Shown: positions 1-64,000 of the stretch, in pieces
Position numbering within the stretch: the stretch's first letter is position 1
Layout: each line of letters starts with the position of its first letter
Origin: Minisyncoccota bacterium
GTDB lineage: Bacteria; Patescibacteriota; Minisyncoccia; UBA6257; GWB1-50-10
DNA length: 64,000 bases
Direction of reading: 5' to 3'
Assembly (NCBI GenBank): GCA_041917695.1
Contig: JAYRXE010000037.1
Coordinates: 434,582 to 498,581 of the forward strand
The notes under the pieces: generated by a model
What the model was told of the DNA's origin: nothing
Seen by the model: only the letters and a program-made list of their open reading frames with translations
Databases searched by the model: none
Translations under genes and position numbers: made by a program

Positions 1-1227
1 CGTCAGGTCATCCGGCGCGAAGAACTGGACCTTACGGTACGGAGCTTTTTCGAATCGGTCTTTGAGAGCAAGATATATGACATAGACCCCAAGATCGATG
101 CCGTGCTCGACATCGTCCATCTCGAGGCGGACCACGACCGCATCCTGCGTACTTTCTCGGGCGGCCAGCAGGCTCGCCTCCTGCTCGCCCAGGCGCTCAT
201 CCAAAAACCCGACATTCTTCTTCTCGACGAGCCGACAAACAACCTGGATACGGCCGGCATCGAGCATCTCACCACTTTTTTGAAGGAGTATCCCAAGACC
301 GTCATCGTCATTTCGCATGATGCCGATTTCCTGAACGCCTTCACGGAGGGCGTGCTCTACCTTGAGGCGAATACCCGCACCGTCGAGCAATACGCCGGAA
401 ACTATTTCGACGTAGTGAAGGAAATCGACATCCGCCTTGAACGCGAGCGGATGAAAAACGTCCGCCTCGAGCGCGACATTGAAAACCGGAAGAATCAGGC
501 GAATTTCTTCGCCCAAAAAGGAGGTCATATGCGCGATGTCGCAAGGAAGATGCGGGAAAAGATCGAAGAGCTCGAAGGCGACATCGTCGACGTGCGGCGC
601 GAAGACAAAACCATCCGCAATTTCATAATCCCCTGCCAGGATGAACTCGTGGGAACCATTCTTTCGCTTTCATCCGTTTCGGTGCTCAAAGCGAAAAAAC
701 CCGTTGCCAAGAAAGTGAAGATCGAGCTGAAGCGCAAGGAGCGCCTCTTGGTAAAAGGTCCGAACGGCATCGGGAAGACAACGCTCCTTTCCGCGCTTGC
801 CGCAGGAGACGCCAAGGGAGAAACGCTTGCGGAAGGAACGCGCATCGGTTTCTACCGCCAGGATTTTTCCGCGCTCGATTTCGAAAAGACCGCCTATGAG
901 TCCTTGAAGGACGTCGGAGCGCAAAAAAGCGAGGAAGAGCTCCGCAGCCACGCTGCCGGCTTCCTCTTGGATAGCGAAATCTTGAAGACGCGCATCGGGA
1001 TGCTTTCCGAAGGCCAAAAGGGCTTGCTTTCATTTGCTATCATCTCCCTTGAGCGACCGGGCCTTTTGATCCTCGATGAACCGACCAATCACATCAATTT
1101 CCGGCATATTCCCGTTATCGCCGAAGCCGTGAATAAATTCGACGGCGCGATGATACTGGTAAGCCACTTGCCGGAATTCGTTAAGAAAATCCGCATCGAC
1201 CAGACCCTCGACCTCGGAGCTTTGTAG
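1..1227 (+). CDS. ABC-F family ATPase (tandem nucleotide-binding domains, no TM region); 5' end lies outside the window
   Basis: The reading frame is open from nt 1. It contains the LSGGQQARL signature followed by Walker B ILLLDEPTNNLD, a linker, then a second NBD with Walker A GPNGIGKTT, a second signature LSEGQKG and Walker B LLILDEPTNH. Confidence 0.85.
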   Translation, partial: RQVIRREELDLTVRSFFESVFESKIYDIDPKIDAVLDIVHLEADHDRILRTFSGGQQARLLLAQALIQKPDILLLDEPTNNLDTAGIEHLTTFLKEYPKTVIVISHDADFLNAFTEGVLYLEANTRTVEQYAGNYFDVVKEIDIRLERERMKNVRLERDIENRKNQANFFAQKGGHMRDVARKMREKIEELEGDIVDVRREDKTIRNFIIPCQDELVGTILSLSSVSVLKAKKPVAKKVKIELKRKERLLVKGPNGIGKTTLLSALAAGDAKGETLAEGTRIGFYRQDFSALDFEKTAYESLKDVGAQKSEEELRSHAAGFLLDSEILKTRIGMLSEGQKGLLSFAIISLERPGLLILDEPTNHINFRHIPVIAEAVNKFDGAMILVSHLPEFVKKIRIDQTLDLGAL

Positions 1228-1340
1228 TCCCCCGGCATTTTTACTATCCCCCAGCGTCACTCAAACGCGTGTTTTTTCGTCATAGACATATGCGTAGGCA
1301 AAGAGAAAAGGTCGAAGAAAAAACATACTCATTACACACC

Positions 1341-2015
1341 ATGACGAAACGTAACAGTATTATCATCGGTTTGTGTGTCGCGATTCTCGCGACGAGCGCC
1401 GTTCTGTTCACGCCTCGGGCATCGGCACAGGTAACCGGTTCAATCAATTCTCAATTGGAGATCGGCATGAGTGGGCCGGCCGTCACTCAGCTACAGACAT
1501 TCCTTGCTATGGATTCCTCGATATACCCCGAGGGACTCGTGACCGGCTATTTCGGCTCTCTCACCCGCGCCGCCGTACTCCGCTTCCAGGCGCGCTACGG
1601 TATTGACCAGGTGGGACGCGTCGGCCCTCAGACGCTTGCCCGCATTAATGCGTTTATCGCATCCGGCGGATTCGGCGGCGTCGGCGGCGTCGGCATCCGT
1701 GTCGCCCCCACCATCGGCAACGTGATGATCGACACCAACACTTCGAATCAGCTTACGGTATCGTGGACGACTGACGTGGCAACCCAGGGAACGGTATATT
1801 ATTCCGCAAGCCCGCTTACCATGGTTGAAGCAAGCGCAAATACTTCGGTCGTGATCGGCGGAACGGCGGTCTCTGACGGCGATGGCATGACAGCGAATCA
1901 CTCCGCCACCATCACCGGTCTTACCTCCGGAACCACCCAGTATATCCTGATACGCGCGGTTGACGCCCAAGGGGACGAATCCGTCACGACGGTATCTACG
2001 GTAAGCGTACGGTAG
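1341..2015 (+). CDS. Secreted peptidoglycan-binding (PG_binding_1-like) domain protein
   Basis: The internal ATG at 1341 gives an N-terminus MTKRNSIIIGLCVAILATSAVLF typical of a signal or anchor sequence. The motif GMSGPAVTQLQTFLA...GYFGSLTRAAVLRFQARYGI is typical of a peptidoglycan-binding domain. The C-terminal region is beta-rich and Thr/Ser-rich. The ORF-track start at 1269 is probably too far upstream. Confidence 0.6.
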   Translation: MTKRNSIIIGLCVAILATSAVLFTPRASAQVTGSINSQLEIGMSGPAVTQLQTFLAMDSSIYPEGLVTGYFGSLTRAAVLRFQARYGIDQVGRVGPQTLARINAFIASGGFGGVGGVGIRVAPTIGNVMIDTNTSNQLTVSWTTDVATQGTVYYSASPLTMVEASANTSVVIGGTAVSDGDGMTANHSATITGLTSGTTQYILIRAVDAQGDESVTTVSTVSVR

Positions 2016-2040
2016 CAATCCATCCCTTCGAGCTTCGTAA

Positions 2041-2072
2041 AAAACCGCCCCGAAATTCGGGGCGGTTTTTAT
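2041..2072. terminator. Bidirectional rho-independent terminator between convergent genes
   Basis: aaaaaccgccccgaaattcggggcggttttta forms a GC-rich hairpin flanked by A-runs and T-runs on both strands. Confidence 0.6.
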
Positions 2073-2075
2073 TTC

Positions 2076-2573
2076 TTATTTTCCGTCTACGGCGTCCTTG
2101 AGCTTCTGCACTTCTATTTTCTTCATCCCGAGCATCGCCTGGAGCGCCCTTTCGGCGCGGGCGGGGTTCGGATCGCTTAAGAGCTCCGGCAACGCCTTCG
2201 GGATGATTTGCCAGGAAAAACCGAACTTGTCCTGGAGCCAGCCGCATTGCTGGGCGTTCGGATCGCCGCCGTCCGCGAGCTTTTCCCAATAGCGGTCAAC
2301 CTCTTCCTGCGATTCGCATTCGACATAGAAGGAAACCGCCCCATTCGGCTTGAAATGCGGTCCTCCGTCCAATGCCATAAAACGTTCTCCAAAAAGCTCA
2401 AAGACCGCGGTGAGCACTTTTCCATCCATCCCCTTCATGGGTCCTTCGGATATGCCCTCGGGATACCGCTTAACGCTCACGATTCGTGAATCGGGGAAAA
2501 GCGAGGTATAAAAATTAATCGCTTCTTCGGCATTCCTATCGAACCACAAGAAGGGGGTTATTTTTTGCGACAT
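2076..2573 (-). CDS. VOC-superfamily protein, PhnB-like (3-demethylubiquinone-9 3-methyltransferase-like domain)
   Basis: Length of 165 aa and sequence (MSQKITPFLWFDRNAEEAINFYTSLF...) resemble PhnB-family glyoxalase-fold proteins. Confidence 0.65.
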   Translation of the reverse strand: MSQKITPFLWFDRNAEEAINFYTSLFPDSRIVSVKRYPEGISEGPMKGMDGKVLTAVFELFGERFMALDGGPHFKPNGAVSFYVECESQEEVDRYWEKLADGGDPNAQQCGWLQDKFGFSWQIIPKALPELLSDPNPARAERALQAMLGMKKIEVQKLKDAVDGK

Positions 2574-2578
2574 AGCGG

Positions 2579-2998
2579 TTACATTCCTTTCGGCTGGAGT
2601 ACGCTAACCCGGTTCCCCTCCGTATCGAGAAAAGAGATATAGAGGCCCACGCCCGGAATATCATCCGGCTCACCCGGTTTTTGCATACCGCCTAAAACTT
2701 TTCCTCCCGCTTCTTCGATCTTTTTCATCGCGTCCCGGATGTCGTCGACGGCAATGACGACGGAGGGATGTTGGTTATCTTTCGTTTTTTGGAAAAATCC
2801 GCCGTTTATGGTTCCGGGCTCTTTCGGCCTCCCGGTGGGATTATTCGCATCAGCGTCGGAAGTCATCACCACCACGTAATCCCCCATCTCGGGGCCGAGT
2901 TGATTTGCCTCCCACCCGAACGCTTTCCCGTAAAAATCTACCATCCGCTTCCGGTCTTCCGCCGGCATTTCAAAATGCACCACTGGATTTTTTTTCAT
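2579..2998 (-). CDS. Glyoxalase/bleomycin-resistance/dioxygenase (VOC) family protein
   Basis: The N-terminus VVHFEMPAEDRKRMVDFYGKAFGWE and the C-terminal LYISFLDTEGNRVSVLQ are typical of small VOC proteins. Confidence 0.7.
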   Translation of the reverse strand: MKKNPVVHFEMPAEDRKRMVDFYGKAFGWEANQLGPEMGDYVVVMTSDADANNPTGRPKEPGTINGGFFQKTKDNQHPSVVIAVDDIRDAMKKIEEAGGKVLGGMQKPGEPDDIPGVGLYISFLDTEGNRVSVLQPKGM

Positions 2999-3028
2999 GT
3001 CATTTATTATACCTGAATAAAAAGGAGG

Positions 3029-3586
3029 CTATGAAGCCTCCGTGATGCCGTAGTTCTCCGCGGCATATGTTTTTAAAATCTTCTTCAGCTCTTTGCGGGC
3101 ACGATGGATTCGGGTCTTTACGGTGTTTATATTGCAGCCAACGTGTGCCGCGATCTCCTCATAAGAGCACCCCTCAACTTCCCGTAAAAGGATTATCCGG
3201 TGGCTGTGGGCGGGCAGATTTTTAAGCGCTTCCGCCACTTCGTAACCGAAGGGAAAAGCATCGTCGAATTCTGCGGTTTCCGAGCTTATAAACGCTTTCG
3301 GATAAGCCACCTCGCAGGAGCCATACTCGAACTTCTGCCGAAATGGGGCATTTTTCTTAAAAGCGTTAATGGCAGAATTCACCATAATCCGGCGAAGCCA
3401 TGCTTCGAGATGGGTGTTCGGCTCATATTTTTCCCAAAAGCGATACGCCTTCAGAAGGGTCACTTGCAGAAGATCCTTGGCATCATCGTTATCCCCCGTA
3501 AGGAAATACGCATTCGACAAAAGATTTCTTATGAGCGGGCGGATTTCCCTCTCGAAAACTGCATTTTTCTCTTCTTTATTCTCCAC
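3029..3586 (-). CDS. RNA polymerase ECF-type sigma-70 factor
   Basis: Region 2 (LLQVTLLKAYRFWEKYE..LEAWLRRIMVNSAINAFKK) and a region 4 HTH (SYEEIAAHVGCNINTVKTRIHRARKELKK) are both present. Confidence 0.85.
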   Translation of the reverse strand: MENKEEKNAVFEREIRPLIRNLLSNAYFLTGDNDDAKDLLQVTLLKAYRFWEKYEPNTHLEAWLRRIMVNSAINAFKKNAPFRQKFEYGSCEVAYPKAFISSETAEFDDAFPFGYEVAEALKNLPAHSHRIILLREVEGCSYEEIAAHVGCNINTVKTRIHRARKELKKILKTYAAENYGITEAS

Positions 3587-3667
3587 GATTTCCTCCGTTA
3601 TGTGGGTATATTTAATTGCCTAAAATACTGGTATAGAAAATGCTTCTTCCGCGTATATTTGTCAAAC

Positions 3668-3696
3668 ATCCAATAAAAAGAGGCCGACCGGCCTCT
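3668..3696 (-). terminator. Rho-independent terminator downstream of the cupin gene
   Basis: agaggccgaccggcctct forms a hairpin, and the minus strand carries a T-run (ttttattgg) after it. Confidence 0.5.
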
Positions 3697-3701
3697 CTAT
3701 T

Positions 3702-4055
3702 TTACTTCTTTACATATACCGTCTTGTCCTTGCGGTCGCGGAGGACAAAATAAGACACTTTCGTCCGCGCGATGAACGCATGCACTTCCCCCGGCTTGAA
3801 GCTGATAACCTGAATTTTCCCCGAGTCTGTTATATCGAAATAAAATTCCTGTTTTTCCAAAGGACCTGCCTTTTGGCCGAAGCGGACGGCGAAATTTCCT
3901 TTGAAAATGATGAGCGTTTCATGCGCCCGCGGGTGATAGTGCGCACGCACGCGTTTCCCTGCCTTCAGGGTGTGGCGGATAAAAACATATTCATCGTCCT
4001 TTTTGGTTAAATGTGCCAGGACGCTTTTAAGACACTGAAACTGCCGAGATTCCAA
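3702..4055 (-). CDS. Cupin-domain protein
   Basis: A small beta-barrel protein carrying a His-containing cupin motif (HYHPRAHETLIIFKGNFAV...GEVHAF). Confidence 0.6.
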   Translation of the reverse strand: MESRQFQCLKSVLAHLTKKDDEYVFIRHTLKAGKRVRAHYHPRAHETLIIFKGNFAVRFGQKAGPLEKQEFYFDITDSGKIQVISFKPGEVHAFIARTKVSYFVLRDRKDKTVYVKK

Positions 4056-4133
4056 TTATTTCTCCTTTCCTTTTAGCGAACTACGGGAAAAATAGCACAA
4101 AAGCGTTCCGCTGAAAACAGCGCAATATTTTTC

Positions 4134-4505
4134 CTAGGCCATCGGGCGGTTCCGATTCTTTATCCATCCCACCGCAACAGGGAGAAGAAACGTGAGCGCG
4201 TAGTAAAGATAGACGTCCGCTTTGTAATAACCGTCAGCGGGATTTAAAAGCTTAACGAGGAAGAAATAATCGAACACGACCGCGATAAGCGTCCAGATAA
4301 ATCCCACGAGAAGATACCGCGAAAAAGGCATCGGCATCGTCTTTCTGAAAAGAACCCATAAGGTCAGTGCAACGCCGATCGGCGTAACGAGCCACCCGAT
4401 AAGCGCGGGCGGGACGAAGAAATAAAATAGGAAACCTAAAAGGTAGCCAGCGAACCACAAGGCCGACCCCCACCCTAACCCAACGCGATAGATAGAAGAG
4501 TTCAT
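4134..4505 (-). CDS. Hypothetical integral membrane protein
   Basis: The 123-aa product has about four hydrophobic helices; no recognisable family. Confidence 0.45.
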   Translation of the reverse strand: MNSSIYRVGLGWGSALWFAGYLLGFLFYFFVPPALIGWLVTPIGVALTLWVLFRKTMPMPFSRYLLVGFIWTLIAVVFDYFFLVKLLNPADGYYKADVYLYYALTFLLPVAVGWIKNRNRPMA

Positions 4506-4564
4506 ATGTATTCATTATACAAACCTCACGTTTTTCCCGATTCGGACGTATAATTAGCGCACGT

Positions 4565-5092
4565 ATGAAAAGCCTGCCCATTTTGCGTCTCGCGCTCATA
4601 ACATTCGTATTGCTCCTTATCCCCTATTTCGGGAACCAATACCTTGAGGGGTGGAATTGGTCGCCCTCCGATTTCGTCTTCGCGGCAATCCTCACTCTCG
4701 GCGCCGGCGTCGCCTATGAGCTCTTTGCTAAAAGATCGGGCAATGCATCCTTCCGTGCCGGGGCGGCAGTCGCCCTCGGAGCATCGTTTCTGCTTATCTG
4801 GATAAACGGCGCCGTCGGCTTGATCGGAAGCGAGACGAATGAGGTGAATATGCTGTATGCCTTCGTGGTATTTATCGGCATCCTCGGCGCCGTCGCGGCG
4901 CGACCCAAAGCGCGCGGCATGTCCCGCGCTCTTTTCGTCATGGCGGTCGCGCAGTTTTTGGTGCCTATCGTAGCGCTTTTCGTAAATCCCAATGATTTCA
5001 GTCCCGGCCTCATGCGAGTTTTCGCGCTTAACTCCCTCTTTGTCGTCCTCTTCGCAGGCGCAGGCCTCCTTTTCAGAAACGCAGAGGCGTAG
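4565..5092 (+). CDS. Hypothetical integral membrane protein
   Basis: The 175-aa product has multiple hydrophobic helices; no recognisable family. Confidence 0.45.
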   Translation: MKSLPILRLALITFVLLLIPYFGNQYLEGWNWSPSDFVFAAILTLGAGVAYELFAKRSGNASFRAGAAVALGASFLLIWINGAVGLIGSETNEVNMLYAFVVFIGILGAVAARPKARGMSRALFVMAVAQFLVPIVALFVNPNDFSPGLMRVFALNSLFVVLFAGAGLLFRNAEA

Positions 5093-5134
5093 AAAACGGC
5101 CGCCTCAGAGAAGACGGCAAAGCCCTCTTTTTTA

Positions 5135-5620
5135 CTAATTCAACGCCCAAATGGCGTAATTGAGATACCCCGCAAAGCTGACCCACGCGATATACGGAAC
5201 CATGAGCCACGCCGCCGTACGCGAAAACTTCGCAAAGGAAAGAATGCAGGCGCCTATCGCAAGCCACAGAAGAATGATTTCAATGAATGCCCCGCCGGGC
5301 GAGCGGAGACCGAAAAAGAGGAACGACCACAGCGCATTCAAAAAAAGCTGGATGCCAAAAAGAATAAGCGGCGCGGAAACCCGCACGCCGGAATCTTTCC
5401 TTTTCCACACCAAAAAGGCGGCGATTCCCATGAGGGCGAAAAGGGCGGTCCACACCGGCCCGAAAACCCAATTCGGCGGAGCGAATTCCGGTCTTGCGAG
5501 TCCCGCATACCAACCGCCAATCGCCGGCGTCGTGAAAAGGGCGCCAATCCCGCCGACTGCCTGGGGAACAGCAAGGGCGAGAACCAGCTTCCATATATCT
5601 CTTCGGTTCATTGTTTTCAT
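5135..5620 (-). CDS. tspO: TspO/MBR family tryptophan-rich sensory protein
   Basis: Motifs PPNWVFGPVWTALFALMGIAAFLVW and LFGIQLFLNALWSFLFFG, together with five TM helices, are characteristic of TspO. Confidence 0.85.
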   Translation of the reverse strand: MKTMNRRDIWKLVLALAVPQAVGGIGALFTTPAIGGWYAGLARPEFAPPNWVFGPVWTALFALMGIAAFLVWKRKDSGVRVSAPLILFGIQLFLNALWSFLFFGLRSPGGAFIEIILLWLAIGACILSFAKFSRTAAWLMVPYIAWVSFAGYLNYAIWALN

Positions 5621-5638
5621 TTTAGAGCGTTACCGCGC

Positions 5639-5911
5639 TCAATATGCTTTGCGGTGAATACACCCCGCCCAGCAACATGGGCGGCGCATCCCGCCCTTCA
5701 GTTTTGAAAGGGCCTTTTCCATGCGAATCCCTCTCGTCTCTTCTTTTTTGCCGGATATTATCCAGCAAATCCACTCGTTTTTAGCGAGGGGCGTTATTTC
5801 GTTCCATACCACTTGGGCGCGCGGTGAAGCGCGGAGTGCCTTCCTAAAATCAGCCGGGAGCGTATGGGGCAATTTCTTATTCGGTCGTTTTGCCGTCGAA
5901 GTGTTCATCAT
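5639..5911 (-). CDS. YdeI/OmpD-associated family protein (DUF1801-like)
   Basis: The C-terminal motif ICWIISGKKEETRGIRMEKALSKL...CCWAGCIHR resembles the YdeI family. Confidence 0.55.
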   Translation of the reverse strand: MMNTSTAKRPNKKLPHTLPADFRKALRASPRAQVVWNEITPLAKNEWICWIISGKKEETRGIRMEKALSKLKGGMRRPCCWAGCIHRKAY

Positions 5912-6293
5912 CGGCTTCAGCTTCCGCTTTCGTCGCGTGGAGAACTCCGTCGCGATGGTGCGGGGGCGTATAGAGCGTATACAGCTTCATCGGTCCGCTC
6001 CCGGTATTTATAACATTGTGCTTTGCGCCCATGGGCACTACGATAGCGCTTCCGTCTGCGATAGCGTGCGACACGCCGTCTAAGATAGCTTCTCCCGTCC
6101 CCTCTTCCACTCTCAGGAACTGGTCCACGTCGTGGACCTCCTCCCCGATTTCCTCTCCGGCCCGGAGCGCCATGAGCACCAGCTGACTCCGCGCCGTGGT
6201 GTAGAGGACCTTGCGAAAATGCTCGTTTTTGAGAGCGAGCTCCTCTATATTCTCGATGTAGCCTTTCATGGCCTCAGTATACTCCCTTAGCAA
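5877..6293 (-). CDS. Cupin-domain protein
   Basis: A cupin beta-barrel motif (AIADGSAIVVPMGAKHNVINTGSGPMKLYTLYTPPHH) is present. The track start is a TTG codon; an internal ATG (MKGYIENIE) may be the real start. Confidence 0.55.
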   Translation of the reverse strand: MLREYTEAMKGYIENIEELALKNEHFRKVLYTTARSQLVLMALRAGEEIGEEVHDVDQFLRVEEGTGEAILDGVSHAIADGSAIVVPMGAKHNVINTGSGPMKLYTLYTPPHHRDGVLHATKAEAEADDEHFDGKTTE

Positions 6294-6453
6294 TTCTTTT
6301 TCCTCATGGAGCGGACAATGCCTGCGATGCCTCCTGCAAAAGACAATAGCCCGAGACCCTGGGCGCCTGGGCTATCATCCCATCCGCCATACACAAACAA
6401 GAACACGCCAAAGGCAACGGCGAGGCTGTACAGAATAACCTTCACTGTTTTCA
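6287..6453 (-). CDS. Small hydrophobic protein (about 55 aa), hypothetical
   Basis: Hand-translated minus-strand ORF MKTVKVILYSLAVAFGVFLFVYGGWDDSPGAQGLGLLSFAGGIAGIVRSMRKKNC with two hydrophobic segments. It is absent from the 60-aa-minimum ORF track. Confidence 0.3.
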
Positions 6454-6463
6454 TACGCTTATT

Positions 6464-6667
6464 TTATTTCTTGTACTCTAAAATGTCGCCCGGCTGGCAT
6501 TCGAGCGCTTTACATATCGCTTCCAGGGTCGAAAGGCGTACGGCTTTCGCCTTCCCGTTTTTCAAAATAGACATATTGGCGAGCGTAATCCCGACTTTCT
6601 CGGCAAGTTCGGTAACGCTCATTTTCCGCTTTGCGAGCATCACGTCTACGTTAATAATGATTGCCAT
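6464..6667 (-). CDS. XRE-family (Cro/C1-type) helix-turn-helix transcriptional regulator
   Basis: A 67-aa protein whose HTH reads MSVTELAEKVGITLANMSILKNGKAKAVRLSTLEAICKAL, as in YozG-like regulators. Confidence 0.85.
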   Translation of the reverse strand: MAIIINVDVMLAKRKMSVTELAEKVGITLANMSILKNGKAKAVRLSTLEAICKALECQPGDILEYKK

Positions 6668-6671
6668 AACC

Positions 6672-7154
6672 TTATACCGTTAAATCGTTTTCTTTTTTTA
6701 TTTCCACGGCGTTTTTCAAGATGCGTTCAAACATCGCCGAAGCCGTCGCGATGACGACAGAGCCAAAGGTGATGAAAACACCCATGGCGACCGCTCCCGC
6801 GGCATCGTCGTTGCCATGGTTCGCCATAATGAAAATCTCCTCAAGGATCACAAAGCCGATGATAGCGAGTGCGCAGTATTTTATTGTCCGGAGAGCTTTC
6901 ACCGCTCCTTCCGAAAAAATCATATTCCGTCCGGCAAGCCCGAGCACTTTATATGCCTGGTAAACCGCTATAAAGAACGGAATGGAGCCCGCATACATGA
7001 GTGCCAAAAAAGGATCGTCAAAGTAAATCTCCGCGAGCGTGGTGGCGCTTGCGTTCACCCCTTCGACGTGCGGCTCCCAGAGGAGGAGCGCCAAGGCGCC
7101 AAGACCGACAAGAATGACAACGACCCGCAGAAAAACAGTTGAGCTTTTTTTCAT
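6672..7154 (-). CDS. Membrane protein, DUF2975-like, partner of the preceding HTH regulator
   Basis: Four TM helices; a 4-nt gap to the XRE gene; HTH-plus-DUF2975 is a common gene pair. Confidence 0.5.
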   Translation of the reverse strand: MKKSSTVFLRVVVILVGLGALALLLWEPHVEGVNASATTLAEIYFDDPFLALMYAGSIPFFIAVYQAYKVLGLAGRNMIFSEGAVKALRTIKYCALAIIGFVILEEIFIMANHGNDDAAGAVAMGVFITFGSVVIATASAMFERILKNAVEIKKENDLTV

Positions 7155-7423
7155 AGACTTTTGTAAATTGGTTGTATATTTAGCTTAATTCCCCACTTAT
7201 CGTTTGTCAATATATATTTATCGTTAGTTAAAATGAGGCTTTTTCTCCCCTCTTGTTGATATTTTAAGAGAAAAGTGTATAAAAAATGAGTTGATCAGGC
7301 GTAGGTTAACAACCGAATAACGAGGCGCGCATGGGGCGCCTACAAGAGAGCTTTATAACTCAGAGACCTGACCCCAGCCTGCCGCAGGCAGACACGATTT
7401 TTTAACCGGCTTTTGCCGGTTTT

Positions 7424-7816
7424 TTATTTGAAATCCACGGTAAAGCTGTACATACCCATCCCGCATACCCCTCGTAAAATTCCCGACTGCGGAATGCCGA
7501 GATCTATCACTTCCTCGCCGTTTTGCGGAAGTATTTTCTGGTAGCCGATTGATCTAATGATGAGCGCTGCCGAACAATCGTATGTCCCGTTCGTTTTCAC
7601 GATGAGTTTGGTCGGTACGTTAGCTTTAGCTACCGAAGCCCGAGGCGAATATCCTCCGCGAGCCGCGATGGTGACGTATTGTACCCCGTTTCGCATTTCC
7701 ACATTCCGGGGCGGATTTGTCTCCTGCGATTCGCGTGGTTTCGCAGAATTGAAAAACATGATGCCGAGCGAGACGAAGACGGCAGCGGCGATAATGCTGA
7801 GAGCGATTTTATTCAT
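7424..7816 (-). CDS. Secreted or anchored cupredoxin-like (Cupredoxin_1-like) protein in the copper operon
   Basis: An N-terminal TM or signal segment is followed by a beta-rich domain ending GTYDCSAAL...GVCGMGMYSFTVDF. The Cys/Met-rich pattern resembles the C-terminus of Cupredoxin_1 proteins, but no His ligands are present. Confidence 0.4.
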   Translation of the reverse strand: MNKIALSIIAAAVFVSLGIMFFNSAKPRESQETNPPRNVEMRNGVQYVTIAARGGYSPRASVAKANVPTKLIVKTNGTYDCSAALIIRSIGYQKILPQNGEEVIDLGIPQSGILRGVCGMGMYSFTVDFK

Positions 7817-7819
7817 GGA

Positions 7820-8827
7820 TTACAGGTTCACGAGCGGACGGATGATCCCCAGTCCCGCCAAACCGGAAAGGAGTGCAAAAAGACCAAGGCCGATAACGAC
7901 CACGCCGACCGACGCAAAAAAGAGCGGCGCATGCTTTCCGCGCGCGAATGATGCCGAACCAAAGGAAAGAAATGCGAGCATGGGTAAGGTACCCAACGCG
8001 AAAGAAAGCATAATGAGAAGCCCTGCCATAAAAGAACCGCTGCTCACCGCCGAAATCTGCATTGATTGCGTAAAACCGCAGGGCAAAAAGAAGGTTGCAA
8101 CGCCCAACGCAAAAGGGGCAAGGGTTTTATGTTCAATCCGCCTCAAAAAGGCGAATGCCCCTGGGGGAAGCACTGCGGTGTTTTTCTTGATCGCACCGAC
8201 GAGATTCAACCCTAATAGTACCATGACAAGAGACGCGAGCAGGCCCAGTACGGCGGCGAGCGTAAAATTAATACCCAGGACGCCTCCCACAGCCCCTAAG
8301 ACGCCGCCTAAAAGTCCGAAACTCACGAGCCTTCCCGCATGGAATAGGGTTACAGTTTTTGTCTCACCGCCCGTTCCCTGCGATAGCTTGGCGGAAAGCG
8401 ACAAAACCAAGCCGCCGACGATGGCCAAACAGCTTGAAACCGAAGCAATAAGCCCAATAAGGAAGCTGGTAACTGGCGTCACTTGCCCGCCAAGGCCGAT
8501 ATTCAAAAGGCCTGATTTTTGAACCAAGAAAAAAAGAACTAAAAATCCGAGCCCGATCGGCAAAGCTTTCCAGAAAACTTCGTTCTTTGGGATATAATCC
8601 GCCTCCCGTTCGACGGATACCGCGTATCCATGGGACTCGATTTTCTTGGTCATCAGTTTTGCAAGCACCTCCGGGGACTGATCAATATGCGTCGCGAGTT
8701 CCAGGGTTTTTTTGCCGAGGTCCACATGCACATCGTGAGCAAAGTCCTGCTCCTTCAGCGTTTCCTCAATGAATATTTTGCACGCCGAGCAATGGGTCCC
8801 CGAAATATGGAAGTGATAGATTTTCAT
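7820..8827 (-). CDS. Heavy-metal-associated (HMA) domain fused to a DsbD_2/CcdA-like polytopic membrane domain
   Basis: The N-terminal HMA fold carries GTHCSACKIFIEETL (a CxxC metal site). The membrane domain carries conserved Cys residues (SVSSCLAIVGG and FFLPCGFTQSMQ). Confidence 0.7.
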   Translation of the reverse strand: MKIYHFHISGTHCSACKIFIEETLKEQDFAHDVHVDLGKKTLELATHIDQSPEVLAKLMTKKIESHGYAVSVEREADYIPKNEVFWKALPIGLGFLVLFFLVQKSGLLNIGLGGQVTPVTSFLIGLIASVSSCLAIVGGLVLSLSAKLSQGTGGETKTVTLFHAGRLVSFGLLGGVLGAVGGVLGINFTLAAVLGLLASLVMVLLGLNLVGAIKKNTAVLPPGAFAFLRRIEHKTLAPFALGVATFFLPCGFTQSMQISAVSSGSFMAGLLIMLSFALGTLPMLAFLSFGSASFARGKHAPLFFASVGVVVIGLGLFALLSGLAGLGIIRPLVNL

Positions 8828-8829
8828 GT

Positions 8830-11124
8830 TTATAGTTTTTTAGCCTTAATGCGTAGCGAATTCGACACGACCGATACGGAAGACATCGCCATGGCAAAGC
8901 CGGCGAAGACGGGATTCAAAACCCATCCAAAAATAGGATAAAACACTCCGGCGGCAAGCGGAATGCCGACGATGTTATAAATAAACGCCCAAAAGAGATT
9001 TTGCTTGATCCCACGCATAGTCATCTTTGAAAGGCGTATTGCCTTTACCAATTTCGAGATATCCCCTCCCAAAAGAGTGATGCCCGCCGATTCTATAGCG
9101 ACATCAGTGCCCGTCCCCATCGCAATCCCCACATCTGCTTGCGCGAGCGCGGGCGCGTCATTCACCCCATCACCCGCCATGACGACCGTTCGCCCACTGC
9201 GCTGGAACGACTGTATTTTTTCCCGCTTATCGTAGGGTAACACGTGGGCAACCACCTCATCGATGCCGACCTGCGATGCGATGTGCTTTGCCGTCCTTTC
9301 ATCGTCCCCCGTAAGCATGACCACGCGAATGCCAAGCGAATGGAGGTCATGAATGGCTTTTTTTGATTCTGGCTTTACTTCATCGGCAACCATGAAAAAG
9401 CCCTGCACCGCTTCGCGAGTGGCGAGAATCACCGGGGTTTTCCCCTGGGCGGCAAGCTCAGTGAGTGCGCCGCGGTCAAAGGAAAGACCCATATCATTCA
9501 TGAGTTCGGCATTACCCGCAAAGTATTCGATATCCTCGACGCACCCCTTCAAGCCTTTCCCGCGAAGACTCTCAAAATCGGAAGCTTCCGAAAGGACTAT
9601 CGCATGCTCTTTCGCATATTCCACTATCGCATGGGCAATCGGGTGTTCTGATTTTTTTTCGAGTGCGGCGATAATCGCGATAAGCTCGCGATCTTTCAGG
9701 GTGGAGAAATTCCGTATGTCCGTGAGCGTCGGCTTACCCTTCGTAATCGTTCCCGTTTTATCCACGATAACCGTGTCCGCCTTGTGGAGCTTCTCAAGCG
9801 TCGGCGCATCTTTGATAAGAATTCCCTCCTTGGCTCCCTTGCCAACCCCCACGATGATGGCCGTCGGCGTTGCAAGGCCGAGAGCGCAGGGGCATGCGAT
9901 GACGAGAATTCCCACGAATGATGTGAGGCCAAATGAAACCGCCTGGGAGAATCCTAAATACCGCGAGCCTATCGTAAGCCACGCAGCCAGGGTTATTAGA
10001 GCAAGGCCTAATACTACCGGCACAAAGACAGCTGAAATCTTATCGGCAAGCGCTTGGATTGGCGCCTTGCTTCCCTCCGCTTCTTCAACCATTTTAATGA
10101 TTTGGGCAAGCAAAGTTTCCGGCCCGACTTTCGTCGCCGTAAAGGTAAAAGATCCAGTGGTATTGATAGTGCCGGAAACGACGCTATCGCCAGTTTTTTT
10201 CTGTACTGGCATGGGCTCTCCCGTAACCATCGATTCGTCAACGAAAGAGCTGCCGGCGGTGATAACGCCGTCTACGGGTATCTTGGCGCCCGGTTTTACG
10301 ATAATTGCATCTCCGTGCTGAACATCATGGATGGGGACTTCGATTTCTTTTCCTCCTCGGATGACCAGCGCCGTCTTCGCTTGGAGCGTAAGGAGCTTTT
10401 CTATTGCGTCGCCAGTTTTTATTTTTGACCTTGCTTCGAGGTATTTACCGAAGGCAATGAATGTAATGACCACGATCGTTACGTCGTAATACTGATACTC
10501 GACGTTTATAGACGGGCGAAGGGCTTCCTCAAAAGCTGTGACGGAAAAACTGTATAAAAAGGCCGCAACTGTTCCGATGCCGATAAGCGTGTCCATATTT
10601 GCCTTGCCGTACCGAAGGAAGCGATACAGCCCCATAAGATACGGCTTCCCCACCACAAAGAGGGCGTAGGTCGCCATCACCGGAAGAAGATGGTGGAAAA
10701 ATTCCTTGATCATCTCCCCCATCTCGGGGGCAAGGCCATAGTACGCAAAAATATCCCAGCCCATAATGAAGGCGGCAATCGCAGCGAGCGGAAGGGCGGA
10801 AAGCATGTTAGCCCTCATGCCCTTTACTTCGGCAAGCTTTTCGCTTTTCGATTGATTCAATCCCATATGCGCCGCATGTTCGCTCTCGGACATCCCCATT
10901 CCCTCAGCGCTAGCAGAAACATCAAGCGAGTACCCTAAGGGTTCGATGTGGCGAGAAAGTTCGTGCGGGTTCGTCACGGCGGGATTGAACGCTACCGTCG
11001 CTTTTTCAGTGCCGAAATTAACTTCAACGGTCTCCACGCCGGGAACTTTCTTAAATGCCTTTTCGATGACTGATGCGCATGAAGCGCAATGCATTCCCCG
11101 TACCGGATATGTCCGTGTATCCAT
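8830..11124 (-). CDS. copA: Copper-translocating P1B-type ATPase
   Basis: An N-terminal HMA domain ([15 protein letters not shown]), the CPC motif in TM6 ([10 protein letters not shown]), DKTGTIT at the phosphorylation site, and [11 protein letters not shown]. Confidence 0.95.
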
Positions 11125-11125
11125 G

Positions 11126-11401
11126 TTACTTTCGCTTCAGCTGATAAACCTTTATGATCTCCTCTTTTGCCTTCTTGGTCTCGCCCGATTTGATTTGGCG
11201 AAAAACGCAATGTCCCAGATGATTTTCGAGAAGCAGGTCCTCCACGTTGGAAAGCCCCTGCTTTACGGCTGAGGTCTGGGTGATAATGTCGATGCAATAC
11301 GTGTCCCGCTCGACCATCTTTTGGAGGCCGCGCACCTGCCCCTCCAAAAGCTTGAGGCGACGGCTGATCGAACCCTTCGTTTTTTCGTCCATATATTTCA
11401 T
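11126..11401 (-). CDS. csoR: CsoR/RcnR-family metal-sensing transcriptional repressor
   Basis: A 91-aa protein: [36 protein letters not shown] ... LENHLGHCV. The Cys and His/Cys ligand positions match Cu(I)-sensing CsoR. Confidence 0.85.
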
Positions 11402-11410
11402 GCATCCACT

Positions 11411-11428
11411 ATACCCCCCAGGGGGTAT
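11411..11428. promoter_or_regulatory. Putative CsoR operator (GC-rich inverted repeat) just upstream of csoR-copA
   Basis: The palindrome ataccccc-ca-gggggtat sits 10-27 nt upstream of the csoR start codon, matching the TACCC..GGGTA class of CsoR operators. Confidence 0.6.
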
Positions 11429-11477
11429 ATTGCAAGCGGCGTTATCCCCCGTTGCTAAAAAGTGACTGGAGAAAAAT

Positions 11478-11500
11478 AAAAAGCCGCTATAGCGGCTTTA
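11478..11500 (-). terminator. Rho-independent terminator after the epimerase gene
   Basis: aaagccgctatagcggcttt forms a hairpin, with a minus-strand T-run after it. Confidence 0.55.
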
Positions 11501-11511
11501 AAAAGGAGAAT

Positions 11512-12243
11512 CTATTTCACGAGAAGCTCTATTTTCATATCAATGGCTTCATCGCGGACCAAATACAGGCCCTTGTCGGTATTAAACCACGCGGATTCAT
11601 CCAACACCGGCTCAACGCAGACATACTTCTCCGGTGCATCGTTCCAGAAGTATAATTGCGGGGATTCGTTCCTGAAAATCCCATCCACCCTAACATCTAC
11701 TTCCCCGTCTTCCATGCGCACCGTAAAGGAGTCGTGCTTTAGCGGTTCCATTTTAGCTGTATCGGAAAAAGACGCGTCGTAGGCATAATCAAGATCGCCC
11801 ACGCTGCAGACGGCAGCATTCCCCATAAAATAGGGATGGAACCCCACATTTAAAGGCGCGTAGCCGGGCGCCGCATCTTTCCGCTTGAAACCTATGGCAA
11901 GGGAAAGAAAGCCTTCTCTTACTTCATACGTCAGAACATATTCAATGTGCCAGGGGTATCCTCCCATTCCCGCATGGCAATGGAATGTTTTAAGAATAAG
12001 CGCTGTATCGCTTTCACTGACAACCTCCATAGGAAGCTGCCGGAGAAGCCCATGCTTATCCCCCATCGCCGACGAGCCAAACCAGGGTGCGCATATCGGC
12101 ATGCCTCCGCGCATCTTTCCCTTTTCATCCTTCTGATACGGATACAGTATGTCCCTGCCCTTAGCGGAGAACCTTTTCACGGTACCGCCGATTTTTGATA
12201 TCGCGGCTTCAGTCTCTCCGCAACGAATTTTGAATTCTTCCAA
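11512..12243 (-). CDS. Aldose 1-epimerase family protein (D-hexose-6-phosphate mutarotase/YeaD-like)
   Basis: GGMPICAPWFG matches the YeaD-type G(G)IP(I/V)CFPWFG motif, and HGLLRQLPMEV is also present. Size and secondary-structure pattern fit a galactose mutarotase-like fold. Confidence 0.65.
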   Translation of the reverse strand: MEEFKIRCGETEAAISKIGGTVKRFSAKGRDILYPYQKDEKGKMRGGMPICAPWFGSSAMGDKHGLLRQLPMEVVSESDTALILKTFHCHAGMGGYPWHIEYVLTYEVREGFLSLAIGFKRKDAAPGYAPLNVGFHPYFMGNAAVCSVGDLDYAYDASFSDTAKMEPLKHDSFTVRMEDGEVDVRVDGIFRNESPQLYFWNDAPEKYVCVEPVLDESAWFNTDKGLYLVRDEAIDMKIELLVK

Positions 12244-12292
12244 ATCCCCTACCTCGTTTTAATTTATTAAAATTGGTTATTTAACTAAAAAG

Positions 12293-12330
12293 AAAATACC
12301 ACGTATGTGTGGTATTAGTCAAGGTGCTCC
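12293..12330. repeat. Direct repeat copy A (38 bp), an att-like duplicate of the tRNA-Asn 3' flank
   Basis: aaaataccacgtatgtgtggtattagtcaaggtgctcc. It matches copy B at 12844-12881 (aaaataccacttgttagtggcattagtcaagatgctcc) at about 32 of 38 positions. Both contain a short hairpin. Confidence 0.6.
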
Positions 12331-12369
12331 ACGTCTTGGACGGTATTAGAACGAGGATTCATAAGTAAA

Positions 12370-12392
12370 AAGAGGGCATATGCCCTCTTTAT
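12370..12392 (-). terminator. Rho-independent terminator after the island ORF
   Basis: aaagagggcatatgccctcttt forms a hairpin, with a minus-strand T-run after it. Confidence 0.55.
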
Positions 12393-12787
12393 TAATGATT
12401 AGAATCAAAGAATCCTTCGTTAACAGATGTTACTAAGCAATGAACCTTTCCCTTTCCAACATCCGTACCGGTATAGCTCCCTACCCAAAACCCATCTGCA
12501 AACTTATCAAAAGAATAATAAATTGCTGAACGGTCTTTATAACATTTTCGGAAACTCATTTTTTTCTCTGAAATACGGAAATTGTAAATATCAGCTTCGC
12601 CGAATTTATCTTTAATGTAACCACACACAGTATGTTCCGGCTGAACGGTCACCATTCCTTGAAAAAAATGATACGGTAAACTATCTTCTCTTACTACACC
12701 AATTCCCGGCTTGATACCAATACCATATGAAAGAATCTCATTGAAATAGAGGCCTTGTAAGAGGTAAATATACTTATCTTCGCGCAA
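12392..12787 (-). CDS. Hypothetical protein on an AT-rich mini-island between direct repeats
   Basis: A 131-aa ORF whose composition is much more AT-rich than the surrounding genes. It has its own terminator and no recognisable family. Confidence 0.45.
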   Translation of the reverse strand: MREDKYIYLLQGLYFNEILSYGIGIKPGIGVVREDSLPYHFFQGMVTVQPEHTVCGYIKDKFGEADIYNFRISEKKMSFRKCYKDRSAIYYSFDKFADGFWVGSYTGTDVGKGKVHCLVTSVNEGFFDSNH

Positions 12788-12843
12788 TTAAAATACCTTC
12801 TTTCTTTATTTAAAAGTTATTAAAATAGTTTCAAGCTGAAAAC

Positions 12844-12881
12844 AAAATACCACTTGTTAGTGGCATTAGTCAAGATGCTCC
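12844..12881. repeat. Direct repeat copy B, overlapping the 3' end of tRNA-Asn
   Basis: See copy A. The final gctcc is the start of the tRNA-Asn acceptor 3' strand. Confidence 0.6.
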
Positions 12882-12949
12882 CCGGGTAGGATTCGAACCT
12901 ACAACCCGCTCCTTAACAGGGAGACGCTCTACCATTGAGCTACCGGGGA
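12878..12949 (-). tRNA. tRNA-Asn (anticodon GUU)
   Basis: The minus-strand cloverleaf has an acceptor TCCCCGG/CCGGGGA, D-arm GCTC-AATGGTA-GAGC, anticodon loop CTGTTAA and T-arm GTAGG-TTCGAAT-CCTAC. No encoded CCA. Confidence 0.85.
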
Positions 12950-12992
12950 ATGCAAAACCTAGTATAGGAAATACGAGCCTGAAAATCAAATA

Positions 12993-13013
12993 AAAAGCCC
13001 CGCACTGCGGGAC
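12993..13013 (-). terminator. Rho-independent terminator
   Basis: aaagccccgcactgcgggactt forms a hairpin, followed on the minus strand by ttttatttg. Confidence 0.5.
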
Positions 13014-13448
13014 TTAAGCTGAAACCGGCATTTCCTTCCCAATATACTCCATTATCTTTTTTATCACGGAGGCTGCCGAATCATCGGTTGCGCTTATCGG
13101 GAGAACGAAATCCACTTTTGGATGCACTTCCTTTTCCCTGTCTGCAAACTTCGGACCCAGCACCGAAACCCTTATCATCTTCGCATTCCGCTGGGGCTGA
13201 GATACAAATATAAGAAAATCGATGCCGATAAGATCCTCGCGGCTATAGCGGGGATATTTGAAATACGCATGTATCTTCTTATCCTGGCGCATCATGGCAA
13301 GGGCCATTTCCGCCATGTTTTCACGGAAAAAACCTATTTGATCATTAAAAGGGACACTCATCGCGGTCGCGTGCAATTTGGTGATTTCGTCTACCACGCG
13401 CTGGTAAGAGCTCCCATTACTGCCGTTCGTACCGTTGTTTTGATCCAT
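13014..13448 (-). CDS. Hypothetical protein
   Basis: A 144-aa ORF with its own terminator and no recognisable family. The N-terminus is Asn/Gly/Ser-rich. Confidence 0.45.
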   Translation of the reverse strand: MDQNNGTNGSNGSSYQRVVDEITKLHATAMSVPFNDQIGFFRENMAEMALAMMRQDKKIHAYFKYPRYSREDLIGIDFLIFVSQPQRNAKMIRVSVLGPKFADREKEVHPKVDFVLPISATDDSAASVIKKIMEYIGKEMPVSA

Positions 13449-13565
13449 AGCAAACCCTCGTTTCTATGTAATTTATAATTAATTTTACTGCCTCAATTTA
13501 TACAATACCCAAAATCAAATGGCAAACCGCACCGCCTTTTTTCCTTGAAAAACCCCTTCAGGGAG

Positions 13566-13638
13566 GCTATACTGCTTTTTGAAACGCCCCTATAGCTCAG
13601 TTGGTAGAGCACCTGCCTTTTAAGCAGTGGGTCCTTGG
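13566..13638 (+). tRNA. tRNA-Lys (anticodon UUU)
   Basis: GCCCCTA-TA-GCTC-AGTTGGTA-GAGC-A-CCTGC-CTTTTAA-GCAGT-GGGTC-CTTGG-TTCGAAT-CCAAG-TGGGGGC-A. No CCA. A hairpin plus T-run terminator follows at about 13650-13678. Confidence 0.9.
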
Positions 13639-13925
13639 TTCGAATCCAAGTGGGGGCACTAAAACAAAAACACCCTATCCTATAGGGCGTTTTTGCTCGT
13701 GTGCGCACCAAAGAAGATTCGAATAGGAAAGAATTTCCTAAGATTACTAGGAAAACCCAGGGGTAATAAAGCTCATCTTGACAGGCGCCTCAAAAATTGA
13801 AATACTCGTAAACAGCTCGAAAACAATACCGGAAAGGAGGGTACCATCAAAGACATTCCGAAATAACACCTCAGAGAAATATTTAATTAACCTATTTTAA
13901 AAAATCCTAAAAACAGAGAAAACGT

Positions 13926-14129
13926 ATGGGATTGAATAAGAACTTGGCCGCAAAAAATAAGAAGCGGCAATTAAAACGTGCCGAAAGACAGGCATTGGAA
14001 AACGGCGGGAGAAATAGGCGCCGTGAAGACGAATTAAGGAACCAGTTAAATAACTCTCCGAGAGGTGAAGATTATGAGATGCAGGGAGGAGAAAGAGGAA
14101 GGGGGGCAGCGTACCAGGACCCCGACTAA
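13926..14129 (+). CDS. Small Arg/Lys-rich hypothetical protein (67 aa)
   Basis: The ORF lies in an AT-rich intergenic stretch between tRNA-Lys and nrdJ and is followed by a strong bidirectional terminator. It could be spurious. Confidence 0.3.
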   Translation: MGLNKNLAAKNKKRQLKRAERQALENGGRNRRREDELRNQLNNSPRGEDYEMQGGERGRGAAYQDPD

Positions 14130-14144
14130 GGGAAAGGAAGAACA

Positions 14145-14180
14145 GATTTATAAAAACCGCCGAATAGGCGGTTTTTAATT
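14145..14180. terminator. Bidirectional rho-independent terminator
   Basis: aaaaccgccgaataggcggttttta forms a hairpin flanked by A-runs and T-runs on both strands. It serves nrdJ on the minus strand and the small ORF on the plus strand. Confidence 0.6.
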
Positions 14181-14197
14181 TCCTTCTTCTTTCAGTT

Positions 14198-16957
14198 CTA
14201 TGAACACCCTCCCGAGGAATCGCCGCACCCAATGCAGGTAAGGCAGGTTCCCGTGCGGATCATCATGCCGCCGCACTTCTTGCATAACGTCTCGCTCGAT
14301 ACCTTGGCACTACCGGATGATTCAGTACGGGAAGATTCCTCCGTCCGGGCCGCAACTGCGACCGGCGACTTGATCTCTTTAGTCTCAACGAGCGGCTCGG
14401 CCGGGATGAATTGGTGCAAGCCCAACTCGACCAAATCCTCATTTGAAAGGAACCGGGACGCGAGATAGCGGAAAATGTAGTCCAGGATGCTCGTTGCAAT
14501 GCGGATGTTCGCGTTTTCCGTGAATCCGGACGGCTCAAAGCGCGTATAGATGAATTTCTCCACCAGGCGCTTCAACGGAACGCCGTATTGCAGAGCGACC
14601 GAAACGGAAATAGCGAACGCGTCGAGGAGACCAGACAGCGTGCTCCCCTGCTTCGACATCTTGATGAAGATCTCGCCCGGAGTGCCATCTTCGTACATGC
14701 CGTACGTAATGTAGCCGTCGTGCCCCGCAATGGCGAATTTGTGGGTCTCGGAAACGCGCGTCACTGGGAGGCGGTTGCGCGCCGGAACGGCGGCTTCGCG
14801 CGATGCGAGGTCCTTCGTGTCCTTTTTCTTCTGTGCCGCGGTATTCAAGGGCTGGGTTGCCTTCGAACCGTCGCGGTACACGGCAAACGCCTTGATGCCC
14901 AATTTCCAAGCCATCATGTATGCTTCCGCGATTTCCTCTTCGCTCGTTTCATGGGGCATGTTGAACGTCTTCGAGATGGCGCCCGAGATAAACGGCTGGA
15001 CGGCGGCAACCATTTTCACATGGCCTTTCCAGGAAATGGAGCGCGTGCCTTTCGCCGCGCGGACGGCACACTCGAATACCGGCAGATGCTCTTCCTTTAC
15101 GTACGGCGCGCCCTCGATGGTCCCCTGCTCCGAAATATGGGCAAGGATGGCGTCGCGCTCGTCCTTTCCGTAGGCAAGCTTCTCAAGCGCGGCGTCTACG
15201 GAGGCATTCACGATCTTCATCCACCCGCCGCCGACCAACTGCTTCATTTTTACCAGCGAGAAATCCGGTTCGATGCCGGTCGTATCGCAACCCATCATGA
15301 AGGAAATGGTGCCGGTGGGGGCAATGACGGTCGCCTGCGAATTCCTGAAGCCGTGCTCCTCGCCCAAGGCATATGCCTCGTCCCACACTTCCTGCATGGA
15401 CTTTGCGAGCGTGGCATCCTTCAAATGGAACGTATTCACCTGGCGGGACGCGTCGCGGTGCATGCCGATAACGTTCTGCATGGGTTCCTTGTTCACTTCA
15501 TACCCTTCGAACGGCCCTACCCGGCGCGCCAAAAGCGACGAATAGCGGTAGGCTTCGCCGGTCAAAAGAGACGCGATAGCACCGCCCCATGCATGCCCCT
15601 CTTCGGAATCGTAGGGAATTCCCTTCCGCATCAGGAGCGCCCCGAGGTTCGCAAATCCAAGGCCCAGCTCGCGGAAGGCATGCGCATTTGCCGCGATTTT
15701 CGGGGTCGGATAGCTGGAACCGTCAACGATGATGTCCTGGGCGAGGATGAAAACGTCCACCGTATGCTTGAACTCCTTCACCATGAAGGTTCCGTCCTCA
15801 CGCATGAATTTAAGCAGGTTTATTGAGGCTAAATTGCAGGCGGAATCGTCCAAATGCATGTATTCCGAGCACGGATTTGAAGCATTAATACGGCCCGAAT
15901 TGGGGCAGGTGTGCCATTTATTGATGATGGTATCGAACTGGACGCCCGGATCACCGCACTCCCAGGCCGCCTTTGCGATTTCCTTCAAAAGCTCGCGGGC
16001 GCCATACGCCGGCTCCGCGGCATTCGCACCGCCGTGCCGGTAGCTCGTCTTCCACTCTCCGTCCTTCGCGACCGCCTCCATAAAATCATCCGTGATGCGG
16101 ACGGAATTGTTCGCATTCTGAAACTGGATGGAATTCCACGCCTCGTCGTTCAAGTCGGCCATGTTATAGCCCGCATCCATCAATGCGCGCACTTTTTTCT
16201 CCTCTTTCGCCTTCGCCTGAACGAATTCAAGAATGTCCGGATGGTCGATGTTCAGGACGACCATCTTCGCCGCGCGGCGTGTCGTTCCGCCAGACTTGAT
16301 CATGCCCGCCACGGAATCCGCACCGCGCATGAATGAAACGGGACCGGAGGATTTTCCTCCCTGCGAAAGCGATTCGAGTTTCGAGCGCAACGGCGAAAGG
16401 TTGATACCGCTTCCGCTTCCGCCTTTGAAAATCGTTCCTTCGGTTTTAATCCATTCAAGAATCGAACCCATGCTGTCTTCAACGGAAAGAATGAAGCACG
16501 CGGAGCACTGCGGCTTTTCGCGCATGCCGACATTGAACCACACCGGCGAGTTGAACGAGCCTTTTTGATTCACGAGGATGTGCGTCAATTCGTGTTCAAA
16601 CACATTCGCCTGGTTGGCGTCCGCAAAATAACCGAAATCCTCTCCCCACTTTCGAATGTTTTTTACCACGCGGTCGATCATCTGTTTCACGCTCGTTTCG
16701 CGCTCCGGCGTGTTCAGTTTGCCGCGGAAATATTTCGCGGCGGTGATGTTTACCGCGTCTTGCGACCAAAATTCAGGAAACTCGGCGTCTTTTTGTTCAA
16801 AAACGCTGCCGCCGCCGACGGTTGCGTCGCGTTTCACCCATTCGATTTCGTCGTACGGATGCGTGCCTTCACGCGTAAACAGGCGTTTTAACGGAACGGG
16901 CGATCCCATTCTTTTTTTCTTCGAACCTTTTTGCTCAACAGCGCGAACCTGAGACAT
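14198..16957 (-). CDS. nrdJ: Adenosylcobalamin-dependent (class II) ribonucleoside-diphosphate reductase
   Basis: A 919-aa protein with strong similarity throughout to class II RNR. Examples: CSACFI and NLSPLRSK near the N-terminal third, SNPCSEYM at the active-site Cys loop, and a Cys-rich C-terminal tail (CKKCGGMMIRTGTCLTCIGCG). Confidence 0.9.
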   Translation of the reverse strand: MSQVRAVEQKGSKKKRMGSPVPLKRLFTREGTHPYDEIEWVKRDATVGGGSVFEQKDAEFPEFWSQDAVNITAAKYFRGKLNTPERETSVKQMIDRVVKNIRKWGEDFGYFADANQANVFEHELTHILVNQKGSFNSPVWFNVGMREKPQCSACFILSVEDSMGSILEWIKTEGTIFKGGSGSGINLSPLRSKLESLSQGGKSSGPVSFMRGADSVAGMIKSGGTTRRAAKMVVLNIDHPDILEFVQAKAKEEKKVRALMDAGYNMADLNDEAWNSIQFQNANNSVRITDDFMEAVAKDGEWKTSYRHGGANAAEPAYGARELLKEIAKAAWECGDPGVQFDTIINKWHTCPNSGRINASNPCSEYMHLDDSACNLASINLLKFMREDGTFMVKEFKHTVDVFILAQDIIVDGSSYPTPKIAANAHAFRELGLGFANLGALLMRKGIPYDSEEGHAWGGAIASLLTGEAYRYSSLLARRVGPFEGYEVNKEPMQNVIGMHRDASRQVNTFHLKDATLAKSMQEVWDEAYALGEEHGFRNSQATVIAPTGTISFMMGCDTTGIEPDFSLVKMKQLVGGGWMKIVNASVDAALEKLAYGKDERDAILAHISEQGTIEGAPYVKEEHLPVFECAVRAAKGTRSISWKGHVKMVAAVQPFISGAISKTFNMPHETSEEEIAEAYMMAWKLGIKAFAVYRDGSKATQPLNTAAQKKKDTKDLASREAAVPARNRLPVTRVSETHKFAIAGHDGYITYGMYEDGTPGEIFIKMSKQGSTLSGLLDAFAISVSVALQYGVPLKRLVEKFIYTRFEPSGFTENANIRIATSILDYIFRYLASRFLSNEDLVELGLHQFIPAEPLVETKEIKSPVAVAARTEESSRTESSGSAKVSSETLCKKCGGMMIRTGTCLTCIGCGDSSGGCS

Positions 16958-17304
16958 AGCGGTAAAAAACGATAATTGATTTGTTACGAGTTATAGATAT
17001 TCTACTGCCCGAAAAACGTTACGCAATTGACGAAACCTGTGGATAAGCGTTCCCCGAGGACGATTTTACCCCCATAAAATAAGCTCTTTTTCGCCCCCTC
17101 GAAAAACGCTTCATTTTTCTTCAAAGCTTTATTCCACTTTTCCCTCCTTCGGGAGGAAGATGCCGAGCGGAGGATTTTCCCCTCAAAAATACCCACCAGA
17201 AGAAACGAAAAACGTACGCGCGCGCCGCGCGAGGGAACCAACTTTCTTTTTTCCGCACCCGCATACATGCAGACGCGCCGTAACCCGCGATGTTCCACAA
17301 AAAA

Positions 17305-17338
17305 ATAAAAAACCGCCGTGCGGGCGGATTTTTTTCTC
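17305..17338 (-). terminator. Rho-independent terminator downstream of 5S rRNA
   Basis: ccgcccgcacggcgg forms a hairpin, followed on the minus strand by ttttttatttttttg. Confidence 0.55.
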
Positions 17339-17349
17339 CATAAACACTC

Positions 17350-17458
17350 TTGTATGCCGGCGTAGCCTACTTTCCCGGAGCCGAAGCCCTAGTATCATCG
17401 GATACGTACGCTTTCACTTCTCTGTTCGGAATGGGAAGAGGTGGTGCACGTACCTATA
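17350..17458 (-). rRNA. rrf: 5S ribosomal RNA
   Basis: The minus strand reads ...CACCACCTCTTCCCATTCCGAACAGAGAAGTGAAAGCGTACG...GATGATACTAGGG...GGGAAAGTAGGCTACGCCGGCAT, which is 5S consensus. Ends are approximate. Confidence 0.85.
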
Positions 17459-17557
17459 AAACACCGGCAAACAAGAATATTCATGTCGTCCATTTTGAAA
17501 TCAGCTTTTTGAGATAGAAATACTACCGCATATTTTGCATATGCGATTAAAAAAGAA

Positions 17558-20650
<3,093 letters not shown>

Positions 20651-20726
20651 GTATCAACTACGTGTAATCGCATACACTAAAAGTGCGATAGTATTTCTAC
20701 CTCAAAAAACTGATTTCTCATGTTTT

Positions 20727-20755
20727 TTGATATTCAGTTATCAAACGTCAGTCAA
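20727..20755 (-). promoter_or_regulatory. Candidate sigma-70-like promoter for the 23S-5S operon
   Basis: On the minus strand TTGACT, then 17 nt, then TATCAA, about 80 nt upstream of the 23S 5' end. Weak call. Confidence 0.25.
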
Positions 20756-20931
20756 AAAAAATCGCCTCAGGGGAGGCATCGTTGGCTTCGGGCGGACTTC
20801 AATCAGGCCGCTCGGGAAGCGCTATGCCTCATATGTTCGAATCTGATCATCCGTGGAAGTAATCCTAACGCGGACCGGGAGGGCTTGTCAACACCCTCAG
20901 GCGGCTCCCCATGTGGATTTTCCGGGGGTCC

Positions 20932-23900
20932 CTAGGAGCCCGCCAAAAGGTCTTCCTCAAAGGCCCGGATGCCGTTCATATCCTTGGCGTATCGGGAAAT
21001 ATCCGGGAAATCGAGCGCCATGATTCTTCTATAGACCGCGGCGATAAGCCGTTCCATCCGCTCGGTTTCCGCCGGTTCTATCACGACGGGCAGGCGGCGG
21101 CTATCCTCAGCGGCCTCCACGAATTCGAGACAGCCCTCCCGCACCGGCCCTTTTCCCATAAACTCGCGCGAATGTTCGATGAGGAGCTTGTAAAAGACGA
21201 TTTGCCCGCGGTATTTCCATGCCTTCACCTTCTCATACGGATCGGCGGGATCCCACCGGCGCAACGGCTTCCCGGTTTTCCAATCCCGCACCGCAATGCC
21301 TGCCGGCGAGAACGCTATGTGGTCTACCTTTCCCGAAATCGGAATGCCATTCACGATCACTCCTTGCCGCTTGAAATTGAACTCCACGAAATCCCCGGGA
21401 GAAAAACTTTCCCGCACGCTTTCGTAAAACGGCGGGAGCATGCGTTCTCCGCGAAGCCGCATATGCTCGAAATCCCTTTCGCTGAGGCGCTCCCGCCGCA
21501 GGAATTCGGTGAAGAGCCTGACCACCGCATCGGCATCGGGAGCGGCGCCATTTTTTTTCATGCTATCGTGGGCGCGCTGAAGCGCCTGATGCACCGCCGA
21601 GCCGTACGATCCGCTCGCCGTCTTCGGCTCCGGAAAACGCAGCAAATTCTTTTCAAAGAAAGCGAGCGGGCCTCCGTCGCGCACATCAAGAAAATTATGG
21701 AGATGAGTAACGTTCAGCTGATACTCTTCAAGAAATGGGGCGAGAAGCGCCTGCTCGTCGGGCATAAATGGCCCTGCGCGGCGAGCCTCCCATTCGCGGT
21801 TGAGTATCTTCTCCGCCTCGCCGGCAAAATCCTGAAGCGGCAGGAATTCCGGCTTGAAATGATCCACGCCTTCGCGAGGCGTGAGAAAGCTAAGGCGAAG
21901 GGATTCCCTTCCCCGCGAATCCGCCCGATACGACGTAAGATAGAGATGTTTCCTCGCGCGAGTCATTGCGACATAGAAAAGCCTGATTTCGTCATCCATC
22001 GAATCCTCCGAAGGCGCAATCGGCAGATTTGAAGGCATCGGGAATCGCCTTCCTGCCCGCGAATTCGCCCAAACGTCTTCCTGGCAGTTGAGGACGAATA
22101 CCGTATCGAACTCGAGTCCTTTGGACTTGTGGGCGGTCAGAAACTGCACGGCGGCGGGCGCATTCATGAACGGACTTGCGTTGTGAATGGGTATCTGGTT
22201 TTTCTCGTAGAGCTCGATGAATTCAACGGCGTCTCGGACCTTCAAAGGCCTCCCTCGCCGATATTCGCGAAGCGCATCTATGAACGACTGCAGTGAGGAA
22301 AGGAATTGGATGTAGTCCGCTCGCTTCCCGTGAAAGCGCTCACGGCTGAAATAATACGACCGGAAGGGGCTGAACATGTCGCTTCGGACAAACGTGTCGC
22401 CATCGCCGTCCTCGTCAGAAAATATCCTCTGCGGGCCTCCGACGAGTTCGTGCAGTATCTCCTCTGCGGTCTCATATTGCGCCCGCCCGCCCAATTCGAT
22501 GAAAAAATCTGCGATTGCCGAAGCCTTCCCGCCTGCGCGCTCCATCGCCAAAAGCCACGACGAACTTGATGCCGAGAGCGATATTTCCCATACCGCCTTC
22601 CGATCAAGCCCCCAAAACGGATAGTGAAGGATTTCCGCAAGGTACGCGTCTTCTTCTCCTTTTCGCGAAGCGAGCGAATCAACAAAACGCATCATCGTAA
22701 CCAGTTGGCGCACGTGAGGCTCATGGAGCACGTTCCGCTGGCGCTCATACGAAACAGGAACCTCTGCTGCATGGAAATGCGGCACCAGCGCCTCAAGATC
22801 CCGATGCCGGCGGCCGATCACGGCAATCTTACCCGCCGGAGTTCCGCCTTCAATCAGGCGCTTCGCCTCTGCGGCGAGCCAATGATATTGCGTTTCCTCA
22901 GAAGGGAATTCTCGCGCGCGAATCTCGTCGAGTGCACCTTCCCCTGCAGCCGAACTCAATTCCTTCCGGAGTTCCGGCAACAGCCTTTGCAATTGGAGGG
23001 ATCCTCGCTGGATTACCGAACGGGCGGCGTCCAGAAGCCGCTGAGAAGAGCGGTAGCTTTGGGAGAGCACGATGAGCTTCGGGTCGCGATAACGCTCTGC
23101 GAAACTTACGATGTTCGAAATCTCAGCTCCTTGGAATTTATAGATCGCCTGGTCGTCGTCTCCCACCACCATGATATTCGGCCTGCCTTCATTCACGGGA
23201 TTTTCGGTGAGGAGCGCAAGGAGGCGCATTTGGGCTTCGTTCGTATCCTGAAATTCGTCGACAAGGACATAGTGATAGCGCTCCTGGAGATCGAGGCGCG
23301 CACCAGGGTTTTTCACGAGTGTTGAGATCGTATCGAGAATCATGTCGTCATAGTCGTAGTACTCCTCTTTGCGCATGTTTTCCGCATAGGCGCCGTACAC
23401 GCGCGAAAGCGACTCCATCTTCGGGAGATGCACGAGCTCGCGCACTCTCGTTTGCCCCGCATCGTCTTTCGCGGTATGCCGCCGCTTCCACTCCGTAAGC
23501 GGCTTCATCGTCTCTGACGCTTCCGCATCCAAAAGCGCCTCGGTAAGCGAACGTGCGAGCGCCTCGGGAAGAGGAAGGAAAGGCTCCGGCAAGGAAGCCG
23601 CCTGAAGCGCACGCAAGGCTTCGACCGCTTCGTGGGCCTTTCCGTACGAAGATTTCGATATCCGAGACGCAAACGCTTCGGATACGATTGCGTCTATCTC
23701 CGGCAAGAGCCGCCGGCTTTCCTCGACGATGCCGCGGAGATCACCCGGCGATATGCCGGCCTTTTTCATATGGCCTATCGCCTCGCGCACTTTATTCAAA
23801 TACGTAAACTGGCCGTTCAGCTCGGCGCGAAGCGGATCGCCATGTTCCAACCCGCTCATAATCGCCTCCAGGACCGTTATTTGAGTGAGTTCGTCGGCGG

Positions 23901-24246
23901 GAGAAAGAAAGGCGCCATTGTAAAAATGCTCGGGGTACCGCCCGATGATTTCCACGCCAAAACTATGGAACGTGTGGATGGAAACTCGATACGCGTCACG
24001 GCCGATGAGTTCCGCAAGCCGCCGGCGCATATTGAAAGCGGCGGCGTCGGTAAAGGTAAGGCACAGTATGTTGCCCGGAGAAACGTCCGCGCTCGCAAGG
24101 ATATTCCCCACCCTCAGCGCCAAAAGCTCGGTTTTCCCCGACCCCGGGCCCGCAATCACCATGACCGGCCCTTCAAGCGCATCCACCGCCTGTTTCTGGG
24201 CGGCATTCAGCTGCTCATATCGTTCCGCAAAACGCTTTGGATCCAT
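20932..24246 (-). CDS. UvrD/PcrA/Rep-family ATP-dependent DNA helicase with a C-terminal PD-(D/E)XK (RecB/Cas4-like) nuclease domain
   Basis: Helicase motifs: Walker A AGPGSGKTE, motif II VLVDEFQDTN, SQSYRS, and TAHKSKGLEFD...YVAMTRARKHLYL. The C-terminus carries GKVDHIAF...DWKTGKP...YRGQIVFYKLL, i.e. D, D/ExK and QxxxY motifs. Confidence 0.85.
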   Translation of the reverse strand: MDPKRFAERYEQLNAAQKQAVDALEGPVMVIAGPGSGKTELLALRVGNILASADVSPGNILCLTFTDAAAFNMRRRLAELIGRDAYRVSIHTFHSFGVEIIGRYPEHFYNGAFLSPADELTQITVLEAIMSGLEHGDPLRAELNGQFTYLNKVREAIGHMKKAGISPGDLRGIVEESRRLLPEIDAIVSEAFASRISKSSYGKAHEAVEALRALQAASLPEPFLPLPEALARSLTEALLDAEASETMKPLTEWKRRHTAKDDAGQTRVRELVHLPKMESLSRVYGAYAENMRKEEYYDYDDMILDTISTLVKNPGARLDLQERYHYVLVDEFQDTNEAQMRLLALLTENPVNEGRPNIMVVGDDDQAIYKFQGAEISNIVSFAERYRDPKLIVLSQSYRSSQRLLDAARSVIQRGSLQLQRLLPELRKELSSAAGEGALDEIRAREFPSEETQYHWLAAEAKRLIEGGTPAGKIAVIGRRHRDLEALVPHFHAAEVPVSYERQRNVLHEPHVRQLVTMMRFVDSLASRKGEEDAYLAEILHYPFWGLDRKAVWEISLSASSSSWLLAMERAGGKASAIADFFIELGGRAQYETAEEILHELVGGPQRIFSDEDGDGDTFVRSDMFSPFRSYYFSRERFHGKRADYIQFLSSLQSFIDALREYRRGRPLKVRDAVEFIELYEKNQIPIHNASPFMNAPAAVQFLTAHKSKGLEFDTVFVLNCQEDVWANSRAGRRFPMPSNLPIAPSEDSMDDEIRLFYVAMTRARKHLYLTSYRADSRGRESLRLSFLTPREGVDHFKPEFLPLQDFAGEAEKILNREWEARRAGPFMPDEQALLAPFLEEYQLNVTHLHNFLDVRDGGPLAFFEKNLLRFPEPKTASGSYGSAVHQALQRAHDSMKKNGAAPDADAVVRLFTEFLRRERLSERDFEHMRLRGERMLPPFYESVRESFSPGDFVEFNFKRQGVIVNGIPISGKVDHIAFSPAGIAVRDWKTGKPLRRWDPADPYEKVKAWKYRGQIVFYKLLIEHSREFMGKGPVREGCLEFVEAAEDSRRLPVVIEPAETERMERLIAAVYRRIMALDFPDISRYAKDMNGIRAFEEDLLAGS

Positions 24247-24308
24247 GTGAGGTTAGTGTACCTTTTTGCCCCCTCTAAACAAAACTCCCTCCGTTTTCAC
24301 GAAGGGAG

Positions 24309-24389
24309 CTTTTCCAGCTTAACCGCGGAAGCGAAGAGAGACCTTCCTCCCCTCCTTTTTCCGGTGCTTCTTTTTGGCAACTTTGCGCT
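24309..24389 (-). CDS. Micro-ORF (26 aa) encoding a highly basic peptide, possibly bS22-like ribosomal protein
   Basis: MNKKRKVAKKKHRKKEGRKVSLRFRG. A GAGGG Shine-Dalgarno lies 5 nt upstream of the ATG. The KKKHRK motif is the hallmark of bS22/AURKAIP1-family peptides. It is below the ORF-track size cutoff. Confidence 0.35.
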
Positions 24390-24444
24390 TCTTGTTCATA
24401 TGAGCCCTCACTATAGCCGAAGCGGGCCTCTGAATCAACGGGCG

Positions 24445-25404
24445 CTAGAGAAGAGCCTTCTCTTTCAATACGGCCCTCACTCCCTTCGCGGAAGCCGTCC
24501 GCATAAGCTCCGCCCGAACCTCGGCGGCGCCTTCAAAGCCCGCCACATAGGCCTTAAAGTGCTTTTTCATCACATCAAAACCCTTATGCCCCTTAAACGT
24601 CTTTTCGAATAGTTCAACGTGCTTTATGAGCACCCGAAAACGCTCTTTCCGCGAAACTTTTTTATTTGAAAACAACCAGGGGTTCCCGAAGATGGCTCGG
24701 CCGAGCATCGCGCCGTCAGCGCCGTATTCCTTCACCTTTGCTTTTGCGTCAGCACTATCCGCGAGGTCGCCGTTTCCGATGATGAGCGGGCGGACCCCGG
24801 AAAAGTATTTATCGCGGAGCTCCACCGCTTCCCGAATGTGGCTCCATCGCGCGGGAACCTTGGACATCTCGTTTCGCGTGCGGGCATGGATGACGACGGC
24901 GGCAGGCTCGCATTCAAAAATATACGGCAACCACTTTTCAAGCTCGGGACGCGCATAGCCGACGCGGGTTTTTACCGAAACCGGGAGTTTCCCCGCGCCA
25001 CGTTGCGTGGCGCGGATGACCTCTGAAGCGATGCGGGGCGTCTTTATAAGCGCCGCGCCCGCGCCCTGCCTCTCCACCTTTCGGTCGGGGCACCCCATAT
25101 TGATATCGATGCCCTGAAACCCAAGCTCGGCGCAGAGCTCCGCCGCTCGGCGCGCATGGTCGGGCTTCGACGTGAAAATCTGGGCGACAATGGGCCTTTC
25201 ACGGCGGGAGAATTTCAAATCAATGAGCAATTTCGCGCGCCCTTTTTCTGAACACAAGCCGTCTGCCGAAACGAACTCCGTATAAAAGACATCCGGCTTT
25301 CCGCAGGATGCGATGATTTCCCGGAAGGCATAGTCCGTCACATCCGCCATCGGGGCAAGCACCATGACCGGCTTCTTCAATTTTTCCCAAAAACCCAGAC
25401 GCAT
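24445..25404 (-). CDS. dus: tRNA-dihydrouridine synthase
   Basis: A TIM-barrel flavoenzyme: VLAPMADVTDYAFREI, GIDINMGCP and catalytic-loop KTRVG. Confidence 0.9.
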   Translation of the reverse strand: MRLGFWEKLKKPVMVLAPMADVTDYAFREIIASCGKPDVFYTEFVSADGLCSEKGRAKLLIDLKFSRRERPIVAQIFTSKPDHARRAAELCAELGFQGIDINMGCPDRKVERQGAGAALIKTPRIASEVIRATQRGAGKLPVSVKTRVGYARPELEKWLPYIFECEPAAVVIHARTRNEMSKVPARWSHIREAVELRDKYFSGVRPLIIGNGDLADSADAKAKVKEYGADGAMLGRAIFGNPWLFSNKKVSRKERFRVLIKHVELFEKTFKGHKGFDVMKKHFKAYVAGFEGAAEVRAELMRTASAKGVRAVLKEKALL

Positions 25405-25429
25405 ATTTACCCAGGATACCCCGCTTCAA

Positions 25430-25458
25430 GGGAAAATAAAAAGCCCCACAAGGGGCTT
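25430..25458 (-). terminator. Rho-independent terminator
   Basis: aaagccccacaaggggcttt forms a hairpin, with a minus-strand T-run after it. Confidence 0.55.
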
Positions 25459-25461
25459 TCC

Positions 25462-25857
25462 TTAATAACGGCTGGTGTATGTCTTTTCTATCGGATCGTA
25501 CCAAATGGTCGAATCCTTTTCAGTAAGTATTTCAACCCAATAATCAAAAAAATCCTGAGCACACTTCTCGAAACCAAACACCTTCTTATGCTTCCAAATA
25601 TCCTTGCGGATGATTTCGACAAGAATAAGATTATTCTCCAGAAAATCTATGTCATGGAGGACAATGGTGTAGGTCGTATCGTTCCTTATCTCATATTGCT
25701 CGTCATCCCTACTGGTGAAAATGAGCACGTGCTCATCCGCTATAAATTTGCGCACCATGATTCGCTCGCCATCATCACCATTCCCCTGACTTGAGACGTG
25801 AACCGGAATACAGGCAAGGATGGCAATTACGAGGACGCAAAACGTCTTTATTTCCAT
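25462..25857 (-). CDS. Hypothetical secreted protein
   Basis: A 131-aa protein with an N-terminal signal-like segment MEIKTFCVLVIAILACIPVHVSS and lower-GC codon usage. Confidence 0.45.
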   Translation of the reverse strand: MEIKTFCVLVIAILACIPVHVSSQGNGDDGERIMVRKFIADEHVLIFTSRDDEQYEIRNDTTYTIVLHDIDFLENNLILVEIIRKDIWKHKKVFGFEKCAQDFFDYWVEILTEKDSTIWYDPIEKTYTSRY

Positions 25858-25978
25858 TTTTGAACTCCCTTCAGAGTGTTAATTAGCTGAATAGAGCATG
25901 CAATTTAATCGGGAATAGGTCAATAAGCCATCAAAGCGCTCCACGGGAGCGCTTTGAGAAAAAACTATTGGGTAAATA

Positions 25979-27331
25979 TTAGGTGCCTCCGCCTTCCCGG
26001 CAAATGCCAGGTCCGCATACCCACTGCCAGCCGGACCACATCTCCTGCCACTGGCAGCACCGGCGCGTCTGGTCAGTCTGACCCCCTTCATTTCCCGACG
26101 GCGTTTCCCTTGTCGCCTTTTCCGCCGACGTCACGATTGAGAAGGCATTACTGATCGCCTTAACCGAAGGATTTGCAACTGACTGGACGACCACATGGTA
26201 CGGACCCGACGCAAGCGTCGAAGGAACCGTCACCCTGAAATCGCCGTCATTGAACGCTTTCCTCGAGAAAGAATAGATATTCTTCGTGAGATCGGATTCC
26301 GCTACGAGATAAATGGAAACATAGTCCGTTTCGCGCAAGGAACCTCCCGACGTAGCCTTCCAGACTACGGTTTGCTGGGAACCCTTCACCCACGCTGAAA
26401 CGATATTCGCGCTTCCGGGCTGAGTCACTTCCATACCGGAAGACTGTCCTCCCTTGAGCGTTCCCGTTCCACTACCGCCCTGAGCACCATTTCCAAGGCC
26501 GCCGCAACCGCAGTGTGAGCCGCCGTTGCACCACCAGTAGCCATACCCTTCAATCCATCTGCCGCACCCTGGACGATCCGGCTCGTTCCCCGTCAAATTC
26601 CGGTCGGAGATTTTTTCAACGCCAGCCAAGGCGCTCACCCTCCCGGTAATGCGGTCGATAACGATACCCCACGCCTTATCAATCATGCCAGGGGTTACGC
26701 TCACAATGCTGCTCGTAACGGTGCTGGTCGGCGGGACCGATACGTTTGAACCGACAGTGAACGAACTGCCATAGGCCCGCGCGTTCGGACGCGCATACGG
26801 TTCGATGGCAATCTGGTATTCGCCCGGATAAATGCTCTTCGAAACCGTCCACTTGTACACGCCCGTGTTCTTCACGATCGGCGAAACCGTCCACAACACG
26901 GTCTTCGTGGCGCTTGCGGGCGACACGAGATAGATCGAAACGAAGTTCGGACTCGCCTGCGCTCCCATCGAAGCGGAGTCGATCTCCCACTTCACCTCAT
27001 AGGTGTTCCCGGGAACGAGGTTCCCGCCCGTCGGCGCGGTGACGCGGATATACGTCGAGCTTTCGACCGCCGGCGCCTTCGTCGTGTTCGTGCCGGTCGT
27101 TCCGGATGCCGGGGTCTTTGTCGTACCCGTCGTCGTCGAACCAGCCGTATCGACCGATGCGGAATCGAACTTTTCGATAAGCGCCGCTACCGCGCGGCCC
27201 AAATCGGCGACAAGCGCCAAAACGTCGGCAAGCAGGTTCGATTCCGATGAACTGCTTACCTGTGCGGATGCGAAACTCACGCCCCCGAAAAGGACGATGA
27301 CCGCTCCCGCGATAACCAAGAATTTCTTCAT
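25979..27331 (-). CDS. Secreted Thr/Ser-rich surface protein with an internally duplicated domain
   Basis: The signal peptide is MKKFLVIAGAVIVLFGGVSFASA, followed by a Thr-rich linker and two homologous domains (YEVKWEIDS...VSIYLVSPAS and VVWKATSGG...YVSIYLVAES). Gly/Cys/Trp-rich segments are also present. Confidence 0.55.
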   Translation of the reverse strand: MKKFLVIAGAVIVLFGGVSFASAQVSSSSESNLLADVLALVADLGRAVAALIEKFDSASVDTAGSTTTGTTKTPASGTTGTNTTKAPAVESSTYIRVTAPTGGNLVPGNTYEVKWEIDSASMGAQASPNFVSIYLVSPASATKTVLWTVSPIVKNTGVYKWTVSKSIYPGEYQIAIEPYARPNARAYGSSFTVGSNVSVPPTSTVTSSIVSVTPGMIDKAWGIVIDRITGRVSALAGVEKISDRNLTGNEPDRPGCGRWIEGYGYWWCNGGSHCGCGGLGNGAQGGSGTGTLKGGQSSGMEVTQPGSANIVSAWVKGSQQTVVWKATSGGSLRETDYVSIYLVAESDLTKNIYSFSRKAFNDGDFRVTVPSTLASGPYHVVVQSVANPSVKAISNAFSIVTSAEKATRETPSGNEGGQTDQTRRCCQWQEMWSGWQWVCGPGICREGGGT

Positions 27332-27543
27332 ATATGTATGAATTTTATGACCTTTTTAGTGTCTTTTTGCGACTCTTACAGTATACCATACAGCCCTCGG
27401 GAGCCGCTCTAGCCTTAGAAAAAGCCCGTGTCACACCTATTGACAAGAGTCGTTATATATGCTAGTATTTCCTCAGCAAATAAATCTCTAAAATTATCAA
27501 TAACTAAAGGCCCTGAGGGGCTAAAGAAGAGGAGAATTAACAA

Positions 27544-28272
27544 ATGAAAAAGATCGCAGTTCTTGTAACCGTTCTTATGGTTTCACTTTCTTTTTTCACC
27601 GGTAACACCCAGTCGCAGTGGAAGTATGTTCAGTTTAAAGGATCTTTCTGGGGCTCAGTGCCTCAAAAAGACGCAAATGACAGCATATTCAACCCACTCA
27701 CTGAAAACAGGTACGGCGGCATGATGGAAGTTTCGCTTCTTAATAAGAAACAAACTTTCGGCGTAGGAATTTTCGGATATGCAAATAACGACCGTGGTAT
27801 CCTCGGCGCCAACATCATCTTCATGCCCAGCCAGAAATTTAAGTTAACGGTCGGCCCCGGCGCGGCCAAGAGCTTCAAAGGCTCTGAACGCGAATCAAAC
27901 CCGAAAGGATATGAATTCGCTGCCATTGGCAGTATGCGGGTATGGCTCAAACCCCTTGAGTTGTATGGCATAGGCGCCTTCAACACCGGTGGTATAAAGT
28001 TTGCACGCTTCACTGCAACAGTCAGGGTAGCCCCCTGGCTCAATATCGGAGGCCTTGTTGAGAAGGAGGAAGATATCTCTCCTTATATGGGCGGACTTGC
28101 AGAGGGTTTTTGGAAGATTTCCAAAAACGCCCAGATTCTCATATTTGGGTCAGTCGGTATGAAGAAAGTAACAACGAAAGAAACGGAAGATTCACCGGCG
28201 CAGGAAAAAAATATCATTCATTTCAACGTTGGCGGATCGGTTAAACTGACCACCATCGGAACGATATTTTAG
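27544..28272 (+). CDS. Hypothetical secreted protein (beta-rich)
   Basis: The signal peptide is MKKIAVLVTVLMVSLSFFTG. The rest alternates hydrophobic and polar residues in a beta-strand pattern. Confidence 0.5.
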   Translation: MKKIAVLVTVLMVSLSFFTGNTQSQWKYVQFKGSFWGSVPQKDANDSIFNPLTENRYGGMMEVSLLNKKQTFGVGIFGYANNDRGILGANIIFMPSQKFKLTVGPGAAKSFKGSERESNPKGYEFAAIGSMRVWLKPLELYGIGAFNTGGIKFARFTATVRVAPWLNIGGLVEKEEDISPYMGGLAEGFWKISKNAQILIFGSVGMKKVTTKETEDSPAQEKNIIHFNVGGSVKLTTIGTIF

Positions 28273-28295
28273 GCTTTTGATTTCGAATCAACAAA

Positions 28296-28325
28296 AAACC
28301 CGCTCTTGAGCGGGTTTTCTTTTTT
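28296..28325. terminator. Bidirectional rho-independent terminator
   Basis: aacccgctcttgagcgggtt forms a hairpin flanked by A-runs and T-runs on both strands. Confidence 0.6.
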
Positions 28326-31125
28326 ACTGCGCGCCTCCGGCGATCATCTGAAGCAGGTTCCGCATTGCCGGCGCGAGACGTCCGCTTCCCAGGTCGGAAA
28401 GCATATTCGAGACAAAGCGCTTCCGCAGGTATTTTTTCTCCGCCAGCCCGCCTTTCTTTTCAAAATACTTCGAGAGCAATTCCCCTATCGCCATATTCTT
28501 CTCAGCAATTCCGTCGATGGCCTTAAGCGAAAGCAAATCGCGGTAATTGATATACTCGCCCTCCAACATCTTCGAGGCTCCCGCTTCAAGTTCGGCGTTT
28601 TCCTTCGCGGTCGCCGCTGCGTATTTCTTATAGGCGCCGTTCAAAAACCTCTTTTCAAGAAACGCATCGAGCTTGTACTTCATGAATCCAGGTTTCGCGA
28701 AATAACTCAGGATGTCGAGCGCCTTGCCGACGGGACCGACGATCTCGTCCGCAAGGGCGGCGCGGAAAATGCGCGGGAGCTTGTCGGAGCCGAGCATCTC
28801 GAATTTCATCAGGGCGGGACGCTTGAATACCTCCTTTACCACCGCCATCTCCCTACCGGCTTTCCTGCCGTATGCGGCGGCGTTCATCATCACGAGGCGG
28901 CGGCGGAAACCATTTGCCGCCATGCTTCCCAGATACGCTTCGACGCCGTCTTTCGTCGCACCTTCCTCCTTTTCTTTCAATTCGCGGGTCTCTTTCTCGA
29001 GCGTCGCATTCAATTCGGCAAGCTTCCCGCGCCAATTTTCTCCGGACTTTTGGAGGTTTTCGTCGTACTTCAGGAAGTTTGCGAAAGATACCTGCTGGTT
29101 TTCCTTATACGAAACTCCCGCCTTTGAATAGGCCTTCCCGTACGCTTCCTCCGCTTCGAAAACGGCGGAAGCGTCGCGGATTTCTTTCCGTGAAAACATC
29201 TTTTCGATGTTCAATTTCTGAAGGAACGCATCGAGCGCGTCGCCGCCTGCGCGGGAAGCCGCTTCAAGTTCCTCGGCGCCCGCAAGATTCAAGACGCGCA
29301 CGGCGTTCAAACGCTCCGTGAAGGTGAGCGGCTCTTCCTTTTCCGGCGAAAGCGCTTCAGGCACCTTCTCATCCTCTGACGCTTCCGCTTTTTGGGCTTC
29401 TTTCTCGGTTCCTCCGCCGTCTTTCCCCTCGACGGTTTTTTCTCCGCCCTCCTTGTCTTTTACTTCTTCCGCAGGCGCGGCGGGGGTCGCTTCGGGTTGC
29501 GGCTTTTCCGGCGCGGACCCTTCGAGTTCGCGAATCTCATCCTCATACATCAAAATATCCTTCTCCAACGCATCCTTGCCGACAAAACCGGGAGTCTTGA
29601 AATTCTTTTCCGCTTCGGCAATCTTTGCGCGCAAGGCGCGAATCTTTTCAGCCTTTTCATCGGGCGTCGGCTCGCTCCGTTCTCCTTCCTTTTCCCAGGC
29701 GAGCGCTCCCCCGCGCTTTACGGCAAGCTCTGCCGCGGAAAGCATCACCTCCTCTTTTTTCTCTTCAGCGACGGGAGCGTCTTCATGTTTCGGCACAAAG
29801 ACATGCACGCCGGAAGAAACAGGCTCGCTTTCCTTTTGTGGCGCCTCTCCCGCCATCGCGATATCGGGAACATGGATATGGAGCGCGAGCGGCTCCTCCT
29901 CTCTCTTCTCCTCGCTTTCCTTTTTCTCGATCTCCTCGGGAATATCTATGGCTGACTCGTGAGTTTTAAATCCGGGGATGCGCTTTTCGAGATAATCTTC
30001 GACCGTCGCGCGAATGCCATGCGCTTCAGGCAACGCATTCACTACTTCGTAGACATTGAAAACGGCTCCGGGGGGCGGGCCTTTCTCGAGATAATGATTC
30101 AAAACGCCGATGGGATTCAAAATGTCGTTATAGGTATAGGTCTTCCCGTTTTCCTCGATGGCGTCTCCCCCTTCGCGCAGCTTGTTGTCGATAATGTTCC
30201 GCATGTCCTTCAACGAACCTATCTCCGGAATGCTCCATTCGGACGATTCGGCTGCTTTTTTGCGCTCCGCGATCTTTTCCTGAAGGGGTGTTCGTACTAC
30301 ATCCGCTACTTTCTTCTCAGCAGGCTTATCGCCTCCCCTTCGGCGTAGTTCGGCTTCAGCCTGAGCACGCATAGCTTGTGGCAAGCGACTCATGTCAAAC
30401 ACGCCCACGGGATTCTCGAGATAGCCCCTAAAGTCTGAAAGCGCCGACTTCTCCGCAGCTGAATATTTGCTCTCCTTCGTATAAATTCCCTCCATGCTTC
30501 CGACTGCCGGCGTGAGCGGAACCTCCGGAGGAACGGCATTCTTCTCGGGAGACTTCTTCAAAAACGAAGGCTTTAAAATATCGTCGGTCTTTTTCAATGC
30601 GCCGCGGATTGCGGAATCGGCGGGGCCTTTTTCCTTCTCCGGGAGCGCGGAAATGTCGGGGATGTCCGTTCCGGTCGGGTTCTCGACGAACCGACGCACG
30701 GCCTCTCGGGCGGATTCGGCATTCGCCTTCTCTATGAAGGCAGGTTTCTCCGGCGGGTTTTTCACTTCATCGTCAAAATTGAAATCAACCTGCTTCGGAG
30801 GCTTTTCACCTTTCGCCTCCCGTATCTTCATTTTCTCTATCTCAAGGCGTCCCCACGGAAGGGACTTGAAAAAATCTTCTTTCGGTTCCTCCGCCCGCTT
30901 TTTCAGCAACGCCATATCCGCGTTAAACGAGGCGATCTCTTCGCCGTTCCCCTCGCGCTTTACCGTCTCGATATTCGCGTCTATCTTAGCGAGGAGTTTT
31001 TTCTCCTCCGCCGTGAATAATTCGCCGAATACTTTGTCGTCCAACGACTCGGCATCATTCGCCGCGGTCTCCGCGAGCTGTTCTCCTATATTCTTCTTTT
31101 TTGTATCGGTGATTTCGTACTGCAT
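28324..31125 (-). CDS. Very large (933 aa) acidic Glu/Lys-rich coiled-coil protein, hypothetical
   Basis: The composition is low-complexity and charged throughout, with long predicted helices. No TM segment and no recognisable enzymatic motif. Confidence 0.6.
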   Translation of the reverse strand: MQYEITDTKKKNIGEQLAETAANDAESLDDKVFGELFTAEEKKLLAKIDANIETVKREGNGEEIASFNADMALLKKRAEEPKEDFFKSLPWGRLEIEKMKIREAKGEKPPKQVDFNFDDEVKNPPEKPAFIEKANAESAREAVRRFVENPTGTDIPDISALPEKEKGPADSAIRGALKKTDDILKPSFLKKSPEKNAVPPEVPLTPAVGSMEGIYTKESKYSAAEKSALSDFRGYLENPVGVFDMSRLPQAMRAQAEAELRRRGGDKPAEKKVADVVRTPLQEKIAERKKAAESSEWSIPEIGSLKDMRNIIDNKLREGGDAIEENGKTYTYNDILNPIGVLNHYLEKGPPPGAVFNVYEVVNALPEAHGIRATVEDYLEKRIPGFKTHESAIDIPEEIEKKESEEKREEEPLALHIHVPDIAMAGEAPQKESEPVSSGVHVFVPKHEDAPVAEEKKEEVMLSAAELAVKRGGALAWEKEGERSEPTPDEKAEKIRALRAKIAEAEKNFKTPGFVGKDALEKDILMYEDEIRELEGSAPEKPQPEATPAAPAEEVKDKEGGEKTVEGKDGGGTEKEAQKAEASEDEKVPEALSPEKEEPLTFTERLNAVRVLNLAGAEELEAASRAGGDALDAFLQKLNIEKMFSRKEIRDASAVFEAEEAYGKAYSKAGVSYKENQQVSFANFLKYDENLQKSGENWRGKLAELNATLEKETRELKEKEEGATKDGVEAYLGSMAANGFRRRLVMMNAAAYGRKAGREMAVVKEVFKRPALMKFEMLGSDKLPRIFRAALADEIVGPVGKALDILSYFAKPGFMKYKLDAFLEKRFLNGAYKKYAAATAKENAELEAGASKMLEGEYINYRDLLSLKAIDGIAEKNMAIGELLSKYFEKKGGLAEKKYLRKRFVSNMLSDLGSGRLAPAMRNLLQMIAGGAQ

Positions 31126-31128
31126 GGC

Positions 31129-31341
31129 TTATGCGGCAACTTTCCCCATGATCTCGCGGACCTTTCGTTCATCGATGCGCTTCAAAATCGCGCGGAATTT
31201 CTCATCGCGTTCGCGCTCCAAAGCAGCCATCTTCTTCAGATAGTCCGCGTAGGCGGCTTCAACCATCGCAATTTTTTCCGCCTCGCTGAATGCGCGGGGA
31301 GAAGTTGCGGGCGCCGTGTTTTTTTTGAAGAAGGAAAACAT
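31129..31341 (-). CDS. Small hypothetical protein (70 aa), helical and charged
   Basis: A 3-nt gap separates it from the giant protein gene, implying translational coupling. Confidence 0.45.
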   Translation of the reverse strand: MFSFFKKNTAPATSPRAFSEAEKIAMVEAAYADYLKKMAALERERDEKFRAILKRIDERKVREIMGKVAA

Positions 31342-31346
31342 AGGCG

Positions 31347-31673
31347 CTACACGCCGAGCAAAATCCCTTTGAAGTTTGCGATTTCTTCCTTCACGATCGC
31401 TTCGAGGTTCGGAATCTTCGCCGTCAAAAAAGCCATCATTGCTTCCGCCGATTCGTTCTCTTCGAGGATCTTCTCAAAAGCGACCTGGTCTTCCGCGCTT
31501 AAATTTTCGATGACGCGAAGCCATATTCCCTCGAGGGCGACCTTCCCCATTTCGCCGAGCATGCCGGCGCGCTCTTCGCTCGAAAGACTTTCAAGGTCCA
31601 GCTCCTTGAAAAGGTCGCGCGAGAGCAATGAATCGATTTTTGTTTTGTCGATAGCCATAGGTCTCGTATTCAT
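31347..31673 (-). CDS. Hypothetical protein (about 109 aa), helical and acidic
   Basis: The start is placed at the internal MNTRPMAIDKTK to avoid overlap with the upstream methyltransferase gene. No recognisable family. Confidence 0.45.
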   Translation of the reverse strand: MNTRPMAIDKTKIDSLLSRDLFKELDLESLSSEERAGMLGEMGKVALEGIWLRVIENLSAEDQVAFEKILEENESAEAMMAFLTAKIPNLEAIVKEEIANFKGILLGV

Positions 31674-31708
31674 TTCGAGTATAGCACCGCCCCCCGCCTT
31701 CTTCCAGG

Positions 31709-32206
31709 CTACCGGACGTAACAATACAAGGGCGGCACTCCCTCGCGCCTGACAACCTTCCGCGGCTCCCACCCGGGGAGGGGCCAGACGTAAGCAATCG
31801 CACGCGCACCGGGGCGAAGCTCCCGTTTGAGCTTTTCCGCCATCTTCCCCGCAATGCGCGGAGTGAGGAAAAAGAATACAAGGTCGGCATGGGAAAGGTC
31901 CTTACTCCAAAAATCACCATACACGGCGCGGGCATTTTTCTTCCCCCGTAAACGAAGGCGGGCGAAGAGATATGGCAACAGGGAAACCTCATACCCCGTA
32001 GCATTCGCCCCCGTATCAGCCATGCGAATGAGGACTCGCCCGTCGCCGCACCCCAAATCGTACGCAATCTCCCCTTCCCGGATATCCGCGCTCTCCATCA
32101 GAGCGTCGAGCCCCGGTTTCATAATCGGCACCCACGGCGCGGCGCGGAGACCCGCATAGGCAGCGGTCAATATGACGAGCAGGGCGAGAAGGTAAAAAAC
32201 GGCCAC
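31709..32206 (-). CDS. Class I SAM-dependent methyltransferase with an N-terminal TM anchor
   Basis: Motif I reads YDLGCGDGRVLI, the typical E/DxGxGxG. Confidence 0.7.
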   Translation of the reverse strand: MAVFYLLALLVILTAAYAGLRAAPWVPIMKPGLDALMESADIREGEIAYDLGCGDGRVLIRMADTGANATGYEVSLLPYLFARLRLRGKKNARAVYGDFWSKDLSHADLVFFFLTPRIAGKMAEKLKRELRPGARAIAYVWPLPGWEPRKVVRREGVPPLYCYVR

Positions 32207-32210
32207 GGAT

Positions 32211-34034
32211 TTATTCTACCGTGACGGACTTCGCAAGATTGCGGGGCTTATCCACGTTGTTCCCGCGTTCGACGCCGACATAGTAGGCAAAAAGCTGGAG
32301 CGGTATCACGGCAAGCAACGGCTCGAGCGGTTCGAGGGTTTTCGGGATAAAAAATACGTCGTCGGCGAGCGCTTCCGCCTGCGCATCCCCTTCGGTGGCG
32401 ATAACGAGCACGGGTCCTTTGCGCGCGCGGATCTCTTCGATATTGCCGTACATTTTCTCAACGATATCGTTTTGGGGCATGAGGGCGATGGTCGGGAAGT
32501 CCGGACTGATCATTGCAATCGGACCGTGCTTCATTTCGCCGCCCCCGTACCCTTCCGCATGTATGTAGGAAATCTCCTTGAGCTTCAAAGCGCCCTCCAT
32601 CGCAATGGGATAGCTGTAGCGCCTTCCGAGGAAAAGGAAGTCGCGATACCCGGCGTATTTTTTCGCCAATGCTTCTATCGTGTCCGCTTTTTCAAGAATC
32701 CCGCCGATTTTCTCCGGAATCGTTTCCAACTCCTTCATGAGAGCCATCATCTCCTCCGCGCTTTTCCCGGAAATGTAGAGGGCGATAAGAAGCAAAATCG
32801 CGTATTGCGAAACGAATGCTTTGGTAGAGGCGACGCCGATTTCCGGTCCCGCGTGATTGTAGACCCCTGCATCCGTTTCGCGCGCGATCGAGGAACCGAC
32901 GGCGTTCACGAGACCCAATGTCAAAAGCCCTTCTTCTTTCGCTTTCTTCACCGCCGCAAGCGTGTCGGCGGTTTCGCCGGACTGGGAAATGGCAAGCGCC
33001 ACCGTCCCTTCCTCGAACGGCTCAGTCCGATAGCGGAAGTCCGATGCGGTGTGGACTTCGGTCGGAATTCCTGCAAGCTCCTCGAAGACGTACTCGCCGA
33101 GGAGCCCCGCGTAATAGGATGTCCCGCAGGCGAGGATAACGAGCCGCTTGGTCTTCTTGAGTTTCTCTTTGATGCGTTCCAATCCTCCCAGGCGTACGCT
33201 TCCTTTTTTCGCATCGAGCCTCCCGCGGAACGCCGAGCGGATGATTTCCGGCTCCTCGAATATCTCTTTCAGCATGAAATGCGCGAAGTTTCCTTTTTGC
33301 GCCTGCTCAAGCGTCCATTCGAGTTCGATAACTTCGTGCGGCACTTCGTGCCGGTCGCGGTCGGTGACGGTCATCCCGTCGGGCCTGATCTCGGCGACCT
33401 CGCCGTCGTTCAAATAGACTATCTCCTTCGTCTTGCCGACCAGGGCCGACGGGTCGGAGGCGATAAAATGCTCCCCGTCGCCGATGCCGATAACGAGCGG
33501 ACTCCCCAGGCGCGCGGCGTAAAGCGTGCCGTCATCTTTCGCATCCAAAACCGCAAGCGCGTAAGCTCCGCGTATCATCGAAAGCATGTCGAAAAAGGCG
33601 GAGGCGAAGTCCCGCCCCTGGTTTAAAAAATCCTCAATGAGGTGCGCCACGACCTCCGTGTCGGTTTCGGAAACGAACGTATGCCCGCGCTTTTTCAAGT
33701 AATCGCGGAGTTCCTTATAGTTTTCAATGATGCCGTTGTGCACGACGACGACCTGTTCGGTGCAATCAACGTGCGGATGCGCGTTTGCCTCGTTCGGTTC
33801 GCCGTGCGTTGCCCAGCGCGTGTGCCCTACGCCGACACGGCCCGTAGGACCACTTTTCTTCAGGCGGTCTTCGAGCACGGCAACCTGTCCCACCGTCCGT
33901 TCGCGGAAGACCTTTCCGCTCGAAATAAGCGCCACGCCCGCTGAATCGTATCCGCGGTATTCAAGCGCCAAAAGCCCGTTAATGAGTATCGGCAGGGCTT
34001 CTTTTTTTCCGGTGTATGCAACGATTCCGCACAT
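32211..34034 (-). CDS. glmS: Glutamine--fructose-6-phosphate aminotransferase (isomerizing)
   Basis: The N-terminal MCGIVAY nucleophile, a glutaminase domain, and two SIS domains ending in ...KSVTVE. Confidence 0.95.
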   Translation of the reverse strand: MCGIVAYTGKKEALPILINGLLALEYRGYDSAGVALISSGKVFRERTVGQVAVLEDRLKKSGPTGRVGVGHTRWATHGEPNEANAHPHVDCTEQVVVVHNGIIENYKELRDYLKKRGHTFVSETDTEVVAHLIEDFLNQGRDFASAFFDMLSMIRGAYALAVLDAKDDGTLYAARLGSPLVIGIGDGEHFIASDPSALVGKTKEIVYLNDGEVAEIRPDGMTVTDRDRHEVPHEVIELEWTLEQAQKGNFAHFMLKEIFEEPEIIRSAFRGRLDAKKGSVRLGGLERIKEKLKKTKRLVILACGTSYYAGLLGEYVFEELAGIPTEVHTASDFRYRTEPFEEGTVALAISQSGETADTLAAVKKAKEEGLLTLGLVNAVGSSIARETDAGVYNHAGPEIGVASTKAFVSQYAILLLIALYISGKSAEEMMALMKELETIPEKIGGILEKADTIEALAKKYAGYRDFLFLGRRYSYPIAMEGALKLKEISYIHAEGYGGGEMKHGPIAMISPDFPTIALMPQNDIVEKMYGNIEEIRARKGPVLVIATEGDAQAEALADDVFFIPKTLEPLEPLLAVIPLQLFAYYVGVERGNNVDKPRNLAKSVTVE

Positions 34035-34103
34035 GTTTTTTGAGTTCCTTTATTCTACCAAAAGGACGGACCCATCCTCTCTTAACGGCGTGCCCCTCCA
34101 TCT

Positions 34104-34137
34104 GGGACAAGTTGAGGTTTTAGGCAATTCGCGTAAA
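34104..34137 (+). promoter_or_regulatory. Candidate promoter for the ftsB-like gene and tRNA-Gly
   Basis: TTGAGG, then 16 nt, then TAAAAT, ending immediately before the ATG. Confidence 0.3.
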
Positions 34138-34437
34138 ATGTGGCTTATGGAACGCGCTCGCCTTATCGCACTTGCCGTCGTCGCTGTGATCCTCGGCATT
34201 ATGGCGTGGTCCCTGCGGGGCGAGCGCAAGGCCATCGAAACATCCGTTCGAGAGCTCCGCGAAAAACAGCAACGGGTCGACGAGGAAAACCGCCAATTAG
34301 CGGAACGGATAGAATATTTCAAGATTCCTGAAAACCTGCTCAAGGAATCGCGCGCGCAATTCAATTACGTATTGCCGGGCGAGAAGCTCATTATCCTCGT
34401 TCCCGAGGCCACATCATCAGCTCATTCGGAACAATAA
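34138..34437 (+). CDS. Septum formation initiator family protein (FtsB/DivIC-like)
   Basis: About 100 aa: an N-terminal TM helix (LIALAVVAVILGIMAW), a coiled coil (RELREKQQRVDEENRQLAERIEYFK), and a C-terminal NYVLPGEKLIILVPE typical of FtsB/DivIC. Confidence 0.6.
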   Translation: MWLMERARLIALAVVAVILGIMAWSLRGERKAIETSVRELREKQQRVDEENRQLAERIEYFKIPENLLKESRAQFNYVLPGEKLIILVPEATSSAHSEQ

Positions 34438-34438
34438 T

Positions 34439-34509
34439 GCGGGATTCGTTCAGTGGTAGGACGCGACCTTCCCAAGGTTGAGATACGGGTTCGATTCCCG
34501 TATCCCGCA
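34439..34509 (+). tRNA. tRNA-Gly (anticodon CCC)
   Basis: GCGGGAT-TC-GTTC-AGTGGTA-GGAC-G-CGACC-TTCCCAA-GGTTG-AGAT-ACGGG-TTCGATT-CCCGT-ATCCCGC-A. No CCA. Confidence 0.85.
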
Positions 34510-34674
34510 CATAAACATGAACCCACGAAAGATCGTGGGTTCATGCTTCCTACGGGAATCGAACGCGTATGGGGTCGGGAGCGGCGCAACGCTCCCGTGG
34601 AGGAGACGCTTAAGAACCGAGAGGTTCTTAAGGAGCGAAGCGACTTGAGATTTTCCCATATCCCGCACATAAAA
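34510..34674 (+). repeat. tRNA-associated structured repeat element, copy 1 (downstream of tRNA-Gly)
   Basis: Hairpin atgaacccacg-aaagat-cgtgggttcat. Core gggaatcgaacgcgtatggggtcgggagcggcgcaacgctcccgtggaggagacgcttaagaaccgagaggttcttaagg. It ends in a degenerate copy of the tRNA-Gly 3' end (gattttcccatatcccgcacataaaa versus the tRNA's gattcccgtatcccgcacataaa). Homologous copies sit at 43381-43596 and 60046-60214. Confidence 0.7.
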
Positions 34675-34701
34675 CTAAAACCTCCGCATACGCGGAGGTT
34701 T
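34675..34701. terminator. Bidirectional terminator (fusA on the minus strand; the tRNA-Gly unit on the plus strand)
   Basis: cctccgcatacgcggagg forms a hairpin. A T-run follows on the minus strand and tttta on the plus strand. Confidence 0.6.
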
Positions 34702-34712
34702 TAGCTAGATAA

Positions 34713-36827
34713 TTACTTCTGTTTGCCTTCGATAATGGTCTGCGCGATATTGTTCGGCGTCTCTGCGTAGTGGCTGAACTCCATGGTGAAGGACGCCCGG
34801 CCCTGCGTCATCGAGCGGAGCTTCGTCACGTATCCGAACATTTCGGAAAGCGGAACCTCGGCATCCACGACGCGCACCGAACCGCGCTCGCCCATCTCCG
34901 TGATCTTCGCGCGCTTCGAGGAAAGGTCGCCCGTCACATCGCCCAGGAAATCGGGCGGAACCGTCACCTGCACTTTCATGATCGGTTCAAGGATGACGAG
35001 CTTCGCCTGCTTCGTCGCTTCCTGGAGCGCCATTGCGCCCGCGATCTGGAAGGCGATTTCAGACGAGTCGACTTCGTGGTAGGAACCGTCGTAGAGCGTC
35101 ACCTTCAAATCGGTAAGCGGGAAACCGGCGAGCACGCCTTTCGAAACCGCATCCTTCAAGCCTTTTTCGACGGCCGGAACGAATTCCTGCGGAATAACGC
35201 CGCCTTTGATGGCGTTCACAAACTCATAGCCCGTACCGCGCTCCATCGGCTCAACTTCAAGGCGCACGTGGCCGTACTGTCCGCGTCCGCCGGACTGGCG
35301 GATATATTTGCCTTCCGCTTTCGCCGTGCCTTTGATGGTTTCCTTGTAGGCAACCTGCGGGCGGCCGACGTTCGCTTCAACGGAGAATTCACGCTTCATG
35401 CGGTCGACAAGCACTTCGAGGTGGAGTTCGCCCATGCCGGCAATAAGCGTCTCGCCCGTTTCGGCATCACCGCTCACCTTAAAGGTCGGGTCTTCATCCG
35501 CGAGGCGGCGAAGCGCCAAACCCATCTTTTCCTGGTCGGCTTTGGATTTCGGCTCAATACGGATGGAGATAACGGGTTCGGGGAAGGTGATCTTTTCAAG
35601 GACGATTGGGTTTTCCGGGTCGGAAAGCGAATCGCCGGTACCCGTGCTCTTCAAGCCTACGATCGCGCCCAAGTCGCCGGCGTAGATCTCATCCACTTCT
35701 TCGCGGTGATTTGCATGCATGCGGACGATACGGCCGATGCGCTCCTGCGTGTTTTTCGTGCTATTTAAGATGTAGCTCCCCTTCTTCAAGGTTCCCGAAT
35801 ACACGCGGAAAAAGGTCAGCGAGCCGACAAACGGGTCGGAGGCGATCTTAAAAGCAAGCGCCGCAAGCGGAACGTTATCCTTGGGGAGGCATTCAACTTC
35901 CTTCCCGTCCGGGGTCGTTCCCTTTTTCGGCGGGATATCGAGCGGAGACGGCAAATAGTCGATGACGGCATCAAGCATGAGCTGGACACCCTTGTTCTTT
36001 AAGGCACTTCCGCAGAAGACCGGCACCAGGCGGTTCACGAGGGTCGCCTTGCGAAGCGCAGCCTTGAGGGCGGGTACGTCAATCTCCTCACCGGCAAGAT
36101 ATTTTTCGAGCAAGGCATCGTCCGTCTCGGCGATTTTCTCGACAAGCGCATGGCGGCGTTTTTCCGCTTCCGCCTTCATGTCTTCCGGAATGTCCTTGTG
36201 GATGATTTTCTCTCCCCGGTCCCCTTCGAAGGTCACCGCTTTCATTTCCATGAGATCCACGACTCCCTCGAAGTTCGATTCCTCGCCGATGGCCATGTGG
36301 AGCGCGACGGCGTTCTTCGTAAGCCGGTCGACGATGGAAGCGAAGCTCCGGTCGAAGCTCGCGCCCATGCGGTCCAGCTTGTTGATGAAACAAATGCGGG
36401 GAACGTTGTAATCGTCCGCATAGTGCCAGTTCGTTTCCGACTGGGGCTCCACGCCAGCAACGCCGTCAAAGACAACGACGGCACCGTCCAGAACGCGCAA
36501 CGAGCGCTTCACTTCGACGGTGAAGTCGATGTGTCCCGGAGTATCGATGATGTTCATCCGGTATTCGTGCGCCTTCGACTTCGGATCGGTCTTGTCGAAT
36601 TTCGTCGGAATCCAGAAACACGTGGTCGCGGCGGCGGTGATGGTGATACCGCGTTCGCGTTCCTGCTCCATCCAGTCCATGGTCGCCTCGCCTTCGTGCA
36701 CCTCGCCTATCTTGTGGGAAATGCCGGTATAGAAAAGTACGCGCTCGGAAACCGTCGTCTTGCCGGCGTCGATGTGCGCAATGATGCCAATGTCCCGAAC
36801 CCGCTCAAGAGGATATTGCCTGGGCAT
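34713..36827 (-). CDS. fusA: Translation elongation factor G
   Basis: The G-domain motifs are [18 protein letters not shown] and NKLD. The protein is 704 aa full length. Confidence 0.97.
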
Positions 36828-36836
36828 AGGAGAGAA

Positions 36837-37307
36837 TTAACGGACGAAGCTCGCGAATGCACGGTTCGCTTCGGCCATGCGGTGCGTGTCCTGCTTCTTC
36901 TTGATGGCGGTGCCTTCGTTCTTTGCGGCGGCGATAAGCTCTTCAGCGAGCTTCTTGCCCATCGGGGCGCCTTTGCGCTTTCGCGCGGCTTCGATGATCC
37001 AGTGGCTTGCAAGGAAAAACTTGCGTTCCGGGCGCACATCGCGGGGAACCTGGTAGTTCGCACCGCCCACGCGCTTCGAAACGACCTGCACGAGCGGCGA
37101 AGCGTTCAAAATAGCCTTATCAAAGACCGCAACGGCGTCTTCCTTGGTCGCCTTCTCGATTTCCGCGAGGGCGGCGTAGAAAACCTTTTCAGCCGTCGCC
37201 TTCTGGCCGTCGGCCATGAGATAGTTGATGAAACGGGCGGCATCCACGCGATTGTGGAGGAAATCGCCCTTCAAAACGTTTTTCTTATAGGAACCTCTTT
37301 TGCGCAT
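36837..37307 (-). CDS. rpsG: 30S ribosomal protein uS7
   Basis: A 156-aa protein at the conserved position between rpsL and fusA, with VSKRVGGANYQVPRDVRPERK matching S7. Confidence 0.95.
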   Translation of the reverse strand: MRKRGSYKKNVLKGDFLHNRVDAARFINYLMADGQKATAEKVFYAALAEIEKATKEDAVAVFDKAILNASPLVQVVSKRVGGANYQVPRDVRPERKFFLASHWIIEAARKRKGAPMGKKLAEELIAAAKNEGTAIKKKQDTHRMAEANRAFASFVR

Positions 37308-37315
37308 GTTTCAAA

Positions 37316-37732
37316 TTATGATTTTTTTTCCTTTTTCGCACCGTATTTCGAGCGCTGTTGTTTGCGCTTCGCAACTCCCTGCGTGTCCAAGACGCCGCGG
37401 ACGATGTGGTAGCGGACGCCGGGAAGGTCTTTCACGCGGCCTCCGCGGATAACGACGACGGAGTGTTCCTGGAGGTTGTGTCCCTCGCCCGGAATATAGG
37501 CTGTGACTTCCATGCCGTTCGTAAGGCGCACGCGGGCGACCTTGCGGAGGGCTGAGTTCGGCTTTTTCGGGGTGGTGGTGAAAACCTTGATGCACACGCC
37601 GCGCTTGAAAGGCGACGCGGAATTGACGGGCTTGTTATGGATTGAGTTGAAATACAAACCCAAAGCCGGCGCCTTCTTCTTTTTCGGGGCGCTTTTTCTT
37701 CCTTTTTTGATGAGTTGATAGGTCGTCGGCAT
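37316..37732 (-). CDS. rpsL: 30S ribosomal protein uS12
   Basis: [12 protein letters not shown]...[59 protein letters not shown]. The start is moved to the ATG of MPTTYQ; the track start is an upstream extension. Confidence 0.95.
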
Positions 37733-37806
37733 AAAAAAATAAGCGGTTTGCTTATTCAATTAACTGAATCGAGCTTATTTAGAATAGCCCGCGTGGGGGT
37801 AAAAAG

Positions 37807-38421
37807 TCAACCCGAGAGGCCTGTGAATATGCGGAAAAGGTACATAACCGCCGGGGAAAGGAAATTGAGGCCGGAAAAGATGAGGATAATGAGGATAATG
37901 AATCCGTACCGCTCGAGAACGCCCTGGAAGGCATCCGTACTGCGCGGGAGGAAGCCGAAAAGAATCTTCGAGCCGTCGAGGGGCGGAATGGGAATAAGGT
38001 TGAAAACGGCAAGGGCGATATTGATGAGAATGACCGTCGCCAAAAGCTCGACGGATTGCGCCGAAAGGAATGCTCCGCCAAAACGGAAGAGCGCGGCGAA
38101 AATGAGAGCGATGGAAATGTTCGTGAGGGGCCCCGCCGCAGCGACGAGCGCTCCCCCTTTCCGCGGGTCTTTGAGGTTATACGGATTGTACGGGACCGGT
38201 TTCGCCCACCCGAAAACCACGCCTCCGGGAATGAGCGCCAAAAGAAGCGGAAGAATCACCGAACCGATGGGGTCGATATGCTTTAACGGATTCAACGTTA
38301 ATCTTCCCGCCAGGCGGGCGGTGTGGTCCCCCAGCCGGAGCGCCATGAGGCCGTGCGCCACTTCATGGACAACCACCGAAAAAAGCAGTACGATGAGCTG
38401 AAAAATAAAGAAGAAATCCAT
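37807..38421 (-). CDS. Site-2 protease family zinc metalloprotease (peptidase M50)
   Basis: HEVAHG (HExxH) sits in the first TM helix, and NLIPIPPLDGSKIL is the M50 LDG motif. Confidence 0.8.
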   Translation of the reverse strand: MDFFFIFQLIVLLFSVVVHEVAHGLMALRLGDHTARLAGRLTLNPLKHIDPIGSVILPLLLALIPGGVVFGWAKPVPYNPYNLKDPRKGGALVAAAGPLTNISIALIFAALFRFGGAFLSAQSVELLATVILINIALAVFNLIPIPPLDGSKILFGFLPRSTDAFQGVLERYGFIILIILIFSGLNFLSPAVMYLFRIFTGLSG

Positions 38422-38471
38422 TGCCTTTACGCATTAGTATAGCACGTGAAAAGGCATCGGCGCCCCCCACC

Positions 38472-39086
38472 ATGAAAAAGACCATTTTGATACTCCTCTC
38501 CATCGCCTTCGGCGTCCTTGTCTTTCTCGTAGGCGCGTATTTCATCGCGGTCTCGACTATCAAAAAGAGTGAGCCGCAGGTCGCTTCGGAGCAGACCGGG
38601 AGTTTCGTCACCAATCCGCAATCGGGTGGAGGCGGCACATCGACCACCACCGTCATCACCACGCCGGGAACCATCGTCTACCCGTCATCGACCGGCACGA
38701 GCACCGTCCAAAACCCCATCACCATCTCCGCCTCCATCGTCGTCCAAAGCGGTCCCGCGACCTTCATCGTTGAAAACGTCTCGCAGGCGGATGGCACCGT
38801 CATCGTCGGATTCAAAATCATCACGAACGCCTCGGGAAATGTGGCGGTCGATCCCGGGCAATTTTTGAAGATTATCGATTTGTCGGGAGGCGTTACCGCT
38901 CCCCGTGTCCTCCAGGGCGACGATTTCCGGAATATCCCGCCGAACTCGGAAATATTCGGAAATGCCATCTTTTTCCTCTCGAAGGACAAGCCTTCCGTCA
39001 TCCTCCAGGTCGGTCCCGATTCGTCGGCGCGATACTACGAATTCGACTTCATCCGGCGCGTCTATCGGTCGGTAACGGTGGGCTAA
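38472..39086 (+). CDS. Hypothetical membrane-anchored extracytoplasmic protein
   Basis: The start is set at MKKTILILLSIAFGVLVFLVGAYFIAV, a signal anchor. A Thr/Gly-rich linker is followed by a beta-rich domain of unknown function. Confidence 0.5.
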   Translation: MKKTILILLSIAFGVLVFLVGAYFIAVSTIKKSEPQVASEQTGSFVTNPQSGGGGTSTTTVITTPGTIVYPSSTGTSTVQNPITISASIVVQSGPATFIVENVSQADGTVIVGFKIITNASGNVAVDPGQFLKIIDLSGGVTAPRVLQGDDFRNIPPNSEIFGNAIFFLSKDKPSVILQVGPDSSARYYEFDFIRRVYRSVTVG

Positions 39087-39125
39087 ACTTGCCCTGGAAC
39101 CCAAAAAAGGCTACAGTATACACCT

Positions 39126-39341
39126 ATGCGAGCTTGCGAAATTTGCGAAAAATCCTATAAAGGCGGCGGAACGAGGAAACTTCTCCGCGGCCACCATAAC
39201 CCGACGGCCTACGGCAAAAAGCGGGCGAATCTCCAATGGGCGATCGACCCGAAGACCGGAAAGCGCATGACGCTCTGTACGAAATGCATCCGGACGCTTT
39301 CAAAAACCCGGAAGCCGAAAGCGACCGTCAAAACCGCCTAA
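39126..39341 (+). CDS. rpmB: 50S ribosomal protein bL28
   Basis: A 71-aa protein whose CEICEKSYKGG...NLQWAIDPKTGKRMTLCTKCIRTLSK matches the bL28 pattern (C-x2-C ... NLQ ... C-x2-C). Confidence 0.75.
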   Translation: MRACEICEKSYKGGGTRKLLRGHHNPTAYGKKRANLQWAIDPKTGKRMTLCTKCIRTLSKTRKPKATVKTA

Positions 39342-39357
39342 CGGCGGTTTTTTTAGC
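39336..39357. terminator. Rho-independent terminator after rpmB
   Basis: accgcctaacggcggt forms a hairpin followed by ttttttt. Confidence 0.55.
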
Positions 39358-39811
39358 GCAGACTTAAGCGCATCCGCATCAAACGGCTCAATCTCGCTTT
39401 CCCGCTTTTCTTAAAACCCGCCTTTTCGTACGAAGCGATAGCCCGGATATTCGTCTTGCGCACCTCCAAAATCACGCTCTCCACTCCCCTTCGCCGGGCG
39501 AGTGAAACCATCTTTACAATAGCCTCTGTACCAATGCCTTTCCCCCAAAAAGGCTTCTCACCGATAACGATGATTATCTCCATACTTCTCTTGGTGCGGT
39601 ACTCGAGCGCAACATGCCCGACAATCCTTCGTCCTGCAACAATCATGCGGTGAATGTCTTTTTTTAAGGCAGTGAGCGAATTGAAGTATTTCGGAATATC
39701 CTCCTTGCGCGCCCTCGAGCCGCTGGTGAGCCTCGCGAGCACGGGATCGCGCCACCATTTTGAAAAATAACGTATATCGGTCGGCGTGATTTTCCGCAAC
39801 GTGACTTTCAT
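39353..39811 (-). CDS. GNAT-family N-acetyltransferase
   Basis: An acetyl-CoA-binding motif reads GEKPFWGKGIGTEAIVKMVSLARRRGV. Confidence 0.8.
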   Translation of the reverse strand: MKVTLRKITPTDIRYFSKWWRDPVLARLTSGSRARKEDIPKYFNSLTALKKDIHRMIVAGRRIVGHVALEYRTKRSMEIIIVIGEKPFWGKGIGTEAIVKMVSLARRRGVESVILEVRKTNIRAIASYEKAGFKKSGKARLSRLMRMRLSLR

Positions 39812-39816
39812 AGGTG

Positions 39817-39887
39817 TCGGGCTGCCGGGAATTGAACCCGGTCTACATGCACCCCATGCATGCGTACTACCGGTATACTACAGCCCG
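39817..39887 (-). tRNA. tRNA-Pro (anticodon GGG)
   Basis: The minus strand reads CGGGCTG-TA-GTAT-ACCGGTA-GTAC-G-CATGC-ATGGGGT-GCATG-TAGA-CCGGG-TTCAATT-CCCGG-CAGCCCG-A, with G37 present. Confidence 0.8.
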
Positions 39888-39917
39888 ATATTTACCTAAG
39901 GATTCTAATTGAGAAAA

Positions 39918-39950
39918 AAAATATCCGCAATTGAGCGGATATTCGTTAGT
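39918..39950 (-). terminator. Rho-independent terminator after ftsX
   Basis: aatatccgcaattgagcggatatt forms a hairpin, with a minus-strand T-run after it. Confidence 0.55.
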
Positions 39951-39972
39951 CCTTTTACGCGCTGATTTAGGC

Positions 39973-40878
39973 TTAGATATGCAGATACCGGCGGATGGCG
40001 ATCACCGAGGAGACAATGCCGAGACCAATGCCGAAAAGGACTTGATAGAAGAAGAGTGAGACGAAATGGCTCTTGAAATACCCCATGAGGGAAACTTCGG
40101 GAATGAAATTTGAAATATAGGGCGACGTGAAGCTCAGAATGGGGATGAAAAGCAGGAAGCTGGCGATTGCTCCGATGACGCCATAGAGGATGCCGTTCAC
40201 GATGTACGGACCGCGGATGAAATTATTTGAAGCGCCCACGAGCCGCATCACGGCGAGCTCCTCGCTGTTCGAAAAGATGGCGAGACGGATGGTGTTAAAG
40301 GTAATCATGATGGCGAGGAATGAGAGGAAAAAGGTAAGCACTGCTCCCCCGCTTTTGATGGTGTCCACAAAGGCGATGAGGCGGTCGATGACCAAATGGT
40401 TTTGCGCATAGGTAACCTTTTCAATCTGGTCCTTGAACGCGGGCTTATCGAGATAGGCGGCGATGGAGCTATAGTGGCGGGGATCCTGCGCCTTGATGTT
40501 CAAGGACGCGAGCAGAGGGTTCTCCTCGAGCTGGTCGAGCGTCTCGGTTATCACCGGATCGTTTTTGTGCTGTTCACGGAACACGACGAGTGCCTCGTCG
40601 CGGGAAATGTATTGCACGCTTTTCACCTCTTCCAATCCTTCAAGCGAACGTTTGATGTTCAAAATCGAATCTTCGGCGACATTCGTCTTAAAATAGACGC
40701 TCACGTCGATCTTGTCCTGGATTGCCGCGACGGCGCCATTCGAGAGGACATTGAAAATGATGAGCCCCTCGAAGACGACGAGCGCGAGGACCATGATGCT
40801 GATGGTCGAGGCCGAAAGCCATGCGTTCCGAAGGAAGCTGTTGATGCCGTATTTGAAAATGCGAAGGAGTTTTACCAT
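39973..40878 (-). CDS. ftsX: Cell division ABC-transporter permease FtsX
   Basis: Four TM helices and a large periplasmic loop, with ftsE immediately upstream. Confidence 0.9.
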   Translation of the reverse strand: MVKLLRIFKYGINSFLRNAWLSASTISIMVLALVVFEGLIIFNVLSNGAVAAIQDKIDVSVYFKTNVAEDSILNIKRSLEGLEEVKSVQYISRDEALVVFREQHKNDPVITETLDQLEENPLLASLNIKAQDPRHYSSIAAYLDKPAFKDQIEKVTYAQNHLVIDRLIAFVDTIKSGGAVLTFFLSFLAIMITFNTIRLAIFSNSEELAVMRLVGASNNFIRGPYIVNGILYGVIGAIASFLLFIPILSFTSPYISNFIPEVSLMGYFKSHFVSLFFYQVLFGIGLGIVSSVIAIRRYLHI

Positions 40879-40884
40879 AAAAAT

Positions 40885-41568
40885 TTAACCGATAATGAAA
40901 CGCCCGTTTTGTTCGTCCTTTACCAAGCTGCCATGCTCGAGCGTGATAACGCGCTCTCCCAGGGTATTCACGATTTCCTTGTCATGGGTCGCGAGGATGA
41001 CGGTACTTCCCAGTTCGTTGATTTTCGTGAGCAATTTGATGACTTCCCAGGTATTGAACGGATCGAGGTTCCCGGTGGGCTCGTCCGCGATGATGACGTC
41101 GGGACGGTTGATCATGGCGCGGGCAATGGCAACGCGCTGCTTCTCGCCGCCCGAAAGCTCCGTGGGGAAATTGTGCGCTTTGTCTTTCAGCCCCACCATT
41201 TCGAGTACCTGGGGCACGAGCTCGTTGATTTCCGTCTGGGTACGACCCTCCACCTCAAGCGCGAAAGCGACGTTCTCAAAAGCCGTCTTTTTGGGAAGAA
41301 GCCTGAAATCCTGGAAAATGACGCCGATATGCCGGCGGTATTCCGGCATTTCGCCGGACCGGAGCTTTGAAACCTCGTAGGGACCGAAGAAAATCTGGCC
41401 CTTGGTGGGTTTTTCCTCCCCGATGAGAAGCTTGATGATAGTCGATTTTCCCGCCCCTGAACGGCCGACGAGCGAGACGAATTCGTTCGGCTGTATCTTA
41501 AAGCTTACTTTGTCCAAGGCTACCGTATCGTGATTGTAAGTCTTCGTGACGTTCTGGAAGATAATCAT
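40885..41568 (-). CDS. ftsE: Cell division ATP-binding protein FtsE
   Basis: Walker A GRSGAGKST, signature LSGGEKQRV and Walker B VIIADEPTGNLD. Confidence 0.9.
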   Translation of the reverse strand: MIIFQNVTKTYNHDTVALDKVSFKIQPNEFVSLVGRSGAGKSTIIKLLIGEEKPTKGQIFFGPYEVSKLRSGEMPEYRRHIGVIFQDFRLLPKKTAFENVAFALEVEGRTQTEINELVPQVLEMVGLKDKAHNFPTELSGGEKQRVAIARAMINRPDVIIADEPTGNLDPFNTWEVIKLLTKINELGSTVILATHDKEIVNTLGERVITLEHGSLVKDEQNGRFIIG

Positions 41569-41638
41569 GGGTGTTGCTCTAGAGTCTCAAAAAAGATTGC
41601 GCTTCACACGCAGATGAAGCCATTATACACGATACGGT

Positions 41639-42343
41639 TTACGGCAACAAATCGAGATTCCCTTCCAGCACCTCTTCAACCTTCGTGATTTTCTCCCCCG
41701 TCTTGTGGTCTTTCACTTGCTTGTACGGATGGAGCACGTACGAACGGATCTCGTGGCCCCATTCGGGTTTCACCTTGGTCTTCAAATTTCTCACTTCGGT
41801 TTCATGCTTCTCCTTCATAAGCTCAATGAGCTTCGTTTTTAGGATTTCCATCGCCCGTTCGCGGTTTGCGCTTTGGCTCCGTTCGGCCTGCGAGAGAATG
41901 ACAACGCCGGTCGGCACGTGCACCACGCGCACAGCGGTCTCCACCTTGTTCACGTTCTGCCCGCCCGGACCGGATGAGCGCGTGAACTCGATTTTCAAAT
42001 CGCTTTCGGGAATCTGCAGTTTTGATGTCTCGACCGGCGGAAGCACCGGCAGGATTTCGACGAGGGCGAATGAGGTATGGCGGAGCTTTTTTGCGTCGAA
42101 GGGAGAGATGCGTACCAGCCGGTGGACGCCGTATTCCCCCCGGAGACGCTCATACGACCCCTCACCCTTAATCTCGAGGGTATTGTCGTTCACCGCCCGC
42201 CACTTCCACTTTTTCAGTTCGGTAAAACGCATATACATCTTGAGGAGCATCCCCGCCCAGTCTTTGGCATCGTCGCCACCCGCGCCGGCAAAAACCGTCA
42301 CATACGCGCCGTTCTTCTTTGCTTCGGGAGGCGTGAAACTCAT
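41639..42343 (-). CDS. prfB: Peptide chain release factor 2, naturally truncated (domains 2-4 only; no domain 1, no +1 frameshift site)
   Basis: The RF2-specific SPF tripeptide sits in RLVRISPFDAKKLRHTSF, and the GGQ motif in SSGPGGQNVNKVETAVRVVHVPTG. The first ATG (MSFTPPEAKKNGAYV) aligns to about residue 108 of E. coli RF2. The track's longer TTG-initiated extension runs through a terminator hairpin and is rejected. Confidence 0.8.
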   Translation of the reverse strand: MSFTPPEAKKNGAYVTVFAGAGGDDAKDWAGMLLKMYMRFTELKKWKWRAVNDNTLEIKGEGSYERLRGEYGVHRLVRISPFDAKKLRHTSFALVEILPVLPPVETSKLQIPESDLKIEFTRSSGPGGQNVNKVETAVRVVHVPTGVVILSQAERSQSANRERAMEILKTKLIELMKEKHETEVRNLKTKVKPEWGHEIRSYVLHPYKQVKDHKTGEKITKVEEVLEGNLDLLP

Positions 42344-42380
42344 GAGTCTCACTGTACCAGGAATGCGTAAAAAATAAAAA

Positions 42381-42410
42381 AGCCCACGAATGGGCTTAGA
42401 TGACAACGCA
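42381..42410 (-). terminator. Rho-independent terminator after the AT-rich ORF, immediately upstream of truncated prfB
   Basis: aagcccattcgtgggctt forms a hairpin, followed on the minus strand by ttttttatttttt. Confidence 0.55.
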
Positions 42411-42827
42411 CGCAAAATTGCCGAAAGCGCTTGGCATCAGAAGAATCCACAATGATGAATCCAGTTTATCTGCATGAGTGGCTAGGCAAAAATTTTTGAT
42501 ATCTTCCAGGACTGCATTCTTCCTTTCCTCAAGATTTATTTTTCTCTCGGGATAATCATGCGCGAGAACCAGGATTTCAATCACCTGGGAATGTACGTCC
42601 ATTTTTTTATGTTGCCGAGGCTTTACCTTGATATCTTCGGGCTTGAGGAAGCCTTCCTTTCCTTCTTCCGTTGAGACGGAAAGATGCTTGGAAAGCGTTA
42701 CGGGAAGAAAGCGTGCGAGTTCCTCTGCATCTCCCTTTGCTGATTCCTCGTAGAACATGAATACGTACGGCATTCGAACTCCTTTTTTAAATTTGAAATA
42801 CTGGCTATGTTTTATAGTAAATTCCAC
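42396..42827 (-). CDS. Hypothetical protein (AT-rich island)
   Basis: A 143-aa ORF with low-GC codon usage and its own terminator. No recognisable family, and no similarity to RF2 domain 1. Confidence 0.45.
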   Translation of the reverse strand: MEFTIKHSQYFKFKKGVRMPYVFMFYEESAKGDAEELARFLPVTLSKHLSVSTEEGKEGFLKPEDIKVKPRQHKKMDVHSQVIEILVLAHDYPERKINLEERKNAVLEDIKNFCLATHADKLDSSLWILLMPSAFGNFACVVI

Positions 42828-42862
42828 CAGGAGTCAATTATCCCTAAAAAGAAGAGCCGCAA

Positions 42863-43279
42863 CTATGCGGCTTTCAAAGTATATATCCTTACCTGCTTCA
42901 AATCCCACCAACGACCCTGCCCATTATCAAAAAGAATGCGAGGATCTTTGATCCCTAAATACCTCTCTAATTCCTCAAAGAACGCGGGAGATGAAATGAA
43001 GATGGATGAACTATTCTTATCAGAAAAAAGAGGGCTATCCGCATCTATCTTACCATCCCTGATTACATTAGGGTTCTCAAGCCATAAACCTAATCGATAG
43101 GAAAAAGAGCGCTCTTCTTTCTGGAAAGTAAAATAGAGTTCATCGACCTCGGGAAGAAGGACGGGAATCACTGTCTTAAACATGGACTGACTCATGCCTC
43201 CCCCTCCTCGAATAGAGGATAAAAAAACAGGACAATTATTGATGAGATAAATCACCGCTTCCTTGTGCGAAGTTATCAT
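42863..43279 (-). CDS. Hypothetical protein (AT-rich island)
   Basis: A 138-aa ORF with low-GC codon usage and its own terminator (agccgcaactatgcggct plus a minus-strand T-run at about 42851-42885). Confidence 0.45.
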   Translation of the reverse strand: MITSHKEAVIYLINNCPVFLSSIRGGGGMSQSMFKTVIPVLLPEVDELYFTFQKEERSFSYRLGLWLENPNVIRDGKIDADSPLFSDKNSSSIFISSPAFFEELERYLGIKDPRILFDNGQGRWWDLKQVRIYTLKAA

Positions 43280-43380
43280 TATGCTTCTCCAATAAGTTAT
43301 TAAATTTACTGGATATAAAATAAAATATTTATTAACTTATGTCAAAGTAATTATTCTCTACAATCGAACAATCCGCCGAA

Positions 43381-43596
43381 TGCGCCACTTCGGAATCTCA
43401 TGTCGCTTAAAATACCACTTCAGGAATCTCACAAAATTCCGTATCCACGGAATTTTTTTGAACCCCTCGGTTCCAATTATTCGCTTCGCGAATCCTACGT
43501 CTTGGAAAAACAAGTGTTTTTCCACCGCCTTTTCCCTTCGATTCCGAAATGCTACAGATGTAAAAATACCGTCATAAGACGGTATTTTTACATCTG
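43381..43596 (-). repeat. tRNA-associated structured repeat element, copy 2 (downstream of tRNA-Thr; diverged)
   Basis: A 17-bp perfect hairpin gatgtaaaaataccgtc-ataa-gacggtatttttacatc abuts the tRNA 3' end. It shares blocks with copy 1 (cggaatcgaag, cgaagcga, aaccgaggggttc). It ends in two degenerate copies of the tRNA-Thr 3' end (ccacttcaggaatctca and gccacttcggaatctcatgtcgc). Confidence 0.6.
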
Positions 43597-43669
43597 AGCC
43601 ACTTCCCGGAATCGAACCGGGGACCTTTGCTTTACGAAAGCACTGCTCTACCAGCTGAGCTAAAGTGGC
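43597..43669 (-). tRNA. tRNA-Thr (anticodon CGU)
   Basis: The minus strand reads GCCACTT-TA-GCTC-AGCTGGTA-GAGC-A-GTGCT-TTCGTAA-AGCAA-AGGTC-CCCGG-TTCGATT-CCGGG-AAGTGGC-T. Confidence 0.85.
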
Positions 43670-43671
43670 TT

Positions 43672-43884
43672 TTATTCGGAATCCTCCTCCAATTCCTCCT
43701 TAAGACTTATAAACTCATTCTCGGCTTTTTTCAACCGTTCGCGCGCCGTCTTCACGAGCGCTACCCCCTCCTTGAACTTCTCAAGTCCCTTCTCGACGTC
43801 CACGTCCTTCGAATTCAAATCCGCGACGATCTTATCGAGCTTCGCAAGGACGTCCTTCAGGTTTTCTTTTTCTTTGGCCGGCAT
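43672..43884 (-). CDS. xseB: Exodeoxyribonuclease VII small subunit
   Basis: A 70-aa helical protein (LEKFKEGVALVKTARERLKKAENEF) immediately downstream of xseA. Confidence 0.85.
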   Translation of the reverse strand: MPAKEKENLKDVLAKLDKIVADLNSKDVDVEKGLEKFKEGVALVKTARERLKKAENEFISLKEELEEDSE

Positions 43885-43886
43885 AG

Positions 43887-45086
43887 TTATGCTTCAGTTC
43901 CTTCGACGCGGGTTTTTACGCTTCCCTTCCGCAGGCGGATGGAGAGGCGGTCCCCGGGCGCCACATCTGCGGCAGCGCGGATAATCGAAGAGTTCTCATT
44001 ATAGACCAAGGCATATCCTTTTTCCAAAATCCCCTCTGGGTTCAGGAATCCGAGGGCGGAATCGAAGGAATCCACCTTCGCACGCAGCTCAGCCAAGGTG
44101 CGGGTATAGAAATTCCCCGCAATGGAAAGCTTTTCTTCGACCGCGGCAAACGCGGCAAAGACGCGCCCCGCCGCGCCGATAAGATAATTCCCCCGCGACA
44201 GGATGCCGTGGCGCAATTCAAAGATGAGCGAGGCGTAGGCGACCTCCAAACGCTCCCCCAGGCGCTTCACGAATTCGAAGAGACGGTCATACTCTTCGCA
44301 CAAGAACTTGGCGACTGCCGTGGGCGTCGAAAAATCGCGATCCGAAACGAAGCCGGCGATTGTCTCGTCCGTCTCGTGCCCGATGCCCGTGAGGACCGGC
44401 ACCTTGGACGCCACGATAGCCTCGGCGACCGCTTCGCTGTTGAACGCCTTCAAGCTTTCAAGCGAGCCGCCCCCGCGGATAAGCGCAATCACTTCCGGGG
44501 GCTTTGCAAGGCGGTTAAACGCCTCAAGGGCGCGGATGATGGAACCCTCCGCCTCGTCCCCTTCCACTCGCGCGTCTGCCACCAAAACCTTGAAACCGTG
44601 CTTGCCGAGGTTTTTTCGGAAATCCTCGATGACCGCCCCGTGGGTGGAAGTAACAACCCCTATCACCCGGACGAATTTCGGTATGGCGCGCTTCCGGTCG
44701 GCATCAAAATATCCTTTTTCAGCAAGCCTTTTTTTGAGCTCTTCAAACGCTTTTTTGAGCGCGCCTTCCCCGACGGGAACGACCGACTCGGCGAGGAAGG
44801 AAAACTTTCCGCCTTCCCACAATTTCGCCTCACCCCGAAGCTCGACCTCCAGGCCGTTCTCGATGAGGTGGCGGTATTTCGGCAGGCGGAATTTCCACAC
44901 CCAGCATTGCAGGACGTGCTTCCCCGAATCGGCATCCTTCAAATCGAAATAGACGTGGCCCGAAGGCGATGCCTTTACGTTCGCAATTTCACCGCGCACG
45001 GCATGCCCGCCCTCCCGTTTCAGGGCGACATTCACATATTCGATGAATTCCGAAACGGAAAAGACGGCCTGGGGAATCGTTGCCAT
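43887..45086 (-). CDS. xseA: Exodeoxyribonuclease VII large subunit
   Basis: An N-terminal OB fold (VSEFIEYVNVALKREGGHAVRGEIANVKASPSGHVYFDLKD) is followed by a catalytic domain with GIGHETDET. Confidence 0.9.
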   Translation of the reverse strand: MATIPQAVFSVSEFIEYVNVALKREGGHAVRGEIANVKASPSGHVYFDLKDADSGKHVLQCWVWKFRLPKYRHLIENGLEVELRGEAKLWEGGKFSFLAESVVPVGEGALKKAFEELKKRLAEKGYFDADRKRAIPKFVRVIGVVTSTHGAVIEDFRKNLGKHGFKVLVADARVEGDEAEGSIIRALEAFNRLAKPPEVIALIRGGGSLESLKAFNSEAVAEAIVASKVPVLTGIGHETDETIAGFVSDRDFSTPTAVAKFLCEEYDRLFEFVKRLGERLEVAYASLIFELRHGILSRGNYLIGAAGRVFAAFAAVEEKLSIAGNFYTRTLAELRAKVDSFDSALGFLNPEGILEKGYALVYNENSSIIRAAADVAPGDRLSIRLRKGSVKTRVEGTEA

Positions 45087-45088
45087 AG

Positions 45089-45319
45089 TTATTCCTTCCG
45101 GCGCGTGAGAATATAATCGTTATTTTCCTTGTACCACAAGGTATAGTTTCGTCCGGCCTTATCCTCAAACTCGCACGACTTCGTGCGTGCGCGCCGGGCC
45201 GCTTCAAAAAAAACCTTCGCCTCGACCGGCTCAAGGCGTTCGCGAAGATGGTACAGCCCCTCTTTCGCGTCGTCCTCGTACTGGAGGTCGAAGTTGAAAA
45301 GCGTCGTCTTTTTAACCAT
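45089..45319 (-). CDS. Small hypothetical protein (76 aa)
   Basis: A 2-nt gap separates it from xseA. No recognisable family. Confidence 0.4.
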   Translation of the reverse strand: MVKKTTLFNFDLQYEDDAKEGLYHLRERLEPVEAKVFFEAARRARTKSCEFEDKAGRNYTLWYKENNDYILTRRKE

Positions 45320-45326
45320 GAGATGA

Positions 45327-45860
45327 TTATACCTCGGTCTTGTGAGCGAGAAAGTCCTTCCCGAAAGCCTTCAGCGAATAGTAGCCCGCGAAGGCAAGGA
45401 AAAAACCTGCAAGGACATCCATCGGCCATTCGACGCCCGAAGCGATTCGCGAGAGGGACACCAGGATCGCGGAAATGAAAAAAATGTTCGCACGATGCGG
45501 GCGGGCATAGAGAACGGCAAACGCCATGGCAAACATGACAACCGCCGTAAGCGACGGGAATGATGTCCCCAAAGCGGTGAAAACCGGCTCAAAACCCAGC
45601 GTTTCATACGGCCTCGGACGTGACGAAAAAAACCTAATGGCGGTGCCGGCGACACCCGCCGAAAGGACGAGCAGAAGCGCCGTAAAAAGGGAATACCGCA
45701 CGCGCTTTCGGCGGTCCTTTTCGCGCAAATAGACGATGAAAAGCAGGAACGCCACCGCCCACGGAAAATACACCGAAAAGAAAAGCGCGATGAATTTCAA
45801 AAAAGAAAAGCGCTCGAGAAACGAGTGGATGAGCTCGAAGAGAAGAAGATCGAGCGCCAT
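45327..45860 (-). CDS. PAP2-family membrane phosphatase (undecaprenyl-diphosphatase/phosphatidate phosphatase-like)
   Basis: The PAP2 motifs SFPS and SRIASGVEWPMDV are present, with multiple TM helices. Confidence 0.75.
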   Translation of the reverse strand: MALDLLLFELIHSFLERFSFLKFIALFFSVYFPWAVAFLLFIVYLREKDRRKRVRYSLFTALLLVLSAGVAGTAIRFFSSRPRPYETLGFEPVFTALGTSFPSLTAVVMFAMAFAVLYARPHRANIFFISAILVSLSRIASGVEWPMDVLAGFFLAFAGYYSLKAFGKDFLAHKTEV

Positions 45861-45869
45861 GGAGGGGGC

Positions 45870-46085
45870 TTATTTCCGGGTAAACGGCATCAGGCCGAAC
45901 GCGCGGGAACGCTTGATCGTCTTCGCGAGATTGCGCTGATGGCTCGCGCACACGCCCGTGTGGCGGGGATCGATGATCTTCCCCTGGGCCGAAATGAATC
46001 GGCGGAGAAGCTCTACGTTCTCGTGGTCGATCTGCTGGACGTTCTGCGAGCAGAAAAAGCACTGTTTGGGGGCTTTGCTGGGCAT
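45870..46085 (-). CDS. rpsR: 30S ribosomal protein bS18
   Basis: CFFCSQNVQQIDHENVELLRRFISAQGKIIDPRHTGVCASHQRNLAKTIKRSRAFGLMP matches bS18. Confidence 0.9.
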   Translation of the reverse strand: MPSKAPKQCFFCSQNVQQIDHENVELLRRFISAQGKIIDPRHTGVCASHQRNLAKTIKRSRAFGLMPFTRK

Positions 46086-46089
46086 AATT

Positions 46090-46557
46090 TTAGAATGGAA
46101 TATCCTCTGATTTGATTTCGTCGTCGATGTTTATTTCGGGAAAGGCATCGTCCTTCATCTCGTCCGGCGAGAAGGCCGGTTCCTGGTCGCGGAAATTATC
46201 CGCATCGCCTCCCGCAGGCGAACCGCCGGAATTGCGCGGACCAAGTTGCATCCGTTCAGCCACAACTTCCGTCACCTTGCGGTTCTTGCCTTCCTTGTCC
46301 GTCCACGAACGGCTCTGCAACCTCCCCTCGAAGAACGCGGAGCTTCCGCGCTTCAAAAACTGGTTTGCGATTTCCGCCTGGCGGCCCCACAGGATGATGG
46401 TGTGGAACTCCGTCTTCTTTTGTTTGTCTCCCGTGCGCGAAGTAAAAAAGCTGTTGGTCGCAATCGAAACCGTGCACACCGACTGTCCGGTCGGCGTTTG
46501 GCGGAATTCGGGATCCCTGGTCAGGTTTCCCATGAGGAAGACTTTATTGATATTCAC
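46090..46557 (-). CDS. ssb: Single-stranded DNA-binding protein
   Basis: An OB fold (VFLMGNLTRDPEFRQTPTGQSVCTVSIATN...WTDKEGKNR), a disordered Gly-rich tail and the C-terminal DIPF. GTG start. Confidence 0.9.
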   Translation of the reverse strand: MNINKVFLMGNLTRDPEFRQTPTGQSVCTVSIATNSFFTSRTGDKQKKTEFHTIILWGRQAEIANQFLKRGSSAFFEGRLQSRSWTDKEGKNRKVTEVVAERMQLGPRNSGGSPAGGDADNFRDQEPAFSPDEMKDDAFPEINIDDEIKSEDIPF

Positions 46558-46561
46558 GGTC

Positions 46562-46990
46562 TTATTGTAATATTTCCTCTATCTTTTTCTCAAGGGCCTC
46601 GTTCGAGAGCTCCGTATGGAACTTGCGCGGAGCGCCCTTTTCCCCTCCCCTCCGGCGGGCCTTGGCGCGCGCCACCTCCTCCGGATCCTGGCGCTTTTCC
46701 TCGATAACCGGAGGCTTTATGAGGACCATAACGCGGAGGATTTCGGGCTCGAATTTCAATCCGGCCGAGATCTTTTGGGAGGGATTACCGGTTGCGTTGA
46801 AAAAAATGTTCCCGGAAAAGGCGAACTGCTGTTTCTTAATGGGGTAGGCCAGGCGCACCTTGGCGAATTCCGGCACGTGCGTCACTTCCCCGCCGCTTTT
46901 CTCGACGAGTGCCCGCGCGCGCGCTCCGCTTTCTTCAAGCGTGAGAAACGACGCGACGTATTCTTTTTTGATCTGTTCGTTGGTCTCCAT
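46562..46990 (-). CDS. rpsF: 30S ribosomal protein bS6
   Basis: RLAYPIKK matches the S6 motif R(Q)LAYPI(N)K. It sits in the conserved rpsF-ssb-rpsR arrangement and has an extended basic C-terminal tail. Confidence 0.8.
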   Translation of the reverse strand: METNEQIKKEYVASFLTLEESGARARALVEKSGGEVTHVPEFAKVRLAYPIKKQQFAFSGNIFFNATGNPSQKISAGLKFEPEILRVMVLIKPPVIEEKRQDPEEVARAKARRRGGEKGAPRKFHTELSNEALEKKIEEILQ

Positions 46991-47010
46991 GTACGGGGTG
47001 AAGGATATAG

Positions 47011-50000
47011 TTAATTGGCGGGAACGTCAACTTTAGCCGGCTCTCCTGCAGCTTCCTCGGGCGGAACCGGAACTTCATACACGCGCTTCACAAAGCCCTC
47101 GTCGAACCCGCGGATGCCGGTACCGGCGGGGACAAGCTTGCCGATGATGACGTTCTCCTTGAGACCGTTCAAATTGTCGATTTTGCGCTGTACGGCGGCA
47201 TTCACGAGGACCCGGCTCGTTTCCTGGAAGGACGCCGCCGAGAGGAAGCTGTCCGAGGTGAGCGAAACGCGGGTGATACCCATCACGCGCACCACGGCTT
47301 TCGCCGGCTGTTTCTTCTTTGCGCGCATCGCGCGGTTCACCGCCATGAACTTCGGACGCTCGACGATCTCGTCGACGATAAAGTCGGTGTCGCCCGAATC
47401 CTTGATAACGACCCGCGAGAACATTTGGCGCACCATAATCTCGACGTATTTATCGCTGATCGTCGTACCTTGCGGAACGTACACTTTCTGGACTTCGTCG
47501 ATAATGTAGCGCTCGGCGGCTTCAAGTCCGCGGTACACGAGCACTTCGCGGATATCGAGCGGGCCTTCCGAAAGCTGGTCGCCCTTCTTCACGGTATCTC
47601 CCTCCTTTACGAAGACCATCGCATAGAGCGGCACCACGTATTCCACGATGCCGTCTTTCGCGCTCTTGCGCTTCGTCGTCTTTGCGGCTTTTTTGAGCGA
47701 GCGCACGGAAATGACTTTGGACAATCCGCGCTCCTCGATCGCCGAGACGACGCCTTCTTCCTTCGCGAGCGGCGCCTTGCCCTTCGGCGGGCGGACTTCG
47801 AAGATTTCCTCGATACGGGGCAAACCGTGCGTGATATCGATACCCGCGATACCGCCGATGTGGAAGGTGCGCATGGTGAGCTGGGTACCCGGTTCGCCGA
47901 TGGACTGCGCGGCGATGATACCTACCGATTCGCCGATATCAACGGGCTTGTTGCGCGAGAGATCAAGGCCGAAACACTTTGCGCAAATGCCGGTATCAGC
48001 CTTGCAGCGGACCGGCGAGAAAACGCGGAGCGAGGCAATGTCGGATTTCTCAATCGCTTCGGCTTCCGCACGGCCGATGATGTTCCCCTTCTTCACGACG
48101 ACCTTGCGGTCGATGCGGATTTCCTGTGCTGACGTTCGGCCGAAAATGCGGTCGCTGAACTTGTACCCGAACTTCTCGCCGTCGCCGCGGGGCACTTCAA
48201 AGCCCTCGTCGTCCGAACAGCTCTCCTCGCGGATAATGAGGTCCTGCGAAACGTCGACGAGACGGCGGGTGAGATACCCGGCGGTCGCCGTCTTCAAAGC
48301 GGTGTCGGTGGAACCTTTGCGGGCACCGTGCGTCGAAATGAAGTATTCAAGGATACCCAACCCTTCCTTATAGGAAGACTTGATCGGCAGTTCGATGGTG
48401 TCGCCGGTCGAGCCCTGCACGAGTCCCTTCATGCCCATCATCTGGATAGGCTGGAGCCACGAACCGCGGCTTCCGGAATCGAAGATGGAGAAAATCGGAT
48501 TTTGGGAATCGAAGGCCTGCGGAATAAGCTTTGCAATCTTATCGCGGGCGTCGTTCCACACTTCGATGCTTTTTTCTTTCCGCTCGCTTTCCGTCAGAAG
48601 ACCCTCTTCATACTGCGAGTCGATAATGTCGATGCGCGCTTCGCTTTCTTTCACGATTGCGCCTTTTTCCTTCGGAATGATGGTATCGGCCGTGGACCAG
48701 GTAACGCCGGAGATGGTGGCGTAGGCGAAACCGAGGTTCTTGATGCCGTCAAGATACTCCATGGCCTCCTTGATGCCGACGAGTTCGATGATTTCGCTGA
48801 TGAGGCGCGAAAACGCCTTCTTGCCGACCAGTTCGTTCACGAAACGGAAATTTTCCGGAAGGACACTGTTGAAAATGATGCGGCCGTAGGTGGTTTCTTT
48901 GATCTCGCCTTCAAATTCGATTTTCACAAGCGCGTTCAAATCGAGCACGCCCTCTTCATGGGCGATAAGCGCCTCGCGGACAGACGAAAAGACTTTCCCT
49001 TCGCCGGTGGCGCCCGGAACAACCTTCGTGAGGAAGTACGAACCCAATACCATGTCCTGGGTCGGGCGCGTAATCGGCTCGCCGTTTGCCGGCTTCAGGA
49101 GGTTCGTGCCGGAGTTCATAAGCGTCTTCGCTTCATACTGCGCCTCGTCGGTGAGCGGAAGGTGGACGGCCATCTGGTCACCGTCGAAGTCGGCGTTGAA
49201 GGCCTCGCAGACGAGCGGCGGGATGCGGATGCACAGGTCTTCGATGAGAAGCGGGCGGAACGCCTGGATGCCCAAGCGGTGCAGGGTCGGCGCGCGGTTC
49301 AAAAGCACGCGCTTGTCCTGGATGACCTCTTCGAGGATCGCCCACACTTCGGGACTGCGCTGTTCGATGAAGCGGTTTGCCTGCTTCATGTTGTACGCAT
49401 ACTCCCGTTCGATGACTTTGTTGATGACGAAGTGGCGGAAGAGCTCGAGCGCAAGCTCCTTCGGCAAACCGCATTCGTCGAGTTTCAAATCCGGGCCGAC
49501 CACGATGACGGAACGGCCGGAATAGTCGACGCGCTTGCCGAGCAGGTTCTGCCGGAACCGGCCCTGCTTGCCTTTCAACATGTCCGCGAGCGAGCGGAGC
49601 GGGCGGCGGCGGGACGAGAGCAACTGGACACCCATGCGCTGCGAATTATCAATCAATGCATCCACGGCCTCCTGCAACATGCGCTTTTCGTTCGTGATGA
49701 TGACTTCCGGTGATTTCAGCTCAATGAGCTTCTTCAAGCGGTTATTGCGGTTGATGACGCGGCGGTACAAATCGTTCAAGTCGGCCGTCGCATAACGCCC
49801 GCCGTCCAAGGCAACCATCGGGCGAAGCTCCGGCGGCAATACCGGCAAATTCGTCATAATCATCCACTCGGGGCGGACTCCCCCCTTCATCAGCGCCTTC
49901 ACGAGCTGGAGGCGGCGGAGCAAGCGCTTTTCACGGCTTGCATCGCGGACGGTTTCCAAGTCCTTCTTCACCTCGACGGCGATCTTCTTCAAATCAAGCC

Positions 50001-50670
50001 GTTCTAAGATCTTCCGGATGGCGCCGGCGCCGCGGTCGGCTTCAAACACGTCGCCAAACTGCTCGGAGAGCATGTAGTACTCCGATTCGGTAAGGATAAG
50101 GCCGGGCTGGAGTGTCTGCAGGACTTCCTTGATGCGCTTCTGCCGCTCCTTCAGCTCCTTCGCGGAAACGTCTTTCATTTCCTTCGAATCGGAAAGCGAT
50201 TTGAATTCGGAATCGAGCATCGAGATCGTGCGCTTGCGGTTCTCTTCGTCCACCGCCGTCACGATGAAGGCCGCGTAATAGATGACCTTCTCAAGTTTGG
50301 AAACGGAAATATTCAAAAGCAGGCCGAGTTTGGACGGCACGTTTCGCAAAAACCAAATGTGGGCGACCGGCGCAGCAAGAGCGATGTGGCCCATGCGCTC
50401 GCGGCGGACGATGGCGCGCGTCACTTCGACGCCGCATTTCTCGCAGACCACGCCCTTGAAACGGATCTTCTTGTATTTTCCGCAATAGCACTCGTAATCC
50501 TTCGTCGGTCCGAAAATGCGCTCAGAAAAGAGCCCGTCTTTTTCCGGACGCTGGGTGCGATAGTTTAACGTCTCCGGCTTCAAAACCTCGCCGTACGACC
50601 ATGCCAAAATTTCCTCCGGACTCGCCACCGAAATCGAAAGGGACTTTACGTTCACGTCTTTATTGTTCAT
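47011..50670 (-). CDS. rpoC: DNA-directed RNA polymerase subunit beta'
   Basis: A zinc finger (CYCGKYKKIRFKGVVCEKCG), the catalytic motif NADFDGDQMAVHLP, and the trigger loop and bridge helix regions. Confidence 0.98.
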   Translation of the reverse strand: MNNKDVNVKSLSISVASPEEILAWSYGEVLKPETLNYRTQRPEKDGLFSERIFGPTKDYECYCGKYKKIRFKGVVCEKCGVEVTRAIVRRERMGHIALAAPVAHIWFLRNVPSKLGLLLNISVSKLEKVIYYAAFIVTAVDEENRKRTISMLDSEFKSLSDSKEMKDVSAKELKERQKRIKEVLQTLQPGLILTESEYYMLSEQFGDVFEADRGAGAIRKILERLDLKKIAVEVKKDLETVRDASREKRLLRRLQLVKALMKGGVRPEWMIMTNLPVLPPELRPMVALDGGRYATADLNDLYRRVINRNNRLKKLIELKSPEVIITNEKRMLQEAVDALIDNSQRMGVQLLSSRRRPLRSLADMLKGKQGRFRQNLLGKRVDYSGRSVIVVGPDLKLDECGLPKELALELFRHFVINKVIEREYAYNMKQANRFIEQRSPEVWAILEEVIQDKRVLLNRAPTLHRLGIQAFRPLLIEDLCIRIPPLVCEAFNADFDGDQMAVHLPLTDEAQYEAKTLMNSGTNLLKPANGEPITRPTQDMVLGSYFLTKVVPGATGEGKVFSSVREALIAHEEGVLDLNALVKIEFEGEIKETTYGRIIFNSVLPENFRFVNELVGKKAFSRLISEIIELVGIKEAMEYLDGIKNLGFAYATISGVTWSTADTIIPKEKGAIVKESEARIDIIDSQYEEGLLTESERKEKSIEVWNDARDKIAKLIPQAFDSQNPIFSIFDSGSRGSWLQPIQMMGMKGLVQGSTGDTIELPIKSSYKEGLGILEYFISTHGARKGSTDTALKTATAGYLTRRLVDVSQDLIIREESCSDDEGFEVPRGDGEKFGYKFSDRIFGRTSAQEIRIDRKVVVKKGNIIGRAEAEAIEKSDIASLRVFSPVRCKADTGICAKCFGLDLSRNKPVDIGESVGIIAAQSIGEPGTQLTMRTFHIGGIAGIDITHGLPRIEEIFEVRPPKGKAPLAKEEGVVSAIEERGLSKVISVRSLKKAAKTTKRKSAKDGIVEYVVPLYAMVFVKEGDTVKKGDQLSEGPLDIREVLVYRGLEAAERYIIDEVQKVYVPQGTTISDKYVEIMVRQMFSRVVIKDSGDTDFIVDEIVERPKFMAVNRAMRAKKKQPAKAVVRVMGITRVSLTSDSFLSAASFQETSRVLVNAAVQRKIDNLNGLKENVIIGKLVPAGTGIRGFDEGFVKRVYEVPVPPEEAAGEPAKVDVPAN

Positions 50671-50685
50671 ATGCGTGGAATATAT

Positions 50686-53600
50686 TTAGGCTTCCGTTTT
50701 TTCGTCCGATTTCGACTCATCGGCCCTCTTTTCATAGTCATAGGTGACATTCAATCCCAGTGATTTCAATTCGGCGAGCAACACATTGAACGAAGCGGGA
50801 AGATTCGGCTTCTTGATTTCCTGCCCGCGAATGATCGCTTCAAACGCGGCGGAGCGGCCAACCACGTCGTCCGATTTGATGGTGAGCATTTCCTGGAGCG
50901 TATGCGACGCGCCATAGCCTTCAAGCGCCCACACCTCCATTTCTCCGAACCGCTGTCCGCCGAGCTGGGCCTTGCCTCCCAACGGCTGCTGGGTGATGAG
51001 GCTGTAGGGGCCCGTCGAACGCATGTGAATCTTGTCTTCAACCAAGTGGTTCAGCTTCATCATATAGATGTATCCAACCGTCACCGGTTTCGGGAACGCC
51101 TTGCCGGTGAGGCCGTTATAGACGGTCAGCTTTCCGTCGCGCGGGAATCCCGCGCTTTCAAGCTCGCTCTCGACATCTTCCTGCTTCGCGCCGACGAAGT
51201 TCGGCACAATGGCGCGGAAGCCGAGTTTCGAGGCAGCAAGCCCGAGGTGGGTTTCAAAAATCTGGCCGAGGTTCATACGGCTTGCGACGCCGAGCGGATT
51301 CAAAACAATATCCACGGGCGTGCCGTCGGCCAAAAAGGGCATGTCCTCGACGGGGCGCACCTGTGAGATGACGCCCTTGTTCCCGTAGCGTCCTGCGAGC
51401 TTGTCGCCGGCGCGGATTTTCCGGAGCTGGGCGACTTCGATCTGGATTTTCTTGATGATACCCGGATCGAGCTTGTCTCCGCGGTCGCGTGAAAAGACTT
51501 TGATGCCGATGACGCGCCCCTGCTTGCCGTGCGGCAAGACGAGCGACGTATCTTTCACGTCACGGGCCTTCTCGCCGAAAATGGCGCGGAGCAGGCGCTC
51601 TTCGGCCGTAAGTTCGGATTCGCCTTTCGGGGAGATTTTACCGACCAGAATATCGCCGTCGCGGACTTCGGCGCCAATGCGGATGATGCCTTCCTCATCG
51701 AGGTTGCGGAGCTTGTCTTCGGAAACGTTCGGGATGTCCGGCGTCGTCATTTCGGGCCCGAGCTTCGTATCGCGAACCTGGCAGATGAACGTTTCGATAT
51801 GGACGGACGTGAAGACGTCCTCGCGCGCGACGCGCTCGGAAAGGATGATGGCGTCTTCAAAGTTGCCGCCGTGCCACGGCAGGAATGCGACGAGCAAGTT
51901 CTTGCCCAAGCTCAGCACGCCGCCCGCAGTAGCGGAACCGTCGGCCAAAACGCTCCCCTTCTTCACCTTGTCGCCGAGGCTCACCAGCGGACGCTGGGAA
52001 AGGCAGGTCGACTGGTTTGACCGCTTGAATTTTGAAAGCGAATAGACTTTCGTTCCGCTTTCGGTCTTCACCGAGATGGACTGCCCGTCCACTTCCGAAA
52101 CGGTGCCGGCAACGTCGGAAACCAAGACCTGCGCAGAATCCTGCGCGGCTTTGTCTTCGTGTCCCGTGCCGACGAGCGGCGGTTCGGGAAGGATGGGGGG
52201 AACGGCCTGGCGCTGCATGTTCGAAGCCATAAGCACGCGGTTTGCGTCGTTGTGTCCCAAAAACGGCACGAGCGATGCGGAAACCGAAACCGACTGGCTG
52301 GGCGTCACGTCCATATAATGGACATCGTTCCGGTCGCAAAGCGCCGGCTCACCCTTCATGCGGACCGTCACGCGCTCGTTCGTGATTTCAAACTTTTCAT
52401 TGAGCGGGCTGTCGGACTGGGCGATGTTGTATTGCTGCTCTTCAAAAGCATCGAGCCACACCAATTCCTTCGTCACCACGCCTTTCACCACTTTGAAATA
52501 CGGCGCTTCGAGGAATCCGAATTCATTCACGCGGGCATTCGACGCCAAATAGTTCACGAGACCGATGGACGAACCTTCAGGGGTTTGAATGGGGCAGATG
52601 CGTCCGTAGTACGAACTGTGCACGTCGCGCACCTCAAAACCGGCGCGCTCGCGCGTAAGACCGCCGGGACCCATCGTCGAAAGGCGGCGCTTGTGCTCGA
52701 GTTCCGCCAACGGATTCACCTGGTCCATGAACTGCGAAAGCTGGGACGACGAGAAGAAGTCGCGAACGACCGAGGTCAGGAGCTTATAGTTCACGAGCTG
52801 TACCGGCTGGAGAGACGAACGGTCGAACATGGACATGCGGTCCTGAACGCCGCGGCGGAGGCGCGCAAAACCGACGCGGAGCTTCAGCTGGACCAGCTCG
52901 CCGACCGCACGGATTCTGCGATTCCCCAAATGGTCGATATCGTCCGGAAGCGAGCCCGGCGTGTTGTTCATCCGGATCATTTCGGTAACGATGCGGACGA
53001 GGTCGTCCTTCACGAGCAGGCCTTCCGCCTTCGATTTCTTGCTGTCGATATTGAGCCGCTGGTTCGCCTTATACCGTCCCACGCGGGAGAGGTCGTAGCG
53101 GTCGAAGCGGAAAAACATCGGGTCGATGATGGTACGCGCCGACTCGACGGTCACGAGGTCGCCCGGGCGGAGGCGTTTGTGGATCTCGAGATATGAATCC
53201 TCAAGCGTCTGCGCGTCGTCCTTTTTCAAAGTCGCCTCGATATACTTCACCTCGCCGGTATCCACGTCTTCAAACGCCTTCGCAATTTCTTCGTTCGAAC
53301 CGAAACCGAAAATACGCAAGAGCTGCGTTACGGGCGCCTTGCGCTTCCGGTCAATCTTCACATTGATGGACCCGTCGGGATCCGTTTCGAATTCGAGCCA
53401 TACGCCGCGGTTCGGGATGACTTTCGCCCCGAAGAGTTTCCTTCCGCGATACAGGTGTTCCGTGAAATACACGCCGGGACTGCGGATAAGCTGCAAAATA
53501 ACGACGCGCTCGACGCCGTTTATGATGAACGTCCCGCGCTCGGTCATCATGGGGAAGTCCCCCAGGTACACCTCCTGCACTTTGGACTGCTTCGTCTCGT

Positions 53601-53892
53601 TCATGACGAGCTTCAAATTCACCCGAAGCGCCGCTTCGTAGGTCTGGTCCTTTTCCTTCGATTGCGCTTCGGAATACTTCGGCGCATCGAATTTATAATC
53701 GAGGAAATGCAGTTCAAGCTCCTTTCCAGTGTGGTCGGTGATGGGTGAAATCTCGTCAAAAAGCTCGCGAAGCCCCTTCTTCATGAACCAATCGAAGGAC
53801 GCGAGCTGTATTTCTATGAAATTGGACTGCGTGTGGGAATGACCTTTATAGGAGGTGAACGTTTTTGTGGCGCGCGGGACGGATGAAAGCAT
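50686..53892 (-). CDS. rpoB: DNA-directed RNA polymerase subunit beta
   Basis: Rif-region motifs, the GEMEVWALEGYGA motif, and 1068 aa full length. Confidence 0.98.
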   Translation of the reverse strand: MLSSVPRATKTFTSYKGHSHTQSNFIEIQLASFDWFMKKGLRELFDEISPITDHTGKELELHFLDYKFDAPKYSEAQSKEKDQTYEAALRVNLKLVMNETKQSKVQEVYLGDFPMMTERGTFIINGVERVVILQLIRSPGVYFTEHLYRGRKLFGAKVIPNRGVWLEFETDPDGSINVKIDRKRKAPVTQLLRIFGFGSNEEIAKAFEDVDTGEVKYIEATLKKDDAQTLEDSYLEIHKRLRPGDLVTVESARTIIDPMFFRFDRYDLSRVGRYKANQRLNIDSKKSKAEGLLVKDDLVRIVTEMIRMNNTPGSLPDDIDHLGNRRIRAVGELVQLKLRVGFARLRRGVQDRMSMFDRSSLQPVQLVNYKLLTSVVRDFFSSSQLSQFMDQVNPLAELEHKRRLSTMGPGGLTRERAGFEVRDVHSSYYGRICPIQTPEGSSIGLVNYLASNARVNEFGFLEAPYFKVVKGVVTKELVWLDAFEEQQYNIAQSDSPLNEKFEITNERVTVRMKGEPALCDRNDVHYMDVTPSQSVSVSASLVPFLGHNDANRVLMASNMQRQAVPPILPEPPLVGTGHEDKAAQDSAQVLVSDVAGTVSEVDGQSISVKTESGTKVYSLSKFKRSNQSTCLSQRPLVSLGDKVKKGSVLADGSATAGGVLSLGKNLLVAFLPWHGGNFEDAIILSERVAREDVFTSVHIETFICQVRDTKLGPEMTTPDIPNVSEDKLRNLDEEGIIRIGAEVRDGDILVGKISPKGESELTAEERLLRAIFGEKARDVKDTSLVLPHGKQGRVIGIKVFSRDRGDKLDPGIIKKIQIEVAQLRKIRAGDKLAGRYGNKGVISQVRPVEDMPFLADGTPVDIVLNPLGVASRMNLGQIFETHLGLAASKLGFRAIVPNFVGAKQEDVESELESAGFPRDGKLTVYNGLTGKAFPKPVTVGYIYMMKLNHLVEDKIHMRSTGPYSLITQQPLGGKAQLGGQRFGEMEVWALEGYGASHTLQEMLTIKSDDVVGRSAAFEAIIRGQEIKKPNLPASFNVLLAELKSLGLNVTYDYEKRADESKSDEKTEA

Positions 53893-53910
53893 GGATGAGG
53901 AATGTTGTTT

Positions 53911-54939
53911 TTATATCGACAAATATTTTTTTCTTTTCTCGTTGTGCTCCTGGAGATTCCGGGAGAAGAAGGTCTCCTGAGTTTCCGGCGAGGAAAGGTA
54001 ATAGAGATAGGGGCTGACTTTGGGGGTGCGGGCGGCGCGGATGGCAGCTTCGCCGGGGTTCGCTATCGGCGTCGGCGTCCAGCCCGTCCGCTTGTAGGTG
54101 TTGTACGGAGAGGCCATTGCGGTATCGCTCCTTAATACGCGGATTTCGGCACATCCGCGGATTTTCCCGTCGCATTTCGCATACGAGAGCGTGGCGTCCA
54201 CCTGGAGGGGCATGGAAAGCGAGATGCGCTTCCAGAGGATACCCGCGACCAGTTGGCGGTTCTCGAACTCCGGGACTTCGCGTTCGAGATACGAGGCGAG
54301 GATCAAGGTCTCATACCAGTCCTTCCGGTCGGCGAGGAGCGGCCAGGCGCGCTTCTCGAAAACGTTCAGCATCTTCCGCACCACCTCTTCGGGAGCCGAG
54401 TTCTTTTCGAAGTAGTAGGTTTCGGGAAAAAGAAACCCTTCGAGCGAATCGGCGTGCGCGAGGAACGGGTACGCGACGCGAAGTCCTTCGAACTCGTATT
54501 CTTCAAGCGCGTTCTCCCGTTCAAGCACGCCGGACTCGACCAAAAGCGATTCGATGTCCTTCAGGGTGGATCCTTCGGGAATGGTGACGAGCACGTCATT
54601 GCGCTTCGTCGACGTGATCTCCGCCATGATCTGTGGCAAGGTCATCGCGCTCGAAAACTCGTACGTTCCCGGCTGGATATTTTGCGCGCGACCCGTAAGG
54701 AGCGCATACATTTTAAAAACAGCAATCGATTTGATGAGCGACTCCTGCGAAAGGCGCGCACCGATATCTTTGAAGCTTTCCCCTCTCTCTATTACGAACT
54801 GCTTCTTCTCCGTCATCCCGTCCACCGGCTGCAGCCCGTAGAAAAAATAGGCCGCGGAAAAAATGAAGAACAGGAGGACCCCCAATCCTATGAGGACGGA
54901 AAAGTTAACTACCTCACGTGTGTCATACTGAGGATTCAA
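53911..54939 (-). CDS. mltG: Endolytic murein transglycosylase MltG (YceG family)
   Basis: An N-terminal TM anchor and a YceG domain with GLPPTPIANPG-like TGWTPTPIANPG. Confidence 0.85.
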   Translation of the reverse strand: MNPQYDTREVVNFSVLIGLGVLLFFIFSAAYFFYGLQPVDGMTEKKQFVIERGESFKDIGARLSQESLIKSIAVFKMYALLTGRAQNIQPGTYEFSSAMTLPQIMAEITSTKRNDVLVTIPEGSTLKDIESLLVESGVLERENALEEYEFEGLRVAYPFLAHADSLEGFLFPETYYFEKNSAPEEVVRKMLNVFEKRAWPLLADRKDWYETLILASYLEREVPEFENRQLVAGILWKRISLSMPLQVDATLSYAKCDGKIRGCAEIRVLRSDTAMASPYNTYKRTGWTPTPIANPGEAAIRAARTPKVSPYLYYLSSPETQETFFSRNLQEHNEKRKKYLSI

Positions 54940-55999
54940 GCTTCGTGGAGTGAATTATACTCACTAGAAGCGCTGTGGTCAAGAGGCTGGACCCGCCGTA
55001 GCTCATAAAGGGAAGGGTGATTCCCGTCACGGGCACGAGTCCAAGGTTTGAGCCCATATTTATCAATAAATGGACGGAAAAGACGATAATTCCGCCGAGG
55101 ACTATGAATTTTGAATAATTGTCCCGCGCTCGGGCGCCGATGGCGGTAAAACGCCAGAGGATAAGGAAATACGCCAGGATAAGAAGCGCTCCGCCGACAA
55201 TCCCCCACTCCTCCACAAATGACGCGAAGATAAAATCAGTTTCGGCTTCGGGAAGGAAGTTCAGATGGGTTTGCGTTCCGCCCTTGAAGCCCTTGCCCAA
55301 AAACCCGGCCGAGCCGATGGCGATTTTTGACTGGATGACGTTGTAGTTGATTCCCAACGGATCGCGCTCGGGGAAAATAAACGCCGTGATGCGGTCCTTC
55401 TGATAATCCTTCAAGACGAATGTCCACACGAGCACCGCGCCAAGAAGCGCTGCCAAAAGTCCCATAAGAAACCGTTTCACGTGAATGCCGCTCATCAAAA
55501 GAAAACCTCCCCAGATGGAAAAGACGACGACCGCCGAACCGAGGTCGGGATGCGCGGCGACCAAGAGCCCCGGCACGGCGACGAGAAAAAACGAGGTGGC
55601 GATGTTCCGCCCCTGCCATGCGGCAACGTGGCGCTTCGAAAAGAATGCCGCGAGCACCAGGATAAGCCCCAGCTTCATGAGCTCCACCGGTTCGAACTGG
55701 AACCCGCCTATCGTAATCCACGCCTTCGTACCGCGCACCGTGCCGGGTTGGATATAGGAAAAAACCAGCAGAATTAGCGCGACCGCATACACCCCCCGCG
55801 AAAACCAGCGTTGGGACGAAAGCCATTTCCAATCGATGACGAAGCCGAGTATGAACACGAGGAGGGCGGCGCCCCACCACATGAGCTGGCGCCAAAAAAA
55901 ATCCATTGAAAGGCTCGCGAGCGTCAGCATGCTCATCGCGGCGATAAAGGCCACACTCGTGAGCATCACCCAGTCGGCATTTTGTCCGCGGATATTCAT
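54923..55999 (-). CDS. SEDS-family peptidoglycan glycosyltransferase (FtsW/RodA)
   Basis: Ten TM helices and SEDS motifs (PDLGSAVV and ETDFIFA). Confidence 0.9.
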   Translation of the reverse strand: MNIRGQNADWVMLTSVAFIAAMSMLTLASLSMDFFWRQLMWWGAALLVFILGFVIDWKWLSSQRWFSRGVYAVALILLVFSYIQPGTVRGTKAWITIGGFQFEPVELMKLGLILVLAAFFSKRHVAAWQGRNIATSFFLVAVPGLLVAAHPDLGSAVVVFSIWGGFLLMSGIHVKRFLMGLLAALLGAVLVWTFVLKDYQKDRITAFIFPERDPLGINYNVIQSKIAIGSAGFLGKGFKGGTQTHLNFLPEAETDFIFASFVEEWGIVGGALLILAYFLILWRFTAIGARARDNYSKFIVLGGIIVFSVHLLINMGSNLGLVPVTGITLPFMSYGGSSLLTTALLVSIIHSTKLESSV

Positions 56000-56002
56000 A
56001 CC

Positions 56003-56776
56003 CTACTCAGCCTCTATCCACACGTTCGATTTTTTCGCGTCAAAGGCGGATTCAAGCGCGGCGTCGCTCGGAAACGCGACGATAAAATCTCGTTCGCCCG
56101 CGGTTTTCATTCCCGAGAGCGTCGTCTCCGCTACGAAGAGTTCCTTGCCGAACGCGTCAAAAAGGGACGCCACCACGCGCACGGATGAAACGGGACCTCC
56201 GCCTTCGTTTTTGAGCGTACCGCTTACGCGAATCCCCCGTTCGGTGAGTTCGGTCGCGATACCCCCCGAAAGCGCGACATCCGGGCGGAGGGCGGAAAAT
56301 GATTTCTCCCACGCCGGTTCGCCGATAACAACTTTTATTTCGCTGACGAGGTTTTGCGCAACGGTAACGCCGCTTTTAATAAGACGCGTCTTCCCGCCCG
56401 GGGCAACCGACGCCGTCCCTTCGAGGGTTTGTATCTTTTGTCCGTCTGCGTTGTAAAACTCGATGGCATAGGGAAAGCGCGCGCTGAATTGGGCGTTCGG
56501 ATTTGTTACTTCCGCAGAGACCTCCGGCGTGATGGCGCCGATGGAAAACACCTTCGGTTCGCGCGACACGCGGAGCGGCTCGAGGGAAAGCACGTCGCAC
56601 GCCTCGCACGTTCCTCCGCAATCGACGTCTTCCTCATCCTGATTCTTCACGCCATCGAAACAGCTTGGGGCAACCTCAAAAAACGGGCGCACAATCGCGT
56701 AAACGATTACCCCCGCAAGAAGCAGAAAAATCACTCCGTACAGCGCCTTTTTTGTTCCGCTATCCATGGCGCGCAA
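56003..56776 (-). CDS. Hypothetical membrane-anchored extracytoplasmic protein
   Basis: An N-terminal TM helix, a CxxCxxC-like cluster (DCGGTCEAC), and a beta-rich body. Its start overlaps the end of tpiA by 17 nt. Confidence 0.5.
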   Translation of the reverse strand: MRAMDSGTKKALYGVIFLLLAGVIVYAIVRPFFEVAPSCFDGVKNQDEEDVDCGGTCEACDVLSLEPLRVSREPKVFSIGAITPEVSAEVTNPNAQFSARFPYAIEFYNADGQKIQTLEGTASVAPGGKTRLIKSGVTVAQNLVSEIKVVIGEPAWEKSFSALRPDVALSGGIATELTERGIRVSGTLKNEGGGPVSSVRVVASLFDAFGKELFVAETTLSGMKTAGERDFIVAFPSDAALESAFDAKKSNVWIEAE

Positions 56777-57527
56777 TTGCTTTTGTGAATGCCGACATTT
56801 TTTTGAGGTCGGACGACGCTCCCCCGACCAGAAGGCCGTCTATCACGGGAAGCGCAAGGTACGCCCCCGCGTTTTTCTCATCAACCGACCCGCCGTATAA
56901 CATCCGGGGAATGGAGAAACCGATTCGCGACATGGCTTCCTTCACATTTAAAATCGTCCACGCGGCAAGCGCCGGACCCATATTCGCGCCGGTACCGATC
57001 GCCCACACCGGCTCATAGGCAACGATAACTTTTTTAAAAAGCTTCGGTGAAACTCCGTGAAGCGACGCGCGCAATTGCTTGGACAAAAAAGAATTCGCCG
57101 CCGCTTCGCCTTTCCTCCGCACGGCGAGGGGCTCGCCGACGCAGAGAATGGCGGTGAGGCCCGCCCCCGCCGCCGCCTCGACTTTCCGGGCAATCTCCAT
57201 ATCCGTTTCCTTAAACACGTTCCGGCGTTCGGAATGCCCCACAATGACGAAACGGGCTCCCGTCTCGGCGAGCATTGCCATGGAAATCCCCCCCGTGAAC
57301 GCCCCGCTCTCCTCCGGGAACCCGTCCTGTGCGCCGAGAACAATCTTTCCCCTTCTTTTCATGAGCGTGCCGAGGAAAAGCGCGGGCGGAGCAACCCACA
57401 TCTCAAACGCGGGGTGTTTTGCAAGCGCGGAGGATGCCGTGCAAAGCTTAAGAGCCTCCCGCTCCGTCCGGGGGTTCATCTTCCAATTGCCGACGATGAG
57501 CTTTTTCATTACGTAAAAAGTATACAA
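56760..57527 (-). CDS. tpiA: Triose-phosphate isomerase
   Basis: GNWKMN near the N-terminus, the catalytic motif VIVGHSERR, and YEPVWAIGTG. Confidence 0.9.
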   Translation of the reverse strand: MYTFYVMKKLIVGNWKMNPRTEREALKLCTASSALAKHPAFEMWVAPPALFLGTLMKRRGKIVLGAQDGFPEESGAFTGGISMAMLAETGARFVIVGHSERRNVFKETDMEIARKVEAAAGAGLTAILCVGEPLAVRRKGEAAANSFLSKQLRASLHGVSPKLFKKVIVAYEPVWAIGTGANMGPALAAWTILNVKEAMSRIGFSIPRMLYGGSVDEKNAGAYLALPVIDGLLVGGASSDLKKMSAFTKAIARHG

Positions 57528-57539
57528 ATAAATCCCCCC

Positions 57540-57587
57540 GCTTAATAGCGGGGGCGGGATAAAAGAAAACCGCCGGGAAATGGCGGT
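57540..57587 (-). terminator. Tandem rho-independent terminators
   Basis: Two hairpins, ccccccgcttaatagcgggggcggg and aaaccgccgggaaatggcggttt, each with a minus-strand T-run. Confidence 0.5.
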
Positions 57588-58004
57588 TTATTTGGTGAAA
57601 AAATTTTTCAATGCGGTAGCGATCGCTTCGCAGGCTCCGGGTTTCACAATACGGTCGAATGAAATGACCATAACGATCGCTTCATAGCGGGTAGTGAGAA
57701 ACACGCATCCTTCTTCGTTCGCTTTCCGCTCGTGGAACTCCGAATAACTCGGAATGTCCATTGTGGAAAAAACATGCGGAGATACGTCCGAGCAGATAAT
57801 CACCACCTTTCTCGTGATATGAGGCGGGTTCGGTTCTTTCGCAAAATCATGAAAAGAAACCGTACTGTTTTGGAATGGCTCCGGCAAATTTCCGCCCGCA
57901 CAGAATTCTGCGAACTTTTCATTGAAAAGCTCGTGGTAGGCGGTGGCGACGCTTCCCTTCCCCGACTCTTCCACAAGGAGGATGGGGATGCTGTTTTCTG
58001 CCAT
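57588..58004 (-). CDS. Hypothetical protein
   Basis: 138 aa, with its own terminator and no recognisable family. Confidence 0.4.
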   Translation of the reverse strand: MAENSIPILLVEESGKGSVATAYHELFNEKFAEFCAGGNLPEPFQNSTVSFHDFAKEPNPPHITRKVVIICSDVSPHVFSTMDIPSYSEFHERKANEEGCVFLTTRYEAIVMVISFDRIVKPGACEAIATALKNFFTK

Positions 58005-58108
58005 ATAAAACGCTCCTTTCTGTTTGCGCTACGTGTTAAGCTGGCTGAACTCATGGAACTCCTTTCGGTTTTTGCTGTCAAATAAAAAGCCGCCAGCGGC
58101 GGCTTTGG

Positions 58109-58558
58109 TCATGGAGCGGATACGTGCCCCACGCAATACTCCCGATGCATGGCATCCACGCCCTTCAGAAAAAGAGCATACTCTTCCTCGTCCATGCTCG
58201 TATTCGGACACACCACGAACGGAACGACCCGCTCCAGGTGAAGGATGAGGAAGTTGCCCGTGGACGGATGGGGCGCTACCGACCAGTCATTCGTCTCCTG
58301 CCGTTTGAGATATTCAAGATATTCGCGGTTTCCCACCAATATCCGCGCCTTGCTTCTGAAAAAAAACTCGAATTGCTCCGCAAGGGGCTTGTCTTCGTTC
58401 GAATGGATGATGATATCCGGCCGAGGACGGAACCCGTTCCGCAAACGGGGAACAAAAAAATATTCAATGAACTCCTGGCTTTTTCGTATGTCATTCCGGC
58501 TGTCGGAGCCGTTCACCGGAAAATAAAAAAAGGCAAAGATGTTTATTTCGTTTTCCAT
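58109..58558 (-). CDS. Hypothetical protein
   Basis: 149 aa, with its own terminator (aaagccgccagcggcggcttt at about 58083-58105) and no recognisable family. Confidence 0.4.
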   Translation of the reverse strand: MENEINIFAFFYFPVNGSDSRNDIRKSQEFIEYFFVPRLRNGFRPRPDIIIHSNEDKPLAEQFEFFFRSKARILVGNREYLEYLKRQETNDWSVAPHPSTGNFLILHLERVVPFVVCPNTSMDEEEYALFLKGVDAMHREYCVGHVSAP

Positions 58559-58633
58559 GGCGCCTCCGCGCTTAAATTTTTAAAAAAAATGTTTCTGGAA
58601 AAATTTAACCCCCGATAAACGGGGGTGTCAACT

Positions 58634-58984
58634 TTAGGCAGCTGCGAAAAGCTCTGGCTGTGAAACCTTTTCAAAAAAGGCCATGCATTCATGGAAGTTA
58701 TGCTCTTCCTCAGCCTCGGTGACAGGGATTTCCTTATAATCCTTATCCTCTTTGGCATAGGTATTGAGCACTATCCAAGCTCTCTGCCTGCACTGCTTTT
58801 CAATACTTCGGGGAGGTTCTACATATACATGCGAACCGTAATTTTTGTATCCGATGCGTGTCATTTTCTTCCCATCTTCGCTGACAAGAAAAGTGAACTC
58901 CATAGCCTCGTACGTGACTACGACGGTGCGATGGTTATCGCTTACGGACTCAACATGAATCGGATCAGGAATTTTTGGTTCCAT
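58634..58984 (-). CDS. Hypothetical protein
   Basis: 116 aa, with its own terminator (acccccgataaacgggggt at about 58606-58630) and no recognisable family. Confidence 0.4.
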   Translation of the reverse strand: MEPKIPDPIHVESVSDNHRTVVVTYEAMEFTFLVSEDGKKMTRIGYKNYGSHVYVEPPRSIEKQCRQRAWIVLNTYAKEDKDYKEIPVTEAEEEHNFHECMAFFEKVSQPELFAAA

Positions 58985-59146
58985 GATTATCTCCTTTTGA
59001 TTAATTAATATTTACTGTTTTTATTATACCATACGAAGCATATAAAAGTCAATAATTCCAAAGTTTTGTCAAGGTGTCCTACCCAGCTCTGACGCAACGG
59101 AAGAGTATAATGGGTGCAAAGGTCGAGAAAAGCTATTTTTAAAAAA

Positions 59147-59476
59147 ATGAAGAAACTTTTCGTGGTTTTGAGCGTAATGGCAATGATGTTCAGCCTCTCT
59201 TCGGTCGCCCTCGCAGGCGGCGGAAGCTCGCAGGTCTCCTACACGTACTACGATACGCAGGCGGACTATGCGAACGGCGTTGGCACGGCAGTCACCTGCA
59301 ACCCGACGAGCCCCTCCGGCGACTACATCACCTGCTTCATTGACGATGAGGATCGCGCCTGGGGCATTGTGGTCGATACCGACCGCGCCTGGGGCATTGT
59401 CGTCGACGATCGCGCCTGGGGCATTGTCGTTGATACCGATGGCAAATCCTTCGGCATTGTCGTTGATACCGACTAA
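59147..59476 (+). CDS. Secreted small protein with four tandem DRAWGIVVDTD-like repeats
   Basis: Signal peptide MKKLFVVLSVMAMMFSLSSVALA. A Cys-containing segment (TCNPTSPSGDYITCF) precedes DRAWGIVVDTD, RAWGIVVDD, RAWGIVVDTD and GKSFGIVVDTD. A strong terminator follows (aaaaaactccttcgggagtttttt at about 59489-59520). Confidence 0.55.
   Translation: MKKLFVVLSVMAMMFSLSSVALAGGGSSQVSYTYYDTQADYANGVGTAVTCNPTSPSGDYITCFIDDEDRAWGIVVDTDRAWGIVVDDRAWGIVVDTDGKSFGIVVDTD
59351..59473 (+). repeat. Tandem in-frame DNA repeats (about 27-33 bp, four units) within the secreted peptide gene
   Basis: cgcgcctggggcattgt(g/c)gt(c/t)ga... occurs three times, followed by a diverged fourth unit ggcaaatccttcggcattgtcgttgataccgac. 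Confidence 0.7.
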
Positions 59477-59639
59477 TTCCGTTTTTTCGGAAAACAAAAA
59501 ACTCCTTCGGGAGTTTTTTGTTTTGAGCGCCATCGTGGAGCCCACCGGCCGGCAGATAGGGATGTTAGAATCGGATTGTGGCTTGGGGGTAATAAAAAAG
59601 AGGGGTCTTAATCCCTCTTTCTGACTCAATGCTTAAAAC

Positions 59640-60008
59640 CTAATGATTCATAACGTACCAACTTTTGTACGCACGTAAATTTTTCTTTGAGAGTTCTTTT
59701 TCGGGGTAAGGACCTACTATTTTTGATGGCATAAGATTCATTTGGGATCTCTGTTGATCTCTAAATAATAGCTCAGGATCTGAATCGGACTGAGCTAATA
59801 CAATTACATTATTTATATTTGTAGCCCCTAAGCACTTATGCTTTTTTGCTTGATTGATTAATGCAGTGATATATTCTCGTATATCTTGTGATATCGTAGA
59901 TTTAAACAACTCCTCAAAAAATTTAAATTTAATTTTTTTCATTTCACTTTTTAAAATTATTAAAAAAATATCTGCAAGCAAAATACTACAAATCATAGCT
60001 TCTGTCAA
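59640..60008 (-). CDS. Hypothetical protein (AT-rich)
   Basis: A 122-aa ORF whose sequence is markedly AT-rich. It lies between the secreted repeat peptide and the tRNA-Glu-associated repeat. Confidence 0.4.
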   Translation of the reverse strand: MTEAMICSILLADIFLIILKSEMKKIKFKFFEELFKSTISQDIREYITALINQAKKHKCLGATNINNVIVLAQSDSDPELLFRDQQRSQMNLMPSKIVGPYPEKELSKKNLRAYKSWYVMNH

Positions 60009-60045
60009 TATTTTGAGAAACGGGACTAGTCGAAAACATTTTCGA

Positions 60046-60214
60046 ATTTAGCCCACGGGAAATCTCACGTCGTCACTCCGCTCCTCCTTAAGAACCCACG
60101 GTTCTTAAAAGATTTCCTCCACGGGAGCGTTGCGCCGCTCCCGACCCCATACGCTTCGATTCCCTGAGCACCCACACTAAAACAACTCCTTGAAAGGAGT
60201 TGTTTTAGTGTAAG
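60046..60214 (-). repeat. tRNA-associated structured repeat element, copy 3 (downstream of tRNA-Glu)
   Basis: The reverse complement of 60086-60164 is gggaatcgaagcgtatggggtcgggagcggcgcaacgctcccgtggaggaaatcttttaagaaccgtgggttcttaagg. This is nearly identical to copy 1 and includes a perfect 38-nt run. The element ends in a degenerate copy of the tRNA-Glu 3' end (agcccacgggaaatctcacgtcg). Adjacent to the tRNA is a 15-bp-stem hairpin aaaacaactcc-ttgaaa-ggagttgtttt. Confidence 0.7.
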
Positions 60215-60286
60215 TAGCCCCACGGGGAATCGAACCCCGATTTTTGCCGTGAGAGGGCAATGTCCTAGCCGTTAGACGATGAGGCC
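60215..60286 (-). tRNA. tRNA-Glu (anticodon CUC)
   Basis: The minus strand reads GGCCTCA-TC-GTCT-AACGGCTA-GGAC-A-TTGCC-CTCTCAC-GGCAA-AAAT-CGGGG-TTCGATT-CCCCG-TGGGGCT-A. The acceptor stem has two G-U pairs. The overall sequence is close to canonical tRNA-Glu. Confidence 0.8.
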
Positions 60287-60298
60287 AACGGAATTCAT

Positions 60299-61600
60299 TT
60301 AATCGTAAAGCCCCGGCTTGCGCAACCACTCAGGCTCCTGGCGAATCAGCAATTTCTCCGCCTGCGTTACGTCCGGAAGCAACGCTTTCACCACGCGCTC
60401 AAGACGCACGCCTTGCGAGCCCTTCACGAGTATCACGTCCCCGCGCTGGACCTTCTGCGCCAATTGCATGGCAAGCTCGTGCACGTTCGAGAATGAAAAT
60501 ATCTTTTTTCTCGGCATGCCTGCCGCAACGGCTCCCTCGCCGATAATCTTCCCGCGAATGCCGATGGTGAAAAGCAGGTCGGCGCTGTCGCGCGCCATGC
60601 GTCCCACGCTTTCGTGCGCTTCGAGCGTGCGGGGCCCGAGTTCCAGCATGTCTCCGAGGACAGCAATCTTTCGCTTCGCCGGCACCGATTTCAAGACCGC
60701 GAGCGCCTCTTCCATCGAGAGCGGAGCGGCGTTATAGGTGTCGTCAATCACGAGCGACTGTTTCACGCCCTTCAAGACGCGCTTCCTGCCTTTGGGCGGG
60801 AGGAACTCCGAGAAAATCTGGCTCGCGTTCAAAAGATTCACATTGAAAAGCAGGCCGATCGAAACCGCCGAGGCAATCGAGTAGGCGGCTGATTTGCCGA
60901 GCGAGCCCACCACGCGGAACGGGACCACGCTCCCGCCGTAGGAGAGTTTGAAACTCACGCCCATCGCGTGCTCTTCCACAAAATACCTGAAATTCAAAAT
61001 GCGCACATGCGCCTCCGGCGAAAAGCCGAAAGTAACCGTATGCGCGCGTGTAAGGGACTTTGCCGAACGCACCCGTTCATCGTCGGCATTCAGAATGGCA
61101 AACCCCGTCGCCGGGAGCGCGGCGATGAGCTTCGCCTTTTCCTTAAACATGGCGTCCGTTCCCGTGAAAAACTCGATGTGCACCGGCGTCTCCCCCATCG
61201 CCGTAAATACGCCGATATGGGGTTTCGCAATCTCAAGGAGGCGCTTCATGTCGCCCGGCCGGTCGATGCCGTACTCAAGGACCACCACCTCCGGGTATTC
61301 CTTGTTCCGCGTGACGATTTGCCGGAAGGCGGTCCACATGACGCGCACCCAGTAGCCGAGACCCGAGGGCGTCCCGAAATCGCCGATGATGGAAAGCGGG
61401 ACGCCCAGTTCGTTGTTGAAATTCTTCGAAGGCGCCCTGACGATGCGCTCGTTCTTCAGGATGCGCGCAATCGCCTCCTTTGCGGAGGTTTTGCCGACAT
61501 TTCCCGTTATGGCGATAATCGCCGGTTCATAGCGCGCGACAATGAGCCGGGCAAGATATTTCAGGACCGACTCGAGAACGCGCACGAGTATTTTTTTCAT
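60299..61600 (-). CDS. murF: UDP-N-acetylmuramoyl-tripeptide--D-alanyl-D-alanine ligase (Mur ligase family)
   Basis: The ATP-binding motif reads ITGNVGKTSAKE, and a Mur ligase central and C-terminal domain are present. Its position directly after ftsI matches the dcw cluster order. Confidence 0.8.
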   Translation of the reverse strand: MKKILVRVLESVLKYLARLIVARYEPAIIAITGNVGKTSAKEAIARILKNERIVRAPSKNFNNELGVPLSIIGDFGTPSGLGYWVRVMWTAFRQIVTRNKEYPEVVVLEYGIDRPGDMKRLLEIAKPHIGVFTAMGETPVHIEFFTGTDAMFKEKAKLIAALPATGFAILNADDERVRSAKSLTRAHTVTFGFSPEAHVRILNFRYFVEEHAMGVSFKLSYGGSVVPFRVVGSLGKSAAYSIASAVSIGLLFNVNLLNASQIFSEFLPPKGRKRVLKGVKQSLVIDDTYNAAPLSMEEALAVLKSVPAKRKIAVLGDMLELGPRTLEAHESVGRMARDSADLLFTIGIRGKIIGEGAVAAGMPRKKIFSFSNVHELAMQLAQKVQRGDVILVKGSQGVRLERVVKALLPDVTQAEKLLIRQEPEWLRKPGLYD

Positions 61601-61604
61601 CGCG

Positions 61605-63206
61605 TTACTGCTCGAGGTTATCTGGTGGAATATGGTAGTAGTTCAGGAGAAACTCCGCAAGTTTCTTGAACGTGGGCACGACCGTGAGGCCGGCCGCTTC
61701 GCCGTGCGCCGGCCGTTCGAGCTTCACCAGCACGGTGAATTTGGGGTCGGTAGCGGGCGCAAAACCAATGAACGTGTGGATCATTTCTTCGGTATACCTC
61801 CCGCTCTTCGGATCGGCGATGAACGCCGTACCCGTCTTTCCGGCAATGTTGTAGTTCGGAATGACCGCGACGCGGTTCTTTACGACGGTCGACGCGAGTA
61901 TCTCGCGCACGGTCTTCGCCGTTTCAGGCTTCACGACCCGGTGCACCACTTCGGGCTTTTCGCTTTTCAAAATATACGGCTTCATGAGCACGCCGTCGTT
62001 CGCGAGCGCGGAAAAGGCGTTGATCATGGCGAGCGGCGTCACCGAAACGCCCTGTCCGTACGCTGCCGTGCCGAAATCGATGGCGCGCACATCTTTGCGC
62101 ACGAGATTCCGCAAATTGCTCACGATCTCGCCGGGAAGCGAGACGCCGGTTTTCTCCGTAAAGCCGAATGCGGAAAGATATTTATAAAAAGTTTGGTGTC
62201 CCGTGAGGCGCTCTGCATAGATGGCGCCCGTATTGATGGAATTCTGGATCATTTCCCGCATCGTTATCTTCCCGTACACGCGATCCTCGAAGTTGTGGAT
62301 GGTCATGCCGTTTAACGTGAAACTCCCCGTGTCTACGAAGGTGGTTTCGGGGGTCAGCGCGCCCGAATCGAGACCGGCGGCGAGCGTAAGCGGCTTGAAA
62401 ACGGAACCCGGCTCGTAAATGAGCTGAACCGCGGGATTCAAGAAGTTCTTCAACTCCGCCTGGTTGTATTCGTTCGGATCGAACGTCGGATTCGATGCCA
62501 TCGCGAGGATTTCGCCGGTCTTCGGGTTTTGGACGATAATCGTCCCGCCTGCGGCGCCGTACTCGGCAACCAGATTTTCCAGGAGCCCTTCCGCCGTGTC
62601 CTCGATGGCGCGGTCAATCGTGAGGTGCACCTCCTCTCCGCGCGCGAGCTCCGCATCGAACATTTTCTCGATGCCGTAGAGCCCTTCCGGCGTTCGGGTT
62701 TCACCCCGCTTGTCGACGAAGCCAACGACATGCGCGCCGAGTTCTTTGAACGGGTAGTACCGCCCCTGGCGGTTCTCGATTGATACGCCTTTCAGTTTCA
62801 AATTTTCTATCTGGACGACTTCCTCATCGGTGGCACGCGGGAGAAGCAGAAGGTATTCGCTCCCCTCTTCTTTTTTCTCCGCGATTTTTTTCGCCAATTC
62901 CCCCGCATCCATATGCACGATGGGCGCGGTAAGCGAGGCCGCGGCACCCGGGTCCTGGACATCGCGGGGCGAAACGAAAATCGAAGGATAGTCCTTTACG
63001 AGCGCGACCGGCACGTCGCTTCCCGAACGGTCAGTGAAAAAGATCTGCCCGCGCTCGGCGATTCCCTGCGTGTCAGCCTGCGAACCGCGCGCTTCTTCCG
63101 TAAAGAGGTCGTTGCCGTGTATCTGTACCGCATAGAGGCGGGCGCAAATTCCCCCATAAAGGGCGATAAAGACGGCAAAGACGAGGAAGAAACGCGTTTT
63201 CATCAC
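61605..63206 (-). CDS. ftsI: Peptidoglycan D,D-transpeptidase (class B penicillin-binding protein, FtsI/PBP2-like)
   Basis: An N-terminal TM anchor and the transpeptidase motifs SVFKP (SxxK), SIN (SxN) and KTGT. Confidence 0.9.
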   Translation of the reverse strand: MMKTRFFLVFAVFIALYGGICARLYAVQIHGNDLFTEEARGSQADTQGIAERGQIFFTDRSGSDVPVALVKDYPSIFVSPRDVQDPGAAASLTAPIVHMDAGELAKKIAEKKEEGSEYLLLLPRATDEEVVQIENLKLKGVSIENRQGRYYPFKELGAHVVGFVDKRGETRTPEGLYGIEKMFDAELARGEEVHLTIDRAIEDTAEGLLENLVAEYGAAGGTIIVQNPKTGEILAMASNPTFDPNEYNQAELKNFLNPAVQLIYEPGSVFKPLTLAAGLDSGALTPETTFVDTGSFTLNGMTIHNFEDRVYGKITMREMIQNSINTGAIYAERLTGHQTFYKYLSAFGFTEKTGVSLPGEIVSNLRNLVRKDVRAIDFGTAAYGQGVSVTPLAMINAFSALANDGVLMKPYILKSEKPEVVHRVVKPETAKTVREILASTVVKNRVAVIPNYNIAGKTGTAFIADPKSGRYTEEMIHTFIGFAPATDPKFTVLVKLERPAHGEAAGLTVVPTFKKLAEFLLNYYHIPPDNLEQ

Positions 63207-63493
63207 TCGGAATAGGTGAAATAGTGCGGACGGCGCTCCAAAACGAGCGCGGAGGCGGTGGCAGCCGCTTCAAGCACGCGGACGTCGGTTGCCGCATACA
63301 AATCGCGCTTGAGCTCTGCATTTTTGACTGCCGAGCGCTCTATCGAGCTCGAGAGCTTCCGTTCTTCGGCGCGGAGCGAGGCAAGCCCGTTATATTGGAG
63401 CACGAGCGCGACGCCGCCGACCAAAACGATGGCGGTCAAATACGCCAGGAATTTTACGTTGTTTTTTTGCTGGGAGGGATTGAATATCGTCAT
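63203..63493 (-). CDS. ftsL: Cell division protein FtsL-like (small bitopic membrane protein with a coiled coil)
   Basis: A 96-aa protein with a TM helix (FLAYLTAIVLVGGVALVL) and a coiled coil. It sits between rsmH and ftsI. Confidence 0.6.
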   Translation of the reverse strand: MTIFNPSQQKNNVKFLAYLTAIVLVGGVALVLQYNGLASLRAEERKLSSSIERSAVKNAELKRDLYAATDVRVLEAAATASALVLERRPHYFTYSE

Positions 63494-64000
63494 ATGATTT
63501 TTATTGCGCGGAGTTTCGACGATCGCGAGCGCGGATTCTCCGAAATCTCACGCTCGGTGGGAACGATGGGACGCTTGGTAAGGAGTTCGGCCTTTTTCGC
63601 GGCGCCCAGTTTGCGGAAGGCGTCTTTCACGAGCGCGTCCTCAAGACCGTGAAAGGAGATGACGGCGACGCGTCCGCCGGGCGCCATAATCTCCGGTATT
63701 TTTGAAAGAAAAGCCTTGAGGGTGCCGACCTCGTCGTTCACGTAGATACGGATGGCCTGGAAGGTAAGCGTTGCGGGATGGATGCTTTTCGCGCGGGGCG
63801 CGCCTTTCACCCGTTCGACGACCCGGGCAAGCGCGCGCGTCGTGAGTATCCGTTCATTTTTCCGTTCCGCGACGATTGCATGCGCGATGCGGCGGGACGC
63901 CCCTTCTTCGCCGTAGACGTGGATAATCTCGTGAAGCGCTTCCTCGCCGAAGGTGTTCACCACTTCCGCGGCGGTGATGCCGTTCCGCCGGTCGTAGCGC
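63490..64000 (-). CDS. rsmH: 16S rRNA (cytosine1402-N4)-methyltransferase RsmH/MraW; only the C-terminal part is in the window
   Basis: ...GGRVAVISFHGLEDALVKDAFRKL...ENPRSRSSKLRAIKII matches the RsmH C-terminus. The frame continues past the window edge. Confidence 0.85.
   Translation of the reverse strand, partial: RYDRRNGITAAEVVNTFGEEALHEIIHVYGEEGASRRIAHAIVAERKNERILTTRALARVVERVKGAPRAKSIHPATLTFQAIRIYVNDEVGTLKAFLSKIPEIMAPGGRVAVISFHGLEDALVKDAFRKLGAAKKAELLTKRPIVPTEREISENPRSRSSKLRAIKII

Follow-up and report, generated by a model that had tools for sequence, protein, structure and literature searches.

The 64-kb window, that is, the whole stretch of DNA analysed, carries six tRNA genes, and the feature described here lies directly 3' of one of these, the gene for tRNA-Thr (anticodon CGT). 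Read along the minus strand, the tRNA gene is followed by a perfect hairpin, by a structured segment of about 135 nt and by two degenerate copies of the tRNA-Thr 3' end located some 165-216 nt from the end of the tRNA. The hairpin and the two degenerate copies had been described in a first reading of the sequence alone (the sequence-only reading). The first of these pseudo-3'-ends is a degenerate direct copy of the 3' strand of the T-stem and the 3' strand of the acceptor stem, and the second was recovered by a repeat finder as a direct copy of the tRNA-Thr 3' end (repeat D2). The structured segment is preceded by a 5' arm, which is an inverted copy of the T-loop, the T-stem 3' strand and the start of the acceptor strand of the same tRNA. 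According to the repeat finder, this arm matches positions 43607-43616 of the tRNA gene in inverted orientation at 10 of 10 positions (repeat I5) and pairs over 12 nt, at 92%, with positions 43386-43397 of the second pseudo-3'-end (repeat I2). The core folds with a z-score of -5.0. All parts of the locus, together with the two sister copies in the window, are listed in Table 1.

Table 1. Parts of the tRNA-Thr locus in minus-strand order and the sister copies of the element in the window
Feature	Position	Strand	Basis
tRNA-Thr gene (anticodon CGT)	43596-43669	minus	ARAGORN; Rfam tRNA, 65.6 bits
t1, segment of tRNA-Thr from T-loop to 3' end, copied in the arms of the element	~43597-43618		
Imperfect palindrome (repeat I1)	43546-43573 / 43578-43605		repeat I1
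Perfect 19-bp hairpin with 4-nt loop (arms 43555-43573 / 43578-43596), directly 3' of tRNA-Thr	43555-43596	minus	fold
5' arm (t2'), CATTTCGGAATCGAA	43537-43551	minus	inverted repeats I5 and I2; family-wide rule
Core of the Thr copy, as matched by the family model	43418-43550	minus	cmsearch, full-length; fold; inverted repeats I3 and I4
Hairpin P2	43503-43524	minus	
Extra hairpin, peculiar to the Thr copy	~43478-43492	minus	
Hairpin P3 (GGAACCGAGGGGTTC)	43460-43474	minus	
Hairpin P4	43433-43456	minus	
First 3' arm/pseudo-3'-end, GTGAGATTCCTGAAGTGGTAT (GTGAGATTCC + TGAAGTGGTAT)	43412-43432	minus	sequence; model alignment
Octamer AAGCGACA	43401-43408	minus	sequence; family consensus GAGCGACG
Second 3' arm/pseudo-3'-end, TGAGATTCCGAAGTGGCGCA (TGAGATTCC-GAAGTGGCGCA)	43381-43400	minus	direct repeat D2; inverted repeat I2
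Sister copy at tRNA-Gly (CCC)	34550-34675	plus	cmsearch, 74.8 bits; sequence
Terminator-like hairpins flanking the Gly copy	34517-34544; 34676-34704		
Sister copy at tRNA-Glu (CTC)	60054-60168	minus	cmsearch, 79.2 bits

The hairpin directly behind the tRNA had been described as a perfect stem of 17 bp. The corresponding arms (43557-43573 and 43578-43594) are real, however, the perfect stem comprises 19 bp (-29 kcal/mol; z = -10.5 against shuffled sequences) and, if mismatches are allowed, reaches arms of 28 nt with 86% complementarity. The 19-bp hairpin is the centre of an imperfect palindrome that joins the 3' end of tRNA-Thr to the 5' arm of the element. It was not called as an intrinsic terminator because no T-run follows the stem. 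At most other loci an equivalent hairpin occupies the spacer in the form of an A-run, a stem and a T-run.

The sequence-only reading had also proposed the motif aaaatacc as a common recombinase recognition motif. The motif occurs 10 times in the window where 2.0 occurrences are expected, and this excess sits in AT-rich, terminator-like hairpins. It was present in only 4 of 75 spacers between tRNA and element, the spacer hairpin differs at every locus, and the words most commonly shared by the spacers are A/T runs, as is typical of intrinsic terminators. In addition, aaaatacc occurs in an ordinary terminator downstream of one further copy (L128), and a search of the window with a covariance model identified no element at the tRNA-Asn flank. 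To judge by its distribution, aaaatacc is generic terminator sequence rather than a recognition site. Its over-representation is also what could be put forward for the view that the locus holds nothing special, only a terminator hairpin and chance similarity with aaaatacc as the common recognition motif. We regard this view as almost certainly wrong; it is refuted by the significant model match and the covariation in P2 and P3 described below, by a family of hundreds of copies, and by the rarity of the motif in the spacers.

The covariance model (R1) comprised 77 copies from other genomes and the Gly and Glu copies of the window, with the Thr copy left out. On the window it matched the Thr core over the full length of the model (positions 1-123) with 40.1 bits and an E-value of 2.6e-8, the next best match in the window scoring 12.8 bits. 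The Thr segment had been taken for a diverged copy of the element at tRNA-Gly and tRNA-Glu, and the match confirms this relationship. Among the sequence blocks said to be shared, cggaatcgaag and aaccgaggggttc occupy homologous sites in the copies at tRNA-Gly and tRNA-Glu, whereas cgaagcga is present but its position is not homologous. The Glu and Gly copies are about 90% identical over their aligned cores (0.90), including an exact match of 38 nt, and differ in their arms. In the Gly copy, 5' arm and core are followed by a 3' arm in which the end of tRNA-Gly is repeated together with a trailer of 8 nt, the whole being flanked by two terminator-like hairpins. The Thr copy is marked by an AT-rich P2, one extra hairpin and a P4 of the type AAAATT...AATTTTG, which characterizes a subfamily (L101, L157, L181). 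It combines the full-length match with a complementary 5' arm, a 3' arm that copies the tRNA, and a direct repeat of the 3' part of the tRNA that flanks the insert while the tRNA itself is intact. The feature at tRNA-Thr is a decayed, partly duplicated copy of a repeat unit common in Patescibacteria. The window may hold a further, decayed remnant at tRNA-Lys.

The partial duplication is apparent from the octamer AAGCGACA, which corresponds to the last 8 nt of the family core and precedes the second pseudo-3'-end; a related locus (L002) carries AAGCGACG where the Thr locus has the octamer. As AAGCGACA is the 3' terminus of the core, a second tandem unit is likely to have once stood at tRNA-Thr and to have been mostly deleted later, leaving this stump. 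The suggestion that the two pseudo-3'-ends reflect a repetition was therefore well founded. Full tandem units occur elsewhere, with two clear units at a period of 151 nt in one case (L158), repeated 3' arms are seen at three loci (L166, L174, L206), and decayed or truncated copies exist as well (L197). A 2-nt deletion relative to the tRNA is common to the Thr 5' arm and the second pseudo-3'-end. Signs that the two arms co-evolved or share a common descent are few, and this deletion is one of them.

Patescibacteria are ultra-small bacteria with tiny genomes and few recognised mobile elements. In their genomes and in metagenomes the model found more than 200 matches, and the loci retrieved contained 137 core matches. 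When one genome per species was scanned with a degenerate pattern, 120 stretches were obtained, about 45 of which were accepted by the model. Nearly all of the accepted stretches were labelled as Patescibacteria (Paceibacteria, Saccharibacteria, Jorgensen-, Taylor-, Colwell- and Moraniibacteria, Minisyncoccia), the exceptions being three MAGs labelled Bdellovibrionales or Gammaproteobacteria and a few unlabelled stretches. A pattern restricted to the core matched at least 120 metagenome contigs and not one of 2.9 million viral contigs; another pattern scan of viral contigs gave only two matches, both by chance and in coding sequence. When the 4227 Rfam families, including ribozymes, omega-RNA/HEARO, retron-associated, tRNA-like and integrase-associated RNAs, were searched at the gathering threshold, only tRNAs, 23S and 5S rRNA were detected in the window. 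In E-value mode the Thr and Gly copies returned only noise, such as miRNA and terminator-like matches, and seven other loci returned nothing. No description of the element was found in the literature. The family is thus apparently undescribed and mostly confined to Patescibacteria. In kind it resembles integrative and repeat elements that target tRNA genes, but the architecture of its arms is unusual.

Over the family, the parts follow a common order. The gene end, consisting of the segments X and Y and usually equipped with a hairpin of A-run, stem and T-run, is followed by an inverted X, a purine-rich joiner (CGAAGGA or AGCGGAG), GGGGTC, P2, GTGnnGGAG, P3 with the invariant GAACCGnGGGTTC, a variable P4, GAGCGACG, X again, the rest of the gene end and another terminator. 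The insert measures 150-250 nt without an ORF, the core about 100 nt, and some 45-80 nt separate the T-loop from the 5' edge of the element. P2 and P3 occupy invariant positions, whereas the third hairpin, P4, is usual but variable. In P2 and P3, 95.4% of the positions are paired, and changes on both sides occurred in 349 cells compared to 94 in shuffled alignments; with slid partners as a control the covariation collapsed. A tRNA gene on the same strand within 600 nt upstream was present for 80 of the 137 core matches, representing 19 tRNA species, and in 80 copies the 5' side of the element faces the tRNA 3' end, with the reverse orientation in a single copy.

These properties could also be those of a structured non-coding RNA with a host or a selfish function, produced by read-through from the tRNA. 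The closing stem would then mimic an acceptor/T-stem minihelix from which tRNA-processing enzymes could excise the RNA, and the core would form a four-way junction with a protein or ligand as its binding partner. P2 and P3 covary and are joined by invariant, unpaired strands rich in purines, a combination that is a classic signature of functional RNA, and the 80:1 co-orientation with the upstream gene as well as fold z-scores of -2.8 to -5 fit this explanation. At tRNAs, the 5' arm equals by complementarity the acceptor 5' strand and the T-stem 5' strand, so that the closing stem resembles the top half of a tRNA, and the tandem G.A pairs within it look like an RNA motif. However, the element sits behind a terminator-like hairpin; such hairpins were seen on both sides of the unit, and no conserved promoter was seen. 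No stem shows an excess of G.U pairs: these make up about 1.2% of the stem cells, which is not above other mismatches, and in P1, the stem formed by the 5' and 3' arms, 91 G.T mismatches occur next to 71 A.C mismatches. Compensatory change between the two arms was found at only 2 of 130 variable positions. Furthermore, copies decay (L197), no Rfam family was matched, and an RNA leaves the duplicated in-frame gene ends at GAPDH and rplL (see below) unexplained. We therefore consider a transcribed RNA somewhat unlikely. Because of the lacking G.U excess, the flanking terminators without a conserved promoter and the missing compensatory change in the arms, a role at the DNA level, as a folded single strand, is favoured over a transcribed RNA with moderate confidence.

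In contrast to the core, the arms vary with the gene next to which a copy lies. Each local variant of T-loop and T-stem is matched by a 5' arm that is its reverse complement: T-loop/T-stem sequences TTCGATTCC, TTCGAATCC, TTCAATTCC and TCCGACTCC are accompanied by the 5' arms GGAATCGAA, GGATTCGAA, GGAATTGAA and GGAGTCGGA, respectively. At least 11 of the last 13 nt of the copy's own tRNA are present in the 3' arm in 42 of 71 copies but in none of 793 pairings with other tRNAs, and in clean tRNA copies (e.g., L157) the direct repeat stops exactly at the 3' end of the tRNA. Arm boundaries were set by alignment of the arms, as calling them with RNAduplex proved too noisy. In most cases the 5' arm corresponds to the local tRNA, whereas the T-loop portion of the 3' arm is frequently of a family or element type. 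Many 3' arms carry a fixed change from TC to GA at tRNA positions 55-56, which results in the tandem G.A pairs. Within one genome, cores located at different tRNAs often reach identities of 0.85-0.96, compared to a 95th percentile of 0.79 among pairs taken from different genomes. The Gly and Glu copies of the window (0.90) and the pair L238/L231 (0.95) are examples, and their arms differ. Near-identical cores with unrelated arms could be due to gene conversion or to a retargeting mechanism.

Such cores would also be in line with a guide-bearing mobile element in the manner of TnpB omega-RNA, IS110 bridge RNA or transposon homing guides. An enzyme guided by RNA or DNA and encoded elsewhere would then steer insertion to a site beside the matching gene end, and the arms would be rewritten with each move. 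Here, a copy of tRNA positions 57-76 (20 nt) borders directly on the scaffold, and the TTC that stands before these positions in the genuine tRNA reads TGA in most 3' arms, as if self-targeting were avoided; the distance of the 5' edge of the element from the T-loop and the near-identical cores with different arms within one genome point in the same direction. This explanation is nevertheless improbable, as non-tRNA sites show no conserved motif ahead of the target segment, the two arms would mask the guide by pairing with one another, no nuclease or transposase is linked, and the long (57-93 nt), diverged and in-frame duplicated gene ends are left unexplained. The likeness to these systems is that of a conserved multi-hairpin scaffold directly beside about 20 nt of flank or target (TnpB/IscB omega-RNA, IS110 bridge RNA); with retron ncRNA, the element shares a closing stem (a1/a2) around stem-loops and a variable hairpin. 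It differs from both in that no TnpB, IscB, IS110 recombinase or reverse transcriptase is adjacent and no Rfam family matches, in its mutually pairing arms, and in the long duplicated gene ends.

The sequence-only reading had missed that the arms are inverted and direct copies of the end of the gene beside them, and that the family is widespread in Patescibacteria and extends beyond tRNAs. Copies with the common plan were found at the 3' end of the GAPDH gene (L159, L247) and of rplL (L132), in the promoter region upstream of a NUDIX gene (L131), at terminator hairpins (L134 type) and at a locus upstream of secA. Direct repeats measure 20-93 nt over the family, and the long duplicated gene ends 57-93 nt. 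At GAPDH, the two copies of the gene end are about 70% identical, and each keeps the reading frame and a stop codon. This strongly suggests that the downstream copy is a displaced orthologous end and not a fresh target-site duplication.

A direct repeat that runs from the T-loop to the 3' end of a tRNA and leaves the tRNA intact is the textbook signature of T-loop-targeting integrases. The copies might thus represent attL/attR scars of integrase-carrying islands that target this segment, the core being the attP arm region, to which integrase and accessory proteins bind, left behind after an internal deletion, in a way similar to cis-mobilisable elements. The anatomy of the direct repeats, the tandem accretion and the variable cassettes beside the pseudo-ends agree with such an origin, and at one tRNA-Trp (L141) an ordinary 10-kb island occupies the same tRNA as the element. 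However, this island does not use the junctions of the element, no integrase was found adjoining any copy, and the core pattern is absent from the 2.9 million viral contigs. Covariation in hairpins is not expected for double-stranded, protein-binding arms, and a single sequence-specific integrase could not recognise more than 20 unrelated targets, which include protein-gene ends and a promoter region. Such scars are thus an improbable source of the copies. An ORF of 375 aa at the edge of the L141 island encodes, according to Pfam, a ClpP-like protease and not an integrase.

Linked enzymes were sought among the genes downstream of the copies. Clustering of 124 downstream ORFs from 62 loci gave only housekeeping families, with no enrichment of recombinases, transposases or reverse transcriptases. 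Among the 39 window proteins that were scanned, 22 received a Pfam name, none of them that of a recombinase, transposase or reverse transcriptase, and 17 had no match; ORFs of the island gave no such enzyme by Pfam either. Likewise, no gene for TnpB/IscB, an IS110 recombinase or a reverse transcriptase lay beside any copy examined. Exact-protein look-ups (xseB, EF-G, Mur ligase) yielded no empty site, as every relative either carries the element or is on a contig that ends in it, and neither a circle junction nor an autonomous relative was found. As no enzyme gene is linked, we read the unit as non-autonomous.

The explanation that we tentatively favour, at slightly below an even chance, is a non-autonomous unit of X, Y, inverted X and core that was inserted into conserved gene ends through recombination and probably works in the form of folded single-stranded DNA. 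The unit comprises X, a segment from the 3' part of a conserved gene that for tRNAs starts at the T-loop, Y, the remaining gene end with its terminator-like hairpin, the inverted X and the core of about 100 nt; the native X-Y of the host gene follows directly downstream. The gene end brought by the unit keeps the host gene intact, and the former end survives downstream as pseudo-3'-end. As the simplest route, incoming DNA with the gene end of another lineage may have recombined with the chromosome inside X, and this DNA could be a small circle that integrates in a Campbell-type manner or transforming DNA. Core and inverted arm would act as folded single-stranded DNA, recognised by a host or element function in trans. 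At tRNA-Thr, at least two entry events, or a tandem duplication followed by a deletion, would have given rise to the two pseudo-ends, which may later have served as entry points for variable cassettes of small genes.

Recombination in X leaves two observations unexplained, namely the inverted copy of X and the occurrence of arms for more than 20 targets with one core. In addition, an inverted arm that follows the local tRNA is not expected if the arm is purely element-borne. Another reading is that of a new kind of enzyme-less mobile element that can be retargeted, its scaffold being copied to new conserved genes with freshly templated inverted and direct arms. Retargeting could run via a folded single-stranded DNA intermediate, or a viroid-like or retro-copied RNA intermediate, together with conserved host machinery. 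We consider this unlikely, but if true it would represent a targeting principle that has not been described for bacterial repeats. Several known copying and insertion mechanisms were considered and discarded. Snap-back or self-primed copying and tRNA-primed reverse transcription predict an order and orientation of the copies that do not fit, IS200/IS605-type insertion would require a conserved target tetranucleotide that is lacking, the element is far too small for a group IIC intron, and the differences between copies are not adenine-specific as in diversity-generating retroelements.

The tentatively favoured entry of a non-autonomous unit into gene ends has parallels in known systems. With tRNA-targeting islands and their integrase-less derivatives (cis-mobilisable elements, arrays of the tycheposon type) the element shares the direct repeat from T-loop to 3' end, an element-borne 3' end that keeps the tRNA intact, the displacement of the old end downstream, tandem accretion, and variable small-gene cassettes beside the repeats. 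It differs in its size of only 150-250 nt, the lack of a nearby integrase, the hairpin-rich conserved core and the inverted target copy, and in that the ends of protein genes, a promoter region and terminator hairpins are among its targets. Integron attC sites and the attP(+) hairpin of CTX phage, the latter used by host XerCD, are similarly non-coding, rely on structure more than on sequence and are recombined in trans; in both, a stem formed by inverted segments reproduces a target-like duplex, and conservation of the stem is Watson-Crick only. Unlike attC, the element has no R/L boxes or extrahelical bases, and its centre is conserved whereas that of attC is variable. It also has no dif-like site, and no link to IntI or Xer was found. 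An assignment as attC site (R''/L''...L'/R' with RYYYAAC / GTTRRRY) was rejected, since the arm ends of the tRNA type (ATCGAAC / GTTCGAT) are only an approximation of the boxes and non-tRNA copies have none. Bacterial MITEs and REP/REPIN sequences (Correia, ERIC, BOX, RAYT-mobilised REPINs) resemble the element in being short, non-coding, extragenic, present in many copies and able to form hairpins, and they are often located just behind genes. However, their terminal inverted repeats belong to the repeat itself and do not change from locus to locus, and the target duplications that go with them measure a few bp. The element was therefore not classified as a MITE, as its inverted arms differ from locus to locus and equal the neighbouring gene, and its direct repeats of 20-93 nt can be diverged orthologous ends.

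In several classes of Patescibacteria, copies of the unit stand next to many tRNA genes and also next to some core protein genes. If it is mobile, it shows that DNA can enter essential, conserved genes harmlessly and without an enzyme of its own, and the target-tracking arms would hint at a programmable recognition step. If it is an RNA instead, it represents a common, uncatalogued class of structured RNAs linked to tRNA genes. The repeats probably explain the breaks of Patescibacteria assemblies at tRNA genes, and the pseudo-ends created by the unit appear to seed strain-variable gene cassettes.

With respect to the latter, a strain variant of the Thr locus (L002/L005/L006) is identical up to TTCCGAAG within the second pseudo-3'-end. 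Beyond this point its sequence departs, with some 110 nt, an additional pseudo-end (CCGCGAAGTGGTTGAGAG) and small-ORF cassettes that are not the same. The breakpoint inside the pseudo-end suggests that pseudo-end sites are recurrent points of recombination. Separately, several assemblies were observed to break at tRNA-Thr.

The hairpin core of the element was also found away from tRNA genes, with its arms copied from the 3' ends of protein-coding genes or from other local sequence (see table). At the loci upstream of secA the copied target, GTGGAGGGCGGCGGCACTC...CCGTCCTCCACA, resembles the terminal part of a small structured RNA, and no Rfam family matched it. In the hairpin-flanked subfamily, a GC-rich hairpin is followed by the core and then by a long hairpin that holds a diverged copy of the GC-rich one. 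The core is in effect framed by duplicates of a terminator-like hairpin, one on each side. No conserved neighbouring gene was found among the seven loci of this subfamily.

Features in the window and at loci fetched from other genomes and metagenomes (L-numbers)
Feature	Location	Position relative to genes
Small low-GC ORFs, of 138 and 143 aa	window 42396-43345	from element at tRNA-Thr to prfB
Low-GC small ORFs	window 57588-60008	from tRNA-Glu element to tpiA
Low-GC small ORFs	window 12392-12787	adjoining tRNA-Asn
GTGTGCGCACCAAAGAAGATTCGAAT then AGGAAAG	window 13699-13724	past terminator of tRNA-Lys (13586-13659, plus)
Element copies, typical form	L038 555-675; L128 2069-2189; L123 753-859	at tRNA-Gly / tRNA-Gln
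Same core, arms from GAPDH 3' end	L159, L247	
Same core, arms from rplL 3' end	L132	
Same core, arms copied locally	L131, L219, L227	upstream of NUDIX gene
Same core, arms copied locally	L145, L154, L172, L193, L207, L212	upstream of secA
Hairpin-flanked subfamily	L134, L136, L161, L168, L180, L192, L225	
Island, roughly 10 kb	L141 1936-12195	very 3' end of tRNA-Trp

The metagenome-assembled genomes carrying the typical copies in L038, L128 and L123 are labelled Bdellovibrionales (two) and Gammaproteobacteria (one); either these bins are mislabelled or the element has spread beyond Patescibacteria.

Within the tRNA-rich locus L167 (10 kb, 11 tRNA genes), the covariance model of the element family gave five hits, which adjoin Ser, Ser and Ala tRNAs, and none at seven other tRNAs there. 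The hit at 7734-7876 lies in reverse orientation relative to the tRNA-Ser that it faces.

The small ORFs between tRNA-Thr and prfB are each closed by a terminator hairpin, and at least the first has a TTGACA-type promoter of its own; neither ORF had a Pfam match. Close strains differ in their ORF set at this site: the relative L002 (2040-3600) encodes ORFs of 50 and 179 aa and lacks the 143-aa ORF, and the edges of the variable cassettes coincide with terminator T-runs and the promoter -35 region. The stretches beside tRNA-Glu and tRNA-Asn have a GC content of 0.41-0.47, compared with about 0.55, and their small ORFs were likewise without Pfam match; the tRNA-Asn stretch contains no copy of the element. 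Independent assemblies of close relatives (L003, L004, L007, L008, L254, L255) stop within or just past tRNA-Thr, the Gly element or tRNA-Glu, suggesting that repeats and strain variation at these sites cause the breaks.

The L141 island is inserted after tRNA-Trp and before the spacer hairpin of the element, is flanked on both sides by a CCCCGC(C) repeat, and is missing from the otherwise identical locus L143. At the island edge, the 375-aa ORF encodes a ClpP-like protease and not an integrase.

The segment in the tRNA-Lys flank looks like a decayed inverted tRNA-Lys 3' end followed by the purine-rich joiner of the element. No core follows it, as a search of the window with the covariance model gave no match there; the segment may be the remnant of a lost copy.

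Finally, the Rfam search of the window matched 23S rRNA at 17553-20643, which at 3091 nt exceeds the 2925-position model and therefore holds about 170 nt of extra sequence.

Follow-up and report, generated by a model that had tools for sequence, protein, structure and literature searches.

A small gene in the DNA of a Minisyncoccota bacterium encodes a protein that ends in tandem repeats of 9–11 residues, and this locus raises the question of whether these repeats are peptides to be released from a precursor or parts of a folded protein. At face value, they suggest a peptide natural product from a bacterium with a tiny genome. We dropped this idea, since the evidence points to a structural repeat protein. 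The window refers here to the whole stretch of DNA that was analyzed (64,000 nucleotides), and its features discussed below are the following:

59036..59146, + strand: 5' region of the cassette, conserved in strain contigs L002 and L003 (98–100% identity)
59147–59476, + strand: coding sequence of the pre-protein (P0001), a secreted repeat protein (ATG to TAA, 109 aa)
59147..59215, + strand: signal peptide of the Sec/signal peptidase I type, residues 1–23 (read from the sequence)
59237..59350, + strand: Cys module, residues 31–68 (SYTYY strand, short helix/loop, hairpin TAVTC51...GDYITC63FI)
59351–59383, + strand: repeat R1, DRAWGIVVDTD, at an ancestral position of the motif; in register with the first D[KR]A[WF]GI[VA]VD of every relative's module
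59384–59410, + strand: repeat R2, RAWGIVVDD, a derived copy; aligns with the linker strand of the relatives (TGQYVQYG, PTPRIEQG or TGPYITDD)
59411–59440, + strand: repeat R3, RAWGIVVDTD, at the second ancestral position of the motif; aligns with the second motif of the Falkowbacteria-type and P0005 modules
59441–59473, + strand: repeat R4, GKSFGIVVDTD, the diverged C-terminal copy
59478..59524, + strand: terminator, with a small hairpin (59478–59491), a 14-bp hairpin (59492–59523) and then a T-run (from folding and inverted repeat)
60214–60286, − strand: tRNA-Glu(ctc)

Gene structure and export signals

The gene originally predicted at 59147–59520 is real, but its coding sequence ends at 59476 and the span up to 59520 takes in the terminator. 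Upstream of the start codon, we read a TATAAT box at 59106–59111, which may represent the −10 element of a promoter, and no strong Shine-Dalgarno sequence was found in 59036..59146. The comparison of strain contigs indicates that the homology of L002 to the window ends upstream of ~59036. Downstream, the two hairpins and the T-run confirm that the gene has its own strong terminator: the region folds at −21.9 kcal/mol (z = −3.5; 0/200 shuffles fold as well) and contains a perfect 15-nt inverted repeat (59491–59505/59510–59524). This intrinsic terminator is probably bidirectional. An open reading frame on the opposite strand (59069–59629) was rejected as a shadow of the gene, as homologues were found for the + frame only. 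A search of Rfam over 59000–60320 (E ≤ 1) returned the tRNA and noise only.

The N-terminus presents the layout of a Sec-type signal peptide, MKKLFVVLSVMAMMFSLSSVALA followed by GGG, in which a hydrophobic core comes after a basic n-region and an A-x-A site marks the predicted cut (ALA/GGG). The pre-protein would be exported via Sec and cut after ALA23. A lipoprotein signal is excluded because no Cys follows the cleavage site. The N-termini of relatives are equivalent (FTSMALA/GG, PFTSAQ/GA, PFASA/MS and KVFA/AG) and the signal layout is present in every full-length relative. The mature protein of 86 aa (~9.2 kDa) is very acidic (pI about 4), with 15 Asp/Glu relative to 4 Lys/Arg. The description of the locus as a secreted protein with four tandem 9–11-residue units, three of them RAWGIVVD, therefore holds.

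A rare family of secreted modular proteins

An exhaustive HMMER scan and additional motif scans yielded about six relatives, a family size to be set against roughly 15 billion predicted proteins. Matches in phmmer were obtained for P0002 (1e-30), P0003 (3e-29), P0005 (1e-11) and P0006 (1e-5), and the motif scans, with 173 and 224 pattern matches, added Ca. Falkowbacteria UBA2355 (L007), L008/L012, L010/L011 and one 104-aa tandem paralog. Word-index searches with the protein and two family profiles retrieved, beyond the protein itself, just P0006 and a truncated paralog, so that some relatives known from the exhaustive scan were missed. Several other phmmer matches were rejected as relatives: P0007–P0009, P0012 and P0013 are tandem repeats of low complexity from eukaryotes (such as DQSWSIMINH), and P0004, P0010 and P0011 are giant adhesins that were matched by summed hairpin-level similarity only. 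Scans of the protein and its relatives against Pfam, NCBIfam and PHROGs gave nothing above threshold; the weak matches to DUF6520, TmcD, JUQZ and ArgoL2 were attributed to noise or to the signal peptide. Scans of viral contigs returned no match for the family or for a tRNA-linked element, and no second member was found in the window when its open reading frames in all six frames were searched with the family profile (hmmsearch).

All the relatives are secreted proteins with a pI of ~4 (~4.05). They are assembled from a module of ~65 aa, which occurs once to four times per protein and carries two invariant Cys; D[KR]A[WF]GI[VA]VD is present in it one to three times. The L007 protein is 300 aa long, and the module count appears to differ between L004 (three) and L008/L012 (four), a difference that may reflect an assembly collapse. 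Each module is composed of an SYxYY strand, a two-Cys hairpin and one to three strand-plus-acidic-turn units (D[KR]A[WF]GI[VA]VD-x-D), and most relatives present a non-motif linker strand between the motif copies. The window protein contains two Cys, C51 and C63, whose positions are invariant in all 12–13 aligned modules and which probably form a disulfide staple outside the cell. These proteins constitute a rare and unannotated family, of which the window protein is a single-module member. The family has been seen so far only in genomes of the CPR/Patescibacteria type (Ca. Falkowbacteria UBA2355 and unbinned relatives). It belongs to the CPR-type secretome, whose surface proteins are presumed to mediate the host-dependent lifestyle of these bacteria and are almost entirely uncharacterized.

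Origin of the repeats and selection on the motif

Tandem Repeats Finder detected a period of 27 with 3.0–3.4 copies (76–84% matches; score 109–130). The four repeats had been described as near-identical, and this is accurate for R1–R3, whose 24-nt cores are 22/24 identical in each pairwise comparison, but not for R4 (KSFGIVVD), whose core is 16–18/24 identical to the other repeats and differs at 3/8 residues. The positional ortholog on contig L006 has one KSFGIVVD copy, which matches the R4 core at 21/24 nucleotides. In the module alignment, R1 and R3 occupy the two ancestral positions of the motif and R4 the position of a terminal copy, and R2 has taken the place of the non-motif strand between R1 and R3. 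In our reading of the sequences, the window protein has seven β-strands, like the two other single-module members. This arrangement, with two repeats at ancestral positions, one overwriting a strand and the strand count kept, suggests that the repeats are structural β-strand units. The alignment further revealed that the segment TQADYANG is unique to the window protein and is not found in its true relatives.

The repeats would have been made by intragenic tandem duplication and then kept uniform by purifying selection. All the differences among the R1–R3 cores are synonymous and at third positions. The identical protein was found on four contigs from three samples with two nucleotide differences, both also synonymous. 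The relatives present the same pattern on a larger scale: L007 contains eight AWGIVVD copies and L008 eight AFGIAVD copies, and each set is invariant as a peptide, while the copies use GGC/GGT/GGA, GTT/GTC/GTA and similar synonymous codons (mean nucleotide identity 0.81). Because the AWGIVVD copies of Falkowbacteria use many synonymous codons, the motif is held by selection and not by recent duplication alone. Of the two origins first proposed for the uniformity of the repeats, recent expansion or selection, these data support the second.

The same data speak to the trivial explanation, a spurious or decaying open reading frame whose repeat was made by slippage and has no function. The protein matches no annotated family, and the word-index search with the protein alone returned only itself, as this explanation would predict. 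However, several lineages have homologues of the same architecture, the changes among R1–R3 and between strains are exclusively synonymous, and conservation extends to the signal peptide, the terminator and the 5' region. In addition, the GC-content of the gene (0.58) is that of the host genome, whereas the neighboring island is at 0.34. This explanation is effectively refuted by the conservation data already at hand.

These results make the locus a case of protein evolution in which a strand-plus-turn unit of 9–11 residues, identical to the first strand of SBBP blades, was amplified inside a small module that probably contains a disulfide. In this case study, one copy overwrote a non-homologous neighboring strand with the strand count apparently kept, and the unit was then frozen by purifying selection.

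Relationship to propeller and adhesin families

The closest counterpart of the unit was found among the SBBP proteins (PF06739). Chlorobi bacterium OLB5 encodes a T9SS-sorted SBBP protein of 555 aa (L009, 9095–10762) that carries EEDRAWGIVVDTDG, and blade strand 1 with its turn shares 12–13 consecutive identical residues with the family (EEDRAWGIVVDTDG and EEDKAWGIVVDETD). The sequence EDRAWGIVVDTD is identical to blade 6 of this protein and fits the pattern xDxAxGIxVDxxG of the first blade strand and its turn; the OLB5 protein was retrieved using this motif. When the family profile was aligned to the OLB5 blades with hhalign, a probability of 89% was obtained over 19 columns, a value that is partly circular given that OLB5 was found by motif scan. 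Both groups are secreted, acidic, all-β repeat proteins. In contrast, SBBP blades measure ~53–57 aa, require a second strand (GNxYxTGxT) and close with a W...Y strand, whereas the window protein repeats only the first-strand unit of 9–11 residues, and the two-Cys hairpin of the window protein is lacking in SBBP (in hhalign, the Cys hairpin gave no alignment to SBBP blades; probability 0.1%). PF06739 did not match the window protein, its repeat segment or any relative at E ≤ 10 (gathering threshold 20.5 bits); as controls, the OLB5 protein scored 68 bits (5e-19) and one OLB5 blade alone 24.9 bits. Most of what Pfam recognizes in an SBBP blade falls on GIVVDTDGSIFIGGYTTAADF (profile positions 17–37), and the second half of this segment is absent in the window protein.

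The NHL family (PF01436) shares with these repeats the generic hairpin P/A-W-G-I-A-V-D-x-x-G-x-x-Y-V and was the strongest Pfam candidate for the repeat segment, but the match (12 bits; E = 0.24; 11 residues) missed the gathering threshold of 20 bits. NHL blades are composed of four strands in about 44 aa, and no six-blade organization is demonstrable in the window protein. The NHL sensor domain of PknD (PDB 8pkr) was the sole PDB sequence retrieved with the family profile and is not significant (E = 2.6), and the match to YncE (E = 0.007) is far below the cutoff. The weak top matches of three independent libraries are all propeller blades (PknD NHL 8pkr, NHL and YncE). Because every family test remained below threshold, the window protein is placed outside the SBBP and NHL families.

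The original prediction also mentioned, more loosely, a likeness to repeat-containing surface proteins, and this agrees with the relatives being multi-module secreted proteins. The adhesin matches themselves, to P0010 and P0011 (DUF7507/DUF11 type) and to the giant wall-anchored P0004, range from 1e-16 to 4e-4 in phmmer but sum up short matches. Both groups are modular secreted β proteins and the similarity involves SYTYYDTQADYANG relative to YTYTVTQADVDAG and GDYITCFIDDEDRAWGIVV relative to GDYTATFYVDEEKATKVTV. However, these are short hairpin matches multiplied over dozens of repeats, and the Cys pair is absent in the adhesins. P0010 and P0011 match DUF7507 (1e-27 and 9e-22), whereas the window protein has no DUF7507 or DUF11 match at E ≤ 1, and the resemblance to the DUF7507 type is confined to SYTYYDTQADYANG, a segment missing from the true relatives. 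No anchor (LPXTG/sortase, SLH, cell-wall-binding repeat or C-terminal transmembrane segment) was found in the window protein, which ends in ...GIVVDTD, or in its relatives. A repeat number and sequence conserved across distant relatives, together with clustering with ordinary cell-wall-binding proteins, had been named as evidence against the first interpretation of the locus. We observed conservation of the repeat sequence, but not of the copy number, in distant relatives, and no clustering of the protein with known families of cell-wall-binding proteins.

Structure and possible function of the protein

AF2 gave a pLDDT of 49 from the single sequence and of 62.6 with an 11-row module alignment, in which the Cys module alone is moderately confident. 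It is modeled as four strands and a short helix, and with the family alignment the pLDDT reaches ~78–83 over this part and ~80 over the first ~40 residues of the module, up to the start of R1. In contrast, R2–R4 remained below 50 in both runs, and their strands were placed differently between runs; for this reason, a folded β-meander arrangement of the repeats is one that we infer rather than model. Foldseek returned no match in the PDB, and searching PDB sequences with the profile of the Cys hairpin retrieved blade hairpins of the WD40 type only, none of them significant.

Overall, we consider it reasonably probable that the gene encodes an exported, folded β-repeat protein, probably stapled by a disulfide, that binds to or is associated with the envelope, and whose repeats are structural and not cut into peptides. 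The repeated unit matches in sequence the first strand of SBBP/NHL-type blades. By analogy, the mature protein would act outside the cell, either as a folded binder or as an envelope-associated protein, and may need Ca2+ or oligomerize. A bolder version, which we regard as improbable, is that the family represents a new extracellular β-repeat fold restricted to CPR, in which the propeller-strand motif became an independently duplicating block of 9–11 residues and the 86-aa protein folds by self-assembly only, as a ring or a sheet on the surface of the episymbiont for host attachment. If true, this would show that a protein can arise in nature through the amplification of one β-strand.

Two other structural interpretations were weighed. 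The first is a miniature propeller: ~7 strands or two blades would oligomerize to a closed, propeller-like ring and act as a lectin or ligand binder, like the two-blade lectins that trimerize. The identity of the motif to blade strand 1 of the SBBP propeller, the propeller blades among the weak top matches and the Trp or Phe conserved at the start of each unit are consistent with this interpretation, as is the length of the mature multi-module relatives (265–275 aa), which is the size of a six-bladed NHL-type propeller. However, the six strands of the module follow the order A-B-A-B'-C-D in our reading of the alignment and are not divisible into four-stranded blades, a variant with three modules exists, and there is no second blade strand (GNxYVTG). 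None of the propeller family models was significant, and neither AF2 nor Foldseek brought support. A ring of this kind is thus rather unlikely.

The second interpretation is a self-assembling fiber or functional amyloid, in which the four aggregation-prone WGIVV strands, gated by Asp, would stack between molecules into an extracellular β-fibril or matrix. The rungs of amyloid repeats such as those of CsgA and FapC are about twice as long as the 9–11-residue period, which argues against it, although the protein is small and secreted and repeats short, β-prone hydrophobic strands flanked by charged "gatekeepers". We also found no genes for secretion or nucleation of the curli or Fap type in the neighborhood of the gene in the window and no match to amyloid families in Pfam or NCBIfam, and the multi-module relatives, with their conserved disulfide pairs, have the appearance of globular or elongated repeat proteins. 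The poor AF2 prediction of the monomer is compatible with a fiber. Finally, the hexapeptide FGIVVD is predicted to be amyloidogenic in a Bap protein, but the Bap region that contains it was negative for aggregation in the same study (PMC11792866). An amyloid also seems a rather unlikely explanation of the repeats.

Genomic context and the proposed multi-core precursor

The gene order in the window is tpiA, three orphan open reading frames, the gene, strain-specific cargo, tRNA-Glu and murF. On contig L006, the order is gene, tRNA-Glu and murF, and the family gene lies 50 nt from tRNA-Glu/murF. Relative to the window, MurF is 74% identical, tRNA-Glu 91% and the family protein 37% (3e-16). In the Falkowbacteria-type context the gene lies in the order parA, parB, gene and dnaE, and the context of L016 contains a 2-hydroxyacid dehydrogenase. 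These four independent contexts contain housekeeping genes, and no maturation enzyme, dedicated protease or transporter was found in any of them; the earlier remark that no maturation enzyme is obvious near the gene is thus confirmed at the window locus and extends to the three other contexts.

The context weighs on the resemblance to multi-core precursors noted in the original prediction. In such a model, cleavage between the units after export would free identical, Trp-containing, acidic 9–11-mers with a signaling or antimicrobial role. Multi-core RiPP precursors (cyanobactin/orbitide-like or processed by Kex2 in fungi) likewise have a tandem series of short identical units after a targeting sequence at the N-terminus. 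The three RAWGIVVD units of the window protein are in direct tandem without spacer, their peptide is under strong purifying selection, and R2–R4 are not confidently folded by AF2, all of which would fit such a precursor. In contrast, the window protein has no leader or recognition sequence, as its N-terminus is a plain Sec signal peptide with an A-x-A site, and it has no linked maturase. Its units belong to a conserved and reiterated Cys module of ~65 aa, and in the relatives the motif copies are split by structured, non-identical linker strands and align with non-motif β-strands. The spacing of the copies varies, and the units abut with 0–2 variable residues that present no conserved cleavage or recognition site. 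No RiPP-precursor family was significant in NCBIfam or Pfam. Together with the four contexts of housekeeping genes, this evidence makes a multi-core precursor very unlikely and leads us back to the structural β-repeat protein.

The gene had been assigned to an accessory region next to tRNA-Glu. The DNA between the terminator and the tRNA is indeed strain-variable: the strain comparison indicates that the homology between strains stops at the terminator (window position 59519). The gene itself, however, is lineage-conserved at its position because L006 carries its positional ortholog beside tRNA-Glu/murF. The neighboring and island open reading frames gave nothing above threshold in the searches, PADLOC included. 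The AT-rich neighboring open reading frame, absent in L002 and L006, is strain-specific cargo. Separating the gene from the strain-variable tRNA-Glu island averts a false functional link to this AT-rich frame.

The repeat gene and its product

The repeat gene is an ATG-to-TAA open reading frame of 109 codons (window 59147-59476, + strand), and the secreted repeat protein gene of the original prediction was confirmed at window 59147-59524, with its four units, its terminator and the nearby tRNA-Glu(ctc). The product starts with MKKLFVVLSVMAMMFSLSSVALA and continues after the predicted cleavage point with GGGSSQV-SYTYYDTQADYANGVGTAVTC51NPTSPSGDYITC63FIDDE, followed by R1-R4:

59351-59383, + strand: repeat unit R1, DRAWGIVVDTD
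59384-59410, + strand: repeat unit R2, RAWGIVVDD
59411-59440, + strand: repeat unit R3, RAWGIVVDTD
59441-59473, + strand: repeat unit R4, GKSFGIVVDTD
59478-59524: terminator (two hairpins and a T-run), directly 3' of the stop codon of the repeat gene
60214-60286, - strand: tRNA-Glu(ctc)

Tandem Repeats Finder described the array with a period of 27, 3.0-3.4 copies and a score of 109-130. The units had been called four near-identical repeats, which holds for three of them: the 24-nt cores of R1-R3 are identical at 22/24 positions in all pairs, and their differences are all synonymous third-position changes. In contrast, the core of R4 has diverged (16-18/24 identical to R1-R3). The terminator was predicted to be strong and indeed has a folding energy of -21.9 kcal/mol (z = -3.5; equally good fold in 0/200 shuffles); it contains a perfect 15-nt inverted repeat. 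The GC-content of the gene is 0.58 (GC3 0.75), relative to a window mean of 0.53, and falls to 0.34 in the stretch just behind it (59525-60048). A 186-aa ORF on the opposite strand was rejected as a shadow ORF, since homologues exist for the + frame only.

Four contigs from three samples encode an identical repeat protein; relative to the window, the CDS in strain contigs L002 and L003 shows two substitutions, both synonymous. This is a real gene, conserved across strains, and the chance that it is a spurious ORF is negligible.

A rare family of acidic, probably secreted proteins

A word-index protein search with the repeat protein returned only the protein itself. An exhaustive phmmer scan covering 1.84 billion representative proteins yielded four true relatives: P0002 (1e-30), P0003 (3e-29), P0005 (1e-11) and P0006 (1e-5). 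The other matches were rejected, either as eukaryotic low-complexity repeats (P0007-P0009, P0012 and P0013) or as giant adhesins (P0004, P0010 and P0011; DUF7507/DUF11 and similar), in which short hairpin-like segments were summed over dozens of repeats. We also scanned genome and metagenome contigs for further members with the pattern D[KR][AS][FW]GI[VA]VD. The full-length form of P0002 (300 aa) lies between parB and dnaE in Ca. Falkowbacteria bacterium UBA2355 (contig L007; also L010 and L011), and a four-module form of P0003 (289 aa) was found in a parB-gene-dnaE context on L008 and L012, where a 104-aa paralog with the Cys module but no motif comes next. A signal peptidase I type signal peptide starts every full-length member, the mature proteins of every member have a pI of about 4.05, and Pfam, NCBIfam and PHROGs assign none of them. 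Only about six distinct proteins were recovered from libraries built on roughly 15 billion predicted proteins, which makes this unannotated family extremely rare. CPR-type genomes nevertheless commonly encode secreted orphan repeat proteins, and both the relatives and the gene content of the window point to a CPR affiliation.

Several contigs carrying family members present peculiarities of their own. L008 (CAYRGL010000045.1) is labelled as an 'uncultured Gammaproteobacteria' bin and is probably mis-binned, because its parB-family gene-dnaE order and its ParB, closely similar to that of L007, match Ca. Falkowbacteria UBA2355. Near-identical Falkowbacteria-like proteins have three modules in one metagenome (L004 53-721; 222 aa) and four in two others (L008 1370-2239 and L012 1606-2475; 289 aa), which reflects either module-number polymorphism or assembly collapse of a tandem repeat of ~200 nt. 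The database entry of P0002 (L005 248-1150) starts 11 codons late, cutting into the signal peptide, reads two codons past the table 11 stop (...FIELQF vs ...FIEL) and carries the look-up flag 'translates_to_query: no'; this suggests gene calling under another genetic code or by a different model. Finally, the two-module member P0005 (L016 2-472; JGI sample 3300045377; contig GC 0.45) belongs to a different organism and shares its metagenome with strain contig L002, so the family is present in at least two co-occurring populations of that sample.

Module architecture and selection on the motif

Alignments A1, A2, A4 and A7 define a family module of ~65 aa, whose two Cys are invariant in 13/13 module copies:

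First half: SYxYY - 6-10 residues - T-x-V-x-C - x2-3 - D-x-x-G-[DN]-[YF]-x-x-C - x-[IVM]-x-G
Second half: [ED]-D-[KR]-A-[WF]-G-I-[VA]-V-D - linker strand - D-[KR]-A-[WF]-G-I-[VA]-V-D-E-x-D
Linker strand variants: TPTGQYVQYG / GLPTPRIEQG / AVPSRHIQLG

Alignment A4 places R1 at the first motif position, R2 at the linker strand, R3 at the second motif position and R4 beyond the module. The most parsimonious history is a tandem duplication of the motif unit in which a non-motif strand was overwritten and a terminal strand added. The exact order of these events is provisional, because the R4 codons (AAATCCTTCGGCATTGTCGTTGAT) match the only KSFGIVVD copy in the positional ortholog (P0006, on the more distantly related contig L006) at 21/24 positions.

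The layout had been likened to a precursor from which several core peptides are cut. However, the motif is embedded in a module architecture behind an ordinary N-terminal signal peptide, cleavage sites are absent, and no enzyme or transporter is linked in four unrelated genomic contexts, which extends the earlier remark that no maturation enzyme lies nearby. A multi-core precursor is therefore very unlikely.

The repeats had also been interpreted as a recent expansion or as kept uniform by selection, and both apply. The peptide is invariant across the eight AWGIVVD copies of L007 despite synonymous codons (GGC/GGT/GGA, ATT/ATA, GTT/GTC/GTA, GAT/GAC) and a pairwise nucleotide identity of 0.81 on average (minimum 0.67); the eight AFGIAVD copies of L008 follow the same pattern. 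All four substitutions among R1-R3 in the window are synonymous, as are the two that separate the strains. By our own count ~24% of the sites in these codons are synonymous, and 6/6 synonymous changes would arise by chance with a probability of the order of 1e-4. The motif peptide is thus under purifying selection, and three of the window copies are young as well.

For the repeat protein, we infer that the signal peptide is cleaved, that a disulfide forms and where the strands lie. The single-module proteins (repeat protein, P0006 and the 104-aa paralog) would each contain seven beta-strand-like segments. The explanation that we favor, and consider reasonably probable, is an exported, small, acidic, disulfide-stapled all-beta binding or envelope protein. 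The pre-protein would be exported by Sec, cleaved after Ala23 and folded outside the cell into a small acidic all-beta protein with a disulfide staple. The four units would follow one another as strand-turn elements, each combining an aromatic residue and an Ile-Val-Val core with Asp-rich turns, and these turns could bind Ca2+ or cationic surfaces. The product would be soluble or loosely attached, and the multi-module relatives would be longer versions of it. A self-assembling surface protein of new fold, made by strand amplification and mediating attachment to the host, seems unlikely. A fibre or amyloid subunit is likewise improbable: FGIVVD has been mentioned as a predicted amyloid hexapeptide, but its region tested negative (PMC11792866).

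Similarity of the motif to propeller blades

The third genome match, on L009, is a protein from Chlorobi bacterium OLB5 (555 aa) that carries a T9SS sorting tail and contains six SBBP beta-propeller repeats (PF06739, 5e-19). The sequences EEDKAWGIVVDETDNIYISGHT and EEDRAWGIVVDTDGSIFIGGYT open two of these blades, and BLASTP aligned 12-13 identical residues with the repeat protein. The family profile matched the seven OLB5 blades with 89% probability over 19 columns (geDkafGIvVD---g--I; hhalign), a comparison that is partly circular since OLB5 was retrieved by the motif. Independent searches pointed in the same direction without reaching significance. The only sequence found in the PDB with this profile was the PknD NHL propeller, with three blades each on G[IL]AVD..G.vYV (E = 2.6, not significant). 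Other hints were NHL as the best Pfam match to the repeat segment (E = 0.24, not significant), 7-bladed YncE as the one NCBIfam model suggested by the Falkowbacteria protein (E = 0.007, well short of the model cutoff) and WD40 blade hairpins for the Cys-hairpin profile (E = 0.2, not significant).

We rejected the repeat protein as a member of the SBBP/NHL families: no family member scores on the SBBP model (PF06739), the NHL match is not significant, and the Cys hairpin did not align with SBBP blades. The repeat unit nevertheless works in the manner of the 'strand 1 plus turn' element in SBBP/NHL blades, from which it may derive. The motif makes an oligomeric mini-propeller or lectin attractive, but this is improbable since the six-strand module is not divisible into four-strand blades. 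The repeat protein demands no new mechanism and can be read as a secreted beta-repeat protein using a propeller-blade strand motif.

The tRNA-Glu flank

Homology between the window and L002 spans ~59036 to 59519, ending exactly at the terminator end, and restarts at 60049; the contig end of L003 also corresponds to 59519. In place of window 59520-60048 (529 bp, GC 0.34, a single 122-aa ORF at 59640-60008, - strand), L002 carries 2.35 kb of other AT-rich DNA (L002 525-2877, GC 0.35) with three ORFs (143, 234 and 241 aa), of which the second has a weak SLFN_AlbA_2 match. None of these window and L002 ORFs matched PHROGs, PADLOC or NCBIfam. The AT-rich ORF at 59640-60008, previously noted as uncharacterised, therefore belongs to strain-specific cargo; it is no partner of the repeat gene.

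This cargo is absent between gene and tRNA in L006 (GC 0.40), where only 50 nt separate P0006 (95 aa) from tRNA-Glu(ctc) and murF comes next. Relative to the window, the MurF C-terminus is 74% identical, the tRNA 91% and the family proteins 37% (E = 3e-16). Since L006 has P0006 beside tRNA-Glu/murF, the repeat gene is an old resident of this locus, and foreign DNA has been inserted between gene and tRNA. The gene had been assigned to an accessory region next to tRNA-Glu; 59520-60048 is indeed strain-variable, but the gene itself is position-conserved.

Upstream, 57588-58984 (- strand, GC 0.48) contains three small orphan ORFs (138, 149 and 116 aa), each followed by its own terminator-like hairpin. 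They had no match in Pfam, PHROGs, PADLOC or NCBIfam, and strain contigs L001 and L003 share all three. L002 opens with 38 nt that fail to match here, and strain variation may thus extend to the upstream flank of the repeat gene.

Other elements in the window

The 23S rRNA gene (17553-20643, - strand) spans 3091 nt where the model has 2925 positions, and this difference points to an insertion. It is paired with a 5S rRNA gene (17354-17469, - strand). No 16S gene precedes this pair and the next upstream feature is a 1104-aa ORF (20932-24246), so the 16S gene appears unlinked.

A conserved element of ~100-115 nt adjoins two tRNA genes, at 60050-60165 (+ strand) by tRNA-Glu(ctc) and at 34554-34655 (- strand) by tRNA-Gly(ccc), with a further copy at L002 2878-2994. 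Its 36-nt identical core (CCACGGGAGCGTTGCGCCGCTCCCGACCCCATACGC) occurs twice in the window vs 0 expected by chance. The element had no match in Rfam or in viral contigs. A partial direct repeat of the 3' end of the adjoining tRNA delimits each copy at its far side (GTAGCCCCACGGGGAATC in L002; TGCGGGATATGGGAA beside tRNA-Gly), and a hairpin lies between each copy and its tRNA. The element resembles either the att-proximal end, or the scar, of an integrative element that targets tRNA genes, or a miniature mobile element.

Follow-up and report, generated by a model that had tools for sequence, protein, structure and literature searches.

A candidate RtT-like trailer module behind tRNA-Glu and related units behind other tRNA genes in Parcubacteria

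The repeat element that lies directly 3′ of tRNA-Glu in the window (the whole 64,000-nt stretch of DNA analysed here) is, in our view, somewhat more probably than otherwise one of three copies of an RtT-like tRNA-trailer module. Such a module would be released as an RNA from the tRNA transcript, and the cargo genes beyond it would be unrelated to it. The three copies lie behind tRNA-Glu, tRNA-Gly, and tRNA-Thr. The source organism belongs to the Parcubacteria group of Patescibacteria, and the best relative of its MurF is found in a Candidatus Jorgensenbacteria MAG (57% identity).

The tRNA-Glu copy spans approximately positions 60042-60213 of the minus strand. It is anchored by an intact tRNA-Glu(CTC) gene (60214-60286, minus strand), which lacks an encoded CCA and was detected by ARAGORN and, with 59.4 bits, by the Rfam tRNA model. 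Upstream on the same strand are murF (60299-61600) and ftsI (61605-63206). The parts of the element described below, all on the minus strand, were delimited by direct reading of the sequence. A linker at 60174-60211, the first base of which is 2 nt past the end of the tRNA, forms a perfect palindrome of 16 bp, ACACTAAAACAACTCC / GGAGTTGTTTTAGTGT, as seen both in a self inverted blastn match and by reading. This linker is peculiar to the Glu copy, it has no homology to the Gly or Thr linkers and is not alignable with them, and the terminator scan called no terminator there. It is followed by an inverted arm, A′ (TCAGGGAATCGAA, 60155-60167), which is the reverse complement of tRNA positions ~54-66, i.e., the T-loop and the 3′ strand of the T-stem, and which shows two mismatches to the tRNA-Glu expectation ACGGGGAATCGAA. 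The interior (60065-60154, ~90 nt) is hairpin-rich and includes a GGGGTC motif. Its hairpins are GGGAGCG-GCGCAA-CGCTCCC at 60123-60142 and TTAAGAACC-GTG-GGTTCTTAA at 60088-60108, the latter containing GGGTTC, which resembles the 5′ half of a T-arm. The last 27-nt segment of the interior ends with GTGA immediately before the direct repeat (DR, 60049-60064). The DR is a pseudo 3′ end, a decayed copy of the tRNA from T-loop position 57 to the discriminator; its sequence, GATTTCCCGTGGGCTA, differs from GATTCCCCGTGGGGCTA of the tRNA by one substitution and one deletion. The linker, A′, interior, and DR thus confirm the initial annotation in its claim that a third copy of a tRNA-associated element, with a pseudo-copy of the tRNA 3′ end, lies beside tRNA-Glu.

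The copy behind tRNA-Gly(CCC) (34439-34510, plus strand) is the closest to the Glu copy: blastn matched 60057-60164 with the reverse complement at 34656-34554, which corresponds to the tRNA-Gly sense strand; identity is 85% over 110 nt (E = 1.6e-27). This copy occupies 34511-34673 of the plus strand and comprises a linker palindrome (34516-34545), an A′ (TACGGGAATCGAAC, 34551-34564) that matches its own tRNA perfectly, and a DR (34649-34673) that reads GATTTTCCCATATCCCGCA plus CATAAA, with TTCCCATATCCCGCACATAAA standing for TTCCCGTATCCCGCACATAAA of tRNA-Gly. A true terminator follows at 34676-34703. The Gly unit was found in all four strains examined with the same spacing, and it carries no cargo. 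The copy behind tRNA-Thr(CGT) (43596-43669, minus strand) lies at 43381-43595 of the minus strand and has a diverged interior. Its linker palindrome is at 43557-43594, its A′ (CGGAATCGAA) at 43537-43546, and it possesses two direct repeats, DR1 (43415-43430) and DR2 (43381-43397), corresponding to a diverged copy and to the end of the remnant of an older unit. In all three copies the linker between the tRNA and A′ is a perfect palindrome of 12-17 bp, and the three linkers are mutually unrelated. The 5′ half of a T-arm (GGGTTC) occurs 21-31 nt upstream of the DR, so that to the eye the units resemble a pseudo T-arm interrupted by an insertion at position 56/57. No unit was found at tRNA-Asn, tRNA-Lys, or tRNA-Pro of the window. 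Rfam searches of the units at the gathering threshold and at E-value cut-offs returned tRNAs, rRNAs, and noise only, and no non-tRNA family matched any window copy even at E ≤ 10. The exact core common to the Gly and Glu copies gave zero matches in genome, viral, and metagenome contigs, which suggests that the interior is lineage-specific. Beyond the relatives, a pattern based on the architecture succeeded where the scans with the exact core gave none.

Among 80 Parcubacteria relatives, the same layout stands behind ~18% of tRNAs, always downstream and on the tRNA strand, 15-50 nt behind the tRNA gene. All tRNAs of the window and of 82 fetched loci were scanned by a script, and 113 tRNAs with at least 150 nt downstream were kept; an A′ was defined as a 13-mer within 400 nt with no more than two mismatches to the tRNA's own sequence. 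An A′ was present downstream of 17 of the 113 tRNAs and upstream of none, a DR downstream of 13 and likewise upstream of none. The borders are fixed in the T-loop. A′ extends to tRNA position 54 (sometimes 53), and the DR starts at position 57 (56-58) and ends at the discriminator or 0-55 nt into the trailer, the duplicated length varying from 17 to ~75 nt. The units of the relatives are 65-300 nt long, and the repeats are spaced by 45-500 nt. When distant copies of tRNA 3′ ends were sought in the relatives, none was seen beyond ~500 nt; far matches in the metagenome loci proved to be other tRNAs, chance matches, or another unit (at locus L172 they are other tRNA-Ser genes). No ORF is enclosed between the tRNA and its 3′-end copy among ~90 units from relatives and metagenome loci.

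The arms follow the neighbouring tRNA, while interiors are homologous at different tRNAs of one genome. In the genome represented by L010, the arm is AGGGGAATCGAAC at tRNA-Gly and GTGGGATTTGAAC at tRNA-Ser; the arm of the Gly unit and that of the Ser unit, which are true to their respective tRNAs, disagree at 5 of 13 positions, and the interiors are ~85% alike by eye. Behind the same tRNA-Ser stand three units in tandem, whose interiors are unrelated and whose three DRs are perfect, and successive units are separated by short hairpin linkers only (~45-50 nt). Units also turn over: at the orthologous tRNA-Glu, a unit is present in some relatives and absent in others. In four loci (L062, L065, L125, and L132) the palindrome extends further, so that the whole acceptor is copied in inverted orientation. 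Different lineages share the motif GGGGTCG...TGACC.

To extend the search to metagenomes, the pattern consisted of a T-arm, 25-55 nt, and an inverted T-arm, and it returned at least 120 stretches. Among the matches listed, the first half of the pattern coincides with a tRNA on the same strand, and a convergent tRNA is absent, in 104 loci. The DR, which the pattern did not demand, is also present in 69 of these 104 listed loci. The listed matches further include units at more than 20 tRNA species and 54 full units of 65-299 nt, as well as interior families that cross isotypes (Ser/Pro/Leu/Thr, Leu/Glu, Leu/His, and Gly/Trp), within which the linkers are mutually unrelated. Tandem arrays of identical units occur as well. 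Within an array, divergence is greater in the distal DR than in its proximal counterpart in 9 (≤3 edits) to 17 (≤4 edits) cases, the reverse was seen in none, and there were eight ties. In the smallest units, of 62 nt (L092, L185, and L189), the interior is missing and the inverted T-arm runs straight into a direct T-arm. These units lie behind tRNA-Lys in human-gut contigs, which appear to come from non-Patescibacteria, judging by eye from a neighbouring ORF that resembles a MATE transporter.

Folding of single sequences from the relatives yields a recurrent Y shape, in which a helix, P1, formed by A′ and the DR closes two hairpin domains. The A′:DR helix is seen in folds of the relatives' and metagenome units and in the Thr copy. 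For the Gly and Glu copies the predicted MFE fold gives the DR other partners, and the arm pairing was read from the sequence. Among the matches listed, P1 stops at the border of T-stem and acceptor in 45 of the 54 full units, the copy of the acceptor 3′ strand being left unpaired. The structure covaries. In an interior family with seven members the consensus fold is a three-way junction with compensatory changes in 18 of 35 pairs; paired cells amount to 91.6% versus 74.9% in shuffles, and the covariation score is 0.441 versus 0.156 in shuffles, a value reached in 0 of 500 shuffles, with slid controls at ≤0.137. Two hairpin loops of this family keep the sequence CAGGAUG. With respect to the strand, raw energy favours the sense strand in 17 of 17 units, a comparison confounded by the G-rich composition of that strand; raw energies were therefore dropped as evidence, and dinucleotide-shuffle z-scores over 68 units were used instead. 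By these, the sense strand is better in 50 of the 68 units (means -3.83 versus -2.92). The three window copies taken alone have stronger shuffle z-scores on the antisense strand. Since their sense z-scores are no better than the antisense ones, we infer the active strand at the family level only. Covariation and strand bias would also be expected if folded single-stranded DNA were the active form.

The architecture of the units is equivalent to that of RtT. Although the tyrT repeats and rtT RNA of E. coli were described decades ago, neither a function nor an origin has been accepted for them. The repeats are 178 bp long, are present in 3.14 copies downstream of tRNA-Tyr genes, and the tyrT/tyrV units score 134-137 bits with RF00391. 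The E. coli unit opens with a linker, followed by GGGGAAGGAU, which inverts the 3′ strand of the T-stem and the first part of the acceptor, and by GAGAA; next come interior hairpins, one stretch of which (AAGGUUCGA) resembles the 5′ half of a T-arm, and finally the DR AAUCCUUCCCCCACCACCA. In the Rfam RtT consensus, GGGGAAGGAU pairs with AUCCUUCCCC and CACCACCA is left free, and the annotated 3′ end of rttR is the CCA of the DR. Thus, in both systems the unit immediately follows a tRNA gene in the same orientation, and its terminal part duplicates the tRNA 3′ end from the T-loop onward (from position 58 in E. coli and position 57 here). In both, a 5′ arm complementary to the T-stem 3′ strand closes a multi-hairpin interior, the acceptor 3′ strand remains single-stranded, G-A-A follows the arm, a T-arm 5′-half-like sequence occurs in the interior, and tandem repeats are found. 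Unlike E. coli with its three-copy array, the window has single units. Because CCA is not encoded in the tRNA genes here, their copies are devoid of it; in addition, the unit is preceded by a palindromic linker, and many tRNA isotypes of Patescibacteria are involved as compared to tRNA-Tyr only in enterobacteria. RF00391 gave no match at E ≤ 10 on the Glu, Gly, and Thr regions (family threshold 45 bits), no match at E ≤ 1 in the L010 region, and none at the gathering score in 20 other loci. Because the model scores no window, L010, or metagenome unit examined, homology with RtT is unproven, and we file the units as RtT-like by architecture rather than as members of the family. The mode of action of rttR was called unknown in a 2024 preprint.

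In the RtT-like model that we prefer, the module would be transcribed together with the tRNA and released by tRNA 3′-end processing enzymes, by analogy with what has been reported for E. coli rtT RNA. A′ would pair with the T-part of the DR; this helix would close a structure with two or three branches, from which the 3′ strand of the acceptor would protrude unpaired, as a tail resembling that of a tRNA. P1 and the free tail would together present a tRNA-like 3′ end. At the DNA level, units would be added beside the tRNA, duplicated in tandem, lost via the direct repeat, and exchanged between tRNA genes through the conserved T-arm sequence. Two processes may keep the arms matched to the tRNA: selection may act on P1, or template switching of the quasi-palindrome type may correct the arms against the tRNA. 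A non-coding RNA from a tRNA 3′ trailer has a precedent in 3′ETS-leuZ, an sRNA sponge of E. coli. The module would, by analogy, also be such a trailer RNA, whereas the 3′ETS has neither a copy of the tRNA end nor an inverted arm. The Glu and Thr linkers look terminator-like, which would limit co-transcription. The model leaves unexplained why A′ has GAA (the complement of positions 54-56), which is absent from the DR, and how the arms are re-specified after a move between tRNAs.

Past the DR, a variable slot extends from tRNA-Glu to tpiA (56760-57509), the next core gene. The 122-aa ORFan next to the element (59640-60008, minus strand) is AT-rich, with GC of 0.30, GC3 of 0.25, and a CAI-like score of 0.37, as compared to 0.62-0.79 for core genes. 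A promoter-like site, TTGACA-17-TATTTT (59980-60008), is located right after the DR and precedes this ORF. The gene for a 109-aa peptide (pep109) with a signal-peptide-like N-terminus and ~4 tandem RAWGIVVDTD repeats (59147-59476) is native-like in composition (GC 0.58, GC3 0.75, CAI-like 0.76). Three further ORFans on the minus strand fall within 57588-58984: one of 116 aa (58634-58984) is intermediate (GC 0.45, GC3 0.48, CAI-like 0.56), and those of 138 aa (GC 0.48, GC3 0.57) and 149 aa (GC 0.51, GC3 0.63) are both at the low end of the core range, with a CAI-like score of 0.65. Each of the three ends in a terminator-like hairpin, and promoter-like sites precede the 116- and 149-aa ORFs. This inventory agrees with the initial annotation, which had listed the 122-aa ORF, a secreted tandem-repeat peptide gene, and three terminator-separated genes, and the compositional break that it suggested looking for across 57500-60300 is present. 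Its minus-strand order of murF, tRNA-Glu, element, and 122-aa ORF stands as well, except that the repeat-peptide gene is on the plus strand and that the bounds of the element shift slightly, to ~60042-60213.

The contents of the slot differ between strains. At the Glu locus, in strains that are 99% identical elsewhere, contig L212 diverges upstream of 59117, just downstream of the -10 box of pep109, and has a different ORF behind the same promoter; contigs L210 and L213 end at 59028. At the Thr locus, strains differ in whether they carry cassettes of 1.09 kb and 461 nt. Three JGI contigs have the former, starting exactly inside DR2, and lack the latter (window 42396-42827). The Thr unit is conserved between the strains but its cargo is not, and tRNA-Asn has AT-rich cargo with no element. 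These data suggest that the AT-rich genes past the DR are unrelated cargo: cassettes of promoter, ORF, and terminator, each independent of the others, in a slot whose contents vary between strains. The turnover of this cargo is real, but it is distinct from the module and amounts to ordinary accessory-gene turnover at a tRNA-proximal slot. The element is not a footprint of the cargo, because the Gly copy lacks cargo in 4 of 4 strains, tRNA-Asn has cargo with no element, and none of ~90 units encloses an ORF.

Repeated insertion or deletion at this tRNA had been proposed partly because the dcw cluster stops after murF. The strain differences bear out the turnover itself, but the break in the cluster is not due to an insertion. 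Most of the 80 Parcubacteria relatives share the order FtsL-FtsI-MurF-tRNA-Glu(CTC), so that the break is ancestral. FtsW/RodA (54923-55999) is indeed found farther on, next to MltG/YceG (53911-54939), and tpiA lies 0.6-2.5 kb past tRNA-Glu in four relatives versus 2.7 kb in the window. The synteny comparison thus finds the murF-tRNA-Glu order conserved, whereas the five small ORFs of the slot have no tblastn match in the murF loci of the 80 relatives and no Pfam or PHROGs match.

Three other origins of the units were weighed against the RtT-like reading. A direct repeat of a tRNA 3′ segment starting from the T-loop is the classic signature of integration at tRNA genes. On a view close to that of the initial annotation, the units would be attL/attR scars of integrase-mediated islands or prophages that had entered the tRNA 3′ end and were afterwards deleted nearly in full, with the AT-rich ORFs as the cargo left behind. 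The units do resemble tRNA-targeting integrative elements (genomic islands, tycheposons, and cis-mobilizable elements) in that the direct repeat of the tRNA 3′ segment has its inner border in the T-loop, the intact tRNA is on the proximal side, and accessory genes vary near tRNAs. AT-rich ORFans stand beside the Glu and Thr units, and the strain-variable cargo of the Thr locus begins inside DR2. However, the repeat pair encloses 65-300 nt and never a gene (0 of ~90 units), which argues against scars; no integrase was seen beside any unit, the cargo is outside the pair, it is missing from the Gly unit, and at tRNA-Asn it occurs where there is no unit. Nor would scars predict the inverted arm, the conserved structured interior, or the covariation. 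This interpretation is largely refuted, and we regard it as highly improbable. It is also improbable, if less markedly so, that the copies are by-products of replication template switching at palindromes behind tRNAs, i.e., nested quasi-palindromes with neither function nor dedicated mobility. Such an origin would fit the long perfect palindromes (12-17 bp in the window) that abut the tRNA end, the four loci in which the palindrome runs into a full inverted acceptor copy, the 62-nt units that lack an interior, and the borders at the T-loop, which is the expected place of a hairpin-mediated switch. On the other hand, interiors are homologous between different tRNA loci and distant contigs, and units occur at ~18% of tRNAs across a whole bacterial class, with the GGGGTCG...TGACC motif shared across lineages. 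The covariation of the stems argues against neutrality and, together with the kept CAGGAUG loops, points to purifying selection on structure.

The remaining alternative, which we consider unlikely, is that the unit is a small non-autonomous mobile DNA module whose active form is a single strand in its folded state. The A′:DR stem would then imitate, in double-stranded form, the T-arm of the tRNA gene. A trans-acting recombinase would cross this stem with the T-loop at 56/57, and new units would enter on the tRNA-proximal side, displacing older ones outward. Integron attC sites and the CTX-phage attP(+) site have imperfect inverted repeats and a variable structured centre, their structure is kept while the sequence is free, their folding is biased to one strand, and their arrays grow beside a fixed chromosomal site. 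The units could be compared with them in the inverted repeats around a variable structured centre, the precedence of structure over sequence, the strand-biased folding, and the arrays at a fixed site. Mobility of this kind would also agree with arm borders fixed in the T-loop, with arms specific to the neighbouring tRNA, and with polar arrays in which the older-looking units are distal and some interiors are unrelated. Further points in its favour are the switching of interior families between tRNA isotypes, the presence or absence of the unit at orthologous tRNA-Glu, a direct repeat that sometimes runs 6-55 nt into the trailer, and two independent contigs (L001 and L006) that end exactly at the 56/57 junction, the break of L001 being at C56. 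Against it, the repeats copy the neighbouring tRNA and not a common core, the GTTRRRY core of attC is absent (GTTCGAT of the arms does not fit it), and no ORF cassettes lie between sites. Neither an integron integrase nor attI was found, and the selected window ORFs that were scanned include no recombinase candidate. No integrase, transposase, or reverse transcriptase stands next to any unit, there is no ORF-bearing version, and the exact-core scan found no unit core in viral contigs. Moreover, homologous interiors carry unrelated linkers (window Gly versus Glu, Gly versus Ser in L010, and the first interior family), which argues against the simplest insertion model, where the element supplies a new tRNA 3′ end together with the linker. 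The break of one further contig, L207, is accounted for by a 40-nt block shared by the Gly and Glu copies.

Several known classes were considered for the units and rejected. A MITE would not have inverted repeats that differ in each copy according to the neighbouring tRNA, a duplication of varying length, and copies that are all tRNA-linked. For an integron attC or cassette array, the arms proved to be the local tRNA T-arm and only hairpin linkers separate the units; for the attL/attR of a tRNA-integrated island, there is no ORF between the repeats and there are no long-range repeats in the relatives. Small ribozymes, retron ncRNA, SRP RNA, and tmRNA were dropped as having no Rfam support. Decayed tandem or convergent tRNA pseudogenes were dropped because the T-loop is inverted and the D arm and anticodon arm are absent. 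Ends of the IS200/IS605, IS91, or IS110 type were dropped since a transposase is absent and the GTTC junction is the T-loop itself.

RtT is known in Rfam as a family that follows enterobacterial tRNA-Tyr. If the modules described here are of the same kind, RtT would be one case of a widespread, fast-evolving class, located behind about one in five tRNA genes in Parcubacteria and, among the matches listed, at more than 20 tRNA species in metagenome contigs, including those of the human gut. The class is widespread, RtT-like, and beyond Rfam, and full-text literature searches returned no description of such modules as a general class. A tentative generalization, to which we give a limited chance, is that RtT-like units are pan-bacterial self-propagating modules templated on the neighbouring tRNA. 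They would copy its 3′ end both ways, enter at the T-loop at 56/57, and build polar arrays like those of integrons or CRISPR; the enzyme behind the mechanism, be it folded-strand recombination or tRNA-end priming, would be one not yet described, with E. coli rtT as just the best-known member of the class. With the covarying helices, fixed T-loop borders, polar arrays, and isotype switching now at hand, both function and spread become testable, also by E. coli genetics. In practice, automatic annotation could take the units for attachment sites of genomic islands. When genomes of uncultured bacteria are assembled, the units are also among the causes of contigs breaking off at tRNA genes: the start of contig L207, at position 60144 of the window, falls within the 40-nt block common to the Gly and Glu copies and is an assembly break due to this repeat.

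The units of interior family 1, a set of metagenome units with homologous interiors that fold into a covarying three-way junction, carry one loop sequence, CA(U/G)GGAUG or CAGGAUG, on two separate hairpins per unit (L086, L105, L125, L132, L170, and L172). The stems under these loops are fully covarying. Because the same conserved loop recurs on two covarying hairpins of one unit, the twin loops look like a paired site for protein binding or for a loop-loop contact. Another motif, GGGGTCG followed by a hairpin and (T)GACC, is recurrent in units of distant lineages, and is usually located immediately 5' of DR, the direct copy of the 3' end of the neighbouring tRNA. It is found in the window at 60143-60148 and 34572-34577, as well as in units of L021, L072, L076, L082, and L058.

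Minimal tandem units of 62 nt are located 3' of tRNA-Lys(TTT) in five contigs from human-gut and other metagenomes (L092, L093, L103, L185, and L189). In each, a linker precedes a full inverted T-arm (GGGGATTCGAACCCC), which is followed by a variant T-arm plus acceptor copy; the interior is absent. The tRNA-Lys(TTT) units of L185 have a 229-aa ORF between them.

Small AT-rich ORFan cassettes reside between the tRNA-Thr unit and prfB, and their sets differ among closely related strains, as revealed by comparison of window positions 42396-43380 with L219, L222, and L223. The left junction of one cassette falls inside the pseudo tRNA end, directly after GAGATTCCGAAG, and a second cassette is inserted directly behind the terminator hairpin of the preceding one. 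A strongly AT-rich ORFan (12392-12787, minus strand; GC 0.36, GC3 0.30) also lies directly 3' of tRNA-Asn (12877-12949); neither an RtT-like unit nor a repeat of the tRNA-Asn 3' end is present at this ORFan.

The promoter of the repeat-peptide gene pep109 (59147-59476, plus strand) has the -10 box TATAAT at about 59108-59113. Comparison of window positions 59100-59130 with positions 1-60 of L212, a single strain, shows that a different ORF start (MGGDSVS...) replaces the sequence just 3' of this shared box; thus, the promoter seems to drive alternative genes between strains.

Many contigs of the source species and its relatives end at or just past tRNA-Glu (L001 and L006; also L004, L007, L009, L011, and L046). 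L001 ends exactly at T-loop C56 of tRNA-Glu, and L006 terminates precisely at the base of the inverted arm that is complementary to position 57. These ends at the T-loop junction may be due to chance or may reflect population variation there.

The 23S and 5S rRNA genes occupy 17354-20643 on the minus strand, and the 64-kb window contains no 16S rRNA gene. The match to the 23S rRNA model is 3091 nt long vs. 2925 model positions, and this excess suggests that the gene carries at least one insertion.
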